Positions 1 through 64,000 of a stretch of 64,000 nt of DNA are shown here, piece after piece. Below the pieces are notes generated by a model that saw nothing but the letters and a program-made list of their open reading frames with translations, was not told the origin of the DNA and did no database searches. The DNA comes from Curvularia clavata. Its lineage: Eukaryota. A program made the translations under genes and the position numbers. The stretch spans positions 1,426,001 through 1,490,000 of the forward strand of contig CP089274.1 in NCBI GenBank assembly GCA_023920165.1, in the 5' to 3' direction. Position 1 is the stretch's first letter; every line of letters begins with the position of its first letter.

Positions 1-3000
1 TCGAGTATTTCCATGTCCAGATGTTTCCAGGTGGCCGCTATTACTGTTGATGCAATGGGTAAGTCTTTCATTCTCTTGTTAAGGAATAATCACATTAACG
101 TGCGTTCCTCCCTATGTTTTAGGGCCTCAACCGTCCCTTCGGTAACTACGACGTCGTTTGTGTGTTTATTCAAAAGAGAGTTGACAATCTCAGCGGACTC
201 GGTTGATCTTCTAGCGGCTGTCTCTATCATCCCTTACGTGACAGTCACAGTCCCTCCACTCTGGGTCAGAAGGAAATCGACCATGTCAATACTGCACCAC
301 ATATCTGTCATGACATCTATCGTTATCTCTTTCGTAACCTTGACTTCTCCTCCACCTTCCTCCAGAAACTTTACCAGGTCAATGGTCCAGGAACAGTATT
401 TCACGGCCTGTGCTATCATGTCCAGGGTAACGTTGACATTTGCTTTGCCGTGATTGAGAAGACCTTTCGCCGTATCGATGCTGTTGAGGTCACGCTTAAT
501 GACCTTCGATATTATCCTTTGCGTGACTTCAGGCTCTGTTGTACGTTGTTGAAGAAGAGCTATCCAATTGAAGTAAAGAGACGGGTTTCTTACCGCCCTT
601 GTCACCGTCTCCTCGATAACTGGGACGTCTTTCCATGAATGAAGAATCTCTTCTGTTCCCTCATATGAACATTTGGTTATGGCTGTCATCAAGAAATCTT
701 TTCTGCTCTCCGCATCTGTCGTCCAATGCTCGGCGAGGACCTTTGCCACGTCTACACTGCACCCTTCTCCAGCAAATTCTACCACCATTTGTGTAGCGAA
801 CGTAACCCCGAACTCCTTTTGCTTAACAAAATGAGAGATGACACCGCAACTTCGATTTTTCGCCGCAACACTAAAAAAAATGTTCTCTCCCTTGGGATTG
901 GCGTCGGGTCTAGACAGGGCTTCGCGAACCAGCAGCTCTCTCCCTGGCTCTTCCAGATGGTAAACGAGAATGACAAAAGATCTTATAGCAGATGGAAAAT
1001 GATCATCCGGTATGCATGACTCGAGTCGCTGCGATACGTACAGATCCATAGCACAGCATAGATCTCTGGTTTTGATTTCATCGAAAGTACCCGCTAGTCG
1101 TTGGAGGGTAAGAGGTAAAGCATAAAAAGCTTACAGCATCTAAGAATCCCATCAATTCGATCGCTCCAGAGAGTGATGGTAGATTTCGGCCGTCGGCTTT
1201 GGTTATTAAAGGCGTCAGATCGCTGGTCTTTCTCATCTGAGAACAAGGTAGGCCAATAGTCATTCTCTTTTATAAAGAGATATTCTAAAGCCGCTTGCAA
1301 TGGACCTGATCTTCTCATGTCTCCAGCTAGTCTGCAGTGCTGAGCCCAGAAGAGGCCTGCATAGCCTTTAAGCCCCAAAATCACAGGGCTTTCAATCTTG
1401 GTTATCCAACTGAGCACACAGAAGAGTTTGTGTATTGCTGGGCATGGGTTCGTACATAGTAGGTTCAGAGGCATGTTTCCGCTAGGAGGCTGTTTAACGA
1501 TGGCACATTAAATTCAGGTCTTCCTTCTAGGAATTTCCGTACAGACAAATGTGCAAAGCGAAAAGTATGAAGCTGTGAGTCGCAGACGATGAGTTTATTG
1601 CAAATATCCAGTATTTGTTCTTGTGATACTGAAACTCTTTAGTTTTCGTTAGGGATCAATGTGACTGCGGTTAGAAACTCCTCGAGTTCAAGCTTCGTCT
1701 GAGCCGACAGCAACCAGTGGAGGGAATTCTTGAAAATACTCGCTCGAAGCTCTCTCGGAGTGGCGGAAAGTATATTGTACAGCTCGTTGTACAATGTATG
1801 CAGATCAGGCGGAAGTCGACCAACAGCGTTCTTGATATCGTTGTTTAGAGTCAACAAGGAAAGATGTTGGAATGGCATACTAGCTTAACGGAATCTGGAG
1901 ACCGTATAAACATAGACGTGCTCAAATGGAAGTGGCTGCAACTACATTGCACGCGCACCTTTCACTGTTTCGGAAACAATCAGCTTCTTCAACTGGTCAG
2001 GAGACTGGCTGTGGCGTAGCAGCTTTTTCTGCTGAATGAGACGCCTCACCTCGCACTCAACAAACCTTACAATGTCCTTTCCGTTCGCTCGAGAGTCGAT
2101 TTGGAGATTCGGATAGCTTTTCAGCTTGTACACGATGTCTTGATCGTTCCGATTCGAAACGAAAATCTTGACCAAAGTGGATGATGCGTTTTGGAGAATC
2201 GTTTCCAGAAAATCGAGCAACTGCCATCGCTTCTGGAAGTTGCATTCATCTACAGCATCAATCAAAATGGTCGTCTGTGGGTAGACTTCAATCAACTGCA
2301 CTGTGAGTTTGCATATCTCTTCCATCTCAGGTGGCCCAGATGCAAATCCCTGATCTTCTTTCTTTTCGTACATGTCAACTGTAGGTCTTATCAGAGGCTT
2401 TCCTGGTGCTGTGGCTGACAACTGCAGCGCGATACTAGCAGGTATTGCTCTGGTGTTAGAGCGTGTTGATTCGGTTGGATTCCGAGAACAGTAGAAGAAT
2501 ACCGGTTGTGGGCTGTTGCGAGCCTGGGAGTTTTCCATTGCGTCGTCAAACACAATGGATCTAATAATCTTAGCAGCCTTCTCAGAAGCAGATGTTTCGT
2601 TTGGTACTCACATGAGTTTGCTCTTACCAGATCCAGCAATTCCATGGAGCCATGAAATCGAGGAGGCACTATCATCCCTCCATGTCTTGAACACGGGGTT
2701 ATCTAAAAGCCACTTCCCAATATCTTTGAGTAAGCCCTCTTTGACTTGCTTGTGATGTCCCAGGTATGACTCAGGGGAAAGCCACTGGAGAATGGCAATC
2801 CGTTTTGACCCTAAAAATGTAAATGATAGTTCGACACAATTGCATGGTAACTCACTTCTAGGTTGTCCGCTACTTTCTCCAAGCTTTGTTCAATTCTTAT
2901 CAATAGTTGATCCATGGACTTCAGCAAATCTTTGAGTTTGTTAGTCTGCTTGATATGATCTGTGAGAAAACTTAATACGCCCCAAAGTGCTAGAGTAGCT

Positions 3001-3005
3001 GCCAC
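1..3005 (-). pseudogene. Decayed NACHT-NTPase NLR-like gene with C-terminal helical/ankyrin-like repeats; runs off the left edge
   Basis: Reads ILQWLSP..HHKQVKEGLLKDIGKWLL..WLHGIAGSGKSKLM (Walker A, ~2615-2650), FFYCSRN, TTILIDAVDEC (Walker B), VKIFVSNR and FRFAHLSVRKFL, then 'vtee.v..a' repeats. In-frame stops at 1885-1887 (FR*AS where FRW is expected), 1639-1641, ~1094, 234-236 and ~90, plus frameshifts. The 5' boundary is uncertain. Confidence 0.85.
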
Positions 3006-3460
3006 TGACTACTGCTTTCAGCTAAGGACCTCCACTCCTCGGCCCTCTGTCCTGACCTGTGTATTTCGTCTAGACTCGAATCGAAAGCAGGAACCGGACC
3101 AGTACTCTTGATCAGCCGCCCTAATAACATTGGTTGACTTTCTTCCTCTTCCACGGTGTGACTAATAAACGGTTATGTGGTGTGGCATAGATAAACAAGA
3201 GCGCATCATTGCGTAAATATTTAAACACGCCTCGTATGTCATCCGAAAAGAAGGAGGCAACAGCGGTGCAAAGAGCAGGCCCTGGAGGATTCCGAGAAGA
3301 CAAAGAGTCTCATATTACCTCTTGATGCTGAAACGTGAATGTAAGGTAGTGGTCCATCGAAAGTTCTTTTGGCATCCATATAAAACTTCAACTAGTAATA
3401 CAGCTACTTTAAATTTCACTTTGTTGAACGCCACTATGAAAGATGTGAAATTCCAGTCTC

Positions 3461-6400
3461 TCACTCGATAACCAACACTTTCTGCGTGACATCCAGCGCA
3501 CCCTCGAAATTTCCGCTAATGGCATATATGCTTTGCATCGCAAACGCCGCATCAGTGCTGAAATCCTCGTAGCCCCAATTTCCATCTTGACACTGATCTA
3601 CTGCCTCCTTCTTCACCTCCTTGCTAAGTGCAACGCATTTCTCATAAGCGGGTAGCGCCAGGGCAATGAGACCCAAACTGTGCCACATGCGACCAACATT
3701 GAATTCTGCTTCTTGGCGTTGAATGGCATAGGGACTCTTGATCCGCAGGTCGTAGTATCTGTAGATGAAGGAGAGACCTTGTTGAATTTGGTACTGTCTA
3801 TTTTCCGAGAGTCGCTTCATGGCGTGCTGGATGTATGCTACACCTATACCCAGGTTGAGCACAGGGTCTTCAGGCGTAAGGGAAAATGCACGAAAGTAGT
3901 AGTTTAGCGCTGCCATGTAGCTTCCACCGCACATCAAGACGTGTGCGTACAGTGCAAATAGTGCAGGGTCGTGATCTTTGACTTTGCCTACGTCTTCGAT
4001 ATTAACATTGTTTCTGAAACCGCCTTTGATGGCTTTGGTGTCCCGAAAGTTCAAGGTAATACGCTGTTCGGGGGTAAGGAGTGCATAGTCGACGGTCTTT
4101 ATGTAGCGCATGAGTACTTTATATGCGGGACCAGTGGCAAACCCTTCAGGGAAAGAACACAGACGGTTGACAGCGCTGTATAGACGGAAGAGGTCGGTGC
4201 CGAAGGGGTATTCCTTGAGAAGCCAGCGCGCTGCAACCGAAGCTTGCCGTGAATTATCGGCTGCAAGGGCACATGTGAGTCGACACATCTGAAGCTGATA
4301 GTAGTAACTTTGGGAGCGGGAAAAGACGTTGGCCTGGAGGGCAATGTCAAGCGTAGCAAAACATTGCTCTTCGTCACCTTCGCTTGCAAGGAGGATGGCA
4401 TAACGACCAAAAGCATCACACCACTTGTCGAAATGTACACCCCAGAAATCAGCTGGGGGCGTATCGGGTCGCTCTCGGAGTTCAGGGGGTGTCTCGCCAT
4501 CTTCGACGTTGTTGGCCACTACAGCAAGCACCATGAGTGCCGATTCTTTCCAGAGGTCTCCACCTGTCACTCGTCGGAAATAAGTTGTGAAGTCCTCTTT
4601 TCTATTGGAATAAAACAGATCGAAGGTGGAAAACTCTTCAATCAACTCGCGAGTGATAGAGAGAACCTCTTTGATGGCCTCATCATTTCCGTCTTCGGCC
4701 GGTTTCCATATCTCGTCCAGTCGCTCAAAACTGGAGACAATTTCCCGATGCTGAGCCCGGGCAGCCTTCAGATCCTCGGCGAAGTCCGTAGCAAGCTTTT
4801 GGAGTTTGTTGCGGAACAGCCTGTTCGTGATTGCCTCATACGGCACATCCGTGCCTTCAAGTGTAGTGCGCTTCGGTTCGATGTCGGGTACTGGCTCAAT
4901 GTCATCCTCGCGTACATCAAGGAAGGCTTGCACTTTTGGTGCCTTGGCCCTCTTCGTTCGGAACAATCCTTTCTTGGGCCGCTCAGTGGAAGCAATGATT
5001 GCGGGGAGCTCCTTGTTTCCGGTTTCATCAGCAGAATCACCGTTTTCCTCAACCTGTCCCGTTGCCTTTCTCATCTTCTTCCTGTTTCTTCGTACTGTGT
5101 TCTTCTTCCTACCATACCTGCCCCGGGCTTGTCTACGTTGGTTATAATAGAATACCCTGAGCTCATCGTATGCCTGGAAGCCAAGAGCCTTAAGTTTATG
5201 GCCATACTTGTCGCGGTAAATAGTCTCGGCACGCTGTCCAGCTTCTTGCCACATGCCCTGATCTTCGAAGAATTTCGCGAGGACAGCAAGGTCATCATAG
5301 TTCTCTGCTGGCCATTTTTTCAATATGGGGATGACCTCGGCCGCCTTATCGATTCGCCCTTCGTTTTTGAAACAGGTGTGTAGGCCAATGTAACTCATCA
5401 AGTTAAATTCTTTAGAGTCGTTGTCGTACAGCGGCTCGTAGAAGCGTAGCGCATCCTTGTCATGGCCGGTAGCATGCAAGGCATCACCAACGATCCGAAA
5501 GAGATCTTCATAGTCCCACATCAGTGCGTATGGGCCGTGGTCGTCTGGCTGTAACATCTCTAGATGGTGCTGAATTGGTCAGCGGATACATAAACTCAAA
5601 TCGCATGCTCCACTCACCATAGCCTCCTGGAAATCTTCCTTGCTTCTACGCAGCCTAAACAGCCCAAGTTTGACCCTGATTTCTAGTGGAAGGGTGGAAC
5701 CATATTTAGCATCTTGCGACTTCCGTAAAAAGCCTGGAACAGCGACACGTCTGGGTTCATCTTCAATGTCAAATTCGCGGTCGTCGTCAACTTGGTCCCA
5801 GAACGTTTCCGTACGTCTGCCTTGTTTCCATCGCGAGAGCAATTTCAGTTTTTTGATTCCCGTGGCGTAACTACCGGCTCGGTCCAAGAGATCAAGATAG
5901 ATGTTTATCAACTCCCAATCGAGTTCGCTAGAGACCGGATCCCGACCGGGTTGTGTGAAAACATCAACAGCCTCCTCAAAGCTGTCGATGAGCTTGTGGA
6001 GATGGTTCTTGGTCTGCTTTGGTGTTGCAGTGCCCATCATTGCCATGATCTTCAGTACACTAGTGTCCGGGTCTTCTCCCTGCTCTTTGCGTGTCTTGAG
6101 CATCTTGAGACCTAGCGCTACGCACTTTGATGAACGCCCAAGCTGCGCCTCGATTTCGAGTTTGTAACTGCGAGCTTCATAGTCATTGCTGAGTAGAATG
6201 ATTTCATTTAAGCACGGAAGTATGGCAGCCGACTTGTTCGCGTCAGTAAATCGTGGGTGTTGCTCCGGATCCAACTGTTGAATACGCTCGATGATGTACT
6301 GCCAAAGGCCGGGATCACGCTTTGTAGGTGCTCCAGCTAATAGCACCGCTATCGAATCTTCTTCACGACCCATCTCGGTATAGATCTCAGAGGCAATATT

Positions 6401-7390
6401 GTAAGCGTCGAAAATCTCCGGATTCAACTGGATAGCCTGCTGGGCAAATGAGAGGGCAGCCTCATAGTCTTTTTCGATGAACTTGGCATTTGCTTGTTTC
6501 TGCAAGGCCTTCCACTCGGTGCCTGGATCGGCAACAGGACGAGGGCCTCGAGGGCCTTTCTCTCTTCCAGGTCTTCCCCGTCTTCTGCTCCGTGTAGAAC
6601 TAGCACCGCCATGACCACCGCGACCTCTAGTTGATGGGCGCCCTCTTTTGCCCCCACGTCTTCCTCTGGTGCTGGCCATTGATACGATGCCAGCCACGGA
6701 ACCCCTACCACTGCCCTTTCCTCTTCTCTGCCTTGCAGGCCCTTCCATATCGTCAAAATCGATGCCGAGCTCCATTTCGTCAGGGTCACCTTCATCTTGC
6801 TGCGCATCCTCAGATGAATAGTTTGCGTCTGCTTCAGAGTCGTCTTTGTTGAGTATTTGATTAATCCGTTCTCGCTCCTCCTCTTCTTGAATCATACGCT
6901 CAAATTCGTCCTCTTCATCTTCTTCATCATCGTCTTCCGAGCTCTCAAATTCGCGATCATAAATCGGATTGTGAAATCCATTAGTATCCGTGTATTCGTC
7001 CTCATATTCTTCGCCAGGGTTGGCCGGAATAAATCCTTCGAAAACAGCTGGCCCACTGGCAGCATAAGCCCGATTGAATGGGTCCTGAAAATTTCCACTG
7101 GTAAAAGGTGCCAAAGGCTCTTCTTGAAGACCCTCTACAGCACTCAGTGGAATCAGAGGTATGTACGGATTCCGAGCTGGCGGTTGATAGTGAAACTGGG
7201 GTTGCTGGAACTGGGGTTGCTGATGTATGGAGTGTTGGGGAAAGACTGGTACATGCTGTGGAAAATGCACAGGATACTGCTGTCTGCCATGTTGGGTATC
7301 TTCGGGTGTATTTGTAAGAGGCAAGAAATGTCTACGGTTCTCGGAATGTCCTTGGGGCCATTGCCCATAGTATCTCTGATCCGGATCCAT
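3461..7390 (-). CDS. TFC4: RNA polymerase III transcription factor TFIIIC subunit Tfc4 (tau131), TPR protein
   Basis: Two long ORFs joined by intron 5570-5617 (GTGAGT..CTGAC..CAG). Acidic and RG-rich N-terminus, TPRs, and the C-terminal YIQHAMKRLSENRQYQIQQG / QEAEFNVGR motifs typical of Tfc4. Confidence 0.9.
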
Positions 7391-7955
7391 CACGGGCCCT
7401 GCTTTTGGTGCCTACATTAGTCGGCGTCTGTTAGTGATAGATCAATCCAGCATCGGATTCTGAGAGGCTGGTGGTGAGGAAAGCTTCGGAAGCAGGGATT
7501 GTCTTCCAAAAGGCTAGCAGGCATCCGTGCGTTGCGCTAGCACATGTCGTGCAGGTCCACGAGGGCGTGCCGGCACAATATCTCAGGCACAAGGACGGTA
7601 TTGGTAGAACGACAGAGCGGACTGCCAGCCGACATCTATGCTTCTCTAATATCCACAACATGCATTATTCGAAATACAGCACATATCCACAGCCTTTGTC
7701 GCGGGCTATCAAAATAAGACTTACGGTATCGCAGCCGTTTTACTACTGACTAATGGCCTAGCTTTCCTAACTAGTCTTTAGAATCCAAATATATATTTTA
7801 TCTAGGCCCTCGGCAATGCCAGCGTCATGGGTCGATTGTTTGTTTTCAGGGTTGAAACTACTCCTTCTCACCCGACACCTGCAACAACCTATTCGAAAAC
7901 AAGGATAGTCGAGCCTTCCATACAATCACTTCCTCCAATACCTGATACCGCAGCC

Positions 7956-8537
7956 ATGATATGGCGATATATTCTCTTCAGTCTCTTGTGTGCCTCTATT
8001 CTCATCACTACCAGTGTATTACGACATAGGGCCCAGCAGCCACTTCTTCCACCGCATGGATCGAGTCAATCACATTTGCATAATATCAAGGTCGTGTTAG
8101 CATTGGAAGAGAGGGGAAGCGAGATGGAACAGCTGGCGGAAATCCCACTAAACACACGGATTTTCTCAGGTAGGTCGCGTACCATAAGTCCAGCACAGAA
8201 TTCCTATGATCCAGCGCAGAGTGCAGCAGTGAGATATTACCGTTGAACATCACTGACCTTGCTGCTAGGCGCAAGTTTTACAAGTCGCCCAAAGACCATC
8301 AGGATTGTCATGGCATTCGCTGCACAAGACCGTTCGGTACCATTAGAACGACTAGACAGTATCATGTGTAAAATCACAACCGAGATCGACACTGGAGAGC
8401 AGAACGCGACAGTCAGTGAAAACGAGTCCGAGGGGTTGTCATGGTTCATGTTGAAAGACGGATCGCTTCGACTGCAAGATACAGCGTCGAAATGGTTTCT
8501 GGGTGGCCGGGCGATTGAGAGTCTAGAGTGCCGTTGA
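7956..8537 (+). CDS. Small hypothetical protein with an N-terminal signal/transmembrane segment
   Basis: ATG 7956 MIWRYILFSLLCASILITTSV; intron ~8171-8268 (GTAGGT..CTGAC..TAG) joins in frame to the GASFTSRPK.. ORF. No family recognised. Confidence 0.45.
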
Positions 8538-8699
8538 AACGCCAGCAGTCAAAACAGAAGATTACCAAGTATAAGATACGATTGCTCACTCATAATACTC
8601 TATGCTCTCTGGGTATATTACAGTGCTCATTGTATGGATGCCATCGATATGTCAAAAGCCAGGCGAACCCAAACGCCTATTATGCAAAACATGAACCGG

Positions 8700-9356
8700 T
8701 CAGACATTGTTATCCCCTTCGTTCATGCCGACCATCTCGTATTCCCCTGCGCCATCTCTCCCTCTTCCCCTTCCTCTCCCCCTAGACTCGCCCCCTTCCT
8801 CATCACCTGCTACTTGCGATCGCGCGGGTGTTTTGCTACCAAAGTTGATAGGTCTCAGCTCTCGCCACTGGCATGCCCACACACCCAATGAAGTCATGAT
8901 AGTCGCGCTACATATCTGCAACGCCCACCAGAAAAGGTTGGCGGGTATCGCGTGCGTGTACAAGGAGGTGACGACGAGATGGATAAAGTGTACAGTGAGG
9001 GCAAAGTCAAGGACGAGTTTCGAGCGGGCGATGAGTAGTAATATGAAAATGGCACTGCAACGTGTTAGAGGGGTGTACAACTTCAAACAACGCGTCGGAG
9101 GGGCCTACCTAGTGAGACTGTTCAGCACCCAGACCAAACCCAGGGTCCATCCAACCGTAGTGTCACCGCTTAGGCTCTGCCAGCTGAAGAGGAGATCAAG
9201 GCTAACCTCCTTACCCGCTACCAACGCAGTGAAGAGAATCAGAACCCCGGCGCATGCATAGTACGCGAGTTGCAGGAGGACAATCTGCGAGAGGATGCGG
9301 GTGGGCGAGAGATCCGCGAGTGCACCAGGTCGAGGAGGGCGGCGTCGGCGTGGCAT
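8700..9356 (-). CDS. SYS1: Golgi integral membrane protein Sys1
   Basis: MPRRRRPPRPG..ILSQIVLLQ..ARSKLVLDFALTVHFIHL..CQWRELRPI; intron 9055-9108. Confidence 0.92.
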
Positions 9357-9737
9357 TAATCCGCAGGCGAAGCGCTATGTTATGGGCATACGCGGAGTAG
9401 GATCCAAAGTTGACGGTTATTACTGTAGTTGGCAAGGTTGCCTGTTCACGGGTGGTTCATTGTAACGGTTCGGCGAAACGCAGGGCTTCAGCGCCGATGT
9501 CATAGCGTGGGAACTTTTGCCAAGCACGAATTCGAGATGATCGTACTTCCGCCTCTGCGGTACGAACTGTTCTACCCATAAAGCATACCAGGAAAGCTTA
9601 CACTACAGAAAAAAAGGGTACTCATACAAATGCTCTAATGAAACTCGATCGTTCTGTCGTTCCTAGCTGACTAGCGGCAGCTTCAATCTCGAACCTCCAC
9701 CTCCGCACCTTTCTCCGCAACTCTATCTCCAGCAACC

Positions 9738-10262
9738 ATGGGCTGGTTCGGCTCAAGTTCAAAGGACGACTCTGGCGTCAAGAAGACCGAAGGCGGCGCA
9801 TTTGAGTCGCCCTCACGATCAAACCGCAAACAATGCTACGCAGCACGAGACGCCTTTTTCGAATGTCTTGACAAGAACAACATCCTGGACAGCATAAACA
9901 CAAAGTCTGGGAGGGACAAGGCTGCGAGCTTCTGCGGACAATTAGACAAGGAGTTTGAGAAGAACTGTGCACACAGTTGGGTGAGTTGATTTGCAATCTC
10001 GACCCCGTGATCACATCACCTGGTCTATTTGCGGAGTAATTTCCCAGGGTGCACTGGGGGAAACTCTCTCTCTCTCTCTCTCTCTCTTCTCAATCAGACA
10101 GAAGAACTGATGTCCAGAAAACGTACTGACAAGAACCAGGTTGAGTACTTCAAGAAGCAAAGAGTCGTCAACTACCAGCGCGAACAGACAATCAAAAAGA
10201 TTGAAATGCAAGGCGGTGAAATCACAGCACCACAATTACCTCTGCCAGGTCAAAATAAGTAA
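9738..10262 (+). CDS. COA6: Cytochrome c oxidase assembly factor Coa6 (COX6B-like CX9C/CX10C)
   Basis: PSRSNRKQCYAARDAFFECLD..C..FEKNCAHSW|VEYFKKQR; intron 9981-10139. Confidence 0.88.
10064..10087. repeat. (CT)~12 microsatellite in the COA6 intron
   Basis: Directly visible. Confidence 0.9.
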
Positions 10263-12287
10263 CTTTGCGGTACCGCCAGAAAGTTACCTCGTCTGCCTTG
10301 GTCAGCTGTTCCGCTTTGATTTAACGTCGCCTATGACCCTGTACAATATGTACAATATGTAGTAGTACTATCAGTGAATACACACGATTCCCCCGGTCGC
10401 TCACAAACGAGCAGGGTCCAGCATCTCGTGCACAAAGTAAGGATAAATTAACCAAAAATGGGATGTCCTTTCGCTCTTCCAGCGATATGCCCATGGGCAT
10501 ATTAACAGCCCCAACACCGGAACATTTCCCTTGCTCACGTATCCACCACATGCAAACACCGCATCATCTATCCACGCAAACACCTCATTAACCAAACTCC
10601 GATGCATGCATGCCAGAACGCCCGCTCACCCCTCGAAAAAAAAAGCCCGAACCGTATATGTAGCTTCGCTTAAAAGGACCCAACACTAAAAAGAAACGAG
10701 CAAGACACGCGGACATGAATCCCAATCTAACAGTAACTTAGGGCCACTGGCTTCCTTGACCCGCATAATGTCGTCAGTCCATCCCCCTAGCTTTCACACC
10801 ATCAGGGCGGTAATCCCCAAGTCTCCCCGCGCATGCTTTCATACACACATAGTGCATATCGAAACTCAGGGCAGAGCCCTGACCCTATGTGCAGGGATGC
10901 CTTTGCATCTGCATACATACATGTATGCACAAATCAGCCGCAACCGTAGCGAAATTCCCCCTCATCTAAGCTATGCACGGAAGAAATCAAACAAAAACAC
11001 CGGGGTATATGTCTAGTTCCTGCCTCTGCTTTTACCCTCTCGGTGTTTCATTTTCTAGCACCAAACCACGGGAAAAGCAAAAACCTCATGCGCACTGCGC
11101 AGATGACCCCGGTTAATTAATTGGAGGAGATAATAGATAGTGCATACGTTGGGCCCCCACTCCACCCACCAACCCCCATCTACAGTACATAGTAGTATGT
11201 ACATTACATGCAAGCATCCCGTGTCTTGGCACGTTGTTGCTCTCCTCTGGTTCCGTGGAGGAAGAAACAAGTGCATGTTCGCGCCCCACTCACCAACTTA
11301 AGCTACCACCGCGACCAATCCCGCTATTGGAGTGACAACGAGAAAAGAACAAATGCCTCTTTCTCATTGGTATGCAAATAGTCAAGCTAGTAAAAGCGGA
11401 CCCAGGTCCGCTTTCCCCCTTCCTGCGGGACAGGTGTACTCGGGCGACAGCAAAAAGCAAGCATAACGTGAGGAACCGGTACCAGTACCAAAAAAGAATG
11501 ATCAAGGGCCCCCAAAAAACGGAGATTGACCCGTTGCGGCAAAGGTGACAAAAAGTAAGGAACGAGTAAAGTTTCAAAATTACGTGCGTAAGGTGTGCAG
11601 GAACAGGCCGAGGATGAGTTGGTTGGATGGGGACGGTAGAGAGAGTAAGCAGCGCAAACAAGGTTGTATCACCAGAGAAGAATGGGTGCGAATCGGAAGA
11701 ATTAGGTGTAAAGCACACCATGCTTTCAAATGCAAAACACTTTAAGCGCAACCCCTCACCTCCGCCTTCACTTTGCCGCGTGGACAAAGCAAATGCAGGG
11801 TCACAAATAAGCCCATGTGACAAATTGGGCTTTTGCACACCGGCTAAGGGCCATTTTGTTAACCTAATACTCTGCATACGTTAAATACCGATTGGTTCCA
11901 CACTATCTGGAAAGGTTGCAGGTGCTAGCCGCAGCATCGAGCAGCAGTCGCGCCACTTGGTCTGAGTTGTCGGGTCGGCGAGATCTGAGCTTTATTTCTC
12001 TCGGTTATCTCTCTGCATTCCAGAGGAACCCCACCCAACCTGATGACTTCATCCGAGGTGCGAGTCAAGTCCTGCTTTTTCGCCCCCTCCATTGGCTCGG
12101 CGCCTGCGCTGAGGAATCCCGTCTTCTGGAAGCGTGTGTGCGCGTGCATGATGCATTCCAACTCGTATCTTTCGGGATTCGTATCCCGTTTTTTTGCCTC
12201 TATCGTGCAGCAGCAGGAGACTTGGCGGGCAAAGAGTGTTGGTCTCCGTTGTCGTTCATCTAATGAGTCGTAATTAATCTCGTGATT

Positions 12288-13228
12288 TCACCACTTTGTT
12301 GGCCATATCGTCGCAGGATCAAACTCTCGTCTAAAGATATCCACGTCAGACATGCAGCCCTTGCTCGGCGACCCAACCATGCTGCTATCGATGGCGAACA
12401 CGACATCCTGGAATGCGCCGTGAAACTCCTCTTCTTCAAAGAGCAATTGCCTCCACATGCGCGCTACTTCCTGCGCCGGGTTGCGGAAAATGGGTCCTAG
12501 GCCGAAAGCGCTCAGAACCAAGTTTCGGTGTCCACAGTATGAGGCGATGCGCAGGACTGCTCGCATTTTCTCCCTCATGAGCTCCCTCTCTTGTGCAAAC
12601 GAGTATTTGCAGCCGCTCTCATCGAGCTTTGGACGACGTACCGGCGCCACGGAGATGACAGGCAGTGAAGCTATATCCGCAAAAGGCGCGTAGTCTTGGT
12701 CGGGGCCTGCTCTGAAGACGACTGTGGCGCGTTAGTGGAAATCCTCTCCGGAGACGGACTTTGTTAGCATCTCAACATACAAACTTCGGGCGAGTATATC
12801 CCGCCCCTTTGTGGGATGGGATAATAATTTTCCTCGACGCCTAATTGTGCGTTCCATGGCATGGTGAGAGCGTGGACAAGGTTACTTCTTCGCGCAAAGC
12901 ACTCTTCTGGGGCCATGAGTCCAGATTCCCAGTCACCACCTGCACGCTTCTCGTTGGCGACGTTGATGACCGGTATTCGTTTGCAGTTTGGATCAGCATT
13001 TACGGCGCTTTGGTACCAGCCCAAGGCGTAGTTGACAGGGTCGCCTTCCATGACTGCGACTCTTGTCCGTTGTGAGGATCGCTTGTCGACATTGACTCGT
13101 ATTTGGGAAGAGTCAGGGTACAGATATGAAGTTTTTGAGTCTCGAATGTAGTGTTTCCAGATATGAGGCATCCACACTCTTTTTGCTTCGGCTGCTATTT
13201 CTGAGGGTTTTGGTCTGGATTGCGGCAT
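12288..13228 (-). CDS. TIGR02452/DUF2263-family macrodomain protein (microbial PARG-like)
   Basis: INVANEKRAGGDWESGLMAPEECFARRSNL, GGIYSPEV|FVFRAG and MRAVLRIA..GHRNLVLSAFGLG.FRNP..VA..W..VVFAI; intron 12722-12780. Confidence 0.8.
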
Positions 13229-14515
13229 GACGGTGGTGACGATGGTGACGTAGGTGGAGTTGACTGTCGTGAGCCGCACCCGCAGAGCCAAAGGGCATGT
13301 GAGTTGGATGGTAAATACTTTTTTGAAGCAATTGCACAAACAAAACGAGGGCAGCAGGGCAAGACTGGCGCAGGGCAGTGCGGGGAAGAAGGGAGAAAGA
13401 ACGAGGGCCTGTGAGCAAAAGGGACCCAGGACGGCAAGCGGAAAGTATATCACTTGAGCACGCGTTCAAGAGGGCGTGTGATAACGCAGCTAGATCGTAG
13501 TTCGAGATCGAGGCGGGCACTAGGCTGGGGGCAGCAGAAATGCACCAGCTACAGAAGCGGCAGTCGTGTGCGTGAATCTAGCTGACCCCTGTGCAGCGCT
13601 GGCGACGATTGGCATTCTCACAGCAGCCACGGCGCAGCGCAGCGGTGCAGATGGACGGAGACATGAAGCCCTGTGCACGTACATGCACAAGGTGACCGGT
13701 AGCAGCCGCGCCGTGTGTTTGCAGGCCCGACCCTGGTGCTGGGGGCGATGCTGTGAACCCAGCCGGCTGCCAGGCACCTGAAGCCACACAAAGCCGTGTC
13801 GGGTTTTGCTGGGGTGTGGTAGGCAGGGATGCGTGGCTGAATCGATCGGCCAGACCTCGAAGCGATCTGCATCGGGTTGAAAGCGGGCTAGAAAGATCTG
13901 GCGGCGCTGGCAAGCCGATGATGACAGCTTGCTAGCACTTGGTAATCAAGATCCTGCACGATATAGCGCCGCAGCGATAGCGTCGGCACCACGACGGCCG
14001 GCGCAGGGCGCCATTCCCTACTGGATGGACGAGTACTCTCTGTGCATTATTATGTACATGTAGACGGGCGGATGGATGGCCTGGCATCGAGTTTAGCGGC
14101 GCGGTACGTGGTGTGCTACGGATGCGTGTTTCTTTCACCGCCAGCCAGGTGGCACTTTGAAACGTCGAGCGGGCGACAGCAAGCAGACAGCCACGGCAAC
14201 ATCGGGCCCTTGCGGCGGGACGTCTGATGAGCGGGCGAGGCGCGAGGGAGCGTGGCGTTTGTCATTGTGTGCGAGGCGGCGATGTCATGTCGTAGTAGAG
14301 GAGCAGGGCAGCTAGTGTTTCAGCAAGGGCGTGTCACAAGGCCGATTGACGAGCCCGAGCAACGGCAACGCTCACACGATCCTAGCGCGGGGCCCGAGCG
14401 CCTCCAATTCGCTTTTTCCAAGCTTTGCAGACAACGTCGACGGTCCTGCTGGATGCTGTATACGCGCCACACCGCACCTTGGCCTGCTAGCAATCTGGAA
14501 TTGGCCGCTGTGTAA

Positions 14516-16244
14516 ATGAGGTGCATCCTGCGTCCGACAGTCCGCCCCCTCCGCCCCCACCTTGCGGCACGGAACCGGGGCGCGGCTCTATCTTCATGTC
14601 GTCCTCGCTGCAGTTCGACTTTCCGCCCCAGCACTATCGCTGAGCTGCTGAGACCCTCTGCACAGTCGCCCTCTGGACAGCTGCCGGTACCGGATAGTGG
14701 GACGCTGACGCTCAACGGCTACGTGCGTACAGTGCGCAAGCAGAAGCGAGTTGCATTCGCTGCCTTGGGAGACGGCTCCACCTTGCAGACGGTCCAAGCC
14801 GTCCTCCCTCCCCAGCTGGCTGAAGGGTCAGTGACTTTCTCTGCTTCCTGCCCGCGTGCTGACAGAGTCCTCTCTCAGGCTATCCACCGGCGTGGCACTA
14901 ACAGCCACCGGGAAATGGACGCCTTCGCCAGGCCAGGGACAGTCGCATGAACTCCAGGTGACCCATGTGCGCATCTTGGGAGAAAACGATGCTCCAGTGA
15001 GTCTGTCACCATGACCCGTAGTGACCGTCTTCACCCATCTGATTGGCCTTACTCCGTCCTAGACCTACCCAATCCAGAAGAAGTACCAGACGCCCGAGTT
15101 TCTTCGGACGCTGCCTCATCTGCGAAGCCGACTGCCCTTCAACTCGCTTGTCCTGCGCTTGAGGTCGCTGGTCACTGCTCACGTGACAAACTACTTTGCC
15201 AAACATGACTTTGTCCAATGTCACCCACCAATCATCACATCCTCTGACTGCGAGGGAGCAGGCGAGGTCTTCACCATCGCGCCTGGAGCATCATCTGAGA
15301 AAGACAAAGCCCCTTCGAACCAGGCCCAGCCGCCTCAGGACCTGTTTTTTGGTTCTCCAAAGTACTTGACCGTCTCTAGCCAGCTCCACCTCGAAGCTCT
15401 GGCCCAGTCGGTGAACAAAGTCTGGACTCTCTCTCCTACCTTCCGTGCCGAGAAGAGTGACACGGCACGCCATCTTAGTGAATTCTACATGTTGGAGGCA
15501 GAAATGGCGTTTGTCGACGACGTACATGTCGTCATGGACACGGTAGAGGACATGCTGCGCTCCGTTGCCTCCGAACTACAAGCATCAGCCGTAGGTCAGG
15601 AGCTCCTAGAAGCGCGGACGCGGGACCAGGAACAAGAGAGTGCATCCGTGTCGCACGCGGCGCTCGCACAACGGTGGCAAGGGCTAATAGCTGGGCCGTG
15701 GCCAAGAATCACATACAAGGCTGCCGTGGAGCACCTCAAGGACGCCGTATCTCAAGGCAAGGTGAAGTTTGAATATGCACCTGGTCATGAAGACGGCCTC
15801 CAGACCGAACATGAACGTTTCCTGGCAGAAAGTATGGGAAACGGTGGACCCATTTTCGTCACTGACTACCCACGTAACATCAAGCCATTCTACATGGCGC
15901 CGTCCACTGGTACAGCAGCTGAAGACAGCGCAGCACCAACGGTTGCGTGCTTCGATTTACTCGTACCTGAGATTTGTGAACTTGTGGGGGGTTCCATGCG
16001 TGAACACAGACTACCTGAGCTTCTCCAGTCCATGGACGAGCACGGCCTGCGACATACCAAGGATGAATCTGCCGACGCATCAGAGGGCTCCCTACAGTGG
16101 TATCTAGATCTCCGGAGATATGGCAGCGTGCCGCATGGGGGCTTTGGCCTTGGCTTCGATCGACTCCTGTGCTACCTCGCGGGCATTTCCAATATCAGAG
16201 ATGTTGTCAGCTTTCCCCGGTGGCACAAGCGGTGCGACTGCTAA
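14516..16244 (+). CDS. SLM5: Mitochondrial asparaginyl-tRNA synthetase
   Basis: Arg-rich presequence, OB fold (GYVRTVRKQK), ITSSDCEGAGEVF, LTVSSQLHLE, PTFRAEKSDTARHLSEFYMLEAE and PHGGFGLGFDR; introns 14827-14878 and 14997-15062. Confidence 0.95.
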
Positions 16245-16746
16245 TGCGCACTTGAAATTGAAGGACCTTCAGTATCGCGGATCACGGCATCATCAAGCGT
16301 TGGCCAACATGCCTCTCTGTAACGTGCCATGGACGCTGGCGAGGGAATGATTGCTTGTTGTAGTGCATCGAGACCGAGGGCCCATTGTACCTGTGCGCTC
16401 CAAACACATTTGCTCCAGATCCATACGTAGGCCATAGCCCCACCGACTGCTGGACAATGCCAAATATCAAAACCCATCTTCAATATTTTAGCAACATCTG
16501 CTACCTGTGTTTGCTATGATTCCCGCAATGGCGAAATGTTACTCATCGAGCCGCACTTTGTCATCCGGGGTAGTCGAGACCTCCGCCGCCTTATCCGTGC
16601 CGGGATTCGGAGTTAATCAGCTTGAGGGTCCAGAATACGCTACCAGGCGCCGTTGGCAACGAGGTGGGGTAGCAGAGTCATGCTGCACCACTCAACATAG
16701 GCCTTTGTACACTTGCACGTATCCTACGTCTTCAAGTAATAGGTGG

Positions 16747-16960
16747 CTTCCACAACCAGTAAGATTGGAAATTCAAAACGAGCTCATCTACAAAGACAGC
16801 CATCTATTACCGCGGTGACAGCCTGTGACAACTACAGCTCCTTTTAAAAGTTAGACTCACAAGTGCTAAGAACACAGCAAACAATGAACAACTGTGACAA
16901 CTACGGCTACTTTTAAAGTGGATAGGCCGCTATTTTCCGGCTTCACCAGCTGTGGGAGAG
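16747..16960. mobile_element. Degenerate MITE-like element, copy A
   Basis: The 5' end CTTCCACAACCAGTAAGATTGGAAAT is an imperfect inverted repeat of the 3' end ATTTTCCGGCTTCACCAGCTGTGGGAG. Internal GTGACAACTAC.GCT.CTTTTAAA motif occurs twice (16825, 16894). Homologous to 19228 and 49525. Confidence 0.6.
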
Positions 16961-16993
16961 GGCGGTGGCTGGCCTGAACTACAAGCGGAGATG

Positions 16994-17002
16994 ATCTGAT
17001 AA
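16994..17002 (+). promoter_or_regulatory. ATCTGATAA, SreA/Fep1-type iron-responsive GATA site
   Basis: Exact ATCWGATAA match ~530 bp upstream of the mitoferrin start codon, followed immediately by a second GATA. Confidence 0.55.
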
Positions 17003-17527
17003 GATACCACCAGCACCCAACGAAATTCCCCTCTACTACCCGTCTTTCACGCAGGTTGTCGCTGGGACTAGCGGGCGCATTCATGATGCACTACGTAGCT
17101 TTCCGCCGCCACTCGCAGAATGATGTTGCATGCCTTTGCAGTGATTGCGCCAGCTGGCCACTTGGGAGTGTCGGAGACCATGCCTGTCTTTTTGTATGCG
17201 CCAGCCTAATTTATTTGCCAGTAGACTGTAGAGAGTGTGACTACGGAGCTCCGGCCTCGCAGCTGCTGATAGCACGGTACATTGAGGGTAGGCCGGAGGA
17301 AACGCCCCAGCTCATCGGGGATTAGGTCTGACGTCTCGGCGTTCGGCTGAAGTCATCTCGCGCTTCCGTTAGTTGCAAACAAAAGTGACAACTTCAAATT
17401 CGGACCAACGCCCACCCACCGCCGTCGCCCCTCTCGCAGCGCTCTGGGAGTCCTCACGAATCCTCCGCAGGCAGTCCTCATCGAAACCGCAAAACTGGAA
17501 TCCGCGGCGCCTGTAGCCGGCCGTCTT

Positions 17528-18855
17528 ATGGCCCCCAATGATGGACCAGCGCTTCCCGTCGAAGAAGAGTTCGAGTACAGCTCCATTGCATCGCCATTCA
17601 TGACGAATGCCAATTGCTAACCTGCGCGGCAGCTATGAAGCGCTCCCACCAAACTTCTCGCTGACGGCGAACATGCTCGCGGGCGCGTTCGCGGGCGTTG
17701 CCGTACGTTCCTCGAAGTTGTCGTCATGTACTCGCCCCGGCTGACATGGAGATAGGAACACTCAGTCATGTACCCAGTCGATCTGCTCAAGGTGTGCAAT
17801 AAATCGTCGTGATTTCTCGTAGCCCTCGGACGATGCGCTGACTGTCGACAGACCAGAATGCAAATTGTAAACCCCTCCCCAAGCGCCATGTACAGTGGCA
17901 TATCCAACGCCATGGTCACTATATCGCGAGCAGAAGGATTCTGGTCGTTATGGAGGGGATTGTCTAGTGTCGTCATGGGCGCAGGTAGGCATACAACTGC
18001 AAAACTATCGCCGAATACAACTGACGGAAACTGAAGGTCCCGCGCATGCGGTTTATTTTGCATCATACGAGGCCACAAAACACGCTCTCGGTGGAAACGA
18101 GGGAGAAAGCCATGAACATCACCCTCTTGCAGCGGGTATATATTGCCACCCTCATAACCATTTCAACTACCACTTACTAACTTTCGACAGCCGCCAGTGG
18201 TGCCGCAGCCACCATCTCCAGCGATGCATTAATGAACCCGTTTGACGGTAAGGAGCACATCACCACAGTACCCTGCGCCCGCTAAATCCCGCAGTTATAA
18301 AACAGCGCATGCAAATGCACGGCTCGATATACAAGTCTGTTCCTCAATGCGCTCGAGAGGTTCTCCGCACTGAGGGCATTGGCGCATTCTACGTCTCCTA
18401 CCCCACAACATTATGCATGACAGTTCCCTTTACAGCTTTGCAGTTCATGGCATACGAATCCATCTCCAAGGTCATGAACCCTACCGGCCGATACGATCCC
18501 TACACACATTGCTTCGCTGGCGGCGTTGCTGGCGGATTTGCCGCTGGTCTCACTACACCACTCGATGTCATCAAGACGCTGCTACAAACGCGAGGAAATG
18601 CAAGGGATGTGGAGCTGAAGAATGTTTCAGGTCTGGCGCAAGCAGCCAAGATCATCTATCAGAGAGAAGGATACAGGGGGTATTTCCGTGGCTTGAAGCC
18701 TCGAATCATCACCACCATGCCCAGCACTGCAATCTGCTGGTAAGTCTCCTAGCAACTATCTGACACGGCATTGTCTAATTCAAATCAGGTCCGCCTATGA
18801 AATGGCGAAGGCTTTCTTCATTCGGAGAAGTACAAACTCATCCACTGCCATATAG
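17528..18855 (+). CDS. MRS3: Mitochondrial iron carrier (mitoferrin, Mrs3/Mrs4)
   Basis: Multi-exon gene: YEALPPNFSL..NMLAGAFAG, EHSVMYPVDLLK, GAGPAHAVYFASYE, MNPFDVIKQRMQ, FYVSYPTTLCMTVPFTALQF, TTPLDVIKTLLQTRG and MPSTAICWSAYE. Confidence 0.93.
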
Positions 18856-19227
18856 CGATATAACAATGCAGACTGGTCCTTTCCTACCCATCATGACGAT
18901 AAGCACCCAATGTCACGAAGCGTGCATTACAGATCGAACAATATACTCGCAGCCTCGCAAAGAGGAGAGGAGACCACTGTAGTACTGGGCATCGAGGACA
19001 AGGTCCATTGTTCTGTCTAGCGTGGGTGGAGCGAGAAGCCATGTGGCCACGCTTCGTACTTGACATTTTGGAGCGATGGAGGCTTTGAGGATTTTCTGAA
19101 AGCTCCATTCGGTGGTGTCTGGACACTTGGTTTTGGAGGCGCATGGTGGCTGGCGCAGATAATTGTAACATAGGAGAAATTCAAGACCGACAGCGCTCAC
19201 GATCTACAAACTGACCCTTGGATGCCT

Positions 19228-19389
19228 CTTCCACCACCACCAATGAAACTGGGAAATCGAAATAAGCCAGCAACACAGTACATGACAGATAGCCGTGACA
19301 ACTAGCGCTACTTTGAAAAGTCAAGCAACTGTTGAAAGTATGGTGGGTTTGTGGGCAGCCATTTTCCGGTTTGACAAGTTTTGGGAGAG
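19228..19389. mobile_element. Degenerate MITE-like element, copy B
   Basis: CTTCCACCACCACCAATGAAACTGGGAAAT ... GTGACAACTAGCGCTACTTTGAAAAGT ... CCATTTTCCGGTTTGACAAGTTTTGGGAGAG, collinear with copy A. Confidence 0.6.
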
Positions 19390-19788
19390 CTGGAGGTGCG
19401 TAATCGATAGACGACGGCCCGCTCGTGCTAAGGCCCTGATCACACCCCACTTTCGCATGCACATGCGCTTGTCTCGTGGATTTCCTCTTACAAGTGCGGA
19501 TGCTCTTAGGTACAAGTTGGCCCAGCTTGTTGGGCCGGGGTGCCCATGTCCCGAAAACGCCAATGCGGCAGCTTGTTTTGTTCTGTCTGGTTGCCGCTGC
19601 TCAGCCTTCAAGGTTGCGAATATGCACTGGGCAGGCGACCTACGTCACACACCCACGCGAGCTAACACCGGCGCATGCCACAGACGAGCCTACCAATACC
19701 AATCCAAGTCCTGGCGACTGACAACTTATTCCTGTATCGGTACCCTACACCAGCTCGAATTGGGCGCGCAACATCCTGTACCTTCGCT

Positions 19789-22302
19789 ATGCGCGCAAAC
19801 ACCACTCAGAAAGCCTACGACGAGGCTTTCCTAGCCTGCTCGACTGCAGTGTACTTTGAGAGCCAGGTTAGCGCCCCCCTTCGACCCAACAAATGTCGCA
19901 TGTGAAAAGGCATGCTGAGCAAAACAACGTAGAACAACGAGCCAGAAGCGCTGCGATCTTGGAAGACCGCCCTCGACCATATCAACTACCATAATGCTCG
20001 TCGCAACCCGTCCACGTACCGCCCCGCAACTGAAACAGAGCGAGCGCTCATCGAATCGCTGCGTCAGCTGGAGCTGCAATGCAAGGAGCGCGTAGATCTG
20101 TTGGAAGCCCTGAAACAAAGTCGAGAGGATTCTAAAGAGAGCCTGGCGTCAGTGTCATCTGATACAAACGTGTTGGCCGAGGCATCCCATGGAGCAGCGC
20201 AGTCACCAAACGGTGCAAATACATCTTCTTCATGGCTCGGAGGAGGATCTATACCGCCGATAGAGTACACTGACCTTTCAAGACCACCGCTACCCTATCG
20301 CCCCTCAATGGCACCTCGCAGAAGTTCTGGGAATGGGTCTGCACGAGAGAACAGTCTGTCGCGGACCGGGGGCACGCCGGTTCTGTCCCCAGCGCCTGTA
20401 GGCGATGGAAATACGCGTACACCGTCGCCGGAGAAAAGTGGGAGGTTGTTACGGACACTTAGACCTGGAAGGGAGGGTAAGCCATCGTCGGCGAAGATGC
20501 CCAACACTTTGAGAACCCGTCCCGATGCTTCAAAAGCAGCTACTCAGGCATGGACTGTCAGGACTACATCGACTTCCAACCGCCCGGCTTTGGGTCCGTC
20601 AAATCCATCGACATCTTCAGTGATCGCCTCGGTACGCTCGCTGAGCGATAACTTGGGTACTGACAAGCCGAGCGCTACTTCGAGCTTGCCTTCACAGCTG
20701 CCTTCTGCACAAACACCTCTTCATTGTAAGGCTGGCGAGGACCATACACTCAGTACTCATGCAACTCCAGCACCTGTTAGCGACATCGAGTCCCCGTCCG
20801 TTAGGACTAGAGTTTCCGACCGGACAGCACCTCCAATTCCTCGAAGATCAGTAGATTCAAGTCGAATGATGGGCGCACCATTAGCGAGCACTGTGCTGCC
20901 TTCGTATCGAAATGAATATCCCAGGACCATACCTGATCCACGTAACCTGGCTGCATCGGCGGCGGCACACTCATATGGTGACAATAACGGTGGTGAGAGA
21001 GGAGGCGGGAAGGGGAGTGTCATGTGGGATCCAACTACACGGCGGCTAGTCCCAAAGCCTACAAACAGTAATGCGCGCGTGCGCACTGGTTCCGACCAGG
21101 AAGATGCACCTGAGCCCATAGCACTAGAAACGGACAGCGACATGGTCAAGCAAAGGCGTTCTCCTGTACGAAAGGGCAGAGCCAGAGGCAATTCAATGCG
21201 TGCAGAGCTCCCTGATACTCCAAGCATGGACAGCACCGAGGCTGAATCAGAACCAGAAGAGACGGATGAGTGGAAACGACGGACCGAGGAAATTATGAAG
21301 AATCTTCCACGAGGGGTCGACAAACAAGCAGCGCAGCAGATCCTGAACGAGATTGTGATACAAGGAGACGAAGTACACTGGGACGACGTATCCGGATTGG
21401 AGGTAGCAAAATCAGCATTGAAGGAAACGGTTGTTTACCCGTTTCTGAGGCCGGATCTGTTCATGGGCTTGCGAGAGCCAGCACGTGGTATGCTTCTCTT
21501 TGGACCCCCAGGGACTGGAAAGACAATGTTGGCAAGGGCCGTGGCAACTGAGTCAAAGTCGACGTTTTTTGCAATCTCTGCGAGCAGTCTCACATCAAAA
21601 TTTCTAGGCGAATCGGAAAAACTTGTTCGTGCGCTGTTCCAGCTAGCCAAGATGCTGGCGCCCTCAATCATTTTTGTCGACGAGATTGATTCACTCCTTT
21701 CGTCACGTTCTGGCTCTGGCGAACACGAGGCAACGCGCCGTATCAAGACCGAATTTCTTATCCAGTGGTCGGATCTACAAAAGGCAGCTGCTGGCAGTGC
21801 CGTCACCGAGAAGGAGAAAGAGAAGGGCGACGCTAGCAGGGTGCTTGTGCTTGCCGCAACAAATCTTCCGTGGGCTATTGACGAGGCGGCGAGACGAAGA
21901 TTCGTAAGGAGACAATATATCCCACTTCCTGAAGACTGGGTCCGGAAGCAGCAAATCAAGACGTTGTTGAGTCACCAGAAGCATGAGCTTAGCGAACGGG
22001 ACCTGGATCGTCTGGTCCAGCTTACTGAAGGTACGCATATAAAATATGTCCATCGTGAGTGTAGAGCTAACATGATGGAAGGCTTCTCTGGGTCTGACAT
22101 AACAGCGCTTGCGAAGGATGCTGCCATGGGCCCGCTACGCTCGCTAGGAGAGAAGCTGCTTTCTATGACTATGGACCAAATACGGCCGATACAGTATCAA
22201 GACTTTGTGGCCAGTCTGCAGACTATCCGACCATCTGTCAGTAAGCAAGGGCTGAAGGAATTTGAGGATTGGGCTGCACAGTATGGTGAGCGCGGGGGTT
22301 GA
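19789..22302 (+). CDS. Meiotic-clade AAA+ ATPase (spastin/fidgetin-like; Yta6/Sap1 homolog)
   Basis: [36 protein letters not shown] and a Vps4_C-like tail; introns 19867-19932 and 22031-22081. Confidence 0.92.
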
Positions 22303-22575
22303 GCATTCCGCCGAGTACTGCATTATAGCAGGCGTGTGTATGATAGTGCAGTCTTTCTTAAAAGCACCAGAAATATTAGATTCTGAATTTTACTATCGAT
22401 AGAAATTAGGGTGATCAGGTGCGGGCTCCTGCCTCGGTCAAGGGTGCTCCTTCCTCATGGGATATGTTTGTGATTTAGCGCTATTTCATATCAAGACACT
22501 CGCCTTTTTCGACTTCACATCACTAAATCCTTACATCTATTTTCCCCATTCACACTGATTTATCTTGACCATTAC

Positions 22576-23617
22576 ATGATGGCGCCGCGAAAGAAGACCG
22601 AAGAAAAAGCCTCGGGCAATGAAGCTACAGACATGGTGCTGCAATACCTGCGTGAGGTCATTCATACACGCGCACCACACGTCCTGCCAGCGCTCTTACT
22701 CCGACCGCACACAATTCTCTACTTATCTTTTGTCACACTAACAAGTCCTCTCTAGGAAGGCAAAACAGGCCCTACTCTGCAATTGATGTGTCCGCCAACC
22801 TCCACAACAAAGTAACCAAGAGTGTGTATAGCGCTCTTTCCTCTGGTCGATCCAAGCGATACTAATGGCAAGTGCAGCCGCAGCAGCAAAGATTCTGAAA
22901 GACTTGCACGAGCAGAAGCTCATTGAAGGGCGAGCAGCGGGTACGTCATTCTTTCTTAGTTTCTTTCTTGACTCCATGTCTGCTGCATTATATACTGACA
23001 CATATCGCCCGTAGGAAAACAAATCGTATATCACGCACTGCAGGTACTTATTTCTCCCTTTCAACTCCTCTTCTTTCATCTTTCTTCCTTCATCTTACCA
23101 AATCCCGTCAAGGACGCCGCAGACACGTGCACGACAGAGCAACTCGCTGCTCTCGACGCCCGCATCTCTGATCTCCACGCGCAAACCGCGGCACTGAACG
23201 CGAATGCCAAAACGTTGCGTGCCACGCTGGCAGAGCTCAATTCAACGCTGAGCACAGCTGATTTGGTTGCGGGCGTGAGTGCGTTGGAGAAGGAGAAAGA
23301 GGAGATTGAGCAAAGACTGGATGGTTTGGGGAAGGGGAAGGCGAGGCTGGTGAGTTGTTTGTCCTTCTTGTCTCCTCTAGTTCTCTCAGCACCTGACACG
23401 GAATGAAAAATACAGAGTATACATGCTAACAGCGTTGATTTGTCTACAGGTCACGGCTGAGGAGCGCGAGGCGATTAACATGACGTGGAAGAAGAGCATT
23501 AAAGTGGCGAAAAATAGAGAGAAGATTGTGCGGGACATGTGGAAGATTATTGCTGACAATCTACCGGACGATGAGGTGAGGGAGGAGCATAGGGAGATGT
23601 TTGATCTGGATGGTTAG
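22576..23617 (+). CDS. HOP2: Meiotic homologous-pairing protein Hop2 (TBPIP)
   Basis: Spliced product MAPRKK..VLQYLRRQNRPYSAIDVSANLHNKVTK..GKQIVYHALQ followed by a coiled coil; five introns. Confidence 0.9.
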
Positions 23618-23990
23618 TAGGAGGCATATGTGTAGGCATGTTCAAGTCGGCTGGATGCGACAGTCGATGAAGCGACGATACTATACAACCACTGGAAATT
23701 GTCAAGGGTAAGGTGAACATATGGTGGAGAATTTCCAGGCAAAACGCGTCATATTAAGTCATCAATCGTTTTAAGAATGACGATGGTTCTTCCTTCTTCA
23801 TCATAGCCATTATATACAATCATCTATCCAGAATCTCTCTCATTTTGATAAATATCATGCAAACGCCCATATGATGCGAGTGTATGCCGATCAAGAAGTC
23901 AAGAAACAAGATAGCCAGAGATATCCTTGGTACGCCAAAAAAAAGGGCAGATTAAGCGGAAAAAGATAAGATGGAAAGAGGTGGATGAAA

Positions 23991-26202
23991 TCAATATCCA
24001 TCTCTACCACCTCTCTGATAGGAAAAGGAGCCACGGAGGTCATTTCTTACCTCCTCGGACAGGGTATCTTGTTCGTCAAGGTCGTCGAGGGCATCGCTTA
24101 CATGGGCGAGTTGTGCGAGCGTTTTTGCTAGTGCGGCGCCCTCGGTGCGGCCACGATCCACGTTGACGAGGAGCATGATGGGGAAGGGCAGGCCGACGAG
24201 GAGAGCTAGGAACCAGAAGGCCTATTGGAAAACACATTAGTTTCATGGGATGTGAAAATGGTGGAAGAGGAACAAAAATGACTTACAGGTCTGATTTCCC
24301 CATATGCATCTGTGATTGCGCCTACAATGGCTGGCCCAAACACACTGCTTCCCTTGTCGGTGATGGCGTACAAGGCGTAAAAAGCCGCTTCATAGCCTGG
24401 AGGAATGAGCTCGCCGAAGAGTGCGCGGCAGTAGCTGCTGAGACCGCCTAGGACGAAACCGTAAACGGCACCCAGAGGGTACATTTCCCATTGCTGCTGC
24501 AGGCCGAGGTATCCCAGGCGCTGGATTGCGGGTATGTAGCCCAGGAGGCCGTAGAGAGGAATGGTTTCGAAGAGCAGGATGCAGAGTAAGATGGTCTGTG
24601 TGGGCGAGAGGTGGAAATAGGAAGAGACGCGTGACCAGAGGAAAGCGCCGAGGACGCCAGAGACGGTTGCAATGACGTTGATGAGGGCTAGCATGGCATA
24701 GGGCATTCCCAGTGTTGTCTTTGCAAAGAGTACGGCTGTTCCCGACACGGTGGCTATGCTGTCTGAGAGCAAGAACCAGGCTGCGAGGAAAAGCAGCACG
24801 TCCTTGAGATGACGGGCATGCGTTACTGTGCGGCCGAGCGACTTCCATGAGTAGGTAAAATAGGCAAGTGCAGTACCGAAGTTGGATGTCTGCGCGCCAA
24901 TATGCAGAGGAGGGCCGGGGCGAGGCCGGAGCCACTGCGCCGTGGGAAGAGTGAAGACGAACCACCATGCGCCGATGATGAAGAGCACCAAGCGAAGACC
25001 AAAGTTTGAGGATTTGAAGGCGATGACTACGAGGATACCGAGTGTTTGGACCAGCAGGGCAGCAATGTATCCGATGGCAATGCCGTAGGAGGAAATTTTG
25101 GTGGCAAGGGCAAGCTCTACCGAGGGGGCGGCTCCAGACTTTGCTCTTGGGATGGTCAGGTCTGCGCTTGGTGGAGTGTGGGGGAGGAGCGCCGTGGTGG
25201 CATCTGCGACTTCTTCCAATAGGCCCTCTTGTTGAGCAAGCTGGTTCGCGTAATGGGCGCCTCGGATGACATTCTCCTGGGTCGGTGTTTCTCCACCTCT
25301 TTCGTCGTCTTCCTCCGTCTCCGTTCCTGTTCCCGTTCCTGTTTCCACCTCATCCTCCCTGTCGACAAATGAGGTTGCAGCGCTGGTATCTGCGTACCTG
25401 ACCGTGGGATGGAAGCGCACCAATAGGGGGAGAAAGCTGTTGAGCAGCACGAAGCTTGCACCGAAGCATGTATTGGCGACGATTGCTAGGAAGGCGCCTA
25501 GAATATAGATCTTTGGTACTATGGGCAGAAACAGCATGGTGGATATGCTTCCAATGAATGCGAAGTAGAGGAGGAACTTCTTTCGGAACCTGCCGTGGTC
25601 TGCGGCGCCGCTCATGCTGATGATCAACAGGGCTTGGATTAGTACAGATATACTAAATGTGTACATGGCAAAGCTGGCTGTGTTGATTTGGATGCCGAGA
25701 ATGTAGACGACGCATTGTCCTTTTTCGGGGCCTGGCTTGAAGAGAGCGTCTATGGCAGAGGCGGAGGTGGAGTAACTGGGGTTCACGATGGTAGCTTTGC
25801 ATGGTGTGGAGTGGTCGGCGAGGAGGACGCCATTTTCGCGGGCAAGCTGCTCGAGGGTGACTGGTATAAAGGAGCCTATACCACAGACGACGAAGACCTG
25901 AGGGTATTGGCATTAGTGTTTGTGGTGTGTGTGGTGCAAGAGTGAAGTACCTCTGCGGCCCATCCATACATGTAGAAGCCGCGCAGCTCCTTGTCGCTAG
26001 TCAGGCGCGTGTCCTCGCCGGCATAGTGGGGCAGGTGGTCACTGGGGTCCATGTCGAAATCGTTGTGGGAAGACAGGCTCTGCTCATCGTCTGCCTCGTT
26101 GGACTGGGAGATGGAGAGGACCGAGGCCTTTGACTGCGACGAGGCATTTCGCTGGACGGGAGGTCGCTGGTAGGGCGGAAGCTCGGGCGCGCGCGGTGCC
26201 AT
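23991..26202 (-). CDS. ATG22: Vacuolar amino-acid effluxer Atg22 (MFS)
   Basis: [46 protein letters not shown] and [22 protein letters not shown]; introns ~25877-25950 and ~24223-24286. Confidence 0.95.
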
Positions 26203-26828
26203 AATCTGAGCAGGGTCTACACTAATTGGCGGAGGAGCGTCACCGCGACTGAGACATGACGATGGGAGAGGGGGGACTGGGCGGATAAATGCACGCTCAG
26301 GTGCACAACAGCACAGCACGCGCTGGAGCGGCGGGTGGTGCCCAAGCGGCCAGGAAGAGGCTAGCTGGCAGGCTGGCTGGCTGGCAGCGAGCTGGGGGAC
26401 GAGAGAGGAGTAGAGTGGTTGGGGTGGCCCGCGGGCGATCTCACCGTACGTAGTAGAGAGAGGCACAGCGGCGCCATGACAATCACCTGCGCATCTGATA
26501 ACGCATGCCCATGGCCGGCGAGCTTGCCCCTTCTCGGCTGCGTCGGCGGTACTCGACACCAGGCGGACAAGAGGACCTGACTCTCCCCCAGCTCATGTCG
26601 TGAAAGCCAGAAAATGGCCATATGTGGTCGCAGCTATCCATTGTTTCCTGTCTTCTTAGCGCTCGCGGCTGTACTTTGGAAAGCAGCTGCACTGTGTGTT
26701 ATCGTCTTGACAGCTTGTCTGTGTAGACGAGCTGGGGCTGGTTTTCTGGTTTTACTGAGCCTGCCAGCCTGACTCGTTGTTGCATATCCACCTGGATTGT
26801 ACGTTTGTATGTACTGGCGAGCGACGCA

Positions 26829-26854
26829 GGGCCAGGGCCGGGGCCGGGGCCGGG
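26829..26854 (+). repeat. GGGGCC-like G-tract repeat (potential G-quadruplex)
   Basis: GGGCCAGGGCCGGGGCCGGGGCCGGG: five G3+ tracts with 2-3 nt loops. Confidence 0.6.
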
Positions 26855-27420
26855 ACGCCAAGGCCCGGCGCCCTGGCCTGTCTCGCCGTCGACCTCATCC
26901 TGTGCATCACATCACTGCTCCCACCTCTCGCCATTCACTCTCTGCCGCCGCCCAAACCTCCATCCCTCCCCCCGACGCCCTTTCCATCGCCACACGTGTG
27001 CGACCGCTGCCGCGACCCTCTCTCCACCGCCCCAGGCCGACAATGCCATAGTCCTTCACACGCGCGCGCCCGACCTTCGCTTTCTTTCACCACCTGCCTG
27101 CTTTCGCCCGCCGCCCTCTCACCCGTCCTGCCCTGCGCGCCTCGTCGTCTTGCGCAACGAGCATCCACCCGGAAACACGCCCAACTGGTCGGACCCTTTC
27201 CCTGTCGCCGCTGATACTGCCCTGCGCGTCTCAGGAACCTCTGCCCGACTTCCCAACACATTCCGGGAGCCATCATCTACCCATCCGCACCAGCCTGTGG
27301 CTACCGCTGGCACACCCTAAACACCGCGACTGCGTTTTCTAGAGGAGGGCTAGGCGCGCGCAGAGCGGGTGCGGCCAAGGCGCACGACGGCTGCTGCTGC
27401 TGCTGGACTGGCGACGTAGT

Positions 27421-30400
27421 ATGCCAGGTATCCTCATCATGAACCACACCGCGTCCGACACAGCTACGGCCTCACGGGATGGCGCCACCATGAAGCGGAA
27501 TTATGACGGCAGCCTTGTCAATGGTGAACCCAGCGAGGCCGCCCTCAATGGCGCGTCCGCTGCCAGCACCTCGCTCGACAAGTACTCGGATCTACCTCCC
27601 GAAATCGCACACATTGGCCCCGAGCAGTACCATGCCCTCTCAAATCTGTTGCTGCGTGTGTCCCAGGAGTCATATAATGATCTGAGCGCAATTTTGCAAA
27701 AGATGGCCGCCCTACCCGTCGTTCCCATAGCCAACGGCGCCCTCCCCAACGGTCTCGGTGCAGCCAACATGCAGGCAAACGCAGAGTCGAACAAGAGGAA
27801 AAAATTGCTCCTTCTCCAGTTTGCCCAAGAGCAACGCTCCAAATTCATCAAGCTGCTGGTTCTTGCCGAATGGGGAAAGAAGGCTGCCTTTGACATCTCA
27901 AAGCTCATCGATTTGTTCTCTTGGGCCGGTGCCCAGGCCCGGAACATGGACGCGGCCGACGACCAGCTAGAGAGGATCAAGCTGTTCTCTAACATTGCGC
28001 GGGAGAACAACCCAGATATTGCCACAGCCCTGCAAGTGCTGTCCACTGGAAAAGCATCCTGGATGCCAAGCCTAGACTACATACCTCCCAAGCCCGTTTC
28101 TTCAGAAGAGGCCCTGAAGCTGCTGCGATATATGAACACCTCCCTCTCCATCCGTTTGAATGTGCACGAAAACCTACCACGACACCTTCGAAACTGGCGC
28201 ATACACTCTGGACGAGTAACCTTTGTCATCAAGGACCAACTGGAATTCGATGTCATGTCTTTTGTTGAAGACGCCTCCGAACAGTGGTTCCTCATCGATT
28301 TGCGATTGTTGTTCACCCCAGCGCCCACAATCACTGTCGGCAGCCGTTTCTTCATTCAACTCAAACAGCAGGCTGATTTCATCTTGAAAGACAAAGGCCT
28401 CACCGGTCTCTTTGACTTTCTGAACAACTTCGTTCTGACGCACAAAATCTCGGTGCTTCGATCACAGGCCGCTGCGCTTGTCCGTGCTGGATGGGCAGGT
28501 TCCATCAAGATCGAGCCCGTACATCGTCTGCTTGTCGTGCAATACTGGACCAATAAGCCTGGAAAGAAGAATTGGATCGAAATCGGCATCTCCAACAACA
28601 GGCTGCAGAACCCCAAAGCGTCATGGAGAGGACCGCCTATTCCTTCTCTGACCACACGATGGTTCCGCCAAGGGAAAGAAGTCAAGGACGCAAATTTCAA
28701 ATTTGATTGGACAAATCTTTCCATGGAAAAGGTCATCAAGCTTGTGATTGCGCGCCACACTAGCGATATACTGCAATCCACAAAGGAGAGTCTAAGGTCA
28801 GGACTTGTTGCAGATGCGGAACTATCCGAAGCCGAGCCGGCAGATTGCAAACTCAATGCATCTCTGGGCACCAAATCAGCTTCCGTCACCTTGTCGCTGG
28901 AACCGGTCACCGGCAATCACATCATTCGCCCAGCAAGCGCATTGTCAGCGCGGGCTGAGAACGCCTTCAACATGGGTAGGGAACCTGCACAGATGGCTCA
29001 TGTCATGACACAAGTACTGGCTGGTACGCTGCTTGGCTTGATTCAACGGAACGCGCAGCAACTCGGGTGGCAAGTGGTTGCAAGGCACGCTTTGAACGCG
29101 CAAACAGTCAAGTCCGCCGTCAAGCTGGATGTCATCTCATCAGCCCTTTATTGGCCTCATGGTTGGTCGCAAAACTGGGCCCTTGCAGCTATCATCGACT
29201 CTTCGGGAGAATCATGGTGGATCCTCGAGATTGGCTCGACCGGCAACAGCATCGAACATGCAGAACAAATCAGGATGAACCGGCCTGACGGGAGCTCCCT
29301 GCCCATCAACCGCAAGACTTTGGCAAGCTTGGAAAGAATCGCTGTACAACTTCTGTCCTTCCGTGTCACTGTTCGTCAACTAGAAAAGGAGAAGAAGATG
29401 TACTCTCTGGAGGAGGAGCTGGGAGAGACACCTGCTTCCGCAGAAGGGCGTCGCATTGCTCGCCGATGGATCCTGCGTGTGCAAACTCCCGACCTTCTTG
29501 TGTCTGGAGCAGGGCAGGACAAATGGCTGGAACGCAATATTAAGATCACATGTGAAGGCCTGAGAGTCGGAAGCCAGCACGTGTGGCACGTGGCAGCTGG
29601 AAAAATGGTCAAATCCGTTGCTGCAGACATGCACAAGCTCATGGCAGCTTCGCCCCAGAATACCTTTAAATTCTCCGACGATGGTAATTTTAGAATCCTT
29701 CTTTCTGTGCCTTTCGGACACGATATACTCGGCGAGCTTCGTGCGCGCTTACGAGACGTCAACCGCCTTCGCAGCTTTGCGACTACTCTTCAAAAACGCA
29801 AAATGCGGCTCGCATCATCCTCGCTACAGCGGGTCCAATTCATGTACGGCCCTTCGCCATATACTGCCACAGTCAATTTCAGCTCGGAGAAAGAAGTCAC
29901 CATCGAAATGTCGTCCAAGAACCCTCATCATCGAATTCTCGGTCTGCTCACACATATTGCAAATGACCGCCTGCCTTCTTTCATGACTCTGGATCCTGGC
30001 GACGCTAGTGGGTTGGACCGTTTCTGTACTACTCTTGTTCTCACGCGGCCCTTGTTCAAGGCCATCCGCGAAATTGAGCAACGGTCACCAGGTGATTGTC
30101 GAAATCCCGCCATACACGTCCACTCTATCCTCAAGTATCGTCTCACCTATGAGAATCCTGTCTGCACCTTTGACATACGCCTCCAGCCCAAGAATGACCA
30201 AGTGCTCTGGTTTGTTGAAGACAATCTGCGTCCCAAAGATCCCAATGTACTTCCTACGCCTGAACGTGGCCAAGGTCACAGGCGGCTTGACGTTCTGCAA
30301 GAAAAGCTAAAGGAGCTATTCAGTAGCAAAGGAAAAGGGTGGTTCGGAACACGCAATGGCATAGTTGCGGAGCTGGACGCAATACCTGACGCACTGCGGA

Positions 30401-30768
30401 AACTCGATGAATGTGTGCTGAGTTGCAAGATGGAAGGTGGATATGTTGCGCCCCCGCCACTAGAAAGGCCTGCGCAGCCATCCCAGAACCCGGGTCAAGG
30501 GATGCCGCAGACGAATGGGGTACAGCAAGGAAGCCAACAGCAGGCAAGGATGCAACAAGCTCAGCAACAAGCTCGCCAGCAACAGCAAGGGCAGCAGCAA
30601 CAGATGCGAAAACAGCAACCCAACCAGCAGCTCAACCAACGGTCTCAGCAACAAAATATGAGACAGCCTCAACAGCACATGCCGAACGGACGGCCGCACA
30701 TGCAGCAACAGCAGCAAGGCAGAGGCCGACCAGGACAGACGCAAAACAACGTCATTGAAATCGATTAA
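27421..30768 (+). CDS. MED14: Mediator subunit Med14 (Rgr1)
   Basis: 1115-aa single ORF: LPPEIAHI, QRSKFIKLLVLAEW, NPDIATALQVLSTG, GRVTFVIKDQLEFD; Q-rich C-terminus. Confidence 0.93.
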   Translation: MPGILIMNHTASDTATASRDGATMKRNYDGSLVNGEPSEAALNGASAASTSLDKYSDLPPEIAHIGPEQYHALSNLLLRVSQESYNDLSAILQKMAALPVVPIANGALPNGLGAANMQANAESNKRKKLLLLQFAQEQRSKFIKLLVLAEWGKKAAFDISKLIDLFSWAGAQARNMDAADDQLERIKLFSNIARENNPDIATALQVLSTGKASWMPSLDYIPPKPVSSEEALKLLRYMNTSLSIRLNVHENLPRHLRNWRIHSGRVTFVIKDQLEFDVMSFVEDASEQWFLIDLRLLFTPAPTITVGSRFFIQLKQQADFILKDKGLTGLFDFLNNFVLTHKISVLRSQAAALVRAGWAGSIKIEPVHRLLVVQYWTNKPGKKNWIEIGISNNRLQNPKASWRGPPIPSLTTRWFRQGKEVKDANFKFDWTNLSMEKVIKLVIARHTSDILQSTKESLRSGLVADAELSEAEPADCKLNASLGTKSASVTLSLEPVTGNHIIRPASALSARAENAFNMGREPAQMAHVMTQVLAGTLLGLIQRNAQQLGWQVVARHALNAQTVKSAVKLDVISSALYWPHGWSQNWALAAIIDSSGESWWILEIGSTGNSIEHAEQIRMNRPDGSSLPINRKTLASLERIAVQLLSFRVTVRQLEKEKKMYSLEEELGETPASAEGRRIARRWILRVQTPDLLVSGAGQDKWLERNIKITCEGLRVGSQHVWHVAAGKMVKSVAADMHKLMAASPQNTFKFSDDGNFRILLSVPFGHDILGELRARLRDVNRLRSFATTLQKRKMRLASSSLQRVQFMYGPSPYTATVNFSSEKEVTIEMSSKNPHHRILGLLTHIANDRLPSFMTLDPGDASGLDRFCTTLVLTRPLFKAIREIEQRSPGDCRNPAIHVHSILKYRLTYENPVCTFDIRLQPKNDQVLWFVEDNLRPKDPNVLPTPERGQGHRRLDVLQEKLKELFSSKGKGWFGTRNGIVAELDAIPDALRKLDECVLSCKMEGGYVAPPPLERPAQPSQNPGQGMPQTNGVQQGSQQQARMQQAQQQARQQQQGQQQQMRKQQPNQQLNQRSQQQNMRQPQQHMPNGRPHMQQQQQGRGRPGQTQNNVIEID

Positions 30769-32070
30769 ATAATACATTGATTTGCAATCTTCCATCTGGT
30801 CCCGCTCTGTTCAGTTGACTCTTCTCCCTTCTCTCCGTTTAATCTTCCCATCAAGGAAGACCTTTCCTGTTTCATCTTCAACCGTCTTTCTGGTCCATCT
30901 GCACTTACACTCCAGGAAAGAATATGCAAAATATGGGCTTCTCTTTTCCCACCGGTACTGCGATAATTTCTGCGTGTCTTTTTCGATCTCAATGATTCCC
31001 CTCTGATTGATTCGTTTTATTTGAAAAATATCAGTCTGTCTTTCACACTTCGAGACTTCGAGATGTATGTGTAAATGGGAGTTTCTCTTTTTCCTTTTCG
31101 TCTGGCTAGTGCGTTTCTACGTTGCTGTTTGGCTAATCTCCCTCTGCGTGGGAGGTAGCCTCTTTTTTTTTCACCTGCGATTTAGGCGTATGATGGGCGT
31201 TTTAGTACATCGTAGACTGTGGAACGCATACTCGGCCCTGTTTTCAATTGTTCTGTTATGGAATGAAATGGGATTTATGAGATTAGGCCTGGTAGTGGAG
31301 AGTACCAGGAGTAACAGGATGAATAAAGAGAGATATCTGTGTAAGAAGAAAAGAGAGAGATAATAAGTCTCGTATATGTATCACAAGAAACATGCACAAA
31401 ATTTCTACATTTTTCTTGCTTGGGCAACTCAATAAGCAGGCTTCTTCTCACGTTGTTGAGGCATCACGCATAGGTCATAATGGATGGTCTTGTCCATTTG
31501 GAAGTTGTGCGTTTTGAGTGTTGCACTCTTTCTAATTCCTTTGTTGCGTGGGACTTGTGGAAGAATGATGCTAGGCTTGTGTCACAGTGAAAGCATATCA
31601 GGTGAAAAGAGGATGCATCAATTTGATCTGAGATGCATTACTAGGTGGACATGATTCGAGCACACATTGGGAAAGATGATGAGAGGACAATGACGCTATA
31701 CTGGTATTTATCTTGCGTTTACCGCGATGAAGCTCTGGCCACAGGGTCGGGTGTTGCAACCGTGAGTGAGTGGCTCATTTTCGAGTGCAAACGACCTGTT
31801 GTGGGGCTCTTCCTTACATAATGTCATTCCAATTTTATGAAATTTATCGTTGCCTAGTTATTGCGCCGTCCTAACGGTGCGGGGGTGATTGTTTTCGGCC
31901 GTTTGCTCTGCGACGGTGTCACGTGGACTGAGAGGAGCCACAGCTTTACCAACAGAAGAGATAAGAGCCTGCCAACAATTTAATTCGAACCGCTTGCAAC
32001 CTCGCCATCTCTCACTATCCAATTTCACTATCAAATCGCCCACAACCTTCTTAGTATACAAGCAGCAACG

Positions 32071-33014
32071 ATGTCTCAACCACTACCGTCTCAGTACGAC
32101 ATTGCCACGATGTCGCATCTTCAGTACAACGCTGCCACTGTTTCCGCACCTGTGAACCACCATGGTTACAACGAGGACACCATGAACGCCAATGATCTTG
32201 CCGCCAAAACGGCAGGTGTCAAGATCGACAACTTTAATTGGCTCCAGAGCACCAACAAGGTAAGTACACTCCATGTCAGTCCCGTCTTCACTAACAGTCC
32301 CAGGTGGAAAAAGTCAAGGGCTTAAAGGAACTCTGTGTTGGGAACTGTCGCCTGTTGTACGGCAGTGAGCGTTTCAAGTTCTACGGTAATTCATCCCCTT
32401 CTGTACCACGCAAACCCCACCATCATCATCACCCTATCCCCCATACACTGACATGGACCAAAGATGTTGTCATCTGCAACGACGAGGCCAGTAAGCGGTA
32501 CTGCGCCATCCTCACCTGCAACCAAGATGGGCAGACCAAGTTCCTGCGCACAGTCAGCGGTATGGATCCTGTCCTTGCCGTCCGCGAGCTCGTCGACGGT
32601 CTACAGAAGGATACATCAAAACTCTTCTGTAAGACACTCTCCCCCTCTCCATCATCTGAGCTCTTGCCTTATGACGAGCGCATAGATAAATACGCCGTCG
32701 GGTCGCAGCTCGAAGGTCAGCAGGGCTATACCAACCCCATGACCGGCCAGTTTGAACTTTCGATCACAGCCGTCGACAGGAAGATTCAGGGTCCCGTTGA
32801 TGATACTGCCGGTTTGATCAAGTCATGGACCCATGCTCCCGGCGGTGCGCCCAGAGGACCAAGGGGCTATAAGCGTAGGGCAGAGGGACAAATGGACCGT
32901 CCCCAGGCAGAACAACAGATGTACGGTCCTCAGGTGCAGCAACAGATGTACGGTCCTCAGACGGAGCAACAGATGTATGGTCCGAAGGCGGAGAACACCT
33001 TGAACTATGGTTAG
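32071..33014 (+). CDS. Hypothetical protein with C-terminal QQMYGPQ repeats
   Basis: Four exons with canonical introns (~32260-32303, ~32386-32463, ~32628-32686) keep one frame. No family recognised. Confidence 0.7.
32905..32988 (+). repeat. 27-bp coding tandem repeat, three copies
   Basis: ..CAACAGATGTACGGTCCTCAG.. repeated three times. Confidence 0.9.
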
Positions 33015-33334
33015 GCATAGGGAATACGTGCTCCTCTGCGAACACGAATCAGGGTATGTAAGACGAGAGATTTTCCTGGGTGAATGCTTTTACTTTTGAG
33101 GACGCATATCTGCGGCGATGGCACATGAACGCATATGAAGCAGACAGTTGTTTAATCGGCGGGAGTGGGGTTAATTCTGTGTGAGTGTGAATGGGTAGTG
33201 AGAATACATCTGCTTCGAAAAGCCCCACGTATCACTCAGGAAATTCGTGTAATGTGACCTGGAGTGTTTGGACCCTTCGTGACCTTGGGCGTCATCGTGG
33301 TATATGGAACAGAGGCTTAAGTGATGAGCAGGTA

Positions 33335-33391
33335 ACGCGTGAGCACGTGAGGTCGAGACTGACATGGCCATAGCGCTCGCGTCATGACGTA
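33335..33391 (+). promoter_or_regulatory. MCB (ACGCGT), E-box (CACGTGA) and CRE-like (TGACGT) cluster upstream of the DNA ligase
   Basis: ACGCGT at 33335-33340, CACGTGA ~33344, TCGCGT ~33377 and ATGACGTA ~33384, all within 130 bp of the ATG. Confidence 0.45.
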
Positions 33392-33460
33392 CTACGATCC
33401 TCCCCCGATAGGACTATATTGTTTATTCAACAGCACGCTGTGCAGGCATATAATCGCATC

Positions 33461-36112
33461 ATGAATAGTCCGTCGAAACGAAGAAAGAAGAACGATGGGT
33501 CAGGACAGCCAGTACCAATGCGCGGATTGGATTACTTCTTCGCAAAGCAAGCGGCGAAGGCGACACCCAAGGATGCGCCTACGAACACAGGCACCAGCGA
33601 AACACCCAAAGAGCAAGATTTTTCGGGAATGACCGACGAGGAGATTGCTCGCAAGCTTCAGGAACAATGGGATAAGGAAGATCAGGAGAGAAATCAGAAT
33701 TTGGCCCCTGTAAGCTCAAACGAGCTGTACGAAGAACCCGAGAAGTCAGCTACGAGTGCGGATGCGAAGAACGACCCAGACCGTACCGAGAAACCAGAGT
33801 CACAAATTCGCGATTTTCCTGTAAACGAGATAACCCAGTCCGTACCTGTGCCGAAAACAAATACGCTCACGCTGCAATCGACCGCCTCCGAGGAAGACAC
33901 CATAACCGCAAACATACCCTTTGACCAGAGTCCGCTTGACTTTGACCCTGCAGATTACATACCAGATTTAAAGAAGCATTGGGTAGTAGATGGAGGCCAT
34001 GCGACCTATGCACTGTTGACAAGATGCTTCATTCTGATCAACAACACTACCAGTCGCATCAAGATTGTAGATACGCTGGTCAACCTCTTGCGAACAATCA
34101 TCGAAAGCGACCCAAGTAGTCTGCTGCCGGCTGTATGGCTTGCCACCAACGCGATATCTCCACCATATATTGATCTCGAGCTAGGACTCGGAGGATCTGC
34201 GATATCAAAGGCGCTGAAGAAGGTGTGCGGACTAGATAATGCAAGCTTGAAGGCTTTAAGTAGCAAACATGGAGACGCTGGAGATGTGGCATTCGAGGCA
34301 AAGAAGAAACAGTCGTTCACCTTACGCAAACCAAAACCTCTGACTATCAAAAGCGTTTACGACTCGTTGGTTAAGATTGCGAACAGCAAGGGAAATGGCA
34401 GCGTTGAGAACAAACAGAGAATCGTCGAAAGATTGGTTCAGGACGCAAGAGGCGCGGAGGAAAGTCGCTATATTGTGCGGACTCTAGTGCAGCACTTGCG
34501 GATAGGCGCTGTCAAGACCACCATGCTGATTGCTTTATCGCGAGCATTCATGTTGTCGAAGCCTCCCGGCGCTGAATTCGAGATCCGCGACAGTAAAGCC
34601 ATGGCGAAAATGAAGAAAGAAGAGCTTGTTGAAATATATGGCAGGAACGAGGAAATTGTCAAAGCATGCTTCGCCAGACGACCGAATTACAACGACCTCA
34701 TACCCGTGCTCCTCGAGATTGGCGTCTGTGAGGAGCTACTCGTGCGCTGTGGACTGGCTCTCCACATTCCGCTCAGGCCCATGCTGGGCAGTATCACGCG
34801 CGACATGGGCGAGATGCTCACCAAGCTACAGGGGCGAGACTTTGCATGCGAATACAAGTACGACGGACAAAGAGCGCAGGTTCATTGCGACGCAAAAGGC
34901 AAAGTCACAATCTTCTCACGACATCTGGAGGTAATGACAGACAAGTATCCCGACTTGGTGGCATTGGTACCCAAGATACGAGGCGAAGGCGTGTCGAGCT
35001 TTATTCTCGAAGGTGAAGTGGTGGCCGTTGATCGAGAAACTGGCGACCTCAAGCCGTTCCAGACACTAGCCAATCGCGCAAGGAAGGATGTTGTAATCGG
35101 GGCAGTGACGATCGACGTGTGCCTTTTTGCGTTCGATCTCATGTATCTCAACGGCGAGGAACTTCTCAACCGGCCTTTTCGAGAACGAAGATCGTTACTC
35201 AGAAGCCTCTTTGTCGAGATCCCCAACCACTTTACTTGGGTCAAAAGCCTGGATGCCACATCAGCCGACGTAGAAGCCGTTCAATCGTTCTTCCAAGGCG
35301 CCCTTGACATAAAATGCGAAGGCATCATGGTCAAGGTCCTCGACAACCTCCCTAATCCTGACCTCCTCGCTGAGATGGACGAAGTAGGTATCGAAAAGAC
35401 GCCTTCACTGCCACCTACCCCCAAGAAGAAAAGAGCTACAAAGTCCAAAGCGAAATCTAAGTCTACGGATGCCGAAAAGGACGAAACAAAGGCCTCCTCT
35501 GGTCGTCGTAAAGCCCTGCTCGCCACATACGAACCCGACAAACGCCTCGACTCATGGCTCAAGGTAAAGAAAGATTACAGTACCACCTCGGAAACGCTCG
35601 ACTTGATCCCCATAGGCGCCTTCCACGGCTCCGGCCGAAAAGCAGCATGGTGGTCCCCCATTCTCCTCGCCATCCGCAACGCAGAAACCGGACAGCTCGA
35701 AGCAGTCACGAAATGCATGTCGGGCTTCACCGACGCTTTCTACAAAGCCAACCGCGCCAAGTACGACCCGGATGACCCGGACTCGACAACTGTGTTACCG
35801 AGTAAGCCGCATTATGTCGAGTACAATGGTGGGGCAGGGACGCCGGCAGTGTGGTTTGAACCGCAGGAGGTGTGGGAGGTAGCCTTTGCCGACTTGACAC
35901 TTAGTCCGACGTATACAGCTGCAATTGGGCTAGTGAGTGATGAACGGGGGCTGAGCACGAGGTTTCCGCGGTTTTTGAGGGTGAGAGAGGATAAGAGTAT
36001 CGACGAAGCGACGGAGGCGGAAGAGCTGGCGAGTTTGTATAGGAAGCAGGAGGCGAAGGCGCCGAAGGACGAGGGTGTCAAAGAGGTTGAAGATGAGGAG
36101 GATATGGAGTAG
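33461..36112 (+). CDS. ATP-dependent DNA ligase, ligase I family (probably the second, non-Cdc9 paralog)
   Basis: CEYKYDGQRAQVH active site, EGEVVA, FAFDLMYLNG, CEGIMVK, WLKVKKDY and RFPRFLRVREDK. Confidence 0.93.
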   Translation: MNSPSKRRKKNDGSGQPVPMRGLDYFFAKQAAKATPKDAPTNTGTSETPKEQDFSGMTDEEIARKLQEQWDKEDQERNQNLAPVSSNELYEEPEKSATSADAKNDPDRTEKPESQIRDFPVNEITQSVPVPKTNTLTLQSTASEEDTITANIPFDQSPLDFDPADYIPDLKKHWVVDGGHATYALLTRCFILINNTTSRIKIVDTLVNLLRTIIESDPSSLLPAVWLATNAISPPYIDLELGLGGSAISKALKKVCGLDNASLKALSSKHGDAGDVAFEAKKKQSFTLRKPKPLTIKSVYDSLVKIANSKGNGSVENKQRIVERLVQDARGAEESRYIVRTLVQHLRIGAVKTTMLIALSRAFMLSKPPGAEFEIRDSKAMAKMKKEELVEIYGRNEEIVKACFARRPNYNDLIPVLLEIGVCEELLVRCGLALHIPLRPMLGSITRDMGEMLTKLQGRDFACEYKYDGQRAQVHCDAKGKVTIFSRHLEVMTDKYPDLVALVPKIRGEGVSSFILEGEVVAVDRETGDLKPFQTLANRARKDVVIGAVTIDVCLFAFDLMYLNGEELLNRPFRERRSLLRSLFVEIPNHFTWVKSLDATSADVEAVQSFFQGALDIKCEGIMVKVLDNLPNPDLLAEMDEVGIEKTPSLPPTPKKKRATKSKAKSKSTDAEKDETKASSGRRKALLATYEPDKRLDSWLKVKKDYSTTSETLDLIPIGAFHGSGRKAAWWSPILLAIRNAETGQLEAVTKCMSGFTDAFYKANRAKYDPDDPDSTTVLPSKPHYVEYNGGAGTPAVWFEPQEVWEVAFADLTLSPTYTAAIGLVSDERGLSTRFPRFLRVREDKSIDEATEAEELASLYRKQEAKAPKDEGVKEVEDEEDME

Positions 36113-36543
36113 GTAAGATACGTCAGTCTCTAACGCTGTTTTGGATACCCTTGATGCAACATTAGTCACCAGGAATACAGAAAGCATGTTGTAGCGAAAA
36201 AAAAACACTCTGTAATTGACCATGAGTCGAAAGCTACTACGTCGCTCGGCTCATGATAACAGTAACTATCCCCTATCATCCAGCCAGCACCTGATAGCTC
36301 AGCGTGCGAAACGTCCAACGCCCCTATCTGTTTCTCCACAAAGAAACCAAGACAAGGTAAGCTGCGAATCCTCCGCGGGATACTTGCTATGCTGCACCGC
36401 ATCTCAGCACTGTAGACTGTGTGTGTATCACGAGTCCGACGTGCCGGCATGCTCCCCCTCCGCCATGAGACTCTGGTTGTCGTGGCGCTCGAAGCGGTCG
36501 CTCGGCGGGAGGAGCGGCGGTGGGCATGGCGTACTCCACGCGA

Positions 36544-37040
36544 TTAGAAGCCGTGAACCTTGATGGTTTTCGCATCAAGGCCCAGGCCCTCCTTCTTGTC
36601 GGTCAAGAAGTCCATAACATCCTTGCGCTGATCACCCTGCAACTGAATCACCTCTCCCATCTCGGTGTCTGCGACGACGGTGCCATTGCAAGCGAACTTC
36701 TTCTTGATGACTTTGAGAATCTTCTTCTGGTCAAACTTCTTGGGTAGGCCTTGGACCGTGGTTAGGGTCTTGCGACCATTGCGTTCTGTGATGGGTTGAC
36801 GTCAGCCTTGCGCGATTTGTTGGGCGGGGCCCAGATAGGGACCGGTGAGCGAAGGGATGAGCGCCGCCGATGTGCCTGTGGGAAGCACATGGTCGAGCGG
36901 ATCCCCAGCGAGGCGGAAGAATACGTACGCTGAATACGGATATGAATGTAATTCTGCTGGGCGGACTTTACTTCTCCTCCAACATCATCGACCTCCGCGA
37001 ACGGATCGAAGGACTTGAGATTCTGGATGTCCGTGGTCAT
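36544..37040 (-). CDS. SUI1: Translation initiation factor eIF1
   Basis: NLKSFDPFAE..YIHIRIQQRNGRKTLTTVQG..KKKFACNG..QLQGDQR..IKVHGF; intron ~36788-36927. Confidence 0.97.
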
Positions 37041-38346
37041 GAAATCGACTGGCGCGATTTGCTGGTGTATAAAAGGGCGAGCGTCTGGCAGTTCGCAGGT
37101 GGAGCGGGTGGATGGAGAAAAGGCGTGTGGATGCGAGAGAAGAGGAGAGAGAGGGCAGCGGTGGTTGGAGGTATTAATCGGCCCAAGGGTGGCGAGTGCA
37201 CCTGGGCAGCAACGGGGGCGCCCCGGGGCGGTCTAAGCCCCACTGCCAAGCCATGCAGCCAGGACCAGCACTCAGTCCCGACAGCACGCGACTGCACTAG
37301 CAGAACAGTTGCTGGCATCTTCCATTTACTCATTCTCTCATTCGCGCATAGCTGTGTATTACCCATTGCTCGTGAAAGCTTAGTCACCTCGCTACCCCAG
37401 ATGACTGGCATGAATGCACCCGCCTTTATTTAAAACATCATGCCATCGCCACTATGACGTTTCAGTATCTGTCACGCTACTTTGGGACATGGCCTGTCTA
37501 TAGTTATGGCATATGATGGACTCCACCTGACGGGATCGCCTGCCAGGTGCATCTGCATCTGCACCTGCATCCAAAGCGGCAGATCTCCCACAAAGAAGCC
37601 GGCTGGAAAGAAAGAGCACGGGAGCTTGGGCCATTCGGGTTTCGGAGTCCTCGTTCATCTTTCTTGTCGCAAATAGCTCAGGATGGCTAGTTACGCCGTC
37701 TCAGACCGTCAACGAACGTTTCAACATCGGGTCCCTCCAAATATGCATCCTCGACACAAGCAATCGCCATGCTTTGTGCACAGTTCATTAGGAACTAAAC
37801 CGCCAAGCTGTCATTCATAATGTGTCTCCACGGCAATGTTAGATTCTATTCCTGGACCACCGTCTTTGCTAATCAGACCGTGTCCTGCCACCGATACATA
37901 TCTTGCTTCACCCTCCATGCTGACAGGTTGAAGTCATTAGTCTAGACCCTAGCGCAGTGGTTGCTCACTATGTAGTCCAGTTTAACCTTCCTTGGCATTG
38001 CTCCTGATGCGGATTCGAAGCATGCCGAGCATAACGGGACTCACGGCAGCTGAAACAATAGCAGCTCCAACATGTTGTTCTCGCTATGTCCTCTGGCTCT
38101 CTCTCCTTCTCGTTTCCTCCGTTTTCTCCGAACGATTCAGCTGGGCTTCGTTCTCTTTCTTTCTTTGCCGTCGCCATGTCCAATTAGACTGCTTCTTTCG
38201 CATTTCTTTTATTCTTCCATTCGTGCTGGCACGCTTCTGCTCATAATATTAAGATCTTCTCCCAGAGTCAGACGGTCAAACTCAAATCCAATTACTCTCG
38301 TTAAGCTTCTGGATATTCTAAGCTTACCTTAATCCTTACCAACAAG

Positions 38347-40901
38347 ATGCGGTCTACGATACTACTAGCTAGTACACTATGTAGCCTCTCTGCTGCGAAC
38401 CCTCACCCGTGGATGTATGGAGTGCCCGAGTATCCTGATTTGGATATAAACGAAGTCATGACACAGGCCGATGTCGACACAATCATGGCAGTGAACGAAA
38501 ACAACACAGCATCAGTTGATTCAACAGATACAGTAAGCTCCACAGTCTCCACATTAGCAACACCAGGACAAGAACCGTGTGCAGTCGTTAGCCAAGCCAT
38601 TGCTGGCATGCCCTCTGGAGCCCGGCCGATTGTTCCTGCACAGCTTGGACTACAATGTCTGGAGTCGGTTCCCCTCGATAAAGAAGGAAACACCAAATTG
38701 ATCGACGAACTCAAGCTCGTGGCGAAATGGCAGTCCAACATTGCATTCTTAAAGAACCCACCTCAGGCGTATACTGAGGAGCCTGTTGATATCATGGGTG
38801 AACTCGACAAAATGCAGAGCCAGATTGCGGCTGGTGGGTTCAAGTCCGAATACGAGTTTCAGCTTCAGATGATGAACTTGTTCAAGAGCGCGTACGATAA
38901 CCACTTTGCCTATCAGCCGGACATTTTGGCCTCGGTGATGCAGTTCCAAAGACCGCCTGGCTCGGAATTGGTGTCTATTTCTTCCGATGGAAAAGCACTG
39001 CCAGAAATATATTCCTACAGAGATGTTATGAAGGCAACCAACGGCTCATCTTTTACACCATCACCCATCAAGAAGATCAATGGCATCAGCGCTCAGGATT
39101 ACCTCGCTAACGTATCTCTTGCATCTGACTTTCATGATGCCGATACTCGGTGGAACGCATTGTTTCCCTCTCAAGCTCTGATCGCTTCCGGAACCTCCTT
39201 TCTCGGGTCCTTTCGTACCGGACAGTATCAAGGTCCCAACACTACCTTCGAGTTTGCGAATGGCACAACTTGGTCCCAGATGAATGTCGCCGTCGTCGTC
39301 GGAAACTTTACAGGCGTTGACAGTGGCGAAAAGTTCTTCGAACGGTTCTGCACTGGGCCCAAACCTGCTTCTCCAGCTCCAGCTCCAGCTCCAGCGCCAG
39401 CACCAGCCCCATTGTCTCCAGCGAACAACTCGAACCCCTCGACACCTGCAAACTCACCCAAGCCTTCGCATATTGGTTATCCCAAAGCTGAGCTGATAAA
39501 CGCAGACCTTGCTGTTGGAGGCTACTTTCTTGACGGCCCAGCATATCAGGTAAGCTCTGAGTCTCACACTACGTACTCTTCTAATACACACAGAATGTCG
39601 CTATCCTCAGTATCCCTTCTTATCAGGCCCAAAATCCCCAAAGTTTCCAGGACACTATGCGCAACTTCATCCGTATGTGTCAAAAGGCCGGGAAAACAAA
39701 AATGATTTTTGACCTCCGCGGCAATGGGGGAGGCAACGCAATCCTTGGCTACGATACGTTCAAGCAAGTCTATCCACAGGCAGTGGCCGAGCCCTACGGT
39801 GGAACGCGTTACCGCGCCAATGAGGCGTTGGATGCTGCTGGGAACACCACCTCAGACTTTCTGGCTCAGAAGACATACGCACAAACCAACAAAACAGCCT
39901 TCCGTGAAGCGTTTGACAACCAAACAAGTGAAAGCGACATCTTTGCCCTGTCAACGCCTTTCAACTACCAGCATATCCTGGATGTAAGCAACAAACGTAT
40001 GCCAAGCTGGAGGGCGCTATTTGGCCCAATGCAAGCTAACAACGACTTCTTCACCCCGGTCCTGCGCTACAACTTCAGTGACAACGTAAGCACATCGTAT
40101 GCGGGCTTCAGCATCATTGGCTACGGCGCCAACGCAAGCGAAACGAGTACTGCCCAGGCATTCAATGCTCAAGACATGGTTATGCTCCACGACGGCATGT
40201 GCTCCTCAACATGTGCCATTGTGCACGAACTGCTGAAGAATCAAGGCGGTGTCCGTACAATCGCCGTCGGAGGCAGACCGCAGCCGGGCCCAATGCAGGG
40301 TGTTGGCGGCACAAAGGGCGCTCAGGTATTCGCTTGGGATGATATCATTGTCCGTATGCAAGTGCTGTATCTCCTCGGCTCGCCCGAGCAGCAGAAGCAA
40401 TGGGACAACATGGACATTGGCAAGACGGCGTCGATAACGCAGCTCCTGAAGCGCTCCGCGTACAGCAGGGGTCAGGTTGCAGGTGGAGTCAATCTCAAAG
40501 ACAATCTCAGGATGAACGACAAGTCGGGTGTGCCATTGGAATTCATGTATGAAGCCGCGGATTGCAGAATGTGGTTTACAGCTAAGATGATTACGGATGT
40601 CACCGAAGTTTGGAAGGGTGTGGCAGACCGAATGTTCAGTGGGAATGGAACTGCTGGGTGTATCCAGGGCAGCACCATGAACCCAAGTAGTATCTCGGGA
40701 GGCGGACAGTTGATGGGTGGTGACGGGGCTATGACGGCCAAGGGGGCCAGTCAGTTCACTGGAAAGGAAGCGCAAGGAAGCACAATGGGCGAAACGGGAT
40801 CCCAATCACCGAGCTTTCCTGGTAGTGCAATCAGAATAGGAACGCAGGCTGGGGTCTGGAGCGTCGCGGCGGCTGCGTTGGTTGCTGGTGCTCTTGTGTA
40901 A
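38347..40901 (+). CDS. Secreted, probably GPI-anchored, peptidase S41-family protein
   Basis: Signal peptide, AYDNHF, IFDLRGNGGG, DGMCSSTC, GGRPQPGPMQGVGGTKGAQ and YEAADCR, ending in a hydrophobic tail; intron 39550-39593; (PA)n linker ~39372-39408. Confidence 0.85.
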
Positions 40902-41272
40902 TTGAACCGTATTGCTTGGTCAAAGCAAGTGTATTTACAGAGAATTTTTCCATCTACATAGCAAAGACCACACATTTTGTCAATATGCAGACAAGGACGG
41001 TTTGGTGAACGGTAGAATTTTGAATGATATTTCATACACGGGCGTCTTGCTAAGACATGCCGCATCGTCTGCGCGTTTCCTTCTATAGACTGCTTGCTGG
41101 GATGACGGTGTACTTTTGGGGTATATAGTAAGTCATCTCAAACCATTCCTGCATAGCTGTCCCAATGACTGGCATGCCGCTGTTGCATGCAGATGCAGTT
41201 TTGGTGTCCGCCTCTAACGCCGACCGTGCCATCCGTAGTCTCATGTCGTCATGTTCACTATCATATCGCTAC

Positions 41273-42255
41273 TTATGCTGGCTGCTCATACGCCCTCTTG
41301 ATAACCCTTGCAAATTCTAAGAGTATGTTAGGATAGACCTCGCCAAAGTTTCATAGAGGTGAACTTACGATCAAACTTGACATTCTCGCGAACGACAGTG
41401 CCCTTAGCCTCATTGTCCTTGTTGATGGGCACCTTGATCTTGTCACCATCAACGTTCCATCCGCACACGCTGCCAACAAAGTGGTCGAACTGGCTACCCG
41501 AGAGGTTCAACCACGACTCGAGAATGCTGCGGTCGACCTCCCGTACTGCCTGGCTGACAGTTGCGGCGATGCGGACGCGCATCAGCTCCTCAAAGCCTGA
41601 AACGTCGGCAACCAAGTCGGCGTAAAGGTCGTCAGAGTCGAGCGTTGACCAGAAGGCAGCGTAGTCAGCGCCTTCGAGCAGATTTCTCAGCTCGTTGAGC
41701 TTCTGGACAGCTTCCGAGAGAGGCGCATCTCCAGCTGCGGGGTTATGTGATGAGGAGGAGAGAGGAGCTAGGACATGTGGGGGGAGGAGCGAGAGGCCCA
41801 GGGAGAAGTCGGGGCTCGGGAAGACGGTGAGAGCCTTGACGAGGATGTTGGTGATGGTCTCATCGCGAGCAAGGTGGGGGTTGAACTGGTAGCTAGAGCA
41901 TTGATTAGCAGCAGGTAACGGTGATGGTGGCATATAACAACGATGGAGAAGAAAGCTGTCAGATAGAGCTAATAATAAACTTCAGTGGGCAGAGTGATTC
42001 AGGCTCCGACACCTCGGGTAATAGGAAACGTTGTGGTTGTTTGTTCATCTTGTAGCATATGGGGAGAGGGAGAGAAGACACCTACAGCTTCAACAGGGCG
42101 AGGTTGGCGTAGCAGTCGTATGTCTGGTTCTCGCATTGCTGCATGACATAGTCCTGGAAGACGGCTGTGGTCTCTGGGTTGTAGCGATCCAGGCCATCGA
42201 GGATCTGCTGCATGTGCTCCGGCCGCTCAGGCGCGAAGTCGAAAGGGGCGCCCAT
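41273..42255 (-). CDS. EIF3K: Translation initiation factor eIF3 subunit K
   Basis: [55 protein letters not shown]; introns 41893-42085 and ~41317-41368. Confidence 0.95.
41955..42056 (-). ncRNA. Intronic box C/D snoRNA, SNORD44(U44)-like, predicted 18S Am guide
   Basis: Minus strand: C-like box AAGATGA (42051-42045), D box CTGA (41962-41959) and a short GCT/AGC terminal stem. The guide TATTAGCTCTA (41974-41964) is complementary to conserved 18S UAGAGCUAAUA. The host intron is 193 nt, against ~50 nt for most others. Confidence 0.75.
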
Positions 42256-42424
42256 GGTGGTTGGTGTGGATGAGCGACGAAGACGTCGTGTTGCGGGCTT
42301 GGTCAAATTCGCACAGTGCGAGGCACGGCGCACTGGCCACCCGGCAGCCCCGCGTCATCCTTCAAAAAAGTTAGACCCCGCCAACCATCTCTTCCAACAC
42401 GGACGGCACAAATATTGGCACAAG

Positions 42425-43792
42425 ATGGCGCCCTACGACAGCGATTCCTCCGATGGCGGCGAAGACTACACCGAGACGAATGTTCTCCTGGGATACGCGG
42501 CCACCGAGGCCACGAGCGACGCCATTTCCCATCTTGGAGGCACTCCGGTACGCATGGCATGTGCAACATGCGAAGTCTGTCACTAAGTCGTGAAATAGAG
42601 TTGGATCGATGACAAGACGGCCCCTTCGGGCGCCTTAGCAAAGTGCAAATCGTGCAATGGCCTTCTCAGTCTTTTGCTGGAGCTCAATGGCGACATGCCC
42701 GACACCTTCCCCGGCCACGAGCGACGGTTATACATTTGGACCTGTCGGCGCAAAGCATGCAGGAGGAAGGAGGGCAGTGTCAGGGGAATTCGAGGCGTGC
42801 GTATTGCAAAGGGCGCAAGCAGCCTCAAGACATCTGCCGCAAAAGTTGAGAAGAAAGAGGAGAAGCAAGAAGAGAAGCCACAGCCGCAGATAGGCGAGTC
42901 GCTTTTTGGGGTAAAGAACGGAGCAGGCGCATCGGCCTCTGCAAATCCCTTCTCAAATCCCTTCTCTTCCAAGCCAAACGGCGCTACCGCATCAAACCCC
43001 TTCTCTTCTCAAAAAGGAGGCGCGAACCCTTTTGGCGCCCCATCCCCGACACCAGTTGTGCAAGCGACTGCATCCGAGCAGAAGAAGGATGAGGCGTCTA
43101 CAACTCTTCCAGAAACCTTCGCTTCCAAAGCGCGCATCTCGTCACCACCCCCTTCTGAACAGCAACCTCCACGGCCACACGAGCCATGGCCGGCAGACTC
43201 GGCCTTCCCCACACCCTTCCCGCGCTTTTACCTAGATGCCGAGTATGAGACATTAGATGTACCATCAGCACCATCAATCCCAGCGAATGCCCGCATGGAG
43301 ATAGACAGCGAAGGCAACGGAAGCAGCGGAGGCGGTAAAGAGGACAAGGAAGTCTTCGAGTCATCCATGGATAGAACATTTCAAAAGTTCGCAGACCGCG
43401 TTGGCGAGAATGCGGAGCAAGTCTTGCGGTATGAATTCAAGGGCAAACCATTGCTGTACAGCGATAGCGACGCTATTGGGAAAGCCCTGGCACCTCACTC
43501 TGAAAACGGTTCATCCAATGCCAAGGTCACGACAACAGGATCAAAAGGGGGATCGGGCTTTCCTCGCTGTCAGACATGCGGTGCAGACAGGGTGTTTGAG
43601 GTCCAGCTAACACCACATGCTATCACAGAATTGGAAGCTGAAGAACTGAGCATCGATGGTATGGAATGGGGTACTATCATCATGGCTGTTTGCAGCAAGG
43701 ACTGCAAGCCAAACGACGTACCTGAAGGCGAAGTAGGATATGTAGAAGAATGGGTTGGGGTACAATGGGAGGAGGTTCCCGCAAAGAAGTAG
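42425..43792 (+). CDS. TSR4: Tsr4 / PDCD2-like 40S biogenesis factor (uS5 chaperone)
   Basis: VLLGYA..SHLGGTPSW, C..C..L.LLLELNG..HERRLYIW.C and the PDCD2_C motifs DRTFQKFADRVGENAEQVLRY, C..CG..RVFEVQL.P and MEWGTII; intron 42548-42598. Confidence 0.92.
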
Positions 43793-44544
43793 TACTAGAC
43801 AACACCTATTGTGCTACCTAGCCTGAAATCCCAAAAAGCATTACAAGGGTATCGTGGCTTGTTAAGTGGATGGTTCCTTATCGGACGTGCGTGAACATCG
43901 GTCTCCGCTCAGTCTTACTCCGTACAACCGGCATTTGCATTGAACCGAAATGATCGTCACCTCCCATATCGGAGACGATGATTTGCTCGTACACCCGACA
44001 ACTGATTTTCACAGCAACCTGCAATATCACATGAAAGAAGAAAAGCCGCATGCTTTCCAAGATACACGCGCGGAAAGCGCGGCCTCGATACTTGTTACAA
44101 TCGCCGCTAAGCGTTTCGCATCCTGCCCCCAATTCGCAATTCCCAGCTAAAACAATTTAGTCATCAACTGTCCGACGAAAGCCCTGCGTGCCATCGTTCC
44201 TGCATCCTTCTAACCGCTCACGGCAATGTAAACTTCATCAGCCAATCTACTGCCTAGCACCAACCAATTACAGTCAAGATGCAAGAGCTATACGACGCCC
44301 GAGGATTCCGATCCAGGGCTACGGCGTGATTGTCATGCAGTCTCTTACTTCTGAATTCGCCCGACCGTTGAGTTTACACGTGTTGCTCTCTGCGCTGGTG
44401 CCAACGGCGCTTGGTGTATTCGGTATGTCCCGGTCAAGGGCCTGGTAGGTACATGTATATATGTACCATGGCACATCTACAACCAGGTTGCCTAATTCTC
44501 GCCCGTTCTGCTCCTCCCTTGAGCCCGACCACCTCAATTTGCGC

Positions 44545-45968
44545 ATGATGGCCGCCATAGACCCGGTAGTAGCGGCAGCGCCCCAAGCAACAAAACAGCC
44601 GCACATATCCACCCAGCCATTGACTCTTCGGAACTGGTACAAGAAGATCAATTGGCTAAACACGACGCTGGTCGTCTTGATTCCTGCTTACGGGCTGTAC
44701 CTTGCGCGTTCCACACCCCTCACCCGTCCAACACTACTATGGAGCATTCTCTACTATGCCATGACTGCTTTTGGTATTACAGGCGGCTATCATAGGCTGT
44801 GGAGTCATCGGTGTTATTCTGCACGCCTTCCTCTGCGCCTCTTTCTAGCATTCACTGGAGCCGGTGCCATCCAGGGAAGCATACGGTGGTGGAGCGCCAA
44901 TCATCGCGCTCACCATCGTTGGACTGACACGATGAAAGATCCGTATTCAGTGATGCGAGGTCTACTGTTCTCGCACATTGGATGGATGGTTATGAACACC
45001 GACCCCAAAGTGAAAGGCCGAACAGATATCTCTGATTTGGATAATGATCCTGTGGTCGTTCTCCAACATAAGCACTACGGCAAGGTTCTTATCTTCACTG
45101 CTTGGATCTTCCCTGCCCTGGTCGCTGGTATGGGATGGGGAGATTGGTGGGGAGGTTTTGTTTATGCAGGCATAATCCGGGCGTGCTTCGTTCAGCAAGC
45201 CACATTCTGTGTCAACTCGTTGGCACACTGGATTGGCGAACAACCGTTCGATGACCGAAGAAGCCCCAGAGATCATCTGTTCACGGCTCTCGTTACGATG
45301 GGAGAAGGTTATCACAACTTCCACCACGAGTTTCCTAGCGATTACCGTAAGTATTCCTGTCGAGAAAAGCCATGACTTTAAGCTGATGACCAAAAGGCAA
45401 CGCCATTCAATGGTATCAGTACGATCCCACGAAATGGTTGATTTGGGCAATGTCAAGGATACCATTTTTCCCATTGGCCTACGATCTCAAGACCTTCCGT
45501 TCAAACGAAATCGAGAAAGGCCGTCTTCAGCAACAGCAAAAAGCTGTAGATAAGAGACGTGCACAACTTGACTGGGGAACCCCGCTATCCCAACTGCCAG
45601 TTCTCTCCTGGGAAGATTTCCAGTCGCAAGCCTCTGCCAATGGCGCCGCCTTGGTATCCATTGCAGGCGTTATCCATGACGTTTCACCTTTCATTGCTGA
45701 TCATCCTGGCGGCAAAACACTAATAAAGTCTGCGATTGGAAAAGACGCAACCGCAGTCTTCAACGGGGGTGTATATGAACACTCTAATGCGGCACACAAC
45801 CTGCTTTCGACAATGAGAGTAGGCATTCTCCGCGGAGGCCAAGAAGTCGAGGTCTGGAAAACAAGTGCTGAGAGAGCGGCAAAAGATATCAAGGGTACGG
45901 ATATAGTAAGAGCTGGTGAGCAGGCTACCAGGGTGGCGGCGCCGGCTACAGTAGCTGTTGCTGCTTGA
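44545..45968 (+). CDS. OLE1: Acyl-CoA delta-9 desaturase with fused cytochrome b5 (OLE1 family)
   Basis: His boxes HRLWSH, HRAHH and HNFHH; b5 HPGG and [14 protein letters not shown]; intron 45347-45396. May be a paralog. Confidence 0.93.
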
Positions 45969-46826
45969 TGAGTTTATGATGGTGTGTGAATGATTTTAGA
46001 GTGGTGTGAGAAAATGTGGTTGAAAAAGCGAGATCATCGTCGTTTACCTATATAGATATAGATGTGTAGTGTTTTGTTGCTATAATTTCAAAAGTTTACA
46101 CTTTTCGCACTTGTTCCGGAAGTTTGCCTTCTGCAAAATTAATCGAGTAACTTTATTGTAGTCGATATATTTGACAAGCTCTTTGAATCTTTCATTTCGG
46201 GAAGAGTGGTTCTAACCAAGTGGGTGTGTAACGCTCGTTTTCATATACTCAGATATTACAAATGCTATTTTTGACGAAAGTATTTGACACTAAGCAGGGG
46301 TTCAGGCAACTACAATTAAGCGTCCTACAGTTAACAGTAATGTCTATTGTTACGTAAGTGTTTCACATCGGATACCTTCATCGGAATCAGTACTTCATGT
46401 TGTTGGCTCCATATTATAATGAATAGCTTTTGATTTTGGCTTTCTGAATTTGCTATTTCTTTTGACATTGGAGGAAGTTGGAAATTGAAAAAGAAAGAAG
46501 AGAAAACAACGAAAACATGAAAGACTCTCCTGGACTATCCTTCGTACTGCTCAAATCCAAGGTCCTGCCGGTCTTGTCGTTTCCCCTGGACATCGACTAA
46601 AATGTGCTGAATTGCCGTATATACAGAATTTCAAGCAAGGGATAAATAGCATTCTGGGGGTATGACTGTGGGATGTGTAAGTAAGGCATGAAGTACCAAG
46701 AAATGCTGCTGCTTTTCAAGTGTATGCTGAGGATTTGTGAAAAAGCAAAGTGTAACTCAGGTGCTGACAGTGGCGATTGAAAGAAATCGGCTTTTTGAGT
46801 TGGAAGTCCAGACCGATTGTATTCGC

Positions 46827-47736
46827 TCACACCCTTTCCTCCTTATTCGCAGCTTTTTGAGCATACTTGAGCCGAAGTGGATGATCTTTCAGAACTCGAA
46901 TCATCATGTATCCTAGAAAATCTGAGTTGAAGAAAGTCCATGAAGGCCAGTCATTCCAGTTGCCACACCAGACCATTAGATGGACGGTTACATCCGCTAA
47001 GATCTTCTCCAAGGGATCGCCGAATTCGATACTTTCGAAGGTAGCCAGCAGACATTCATTGTCAATATGTAGCTTACTGAATGCTGTTTCAACAGCCGCT
47101 TCCATGATTGTGTCGTAGAATTTTTCATCCTGGATGTCGGCCCCAAGTTGGAGAGTCCGGAGGACAGACGAAAACCAGGTTTTGCCTTCGTTATCTTGTT
47201 CTTTCAAACTTTGCGTATGAGTGATACAACCTTTGTAAAGCCACTCGTAATATTTCCCAAAATCTTTTGGGTTTATTTCGAGGAATTCCTTGCATTGACT
47301 TAGTCTGCGATCACTCCATTCGTGACGGCACAGCGGACAAGATACTGGGTGTCCAGCTGCTTGACGTTTTAGGTTTTCGATACAGTCAAAATGAAAGTTT
47401 TTCCCACAAAGTTTGCAGAATGTGAGCTCTTGAAGACCGCGCTCTAGATTCACGAGACAGATGGAGCAATCTCCTGCGATATCTTTTCTCTCAGGCTGAA
47501 GCTCTTGGCGGAAGAACAATGAATTGGCGCAAAGGAGATCTTCGTGTACGACGAACATTTTTGGATGAAGACCTATGAGAAGTCGCGCAATACTCCGACC
47601 ATGGCTTTTTTACAGTCAGTATCATCTGTCATTCTCAAATCGCAATAGAATGGGTTTATGCCTGGGGTCGTGCAGAGCCATATCCATTTAACAGCATGCG
47701 CTAATCTGGAACTTACTTGACGGGTACTGAATTCAT
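46827..47736 (-). CDS. BTB/POZ-like protein with an inserted RING finger (copy 1)
   Basis: ARLLIG..FVVHEDLLCANSLFF - CSIC..CKLCGKNFHFDC..CPLCR - INPKDFGKYYEWLYKG..LQLGADIQDEKFYDTIM; intron ~47605-47716. Confidence 0.75.
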
Positions 47737-48416
47737 GATGCGTACACAATGTCTCTGTGTCGTGATAAGGTAGAAGGTCTTGATCTCGGCTTTTGAGCAG
47801 CTGCTGTGAGTATCGTTGGCCTAGGTGTGAGTGGTGAGAAGAGTAACAAAGAAAAGAACGCAGGAGGTGATGCTTAAATAATTTGCTGGAGCTGCAACCA
47901 GGGCATCCTATATCTCCAGGTGAGAGACCCTATGATGTGCAGGTAATTCTTTTACCTCACGAGAAGAGGTCAAATAAAGCAGAAGTTATGAAGGTACTAG
48001 GCTCATTCCGCCTTCACCTGGGTATCACGCTGAGTGCAGATAATGCTGTAGAACAAGCATACAATTGCACGGACAGGGCTCAACAACACAGAAATAGCCA
48101 AGAAGACAATGGCGGTACAAGGGTGGTCGCTATGAGAATAGTAGACTTGTCAACGCTATACCGGAATGGATGTTGGCCTGATAGTGTCATAACAGAGCAG
48201 AGCAAACCGGCTGCGATTGGCGGCATGCTACAGACAGAGAATGAATAAATGTGGTAGAGAAAGATCCCATTAAGCTATTTGTCTAGCAGTGAGAGGAAGT
48301 TATCTCCAGCACAGAAAGACGAACCTAAGTGCTTTGTCACAGTTATCCTTTACTATGTTGACAGTGCAGGTGAGCTTGTTTGAATTTTGCGAGACATCTT
48401 CAAAGACTGATGCAAT

Positions 48417-49433
48417 TTAATCCCCATCGGTGTCCATCTCAGATTCTGACGCAGTGGATTCCCCATCTTCAGTCTCTGTCTGATATTCATACTCTCCTTC
48501 GGTATGTTTCTCCAGCAAATTCTTGTGCTTCACACTTTCCTTGGACCGAGCCGAAGCAGCAACACACAACTTGCGTACAAATTGAAAGGGCAACGCTTCA
48601 TTGCGGCCGCATTGGATGTGATCCAGGTAGTTGCCCATCAACCATACGTCGACTAGGAAATCTTCCATACAAGGTGGGCCATGCTTTCCAGCATACTTGA
48701 TACAGGCTGGGTCGAAACCTCCTTTGGCGCCCTTCTCGATAGCGGTAACACATTCAGCGATGATAGCTTTTTTGAAATTTTCGTCCTCGATTTTGACTGA
48801 AAACCTCCAGGTCCTGAGTAACTCAAGGTTGTAGCTACTTTCTTGGCGATTGAAGGCTTCGTCAATGTGCAGTTCTCCTGTGTATAGCCAATTCACGTAT
48901 GCATGTATTGCATATAGATCCAGGTTCCCAAGATCCAATGGCAAACCAATGTTCCTTGACCTGGTTTTCCAAGATTCGCGGCACAAAGGACATGTCGTTT
49001 CGCGTACAGTTAATCTCTTCCACTCGTCGATACAATGCTTATGAAAATTCTGTCCGCAACGGGCTTCACAAAATGTCAACACACTGGTCTTGGGGTCCAG
49101 CTTCTCTTTGCAAATCGCACAGTCGCCGTCGATGATCTTGCGGTTGTTCTGCAGACGCCGCTTGAAGTATTTGGAGTTGTTGCAGAATAGGTCTGCGTGA
49201 ACAGTGAAGTACTGATTACTGTATCGCGTGTGAAACGTGATGACATTTCGGCCTAGACTGTAAGAACTCAGTATAAGCGACGCGAAGCCTTCGAATGCCC
49301 TAGCTACCAAACAGGACTCAGCCTTTTAGTCACACCGCGCCGTTTGATGACACCCATTTTCGCAAGTAGTGATTGAGGCTATTGCGATGGCGTTAGTATA
49401 TCAATGTACGTTGCAAAGCGGACATACTAGCAT
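48417..49433 (-). CDS. BTB/POZ-like protein with an inserted RING finger (copy 2)
   Basis: FTVHADLFCNNSKYFK - CAIC..CEARCGQNFHKHC..CPLCR - LDLYAIHAYVNWLYTG..FSVKIEDENFKKAII. The 5' exons (ATG 49433 or 49357) are tentative. Confidence 0.75.
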
Positions 49434-49524
49434 GTATATGTAGGCTAGAAAGGGACATTGACAACAGCAATCGTGCGCTATTCCAAGTGAGATTGACGAT
49501 AAGTACTATGGTTGAAGGCTGACT

Positions 49525-49692
49525 CTTCCACCAGTAAAACCAGACATCGTAGCAAGCTGACGTACGCTCTCAACGAGAGAGGTAATCGATAAGCATCTGT
49601 GCGAACTACAGCTACCCTAAAGTAGTAATTGTACTTGAATCTAGCGTGGTTTGGTAGACCCCATTTTCCGCCTTTACCGGTTGTGGGGAAGG
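49525..49692. mobile_element. Degenerate MITE-like element, copy C
   Basis: CTTCCACCAGTAAAACCAGACAT ... CTGTGCGAACTACAGCTACCCTAAAGT ... CCATTTTCCGCCTTTACCGGTTGTGGGGAAG, collinear with copies A and B. Confidence 0.55.
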
Positions 49693-50273
49693 TTGACATT
49701 TGCTATGTAGAGTTATGGCAGCCTAGACTAAATGCTGCATTGGAGCCAATAATAGCTTTGCATTTTCTCCAGTCTAGGAGTTTCAACCAATTTCGAGCAA
49801 AAGTTGACCCACATACTTACAGAACGTGCGCCTGTACCCATACACCATAGCCGTCTTCGTAATAATATCTACCAATGGACGATGAGCGGCCCCATACATC
49901 CACAGAATAGCAAGCCTTAAGCCAATCACAGCCGCTGTCTACACCTCATAGCATTGTCACATGGACCAGAAATTCGAAAAGTGGCTAAGCTACAGCACGG
50001 CGTGTACCATTATTCATTAAGATTGATCGTGCCGCCGATGTCTCATTGACCAATGATGTTACGAGGGCGATGGACATGGTTTGATAAGTGAAATATTTCA
50101 TCAGGGTATCTTGCGGCTCCTACTTCACTGAACCAGCTAGCCAAGACTGGAACTTCCACGATTCCTTGAACCCTAAAGACCTTTTTGGCCATTGAACGCC
50201 ATACCAAGGTTTCGCTGGTATCAAAAATCACATCAGGTATCATGTTGAGGGAAAAGAAAAACCGGGGTGACGC

Positions 50274-51470
50274 TCAAACACCAATGTACCAAAGCTCGAC
50301 ACCCAGAACGCCAAACTTCTTGCCCTCGTCGCTGAGTGGCTCGTTGCCAAATGTTGGACATGTATCCGACACACCGTGTTCGAGATTGTCATCTAGCCAT
50401 AGGCCATAATGGCCGTCCCTGTGATAATATGAGTATGATTATGGCTGGTGCGTGATTGGATGGCTTACCCTGCACCAACGCTTAAATAGCTGTGCTCGCA
50501 GAAGATCATGAAATCGTTCACTCCGCTATAAGGAAATGCCTTGAATCGTATCCTCTCTGGTGTGCTCGCGCCACTCCTGTTTGTCTGAGGATTCTCTGGC
50601 AGGGCTAAATTGTCGCTCTTTGTTTTTGGAGATGATATGGTTGTCATTCGCACGGCGTTTGTGGTATCCTCGGAGGGTGGAGGTGGAAGGTTTAGTTGTA
50701 AGTCTGGAAGTCCGGCAAGAACGTGCGCGCGCCAGAGGAAGCATTCGCCGTTGCCGTAAAATGACGGAGAAGGATGAGGTGCCTCGGAGAGATAGGCTCC
50801 AAATAACTGTCATAAAATATCAGCACTGCTTTGTGACTATTGATGTCGGGGAACGTACTCCTCCATCACCATCTTTAACGACCAGCACGAAACCACCTCT
50901 CCGCCCCCGGTATTCACCAGCCTCTTTGTAAAGAGTCGCCAAGCTTACACCGTTCTGTTCTAGACTATATGCTAGGCTCCATTCGTCCACCAGTTGTAGC
51001 CTCGGTGGCAGAAGCAGCCTGATCTCTTCTGCCAGCGCTTTAGTCAAAAGCTTGCCCTTCTCGCGCATTCCAGTCCTCCATCCCTTCAGACTCAGTGGTG
51101 TCAACGGTGGTGGCTGAAACGGGCTCGCTGTGCGGTGTGCTGGCTGGAAGACTGAATTCATATCCGTGGAATTGGACGACACGATGCTTGCAAGGGATTG
51201 CGAGAGCGAAGAAGCGGTGGAGTGCAGCTGTGCCTGCAGGTTGCCTATGCTGTTGCGGTTGCTGCTGCTGCTATCCGACTTGGCTTTTGCCTCTGAAGTC
51301 GGACTCGATTCAGTGTTCAATCGTCGTAGTATGCCTGAGACGGCATATGAGACGGGATACGTGAAATACGAGGACGAGCGGTTGGGTGTGGCGCGTTCTG
51401 GTGGCGGCGATGTCTGCGAGGATGGGGAGCGAAAGGGTGGAGACGACGGGGCTTCGTGTGCGTGCGACAT
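50274..51470 (-). CDS. OXR1: Oxidation resistance protein Oxr1 (TLDc domain)
   Basis: LAEEIRLLLPPRLQL..W.LAYSLEQNGVSLATLY, HFYGNGECFLW, FKAFPYSGVNDFMIFCE..LSVGAG and YGLWLDD..CPTFGNEPLS; two introns. Confidence 0.93.
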
Positions 51471-52128
51471 GACTGGAAATTGGCAGCAATGATTGCCAGT
51501 GTGCCTGGATTAATGTGGGTCGAGTGTTGGAGTGATGCGCTGGGGTGGGCGCAGGTCAAAGCAACTGTGACGTTGGCTGAAATTAGTGGGCTGACAGCTG
51601 TTTGGAGCCTCACAACTTATGCAAGGCGTGTGCGCGTTACATAAGCATGGTCTTGCTGTGGGCTGATGCATTCTGGGAGCTACAGTGGGAGCCAGCGATA
51701 TTAAGCTACGAAACGGTGATGCATGCTGAATGGTTGCTCGCCTCTTTGGCTCCTTGATGTGTAGCCGTCAGAAGGCGCTAGTACCGAGGTGGAAACTTGG
51801 TTCCCGCTACCCGGTAAGGCTGATTTTGCGCCATCGACGACAACTCCGGGGGGCAGACGGCGCACAGGGCCGTTGGCTGGAATTGGATAAGCGCACCATC
51901 ACCAAACGGCCATGGTTCAGTGGAATGGCACTTATCGATTTCCGATTAGGATTCTAGTATAAAGGACTAACAATGTTGCCCTGCTTGTGGTCACTTGCAT
52001 TGCAATCGCCCTACTTTTGCCTAAAGACATGATATGTAGCTTGCAACTTTTTTTTAAAAAGGATATGCAATCACAACTTCATCGACATGATACGCCATAG
52101 CAGGTGATTTTAGCCTGTAAACGCCCCC

Positions 52129-53325
52129 TCATGTAGCTTTGACGGTCTCTGTGGTGGCCTCCTCGTTCCCTGTCTCTACTTCTTCCGCTACATCCGGAAG
52201 CTCGTGATCCTCATGCTCTTCTCCCCCTTCACCAGCCGCAGTTTCATTCTCTCCGTTTTCGGTGTCACTCTTCAACTTGGCACCTTTTCTCTCTGGCATA
52301 ACAGCCATGAAAGCCTTGCCCCAATCTCCAAACTCCATCCACTTGAGCATGATCTCCAGTACGTGATTCGTGACCAGGACCTGCCGACTCTTCATTTCGA
52401 GATATTGGCCAATGGGCAACTTTGCCGTTTTGATGCCGCGGCTGACAGCTCGCTTGTGGCAGATGCCTTTGTGCCGATTCTTGTCCACTAGGCCCCCAAT
52501 GATGTAGGTACTATTAGGTTTCAGGTGTGTGAGGACTTCGTCGGACTCGGATGAGAGATACACAATCTCCCCTTCCTCTGCCTCTTCAGTGTTTTCCTGT
52601 TCACCTGCCGCAGTGGCCTCTAGAGGAGACTTCAGTGCACCCGCCACCTCTCCTCCATCTGGTCCGGTCATCCACTCTTTGGCTTTTTCTGCCACCTCCA
52701 CAAAGTCTTCCTCGAAAAATCGGAACCCTTTCCAGCTCGTATACTGTTTCGCCAGAATGCCATCAAAACGTTCTTTCATCTTGCCACCAAAGCTGCTAAG
52801 TGCCAAGTGTGCCCGAAATTCTGCCTTTCGGTTATCACTGTAACATCTTGTGATCTGCAATCCTAAGCTTTTGAGTTCATTGTCGAACATGAGCTCCTCA
52901 AAATCGCAGTCGAAAATTACTGTGATGGGCACTTGCTTTCCATGACCTGCTGAATGTCTAGGTAGACGTGGAGGTAACAGTCTTGGTTTGTTTCCATTTT
53001 CGTCCACTGGCATTTGCGCCAATGCCTCCCGGCGCCGCTCTTTCTTCTCCTTGACCTTCTCTTTTCGCTTTAATTTACGATCTTCACGTCCTGCTTCCCA
53101 GCGTTCATGTCGCCTTTGCTTCTTGAGTTGGTTCTTCGATAACTTTGGTTCTCCACTTTCGTTCTCAACAGATATTGTAGTTGGGGCTTCAGCATTACCA
53201 GCTACTTCTTCATTCTCGGCGCTATTGGACGTTTCTTCAATGGGTGCAGGTACATCCGTCACAGCTTTGTCCTCCTCGCCAGACTCCAATTTACGAATCT
53301 TTGCAGGCCTCTCTTCCGGGTCCAT
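52129..53325 (-). CDS. TRM10: tRNA (guanine-9-N1)-methyltransferase Trm10
   Basis: IFDCDFEELM..LGLQITRCYSDNR, IVYLSSES, YIIGGLVDKNRHKG, AKLPIG.Y and VLVTNHV.EIM. Confidence 0.95.
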   Translation of the reverse strand: MDPEERPAKIRKLESGEEDKAVTDVPAPIEETSNSAENEEVAGNAEAPTTISVENESGEPKLSKNQLKKQRRHERWEAGREDRKLKRKEKVKEKKERRREALAQMPVDENGNKPRLLPPRLPRHSAGHGKQVPITVIFDCDFEELMFDNELKSLGLQITRCYSDNRKAEFRAHLALSSFGGKMKERFDGILAKQYTSWKGFRFFEEDFVEVAEKAKEWMTGPDGGEVAGALKSPLEATAAGEQENTEEAEEGEIVYLSSESDEVLTHLKPNSTYIIGGLVDKNRHKGICHKRAVSRGIKTAKLPIGQYLEMKSRQVLVTNHVLEIMLKWMEFGDWGKAFMAVMPERKGAKLKSDTENGENETAAGEGGEEHEDHELPDVAEEVETGNEEATTETVKAT

Positions 53326-53532
53326 CTTCTCTGTGAGTTTGATTTTGATTATCGTTGAAAATGCGTTGTAAAGGTTTCCACCCACTCAGCGTTAACAAAA
53401 TTATGCTCACGTCTTAGCGTGCCAAGCCATACCCCGGTCACCACAGCGTCCTGAGCTCGAACCTCAACTTGACGTCTCCGCATTCACGATACCCGTCAAA
53501 CACCAATTGAACCACGAATACGATCGCCCATC

Positions 53533-54018
53533 ATGCCGCAGGATATGCCGCCACAGGGCGGCTACAGCCCCGTCCAGTACAAGCGCAACCTGCCTGTTCG
53601 AGGCTTCCGCCCCGCCGCATACATCATCGGGACTGCGGCACTCATGACATACGGATTCTGGAGGGTTGGACAGGGCATCAGGGAGCACAAGTACGCAAAA
53701 CCTGCCTGAAAATATGGCGATGTGATTGCATGGCTTTATCGGAGATGCTGACGTCTCATAGCGAACTCGCGCGCGAGAAGATGTGGGCGCGGATACACCT
53801 CATTCCAGCACTGCAAGCAGAGGAAGACCGCGACCAGGTTCGAAGGTATCTAGCAGACAAGGCTAGAGAGAAGGAATTGCTGGGAACAGAGACCAAGATT
53901 TACAACAGCGACAGGTATGTTGATCATAGTCATGGCACCTTAATCATTTGGCTAATTACGCGGATACAGATTTGTTCGACCTACTTTCGCTATCACACCC
54001 GAGCACGAGACGAAGTAG
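53533..54018 (+). CDS. NDUFA13: Complex I subunit NDUFA13 / GRIM-19 (B16.6)
   Basis: MPQDMPPQGGYSPVQYKRNLPVRGF..ELAREKMWARIHLIPALQAEEDRD..YNSDRFVRPTF; two introns. Confidence 0.95.
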
Positions 54019-54502
54019 AAGCTGGGTTGGAGTTGTATATATAAAATTGAAATGATTGCTGTCTGGCGGGCTTCACACCCAACGTCTCGTGAGAAGTAGG
54101 CTGGAAGACGCGTTCTTCTGCGTAATGATTCAAAATTTCGACACAGACGACATGCGAACATAGGATGTTCCGGATCGTGGAGATTCAGTCTCTCGAGATA
54201 CATCAATACAGGCCATCAGTGGCTACGATAGTGATGCTGATCGTGGACAGATTTGTGATGGGCTTGCATATTTGGCTCACATAGGTTACATTTCCTTGGT
54301 TTTTCTCTCTCCAAACCATGTTTGGCCCATTTCCTTTCCATTGTGTCGCGCGACCTCGAACAAGTGATGCGATCTACCCTTCGATCTGCTCGTCTATCTC
54401 ACCCTCTGTCTCAATATACCAGTCCCCGAATTCCCTTACTTCTCGTCTTCCACCTTTACTATATTATGCAACCAATCAATTTCCTCTCAGTATCACACAA
54501 CC

Positions 54503-55316
54503 ATGTTGTTCGCTGATCTTCTCAAAAACTTCAAAAGCACACCGCCAACTTCTACATTCACTTGCACTGATTCACGCACAAACAACCATGCCATCACCAC
54601 CTATCCCGAAAATGACTGGGAAATCATCACACCTGAAGAGGCCACCGCCTTTTACACAGACCGCATCACTCTATTCCTCGGCCCACCAAGGAAGCAACGC
54701 CATCATATCCCTCTGGCCGATATCCCCGAATCCTCCACTCTACTTACGTATCTAGCTACCCTCGATCCAGCCCAACGCTACACGCACATTGCTGAGATCG
54801 ACATGCCAATGATAGTCGCATACCTCAAATCTTTAAACAGAAGTGTCGATGCACTGGTAATCGAGGCGTCATGGCTTGATATTATCAAGCTGGCAATCAC
54901 CGCAGAAGCATTGCAAGACGCGAGAATGGAGATCAAGGCTCTTTCAGCGCTTCGAGAAAAGGAGCTTGTTCTATCACCGTGACTTTGCTTTTGCACGTGA
55001 GTACCAAAGCAAGATTGGTGGGGGGCTGAACTTGATTCGTATGCTGTGTGAGGTGGGGGGCTTGAATGTGGATAGTTCGGGACTGCCGAAGCTTCAGGGC
55101 ATTGATTTACGAGGGAGAGTGGCCATGGATAGGTCTGGGACTGCGAGACAGAAGGACCCGTTCAAGAGATGTGAGAATAGTGCTAATAACGAGGATGATG
55201 GTGCAGTTAGGAAAGTGTATCCGGTTAGCCAACCCAATATCCCACCAAGGGTCGAGGTACTGAGGAGCGAACACGAGAGAAATTCTGTTTGGCCGTTTGA
55301 GAAAGGTAGGAAGTAG
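54503..55316 (+). CDS. Hypothetical, remotely BTB-like protein, possibly frameshifted near 54960
   Basis: ORF 54503-54982 (ITLFLG..IDMPMIVAYL..IIKLAITAEALQD) overlaps a second open frame that runs to 55316. Confidence 0.4.
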
Positions 55317-56173
55317 GAGCTGAAGTTAGAAATTACACGATTGGTGTTGATTTCGGGTTGAAAAACGACTGCGTTGTCTAAGATTTGCACTGAGAGGAGG
55401 TTGTCATATTTTGATCCTGGATTGAATCAAAATCAGTCTCATGGATGCGGTTGAGAGTGATAAGGGTGAAGAAAGTTACACTTACCCCGAAGGCGTATTA
55501 TCAGGCATTAGATGTGGAACCAGAAATGAGTAGCTTTGAATTTATATTTAACACTGGCTCTTTATGGAAAACTGAGAATATACAGAGTAGCAGCAGCGCT
55601 AATTACACGAATGTCTTATTTGAACCTTTTCTGCATAGGGGTCGTGTGAACAATCTATTGAGTCGATCATGGAGGAGAAGCCTATAGCAGGTGGGTGATG
55701 ATTCAAGACTGATACAGATAGCGGGAAATCAAGTTGCATGCCCAAATGTGAATTGGGCTCTTCATCTTTGTAACTCAAGTTACCTTTCTATAGTGGTTTG
55801 GATTATTTCAAGTAGCATTTTAGAATCTTATGTCTAAGAGGTAATTCGGCAATTACCTCGTATTATTCATTTCGCGTGGTTTGTAGTAATTCTTACAGAG
55901 CACTTGCAATCAACGAAGAGAATATAAAGAACATCTTGTGACGGCGCGGGCAGCAAAAGCAGCAAAAGGAAACAAAAAAAGCCAAATGTTGTGGTTCGAG
56001 ATGGATTGCTAGGAGAGCGAGGGCTCGGACTGAGTACAGTAGTCTCGCCGAGGTGCTTTGAGTAAATGGGTAAAGGCCTGGCCGTCGAGAAACTTTTTTT
56101 GATCAGAGCCTAATACCTTTGCCTTTTTGTTCTCTGATACGACATCTCTGATATTGTCTACTTTTTTTCATCT

Positions 56174-59100
56174 CTACAGAGGCCAACGTATAGGAATTCT
56201 TTCGGATGCATAGATACTCCATCTTTCCCGATGTGCCGCCCGGAGTCTTCGCCTTGCAACAAGTTCTGTTGCACACTTTAGAAGACGCTCTTCGTTACTA
56301 GGTTTTGATGCCCAATTGTCGAATGCGGTATGAATCTTTTCTAAAGTTGCCTCACCAAGCCCCGATCTTCTTCTCGTGGTGCCGCTTGATTTCCATTCTC
56401 TCTGTCCTACATTGAGGCCTTTTCTGTCATTGAAGTCACTAAATCGCCAGTAATTATCAGGTGATGGCGTTTTCGCTGAAGGTTCTGTTTTCTTTTGTTC
56501 CTGGAAAATGTGCACAAGACCCTTCTGTGATCTCCTTAGCGTATCTAGTTCCGGCTCAATTCCTATACTGACGATCATTCCGATCCCTTCTTTTCCATGC
56601 AACGATTCGAGTTCTTTGCGACCTAGGGATGACAGGTGAAGAGCGGACATGTTGCCAGCATCTGATACATAGTTCATTTCTGGCTGGTCGAGGAACAAAC
56701 TCTTACAGGCTATTAGCTTAGGAGTTACGGATGAGGCTGTAGCAGCTTCCATGGCTTCTGAGACTTTCAGCCAAGTAGCTAGACGAAGTTTTGTCGGGGT
56801 GGGGTCCCGCTCGCGATCTTCTGGGATAGAAATAGAACTATCATAAGATCGAATAAGGTACGGTTTTGTCTCCTGTATACCCCTTTTGGTTTTAACGGAT
56901 GCGGCAATAAACCTAGATGTCTATAAGTCACCGGGGAGAATATGAGCAGGATTCGATCTTACTAACAGAGAGCATGTGCCAGGTGAGGTATGCACAAGGT
57001 CTTCCTCGGCAGTCAGATTTCTCAATATTGTAATTGCTCTGCTTATTTCCCAGGTCGTGTCTACCGGTTGTAACGATAAACTTTGAGTCAATGTTAAAAA
57101 AGATGTTCGTTTACCGAAAGTGCCCCGGAGAACCTCCTCGTACAAGATCTTACAAGATGTCACGTCTATCCGATACTGGCCCAGCATCAAAGCTATGAAG
57201 CTGAGTTGTGTCAGTGATACGTATACGCAAAACTTCGTTTTCTCTGACCTACCCTCCCATGCTTGCACTGCAGATCAGATCAAAATAATGACAAGGCAGA
57301 TGGCGCTCTGTGCCTTCCAACTCCCTTTCGTAAGTGGCAGATGAACTCGCTAGGAGGCCAGCGACCCATGAGCGCTGTGCTAACAGTGACTGTTCCTTTT
57401 CCTCTTGTTTTATCACATCCATTAGTTTCTCCAGTACCAAGAGCGACCAGTATATATGGGTTCCATTTCCACCTCAACCGAATGTTAGTTCAAATGTCAC
57501 TATATTCTGTAATATAATTGGAGAGAAGGACTTACCCAAAGACAACAGATTTCGTTGTCTCCAGGCCTCCTCGGTCTCCTGTGTGAGAATACCCTGCATA
57601 TGTGCGGTACGTCTGGCGAGAAAATCGTAATTGGGACCCGCAGAAATATCTGAGAAGAATCTTCTTCGTCCAGCCTTACTCTTAGAGCTAGCTTCAATCT
57701 GAGCATCAGTGTATTGGCCTTGATTAGCATACACAAAGTCCGTGCTTTCTCTAGAAACAGACGGTTCTCGATGAAAAGTTTCCCTGAGACTCCGGTCAAC
57801 CTGTGCAAGTCCAAGGTCAGCCATTTCAGGGCCATTGTTCTCTATTAAAATCCGTAGAGTGGATCGTTGTTTCTGAAGAGCAAAATCGTCCTCTTCGTAG
57901 AGTTCTAATGTATCTTCAATAAGCCTACGCAAGTCTGAAGGGACAGGTTGTTTGGGTTGTTTGACATGATATACCGTGGCTTGTAACTCATTCATGTAAT
58001 CCTCCTGAGTCTTGATGTCTTGTCTTTTTATAAGGCCTAAAACTGATGCAAAGCTTTGTGTGAAGCTTACGTGCGTGGACGTATCGGGTTTTCGTCTCCA
58101 AACTTTGTTCAAACGCAAAGCGCAGCAAACTTCCTCAAATGGTTCGGTTGAGGAGTCTGAGAGCATTCCTTGAAGTAGCTCTTGTGCCTCGTCATACTTT
58201 CTGAGTGCAATATAAGCATCTGCTTTGGCAATGGAGACATAAGCATGGTTGGTTCCAGTCTCTTGCATAAAAGCCGCAGTTAGAACCAAGGCTGTTTGTG
58301 CCTGACCCAACAGAGTTAAGATTTTTACAAGCTCAGCGAAGAGCAGACCATAGACGTGAGAATGCTTTTCAATAGTATCCAAAGTTAGGTTCAAATCCAG
58401 GAGATTGGATGCCGTTTCCAAGTGACCAGAACAGCGGAGACCGACCGCCAGTGCATATACGAGCTGAGAGGGTATACGAGAAATCAGATCAGGCACGTCA
58501 ATCTCCATTGGATGGATGAGGGCGTAAGCGACCTCCTCTAAAGATGTTGTTCGGGACGGGAGATTAGCGTTCCACCACGAACGCCAGCTTTCGTAACACT
58601 TCCACGAACCTGGAATTGAAGACTTCCAAGTTATTTGAAAGAGTGTAAACCCGGCAAGGGAGACGTAGAGTGAATCATGGGGCAAGTTGAACTCTCCAGG
58701 GTCCCGTAACTTCCGAGTATGCAGCTCAGAGCTTGGAATGTTCAACAAATTGCTCATTTCTTTGTGAATCTCGAAAAATGATTTGAAGTCTGATGATTTG
58801 ATGGTGCCGAATAAGAGAGGCCAGTGCGTGTCATCTAGCACAAAGCCAAGGTTTGTTAGATGGAAGACAAGTAAACCGTATCTCTTCTCCGTCACAAGGT
58901 TTGGATCGAAACAACTTGAGCCAGAAAACGCTAAGAGAAAAGGTATCAGAGTGGTACGGACAATGTCCTTGCATACGAACGAAGTCATTTCCCAAAGCGG
59001 TTCTGTATATGGCGTTGGAAGGGAGAGTATGGTCAAGAGGCAGAGGATCATCTGTGCCTCTCGGTACTTCTCAGGTTCTGATGAAAAAATACCCCAAATG

Positions 59101-59462
59101 TGTTGCCGAACCTGTGCTGAAAGCTCGAGAAAGGTCACTTTCTCTTGGTATGTGACGATGAGGTGCATTTCGCGCCGCAATAGTTCCAACTCAGGTCCGA
59201 GTTCAATCGCACCATATTGGAAATCGTAGATAGAGGTCTTCAACTGGAATGTTTCCGGTTTGTCGTGTGTTTCGCCGGCCCTTCGGAACAACCGAGGGAA
59301 TTTCTCGAGTTCAGGGTAATTAAGCCCGGCATTTGGAACAATCGAAAAAGGTCTTGTGAATATCAATGCAGGAATCGATCGACTGGGGCTGCTGGCGAGG
59401 AGAAGTAGAAGCTTGTATGCAGTATCGTCAATGGACAACCCAAGACTCTGGAACGAAGACAT
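56174..59462 (-). CDS. Winged-helix-like/TPR protein with a C-terminal degenerate patatin-like phospholipase domain
   Basis: Exon 1 (59462-57536) has AYKLLLLLASSPSRSIPALIF and TPR-like helices (KADAYIALRKYDEAQELL). Introns 57473-57535, 57201-57252 and ~56913-56965 join NLLSL-GGNG..SLLVLEKLM..LPCHYFDLICSASMGGFIALMLG..PYLIRSYD..EAMEAATAS..YVSDAG..IVSIG in one frame. Confidence 0.75.
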
Positions 59463-60020
59463 GGACGGTGCGATCCGGATAGAACTTTATCTGAGATCGG
59501 AGACAAAAAGGGTAACGCAGTTCAGTGAAGGCAAGGCCTGGGCTGCAAGATAAATGAGCAAAGGCAAGGCTTTAGTGGCATGGCCATCGCGCAATACTAA
59601 GATAGGCCAGCATTATGTATTCCAAGCTACCCTTTGGCCTGTGAAGGGCCGTTCATTCTGCCAATATAATAGCCCAAATGTCTACAGGATGCCAGGGTAT
59701 GCAGGAGTTATCCTCATGCGCTTGTTTTCTACAAGGGGTTCCCTGCTCAGTTACGTTATCATCCAGTCGCCTGCGACCATGCTCTCGACAGCGTGCGCAA
59801 TGCCGCAAGGCTGAGGAGCTGATGAATGACTCCAAGATCTGGGTTTCAGCTGAGTACTGAGCTAACATCGGAGGCTTCTACTGTGCAATTTCATTCGCTG
59901 GAACATTGACACGATATGCGAGGCTTGCATATTGATAAAACCACCCAAGTAAGCTGAACTGATGACATCGCCCACCCGTGTCCACGGAGATAAGTATGCG
60001 ATTCCTAAAAATAACAGGGG

Positions 60021-63000
60021 ATGTCACAGACTGGAACAAAACTGGTGGAGAGAGTACCCCCTCCCATCCTCCGAACTATCCACCGCGAATCTGTTAATAT
60101 GAAGAAAAGCAACAAGACTGTGCGACTGACGGGTATTCTCGATAGCGAAACGAGGGAAAGAATCGAGGCTCAGGCGTTAGCAGACTCGAAAGTCCAACTT
60201 CCAAAGTGGAAGAAATTCTTCAAGTCTTCGTCCCACAGGTCCGGCCGTGATACTGATACCGCCAGTGGGTTAATAGGTACAAGTTTAGCACAGCAAAGAA
60301 ACCTTAGTACTGCAACTATCACTTTCGCGACCTCATCAGCGAAAGACAGGGCTTTGGATGGTTGGCAAAAAAGAGGTAACAAAACAAGCACAGGTCCATA
60401 CATAGATGACGACTTCCGAGGAATCACCATTCTACACAGTGGCTCCACTGAACAAAGAGTGGACTTGGAGTACGTTACTCATCCTCTTTACTGCAGAAGG
60501 ACAACACTGACCGTGTTACAGCATCTGCGCTGTTCACGGCTTGAACGGCCATGCATTTGACACTTGGATGAGTAGAACCCAAATGTGGCTGCGAGACTAT
60601 CTACCCAACCACACCGAATTCAGAAACAGCAGGATCATGACCTACGGTTACGATTCACAGCTGCTCAACGGCAAGGGAACACAGTCGCGTTTTGAGGACT
60701 TTGCCGATCAGCTTTTAGTACTCATCGGGCAGGAGAGGACCACTCCCGAGGAACATGCGCGGCCAGTCCTGTTTCTATGCCATTCTATGGGTGGGCTCAT
60801 TGCTCGTCTCGCCATGGTGCGGTACGAAAAATATACCCAACTCCATCCAGGAGTTGTGCTCGGGCCTAGAGGCCTATTACTTTTGAGCACTCCAAATTTG
60901 GGATCATTGATGGCTCAATGGTCTGATCTGGAACTGGAACTAGCCAGTGTGTTCGGTGTTCGGACGAGTCTTATTAAAGAATTGAAAGTTCTTAACCCAC
61001 GACATATCGACGCTGTGAATGACTGGGCTACGCTTCAATACCCACCCTTGATCCGCTGCTATTGCGAATCCTCGCCAACATCATTTCCAGGAGGGAAGAA
61101 ACAAGTAAGAGGTGGATTTATTTATTTTTTGTACTGACTACGTGAGTTAACGCTGTCTAGGTCGTCACCGCGGCTTCTGCTGGTTTTCTTGAACACACAG
61201 CCATGCTACTCCCGGAGACGGACCACCACTCTGTCTGCAAGTTCGAGAGACACACCAGTTCTGCACTGACTATAGTTATGGGGGGTTTGTGCGACATGCG
61301 AGCAGAGCTTATGAGCAGGGCCAATCAACTTATGTCGACAGCAGTAAATGTATAGTCATCAATTTTCAGTAATAAATTCTGTTTTTTGGGAAGCTACTTC
61401 AAAGGATACAATGTATGGCTATCTGACGTATATCAGGTAAGAAGAATCGGCAGGCCGGAAGCTACAGCCCCAACATATCCGCTTCCTACGCCGTTTGTCT
61501 TCGACCATGGATTCCGTAAACCGAGTTGCAACGCGGTGAAACGATGGCAGCTTCTCGATGAAGCTACTAGGAACATCTATAATTCTGTCCCGTCACGGCA
61601 TATGCTGATATTGATTGGTGTTGCAGGTTCAGGGTATGTGCGATGAAGTGCTACACGATTGTATTCCTAAGACTGATGAACTGTAGAAAAACGGAGCTTC
61701 TTCTAGACATTTCGAGGACAGGAGGCAACTTTATTATCTTGTCTGCATCAAATTATGCTGCCTTACGAACGAAGCTCGAAGAGTATGCCCTTATGTACGG
61801 TCACGATACTATACGTCATGGAGCCATTGACCCTCGATCCCTTGATATTTGGAAAACATATACACCGAAAGTTCAGGCAGACAGTTTCTTGAACTGGGCA
61901 GCAAGAAAGGAGAATGACTGTGTCATTGTTCTGGATGAGCTCGACAACATCAAAGACGCCTCAGATATCGCGCGAGACTTACCGCAAACCGCTCGTGTAG
62001 TAGTCTCCACAAGAAACCCTATAGTATCAAAGCAGCTTGCCCGCTCCGGTTTCCAGTGCCTGGATCTATTGGTATCTGACATGGAACCGGAGGAGGCGGA
62101 ACAGTTGTTCCGATCTTTAATAGCATCCACTGTAACGGTTTCTCCAGACCAGCTGAGTCGATTAGTCGAAGGCCTAGATCGACACCCTTTTGCCATATGT
62201 GCAGCCTCCTCATATCTACCTGACCTCCAGCGCATCCAAGATCCCTCTGAACAAGATCGCGCAGTCGAGGTCCTTCTAAATGCCCTAGAAGGCGATGATT
62301 TTCAAGGCAGGAGAGACTTTTTCGATTTTGATGGCTTACTAGACCTATCCATTTCAAAGCTATTCGGAACCGCAATGACGCACTTGAAGAACCATACTAC
62401 GAACATGGATTATTTCACTGCAGTACGCCCACTCTTGCAAGCGGTAGCGCACCTCTCCGATAACAAAAGTGGGTGTCATTTCGCAACATTCTTCAATGCC
62501 GTGCAACCAATTGCGACCAAGAAAGCAATACACGAAATCGACAATGTTTTCAAGAGGGGTTTGAGGCAAGAAAACAGCACATTAGGGAAGATCCTACAGT
62601 CCTCGCTGATTGTCGAACGTTCATGCACGCCGTACATGCCTGCGCTATGGCGAGACTGCATCATGCTTTACGAAAGCCATCGCCCGAAAGAAGTAACATA
62701 CTGGCTTAAACAGATCCTCTTACTATGCTACCTGTACTACGAAGAGAACAAAACTAAACCCAACAGTACAAAGCTGTACCCATTCGTCAGGAACTGCAAA
62801 CGTATAGCGAAAAGATACGGCATCAGCTTCGCCAACATCATTACATGTCCCGAGCAAAACTCATGGCACGATCAAATTGTGCAGCTCGACAACGCGTCAG
62901 TGCATTTCTCGACCTTGTTAGCGGAATGCCGCGAGGTAAAGAAAAGTGCTTCTGCGGAGCGCCCAGGATCAGATTACAACATCGCATACGCTCGACTGAC

Positions 63001-63217
63001 GAGGCAGTATAAATTCTGGAGAAAAAGGTATCCAGCTTACGGCAGCGATTCCGCCACAGGCGAGACTGTGAGAGAAATAAAGAAGATTCTTAAGGGAGCT
63101 GCGGAATCTGTAGGGAATCCAGTATGGAACCCGGATTGGGTTGCGTCGGCGGCAGAGTCGGACAGGGTAGGGGGGAGGCAAGAGATAGAAGAAACTAAGT
63201 ATGACGACTACGAATAA
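60021..63217 (+). CDS. NLR-like protein: SesB-type alpha/beta-hydrolase + NB-ARC-type P-loop NTPase + helical domain
   Basis: DDDFRGITILH, DICAVHGLNGHAFDTW, MWLRDYLP, RIMTYGYDS, FLCHSMGGL, TDHHSVCKF; Walker A GVAGSG|KTEL, Walker B VIVLDELD, VVVSTRN and LDRHPFAI. Introns ~60470-60521, 61104-61160, ~61350-61436 and ~61634-61686. Confidence 0.85.
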
Positions 63218-63597
63218 GATAGAACGTGCCAATGGAGAATAAAGAAGACTCACACTCATAGCCAGAATTAAAACGGAAATTTTCGCGAGATCATATGCAA
63301 AAGACAAAACCCGACATGTTCGAGGGATATGATCAACATCCATGCTCATGTCACTTAAAGCAAGCAAAGCATGAACAGCATTTCCGAAATTTCTAAAATT
63401 GAAATGAAGTATCCGCAATGGAGCACAGTACATGACTAGCCTTCCAGCTATGCTAACCTCGTGTTCGCTACTCAGGTTACTGCCATGTTTTTGCTCCATG
63501 AACTACCCTTCGCCATCCGCAGCACGAGATTTGTAGCATGCCCGAAACGGTGTCTGACAGCAAGCCATTCATCCTCGAACTTGTGCCTCCCCTTGAT

Positions 63598-64000
63598 CTA
63601 GGACTTCTCCGAGTGTCCGTGCTCATAGTACAGGTTTGCATCAATTTTGTCTCGAGATGCACGCTTTTTGATCATCACGGCCCGGAATAGGTTGGCGTTG
63701 AATTCAGATGGCATGTCTTCCAGAAGAGGCGCCCAGTCTGCTGTTGCATACTTGCTCCACATTTTGATCATAAGTCTCCTAGCTGGAGAATTCTTGGGAG
63801 TTCCGTCGTAGATGATTGTGACGGGAATTACGCCTGGACTGGGGAGATCTAGATGTGGCGTCTCGAATTTGGCTTCAGTGAAAGCATCGATGATAGCGTT
63901 CTTGAAAGCAGTGTCCATAAGTTTTTCGCCCAGTACATAGCACTTGCTAAGTGTGCAAAACTCGAAATCCACTTCTGTATTGTCCAGATCTTCGGCGGTA
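63598..64000 (-). CDS. BTB/POZ domain protein (3' part; runs off the right edge)
   Basis: LSKCYVLGEKLMDTAFKNAIIDA..IIYDGTPKNSPARRLMIKMW, a typical fungal BTB C-terminal signature. Confidence 0.8.
   Translation of the reverse strand, partial: TAEDLDNTEVDFEFCTLSKCYVLGEKLMDTAFKNAIIDAFTEAKFETPHLDLPSPGVIPVTIIYDGTPKNSPARRLMIKMWSKYATADWAPLLEDMPSEFNANLFRAVMIKKRASRDKIDANLYYEHGHSEKS

Follow-up and report, generated by a model that had tools for sequence, protein, structure and literature searches.

A divergently transcribed gene pair of Pleosporales fungi combining a repeat-less SesB-like/NB-ARC protein with a TPR-like, patatin-like protein: a possible two-gene NLR-type module

In published descriptions, the effector, the NOD and the repeats of fungal NLRs form a single chain, and the fungal systems known to involve two genes rely either on amyloid motifs or on the guarding of a host protein. 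In CED-4/CED-9 (2a5y), CED-4, a NOD protein without sensor repeats, is under the control of a separate protein that binds to it. Paired sensor/helper NLRs of plants are arranged head to head around a short upstream region common to both genes and are viewed as dividing the labour between them, both partners being full NLRs. Among the effector domains of fungal NLRs described in the literature, the SesB-like and patatin domains are recognised as associated with cell death (PMC4986451, PMC9815663, PMC12881547). In the sesB-like/NB-ARC/TPR NLRs, such as Pa_2_10340 of Podospora anserina, a SesB-like hydrolase is followed by a NOD that contains the Walker A and B motifs (PMC4986451, Table 4). In PLP-1/SEC-9 (het-z, vic), an N-terminal patatin domain belongs to one chain with NB-ARC and TPR, and this NLR controls cell death together with the protein encoded by a linked gene (PMC12881547). 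The SesB-like lipase is also known in NLR/effector amyloid clusters (PMC9815663, PMC12881547); in amyloid-signalling clusters (NWD2/HET-S, PNT1/HELLP/SBP), the NLR adjoins a separately encoded cell-death effector. Head-to-head NLR pairs are rare in a survey of Sordariales, accounting for 13 of the 225 two-NLR clusters reported there (PMC12258605).

The locus described here, located in a window of 64,000 nucleotides from contig CP089274.1 of Curvularia clavata (all coordinates are those of the window), consists of two head-to-head genes of complementary content: the plus gene encodes a NOD protein without repeats and the minus gene a protein with a TPR-like solenoid but no P-loop. The plus protein thus shares the SesB-like hydrolase and the following NOD with the sesB-like/NB-ARC/TPR NLRs but lacks their TPR array, a TPR-like solenoid being encoded instead by the divergent neighbour. 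In having no sensor repeats it resembles CED-4, whereas its effector is a hydrolase rather than a CARD, and the putative partner is TPR/patatin-like and unrelated to Bcl-2. A patatin-type domain, NB-ARC and TPR occur both here and in the PLP-1 system; however, the patatin-like domain of the window pair is C-terminal, on the NOD-less chain, and, unlike SEC-9, the putative partner is no SNARE. The divergent orientation and the short common upstream region are those of the plant pairs, but the nucleotide-binding domain is present in one gene only. As in the amyloid clusters, an NLR-like gene adjoins a separate, putative effector gene; here, however, the plus N-terminus and the minus C-terminus lack a common short motif and the NLR-like gene carries an effector domain of its own.

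The start codons are located at 59462 (minus) and 60021 (plus), on the two sides of a divergent intergenic region of 558 bp (59463..60020) that is presumed to be a shared promoter region. Complete spliced models were obtained for both genes, in agreement with the initial annotation, which had described two apparently intact genes diverging from a region of about 560 bp. The minus gene (56174..59462, annotated as yc1106_00490; P0001) encodes 1039 amino acids in four exons (59462-57536, 57472-57253, 57200-56967 and 56912-56174, stop included) separated by three introns (57535-57473, 57252-57201 and 56966-56913), for which the joints of RNA contigs were adjusted to GT..AG. Its translation is identical to P0001 letter for letter (100% identity for exon 1), with the stop codon at 56176-56174. 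The plus gene (60021..63217) encodes 982 amino acids in five exons (60021-60469, 60522-61104, 61161-61349, 61437-61633 and 61687-63217, stop included) and has four introns (60470-60521, 61105-61160, 61350-61436 and 61634-61686). Since the flanking genes are housekeeping ones (tRNA m1G methyltransferase, RING, TLDc and GRIM-19), the pair is an isolated unit outside any NLR array.

Transcript contigs come from runs X1 and X5 of two studies, which were taken as RNA (the type was guessed) and represent an organism 95-99% identical to the window, that is, a close relative rather than C. clavata itself. These contigs skip all seven introns at GT..AG or CT..AC, so that both genes appear to be transcribed and spliced in this relative, as separate transcripts; the spliced contigs of X1 end at 59507 and 59953, both positions lying in the intergenic region. 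The objection that one partner might not be transcribed accordingly does not apply.

Two further runs contain patches of divergence. In X9, one contig (57991-58213) differs at 18 of its 223 letters, compared with 0-2 in neighbouring contigs, and two pieces of X10 (58127-58321 and 59089-59251) are 4-6% different, whereas the X10 pieces listed for the patatin-like part and the plus gene (56259-56978, 59863-60467 and 62696-63027) contain 0-2 other letters each. Among the pieces listed, with 40 of the 191 differences given, all the divergent patches fall in the N-terminal half of the minus protein. This hint of local divergence bears on the possibility that the locus belongs to the allorecognition (het/vic-type) or guard-type pairs similar to plp-1/sec-9, with co-adapted linked alleles whose mismatch after hyphal fusion would trigger NB-ARC-dependent cell death. 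The tight divergent linkage also fits the known fungal NLR/partner systems, as described for PLP-1/SEC-9 (PMC12881547). However, the depths are 3-9, each sample may contain more than one organism, and the partner in this case is not a conserved essential protein, unlike SEC-9. We consider this explanation improbable.

The plus protein starts with an N-terminal region (amino acids 1-150) and an alpha/beta hydrolase of the SesB-like/DUF676/PGAP1-like type (amino acids ~151-400; the two together at 60021..61349). Exon 2 scores above the Pfam cut-offs for DUF676 (25.4 bits vs 20.3) and Hydrolase_4 (28.3 bits vs 27), and the domain is 58% identical to that of the Periconia protein P0009. It contains the nucleophile elbow CHSMGG and the motif TDHHSVCKF, which are putative catalytic motifs. 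The N-terminal part is therefore assigned, by sequence, to the SesB/DUF676-type hydrolases. The next segment (amino acids ~456-849; 61581..62815) is a NOD module with the order NBD-HD1-WHD-HD2, as indicated by motifs and predicted fold: a Walker A motif GVAGSGKT at amino acid 468, split by an intron (61617-61633 and 61687-61693), and a Walker B motif VIVLDE at amino acid 552 of the spliced model. Exon 5 alone (509 amino acids, without the P-loop exon) gives no Pfam family at E <= 0.05, and the Periconia orthologue matches NB-ARC above the Pfam cut-off (35.2 vs 23.5 bits). The AlphaFold2 (AF2) model, of medium confidence (mean pLDDT 65.6), is aligned by VIA-align with the wheat G10 NLR (Z 9.7, 271 residues aligned) and CED-4 (Z 9.4, 298 aligned, positions 7-376 of the model), followed by WRR4A (9.1), NRC2 (8.6), Apaf-1 (8.3) and ZAR1 (8.2). 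Thus, the plus protein is predicted to be a full CED-4/Apaf-1-like NOD joined to a hydrolase.

Downstream of the NOD, the chain ends with a bundle of three predicted helices of about 90 residues (amino acids ~862-948; 62852..63112; H389-423, H428-447 and H455-475 of the exon-5 model), after which comes a low-confidence tail. The bundle has only generic three-helix matches (VIA-align Z 8-9) and is barely aligned in Periconia P0009 (27% coverage). Neither Pfam on exon 5 nor the predicted structure detects a TPR, ANK or WD40 array in the plus chain. The description of this protein as a SesB-like hydrolase and NB-ARC without such an array therefore holds, and the tail does not turn out to be an ordinary repeat domain. 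A canonical tripartite fungal NLR was considered and rejected for this protein, the chain having no C-terminal repeats and ending in the three-helix bundle.

The minus protein contains no Walker A motif, nor do any of the three relatives analysed (none of four proteins), and a six-frame translation of 59400-60100 likewise shows no P-loop. These observations agree with the initial description of a gene devoid of a visible Walker A motif, and reveal no sign of a missed upstream NTPase exon. The end of the spliced contig at 59507, which has no loose end, is a weak hint in the same direction. The same results led us to reject plant-type paired NLRs as a model of this locus.

The N-terminal module i of the minus protein (amino acids 1-190; 58893..59462) is modelled by AF2 with pLDDT mostly >90 as helices and a beta-hairpin (H13-24, H33-41, H50-59, H90-97, E101-106 and E109-114), and includes the motifs LLLLA..S.IPA.LF.RP and P.PY.EPLWE...C..V..ST.LPFL that are conserved in the alignments. 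Its neighbours in the language-model Atlas carry DUF7779 (22%, 34% and 15% of members), WHD_NWD1, HTH_77, WHD_MalT and WHD_TANC1, with scores of 0.93-0.82 and at most 144 shared features. By Pfam, DUF7779 is absent from P0001 and from all 35 module-i proteins; when module i is compared by hhalign with the part of P0091 that holds DUF7779, a bona fide member, the result is Prob 0.4, and fold searches with the minus model barely cover this module, the TPR/PPR matches falling over 222-549. The suggestion that the segment KLLLLLA..IP..IF represents a post-NTPase winged helix is thus supported by the predicted helices and hairpin and by the Atlas neighbours, but not by Pfam or hhalign; as a lead, the model suggests a resemblance to the winged helix of STAND proteins.

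The helical linker and TPR-like solenoid that follow (amino acids ~191-560, including the LRLNKVWRR motif; 57783..58892) are predicted to be all-alpha with pLDDT mostly >90. VIA-align yields Z of 10-13.3 to TPR and PPR proteins over ~190-560, values that are common for helical repeats, and 10.5 to the TPR of a P. anserina NLR (4y6w). All TPR families of Pfam score below threshold (TPR_19, 18 bits vs a cut-off of 25), and the Atlas neighbours are TPR_12 clusters. The TPR-like helices noted originally are thus borne out by the fold prediction. The next linker (amino acids 561-635; 57558..57782) is poorly conserved (22% identity with P0109) and predicted with low confidence (pLDDT <50 over 564-642).

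The N-terminal domain of the minus protein defines a family of 100 representatives at E <= 0.001 that lacks Pfam annotation. It is found with patatin, kinase, G-alpha, ANK, WD40 and NB-ARC proteins (9 of the 97 matches carry a Pfam domain), and the many partners, such as kinases, G-alpha, Ank and WD40, argue against any specificity for NB-ARC neighbours. In P0091 of Fusarium nematophilum, this domain is fused N-terminally to NB-ARC, DUF7779 and TPR_12; module ii matches with E 2e-12, and module i is recognised by hhalign (Prob 86%, E 5e-6). By sequence comparison, this fusion appears to provide a Rosetta-stone link between the minus N-terminal domain and NB-ARC.

The C-terminal part of the minus protein (amino acids ~636-1039; 56177..57557, with three introns inside) is a divergent patatin-like (PNPLA) domain with conserved C-terminal helices. 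Its profile (family A6) matches CapV of CBASS (8zr9_A) with E 0.0048, the best match to a solved structure, in which the blocks LSLxGGGxRG and YFDLIxGTSxGG are aligned, and the protein carries the name 'PNPLA domain-containing' in two sources. The match to CapV is weak and covers the first two motifs only. The Pfam Patatin scores (PF01734) of P0001 (20.1 bits) and P0109 (24.2 bits) fall below the cut-off of 27.7; P0014 has no match, and only the distant relative P0022 exceeds the cut-off (31.4 bits). The motifs are degenerate: in the window protein, the oxyanion-hole motif reads LSLGGNGTH, compared with the canonical GGGxRG and with GGGVRG in the Periconia orthologue, and the nucleophile elbow, FDLICSASMGG from amino acid 706, keeps the Ser of GxSxG in SASMG but has lost the first Gly. 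SDAGN is a candidate for the DGA/G motif with the Asp, in a region where the alignment is unreliable. The Periconia orthologue lacks the nucleophile Ser (GFDTA), the Exserohilum one lacks a clear DG motif, and in P0022 the elbows of both hydrolase-like parts are altered. The AF2 model has pLDDT <50 over 689-977, where three to four sequences cover the alignment. Hence, of the patatin domain initially proposed at this terminus, the affiliation is retained through the CapV match and the sub-threshold Pfam scores, the domain being a divergent one with degenerate motifs; the match seems to be real but weak.

The loss or variation of catalytic motifs among orthologues, together with the sub-threshold or missing Pfam matches and the altered elbows of P0022, would suit a pseudo-enzyme scaffold outside immunity, for example, an adaptor with TPRs that serves lipid or membrane biology and is co-regulated with the plus gene through the shared promoter only. 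Against this explanation, which we regard as quite unlikely, the window protein keeps the central Ser and the DAG candidate, the C-terminal helices are strongly conserved in the motif alignment, and so is its pairing with a NOD ATPase in other genomes.

Both genes have orthologues in Periconia macrospinosa, namely P0009 (PVH96067.1) for the plus protein, 40.5% identical over 849 columns and with DUF676, PGAP1 and NB-ARC all above the Pfam cut-offs, and P0014 (PVH96068.1) for the minus protein, which matches the minus profile with E 2.8e-87. They are encoded on one scaffold of 92,219 bp and, as consecutive accessions in GenBank practice denote neighbouring CDSs, are probably adjacent. Likewise, P0005 and P0002 are both listed on a contig of 40,036 bp, and P0006 and P0010 on a contig of 829,358 bp; the equal contig sizes suggest that these are also neighbouring pairs. 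Altogether, for three of the five clusters of plus homologues, a minus homologue occurs on a contig of the same size, and the identity ranks agree for the same three partners (65/43/36-40% for plus vs 55/32/31% for minus). The representatives of the other two clusters (P0007 and P0008) are on contigs whose 1.8-3 kb leave no room for both genes, and members of the P0008 cluster reach 52,233 bp with no equal-sized contig carrying a minus homologue. Adjacency is represented by one named species and two cases deduced from contig size. The homologues thus do not appear to be unlinked, and the linkage of the pair seems to be conserved in a distant relative.

Under the leading rival interpretation, a repeat-less SesB-like/NB-ARC protein and an unrelated TPR/patatin-like protein are independent neighbours kept together by inherited microsynteny and, perhaps, a bidirectional promoter. 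A NOD protein without recognisable repeats is not exceptional, given that only 52% of the fungal NOD proteins surveyed in PMC4986451 matched a Pfam C-terminal family. The plus protein has a complete NOD, and the two proteins show neither a sequence relationship nor a common terminal motif: in profile comparisons, the minus N-terminus has no homology to the plus protein (Prob 0.1), and no short motif is shared by the plus N-terminus and the minus C-terminus (z -0.4, a score reached by 130 of 200 shuffles) or by the termini of the Periconia pair (135 of 200). With the alignment at the shuffle level, an NLR/effector amyloid-signalling cluster was also rejected. The wide range of unrelated domains that accompany the minus N-terminal family, and adjacency by accession order in a single named species, are likewise compatible with independence. 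Opposed to it are the pairing of all three informative plus homologues on long contigs, down to 31-40% identity, in families with few close homologues, the fusion of the same N-terminal domain to an NB-ARC NLR elsewhere, and the presence in both proteins of domain types typical of NLR effectors. On balance, we find independent neighbours a somewhat unlikely explanation.

With both genes transcribed in a close relative, and neighbours in a distant one, the pair may constitute a bipartite switch for cell death or immunity, and we see about an even chance that the locus is, in Pleosporales fungi, a functional NLR-type module of two genes that are inherited together and transcribed divergently. 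The notion that each gene supplies what the other lacks stands insofar as the NOD and the TPR-like solenoid are on separate chains, but it holds only approximately, since the plus protein has its own WHD and HD2, as the CED-4 alignment over positions 7-376 of the model indicates. The pair is accordingly not a clean cut of one NLR, a winged-helix-like part being present in both proteins, and no partner is structurally required by the plus protein.

In the two-gene module considered here, the plus gene product (A) would be a sensor-less STAND ATPase made up of a SesB/DUF676-type lipase-like effector, the NOD and a short three-helix tail, whereas the NOD-less minus product (B) would resemble, in its N-terminal half, the post-ATPase part of an NB-ARC-TPR receptor, with a winged-helix-like module followed by a TPR-like solenoid, and end in a divergent patatin-like domain. 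The TPR half of B would act in trans on A, either delivering a ligand or guardee signal or restraining A as CED-9 restrains CED-4. A would then oligomerise in a nucleotide-dependent manner, and the oligomer would gather one or two lipid-hydrolase-like domains at a membrane, with regulated cell death or defence as the outcome. The physical interaction of A and B, its direction (B as sensor, inhibitor or recruited effector), the trigger and the enzymatic activity are all conjectural parts of this scheme. A stronger version, which we consider rather doubtful, is a naturally split NLR in which a sensor-less NOD ATPase and a NOD-less WHD-TPR half, each with its own lipid-hydrolase-type effector, assemble in trans; in that case, the N-terminal half of the minus protein would exemplify a fungal family of NOD-less WHD-TPR modules, widespread but so far unannotated, that would serve innate immunity as a portable unit for sensing or docking.

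A conserved pair that divides the NOD and the repeats between two chains, with a distinct lipase-type domain on each, would amount to a new wiring of a fungal cell-death or immune switch. With two genes and one promoter region, it would also be a tractable system for the control of a sensor-less NOD. Regardless of the pairing, the analysis exposes an N-terminal domain family without Pfam annotation that is common to patatin, kinase, G-alpha, ANK, WD40 and NB-ARC proteins. If the split reading is true, NOD-less WHD-TPR modules would be wired to kinases, G-alpha, patatin, ANK/WD40 proteins and even full NLRs.

The two genes diverge from a short intergenic region as the initial annotation described, with long open frames running from ATG codons at 59462 (-) and 60021 (+) that leave 558 bp between them. 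The first exon of the minus gene (59462..56174) matches, at 100% identity, the annotated product yc1106_00490 (USP73216.1; 1039 aa) of Curvularia clavata, which two sources name 'PNPLA domain-containing'. Contigs from two public sequencing runs (X1 and X5; two studies, one organism, a relative of C. clavata and not C. clavata itself) align to 56100-63300 at 95-99% identity and, over both genes, behave like spliced transcripts. On the minus gene, one 3517-nt contig lacks three segments (63, 52 and 54 nt), each bounded by CT..AC; on the plus gene (60021..63217), one 3314-nt contig lacks four segments (about 52-55, 56, 87 and 53 nt), each bounded by GT..AG. Once the joints are set to GT..AG, translation of the minus model reproduces the 1039-aa protein P0001 exactly, and the plus model yields a 982-aa protein. 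Thus, both genes are transcribed in this relative, the type of the runs being a guess of RNA. Each gene has its own transcript contig, one stopping at 59507 and the other at 59953, neither with a loose end, and a DNA-like contig of another run, X9, continues across 59446-59751; together, this is a weak hint that the minus gene has no further upstream exon. The stretch at 59508-59952, where coverage is low, was left out of the evidence, and a scan of the intergenic region for bacterial-type promoters was disregarded because the organism is a fungus. No additional copy of either gene is detected by tblastn in the 64-kb window. The genes flanking the pair, at 46830-54041, are housekeeping-type open frames, namely two RING-finger frames (46830-47609 and 48420-49325, both on the minus strand), TLDc (50823-51509, minus), tRNA (guanine-1) methyltransferase (52132-53385, minus) and a weak match to GRIM-19 (53511-54041, plus).

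The plus protein is predicted to combine a SesB-like hydrolase, a complete NOD and a short helical tail, as indicated by Pfam matches, Walker motifs, a NOD-like structural model and the lack of detectable repeats. In exon 2, both DUF676 (25.4 bits against 20.3) and Hydrolase_4 (28.3 bits against 27) exceed their Pfam cut-offs, and the Walker A (GVAGSGKT at aa 468, split by an intron) and Walker B (VIVLDE at aa 552) motifs are present. The orthologue from Periconia macrospinosa (P0009), with 40.5% identity over 849 columns, clears the Pfam thresholds of NB-ARC (35.2 vs 23.5), DUF676 and PGAP1. Exon 5 (509 aa) was modelled with AF2 from a 6-sequence alignment (mean pLDDT 65.6), and the best structural matches of this model are NOD modules: the wheat G10 NLR (Z 9.7, 271 residues), CED-4 (Z 9.4, 298 residues, model positions 7-376), WRR4A (Z 9.1), NRC2 (8.6), Apaf-1 (8.3) and ZAR1 (8.2). 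The three long helices that follow the NOD (exon-5 residues 389-475) match only generic three-helix bundles, and no repeat family is detected there by Pfam in exon 5, in agreement with the proposed absence of a sensor repeat array. In this respect, the plus protein resembles CED-4, another sensor-less NOD protein; its canonical relative, with the sesB-like/NB-ARC/TPR architecture, is known in Podospora (Table 4 of PMC4986451). A search for longer homologues of exon 5 returned none and, because it also missed the window's own plus-gene product, is uninformative on fused forms. A 53-nt intron interrupts the P-loop codons between GSG and KT (61617-61693); the KTELLL exon start is shared with the ORF-level plus homologues P0005 and P0006, so that the position of this intron appears to be conserved.

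The minus protein, as originally proposed, contains no NTPase motif: Walker A is found neither in P0001 nor in its Periconia (P0014), Exserohilum (P0109) and distant (P0022) relatives (0 of 4), and no frame of 59400-60100 encodes a missed upstream P-loop. The AF2 model of aa 1-560 (102-sequence alignment) is confident, with pLDDT mostly above 90; its first helices and a beta-hairpin (101-114) lead into an all-alpha solenoid. The region of aa ~190-560 is predicted to adopt a TPR-like fold, given structural matches to TPR/PPR proteins (Z 10-13.3), among them the TPR of a P. anserina NLR (4y6w, Z 10.5), values that are usual for helical repeats and so do not imply kinship with the matched proteins. 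Foldseek with the P0001 model yields no match at E <= 0.001 (the best, at 3.8e-3, being generic TPR proteins only), and phmmer against PDB sequences nothing meaningful (best E 0.29). The suggestion that the protein starts with a post-NTPase winged helix fares less well. The motifs of module i (aa 1-190), LLLLA..S.IPA.LF.RP, a strand pair and P.PY.EPLWE...C...ST.LPFL, recall, in our reading of the alignments, the winged-helix region behind NB-ARC in fungal NB-ARC-TPR proteins. The modelled helices and hairpin are compatible with this, and the nearest named ESM Atlas clusters (scores 0.93-0.82) include DUF7779 in 22%, 34% and 15% of their members along with WHD_NWD1, HTH_77, WHD_MalT and WHD_TANC1. 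Against these three weak lines, Pfam finds no DUF7779 in the minus protein or other module i proteins, and hhalign of module i with the DUF7779 region of P0091, an NLR of Fusarium nematophilum, gives a Prob of 0.4, so the winged-helix assignment stays a lead.

A profile of the four minus orthologues, searched against 1.84 billion representatives, matches 100 proteins at E <= 0.001, of which 30 reach <= 1e-10 and 11 reach <= 1e-30. Sub-profiles match 107 of the fetched proteins, identifying module ii (aa 261-560) alone in 52, module i alone in 33 and both in 22; many of the short relatives are probably exon-level fragments. In a Pfam scan of 97 matches, 88 have no domain at E <= 1e-4, and the remaining 9 contain Pkinase (2), Patatin (1), WD40 (1), Ank (2), G-alpha (2, one with TPR_12) or NB-ARC, DUF7779 and TPR_12 (1). 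The last case is P0091, in which module i (hhalign Prob 86%) and module ii (E 2e-12) precede the NOD; hence, judging by sequence, another protein joins the minus N-terminal domain to an NB-ARC NOD in a single chain, a Rosetta-stone link. This domain, unannotated in Pfam, recurs in P0017, P0040, P0059, P0093, P0034, P0089, P0101 and P0091, where it precedes parts of the protein kinase, G-alpha, WD40, ankyrin or NB-ARC-DUF7779-TPR type. Given this recurrence, the relatives of 57783-59462 apparently constitute a modular fungal domain family.

The C-terminal part of the minus protein (aa ~636-1039), originally described as a patatin domain, is likely patatin-derived but divergent. The Pfam Patatin profile (cut-off 27.7) scores 20.1 bits in P0001, 24.2 in the Exserohilum orthologue and 31.4 in the distant P0022, with no match in the Periconia orthologue, and the AF2 model shows no confident fold (pLDDT < 50). 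The best solved-structure match of the four-sequence family profile is CapV (8zr9, E 0.0048), and the alignment covers the LSLxGGGxRG and YFDLIxGTSxGG blocks, which correspond to LSLGGNGTH and FDLICSASMGG in the window protein. In Periconia, GGGVRG is kept but GFDTA lacks the Ser; in Exserohilum, GTSTG is present and a clear DG motif is absent. The motif loss thus differs by orthologue, and the C-terminal helices (CA.ELV..RR.RA...RW..YA) are conserved in both. Catalytic competence is accordingly doubtful and seems to vary between orthologues. The distant P0022 (1362 aa, on an 8,229-bp contig) combines in one chain both modules, a stretch weakly resembling Abhydrolase_2 (E 0.0052) and the patatin domain (31.4 bits); both its nucleophile elbows, GYGQGG and GTGSGG, look altered.

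Homologues of the two genes appear to be linked elsewhere, judging by accessions and contig records. The Periconia orthologues P0009 (PVH96067.1) and P0014 (PVH96068.1; E 2.8e-87 with the minus profile) have consecutive accessions on the same 92,219-bp contig and are therefore inferred to be neighbours. A 40,036-bp JGI contig is recorded for the closest homologues of both genes, P0005 (plus, 65%) and P0002 (minus, 55%), and an 829,358-bp contig for both P0006 (plus, 43%) and P0010 (minus). The contigs of the other two plus-homologue representatives (1.8-3 kb) are uninformative on linkage; members of the cluster of one plus homologue, P0008, reach 52,233 bp, with no minus homologue on a contig of matching length. 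Scans of metagenome contigs with P0002 and then with the minus alignment found no homologous locus. The main rival explanation, that the two genes are mere neighbours, appears possible but rather unlikely. The minus profile and module i show no homology to the plus profile (Prob 0.11 and 0.07), and a test for a common terminal motif, as a sign of amyloid-type coupling, scores at shuffle level only.

Some contigs over the minus gene are divergent: one of X9, at 57991-58213, differs in 18 of 223 letters, and two of the run X10, at 58127-58321 and 59089-59251, in 8 of 195 and 10 of 163 (4-6%). Most other contigs listed for X9 and X10 have 0-2 differences, and the X10 piece at 58567-58835 has 4 of 269. 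These patches of 4-8% divergence could reflect local hypervariability or allelic differences, or else samples containing more than one organism. The local divergence over the minus N-terminal half, between near-identical flanks, is what an allorecognition or guard pair might display, but mixed samples explain it equally well, and this reading seems improbable.

Among fungal two-gene NLR systems, PMC9815663 and PMC12881547 describe NWD2/HET-S and PNT1/HELLP/SBP, coupled by amyloid motifs, unlike the window pair with its lack of a common terminal motif, and PLP-1/SEC-9, with a linked guarded protein. Head-to-head NLR-NLR pairs are rare in Sordariales (13 of 225 two-NLR clusters; PMC12258605). 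The terms 'split NLR' and 'two-component NLR' do not appear in the portions of related NLR papers covered, and the supplementary tables of surveys may list such pairs. The proposed complementarity stands insofar as a NOD protein with no repeats faces a TPR-like half with no P-loop; the split is not clean, since WHD/HD2 is already present in the plus protein, and the two share no detectable homology. The favoured reading is a functional two-gene NLR-type module, with chances that appear about even. Here, the NOD protein, itself without a sensor, would be acted on in trans by the TPR half of its partner, be it as a sensor, a brake or a recruited effector, and oligomerisation would then gather the hydrolase-type domains.
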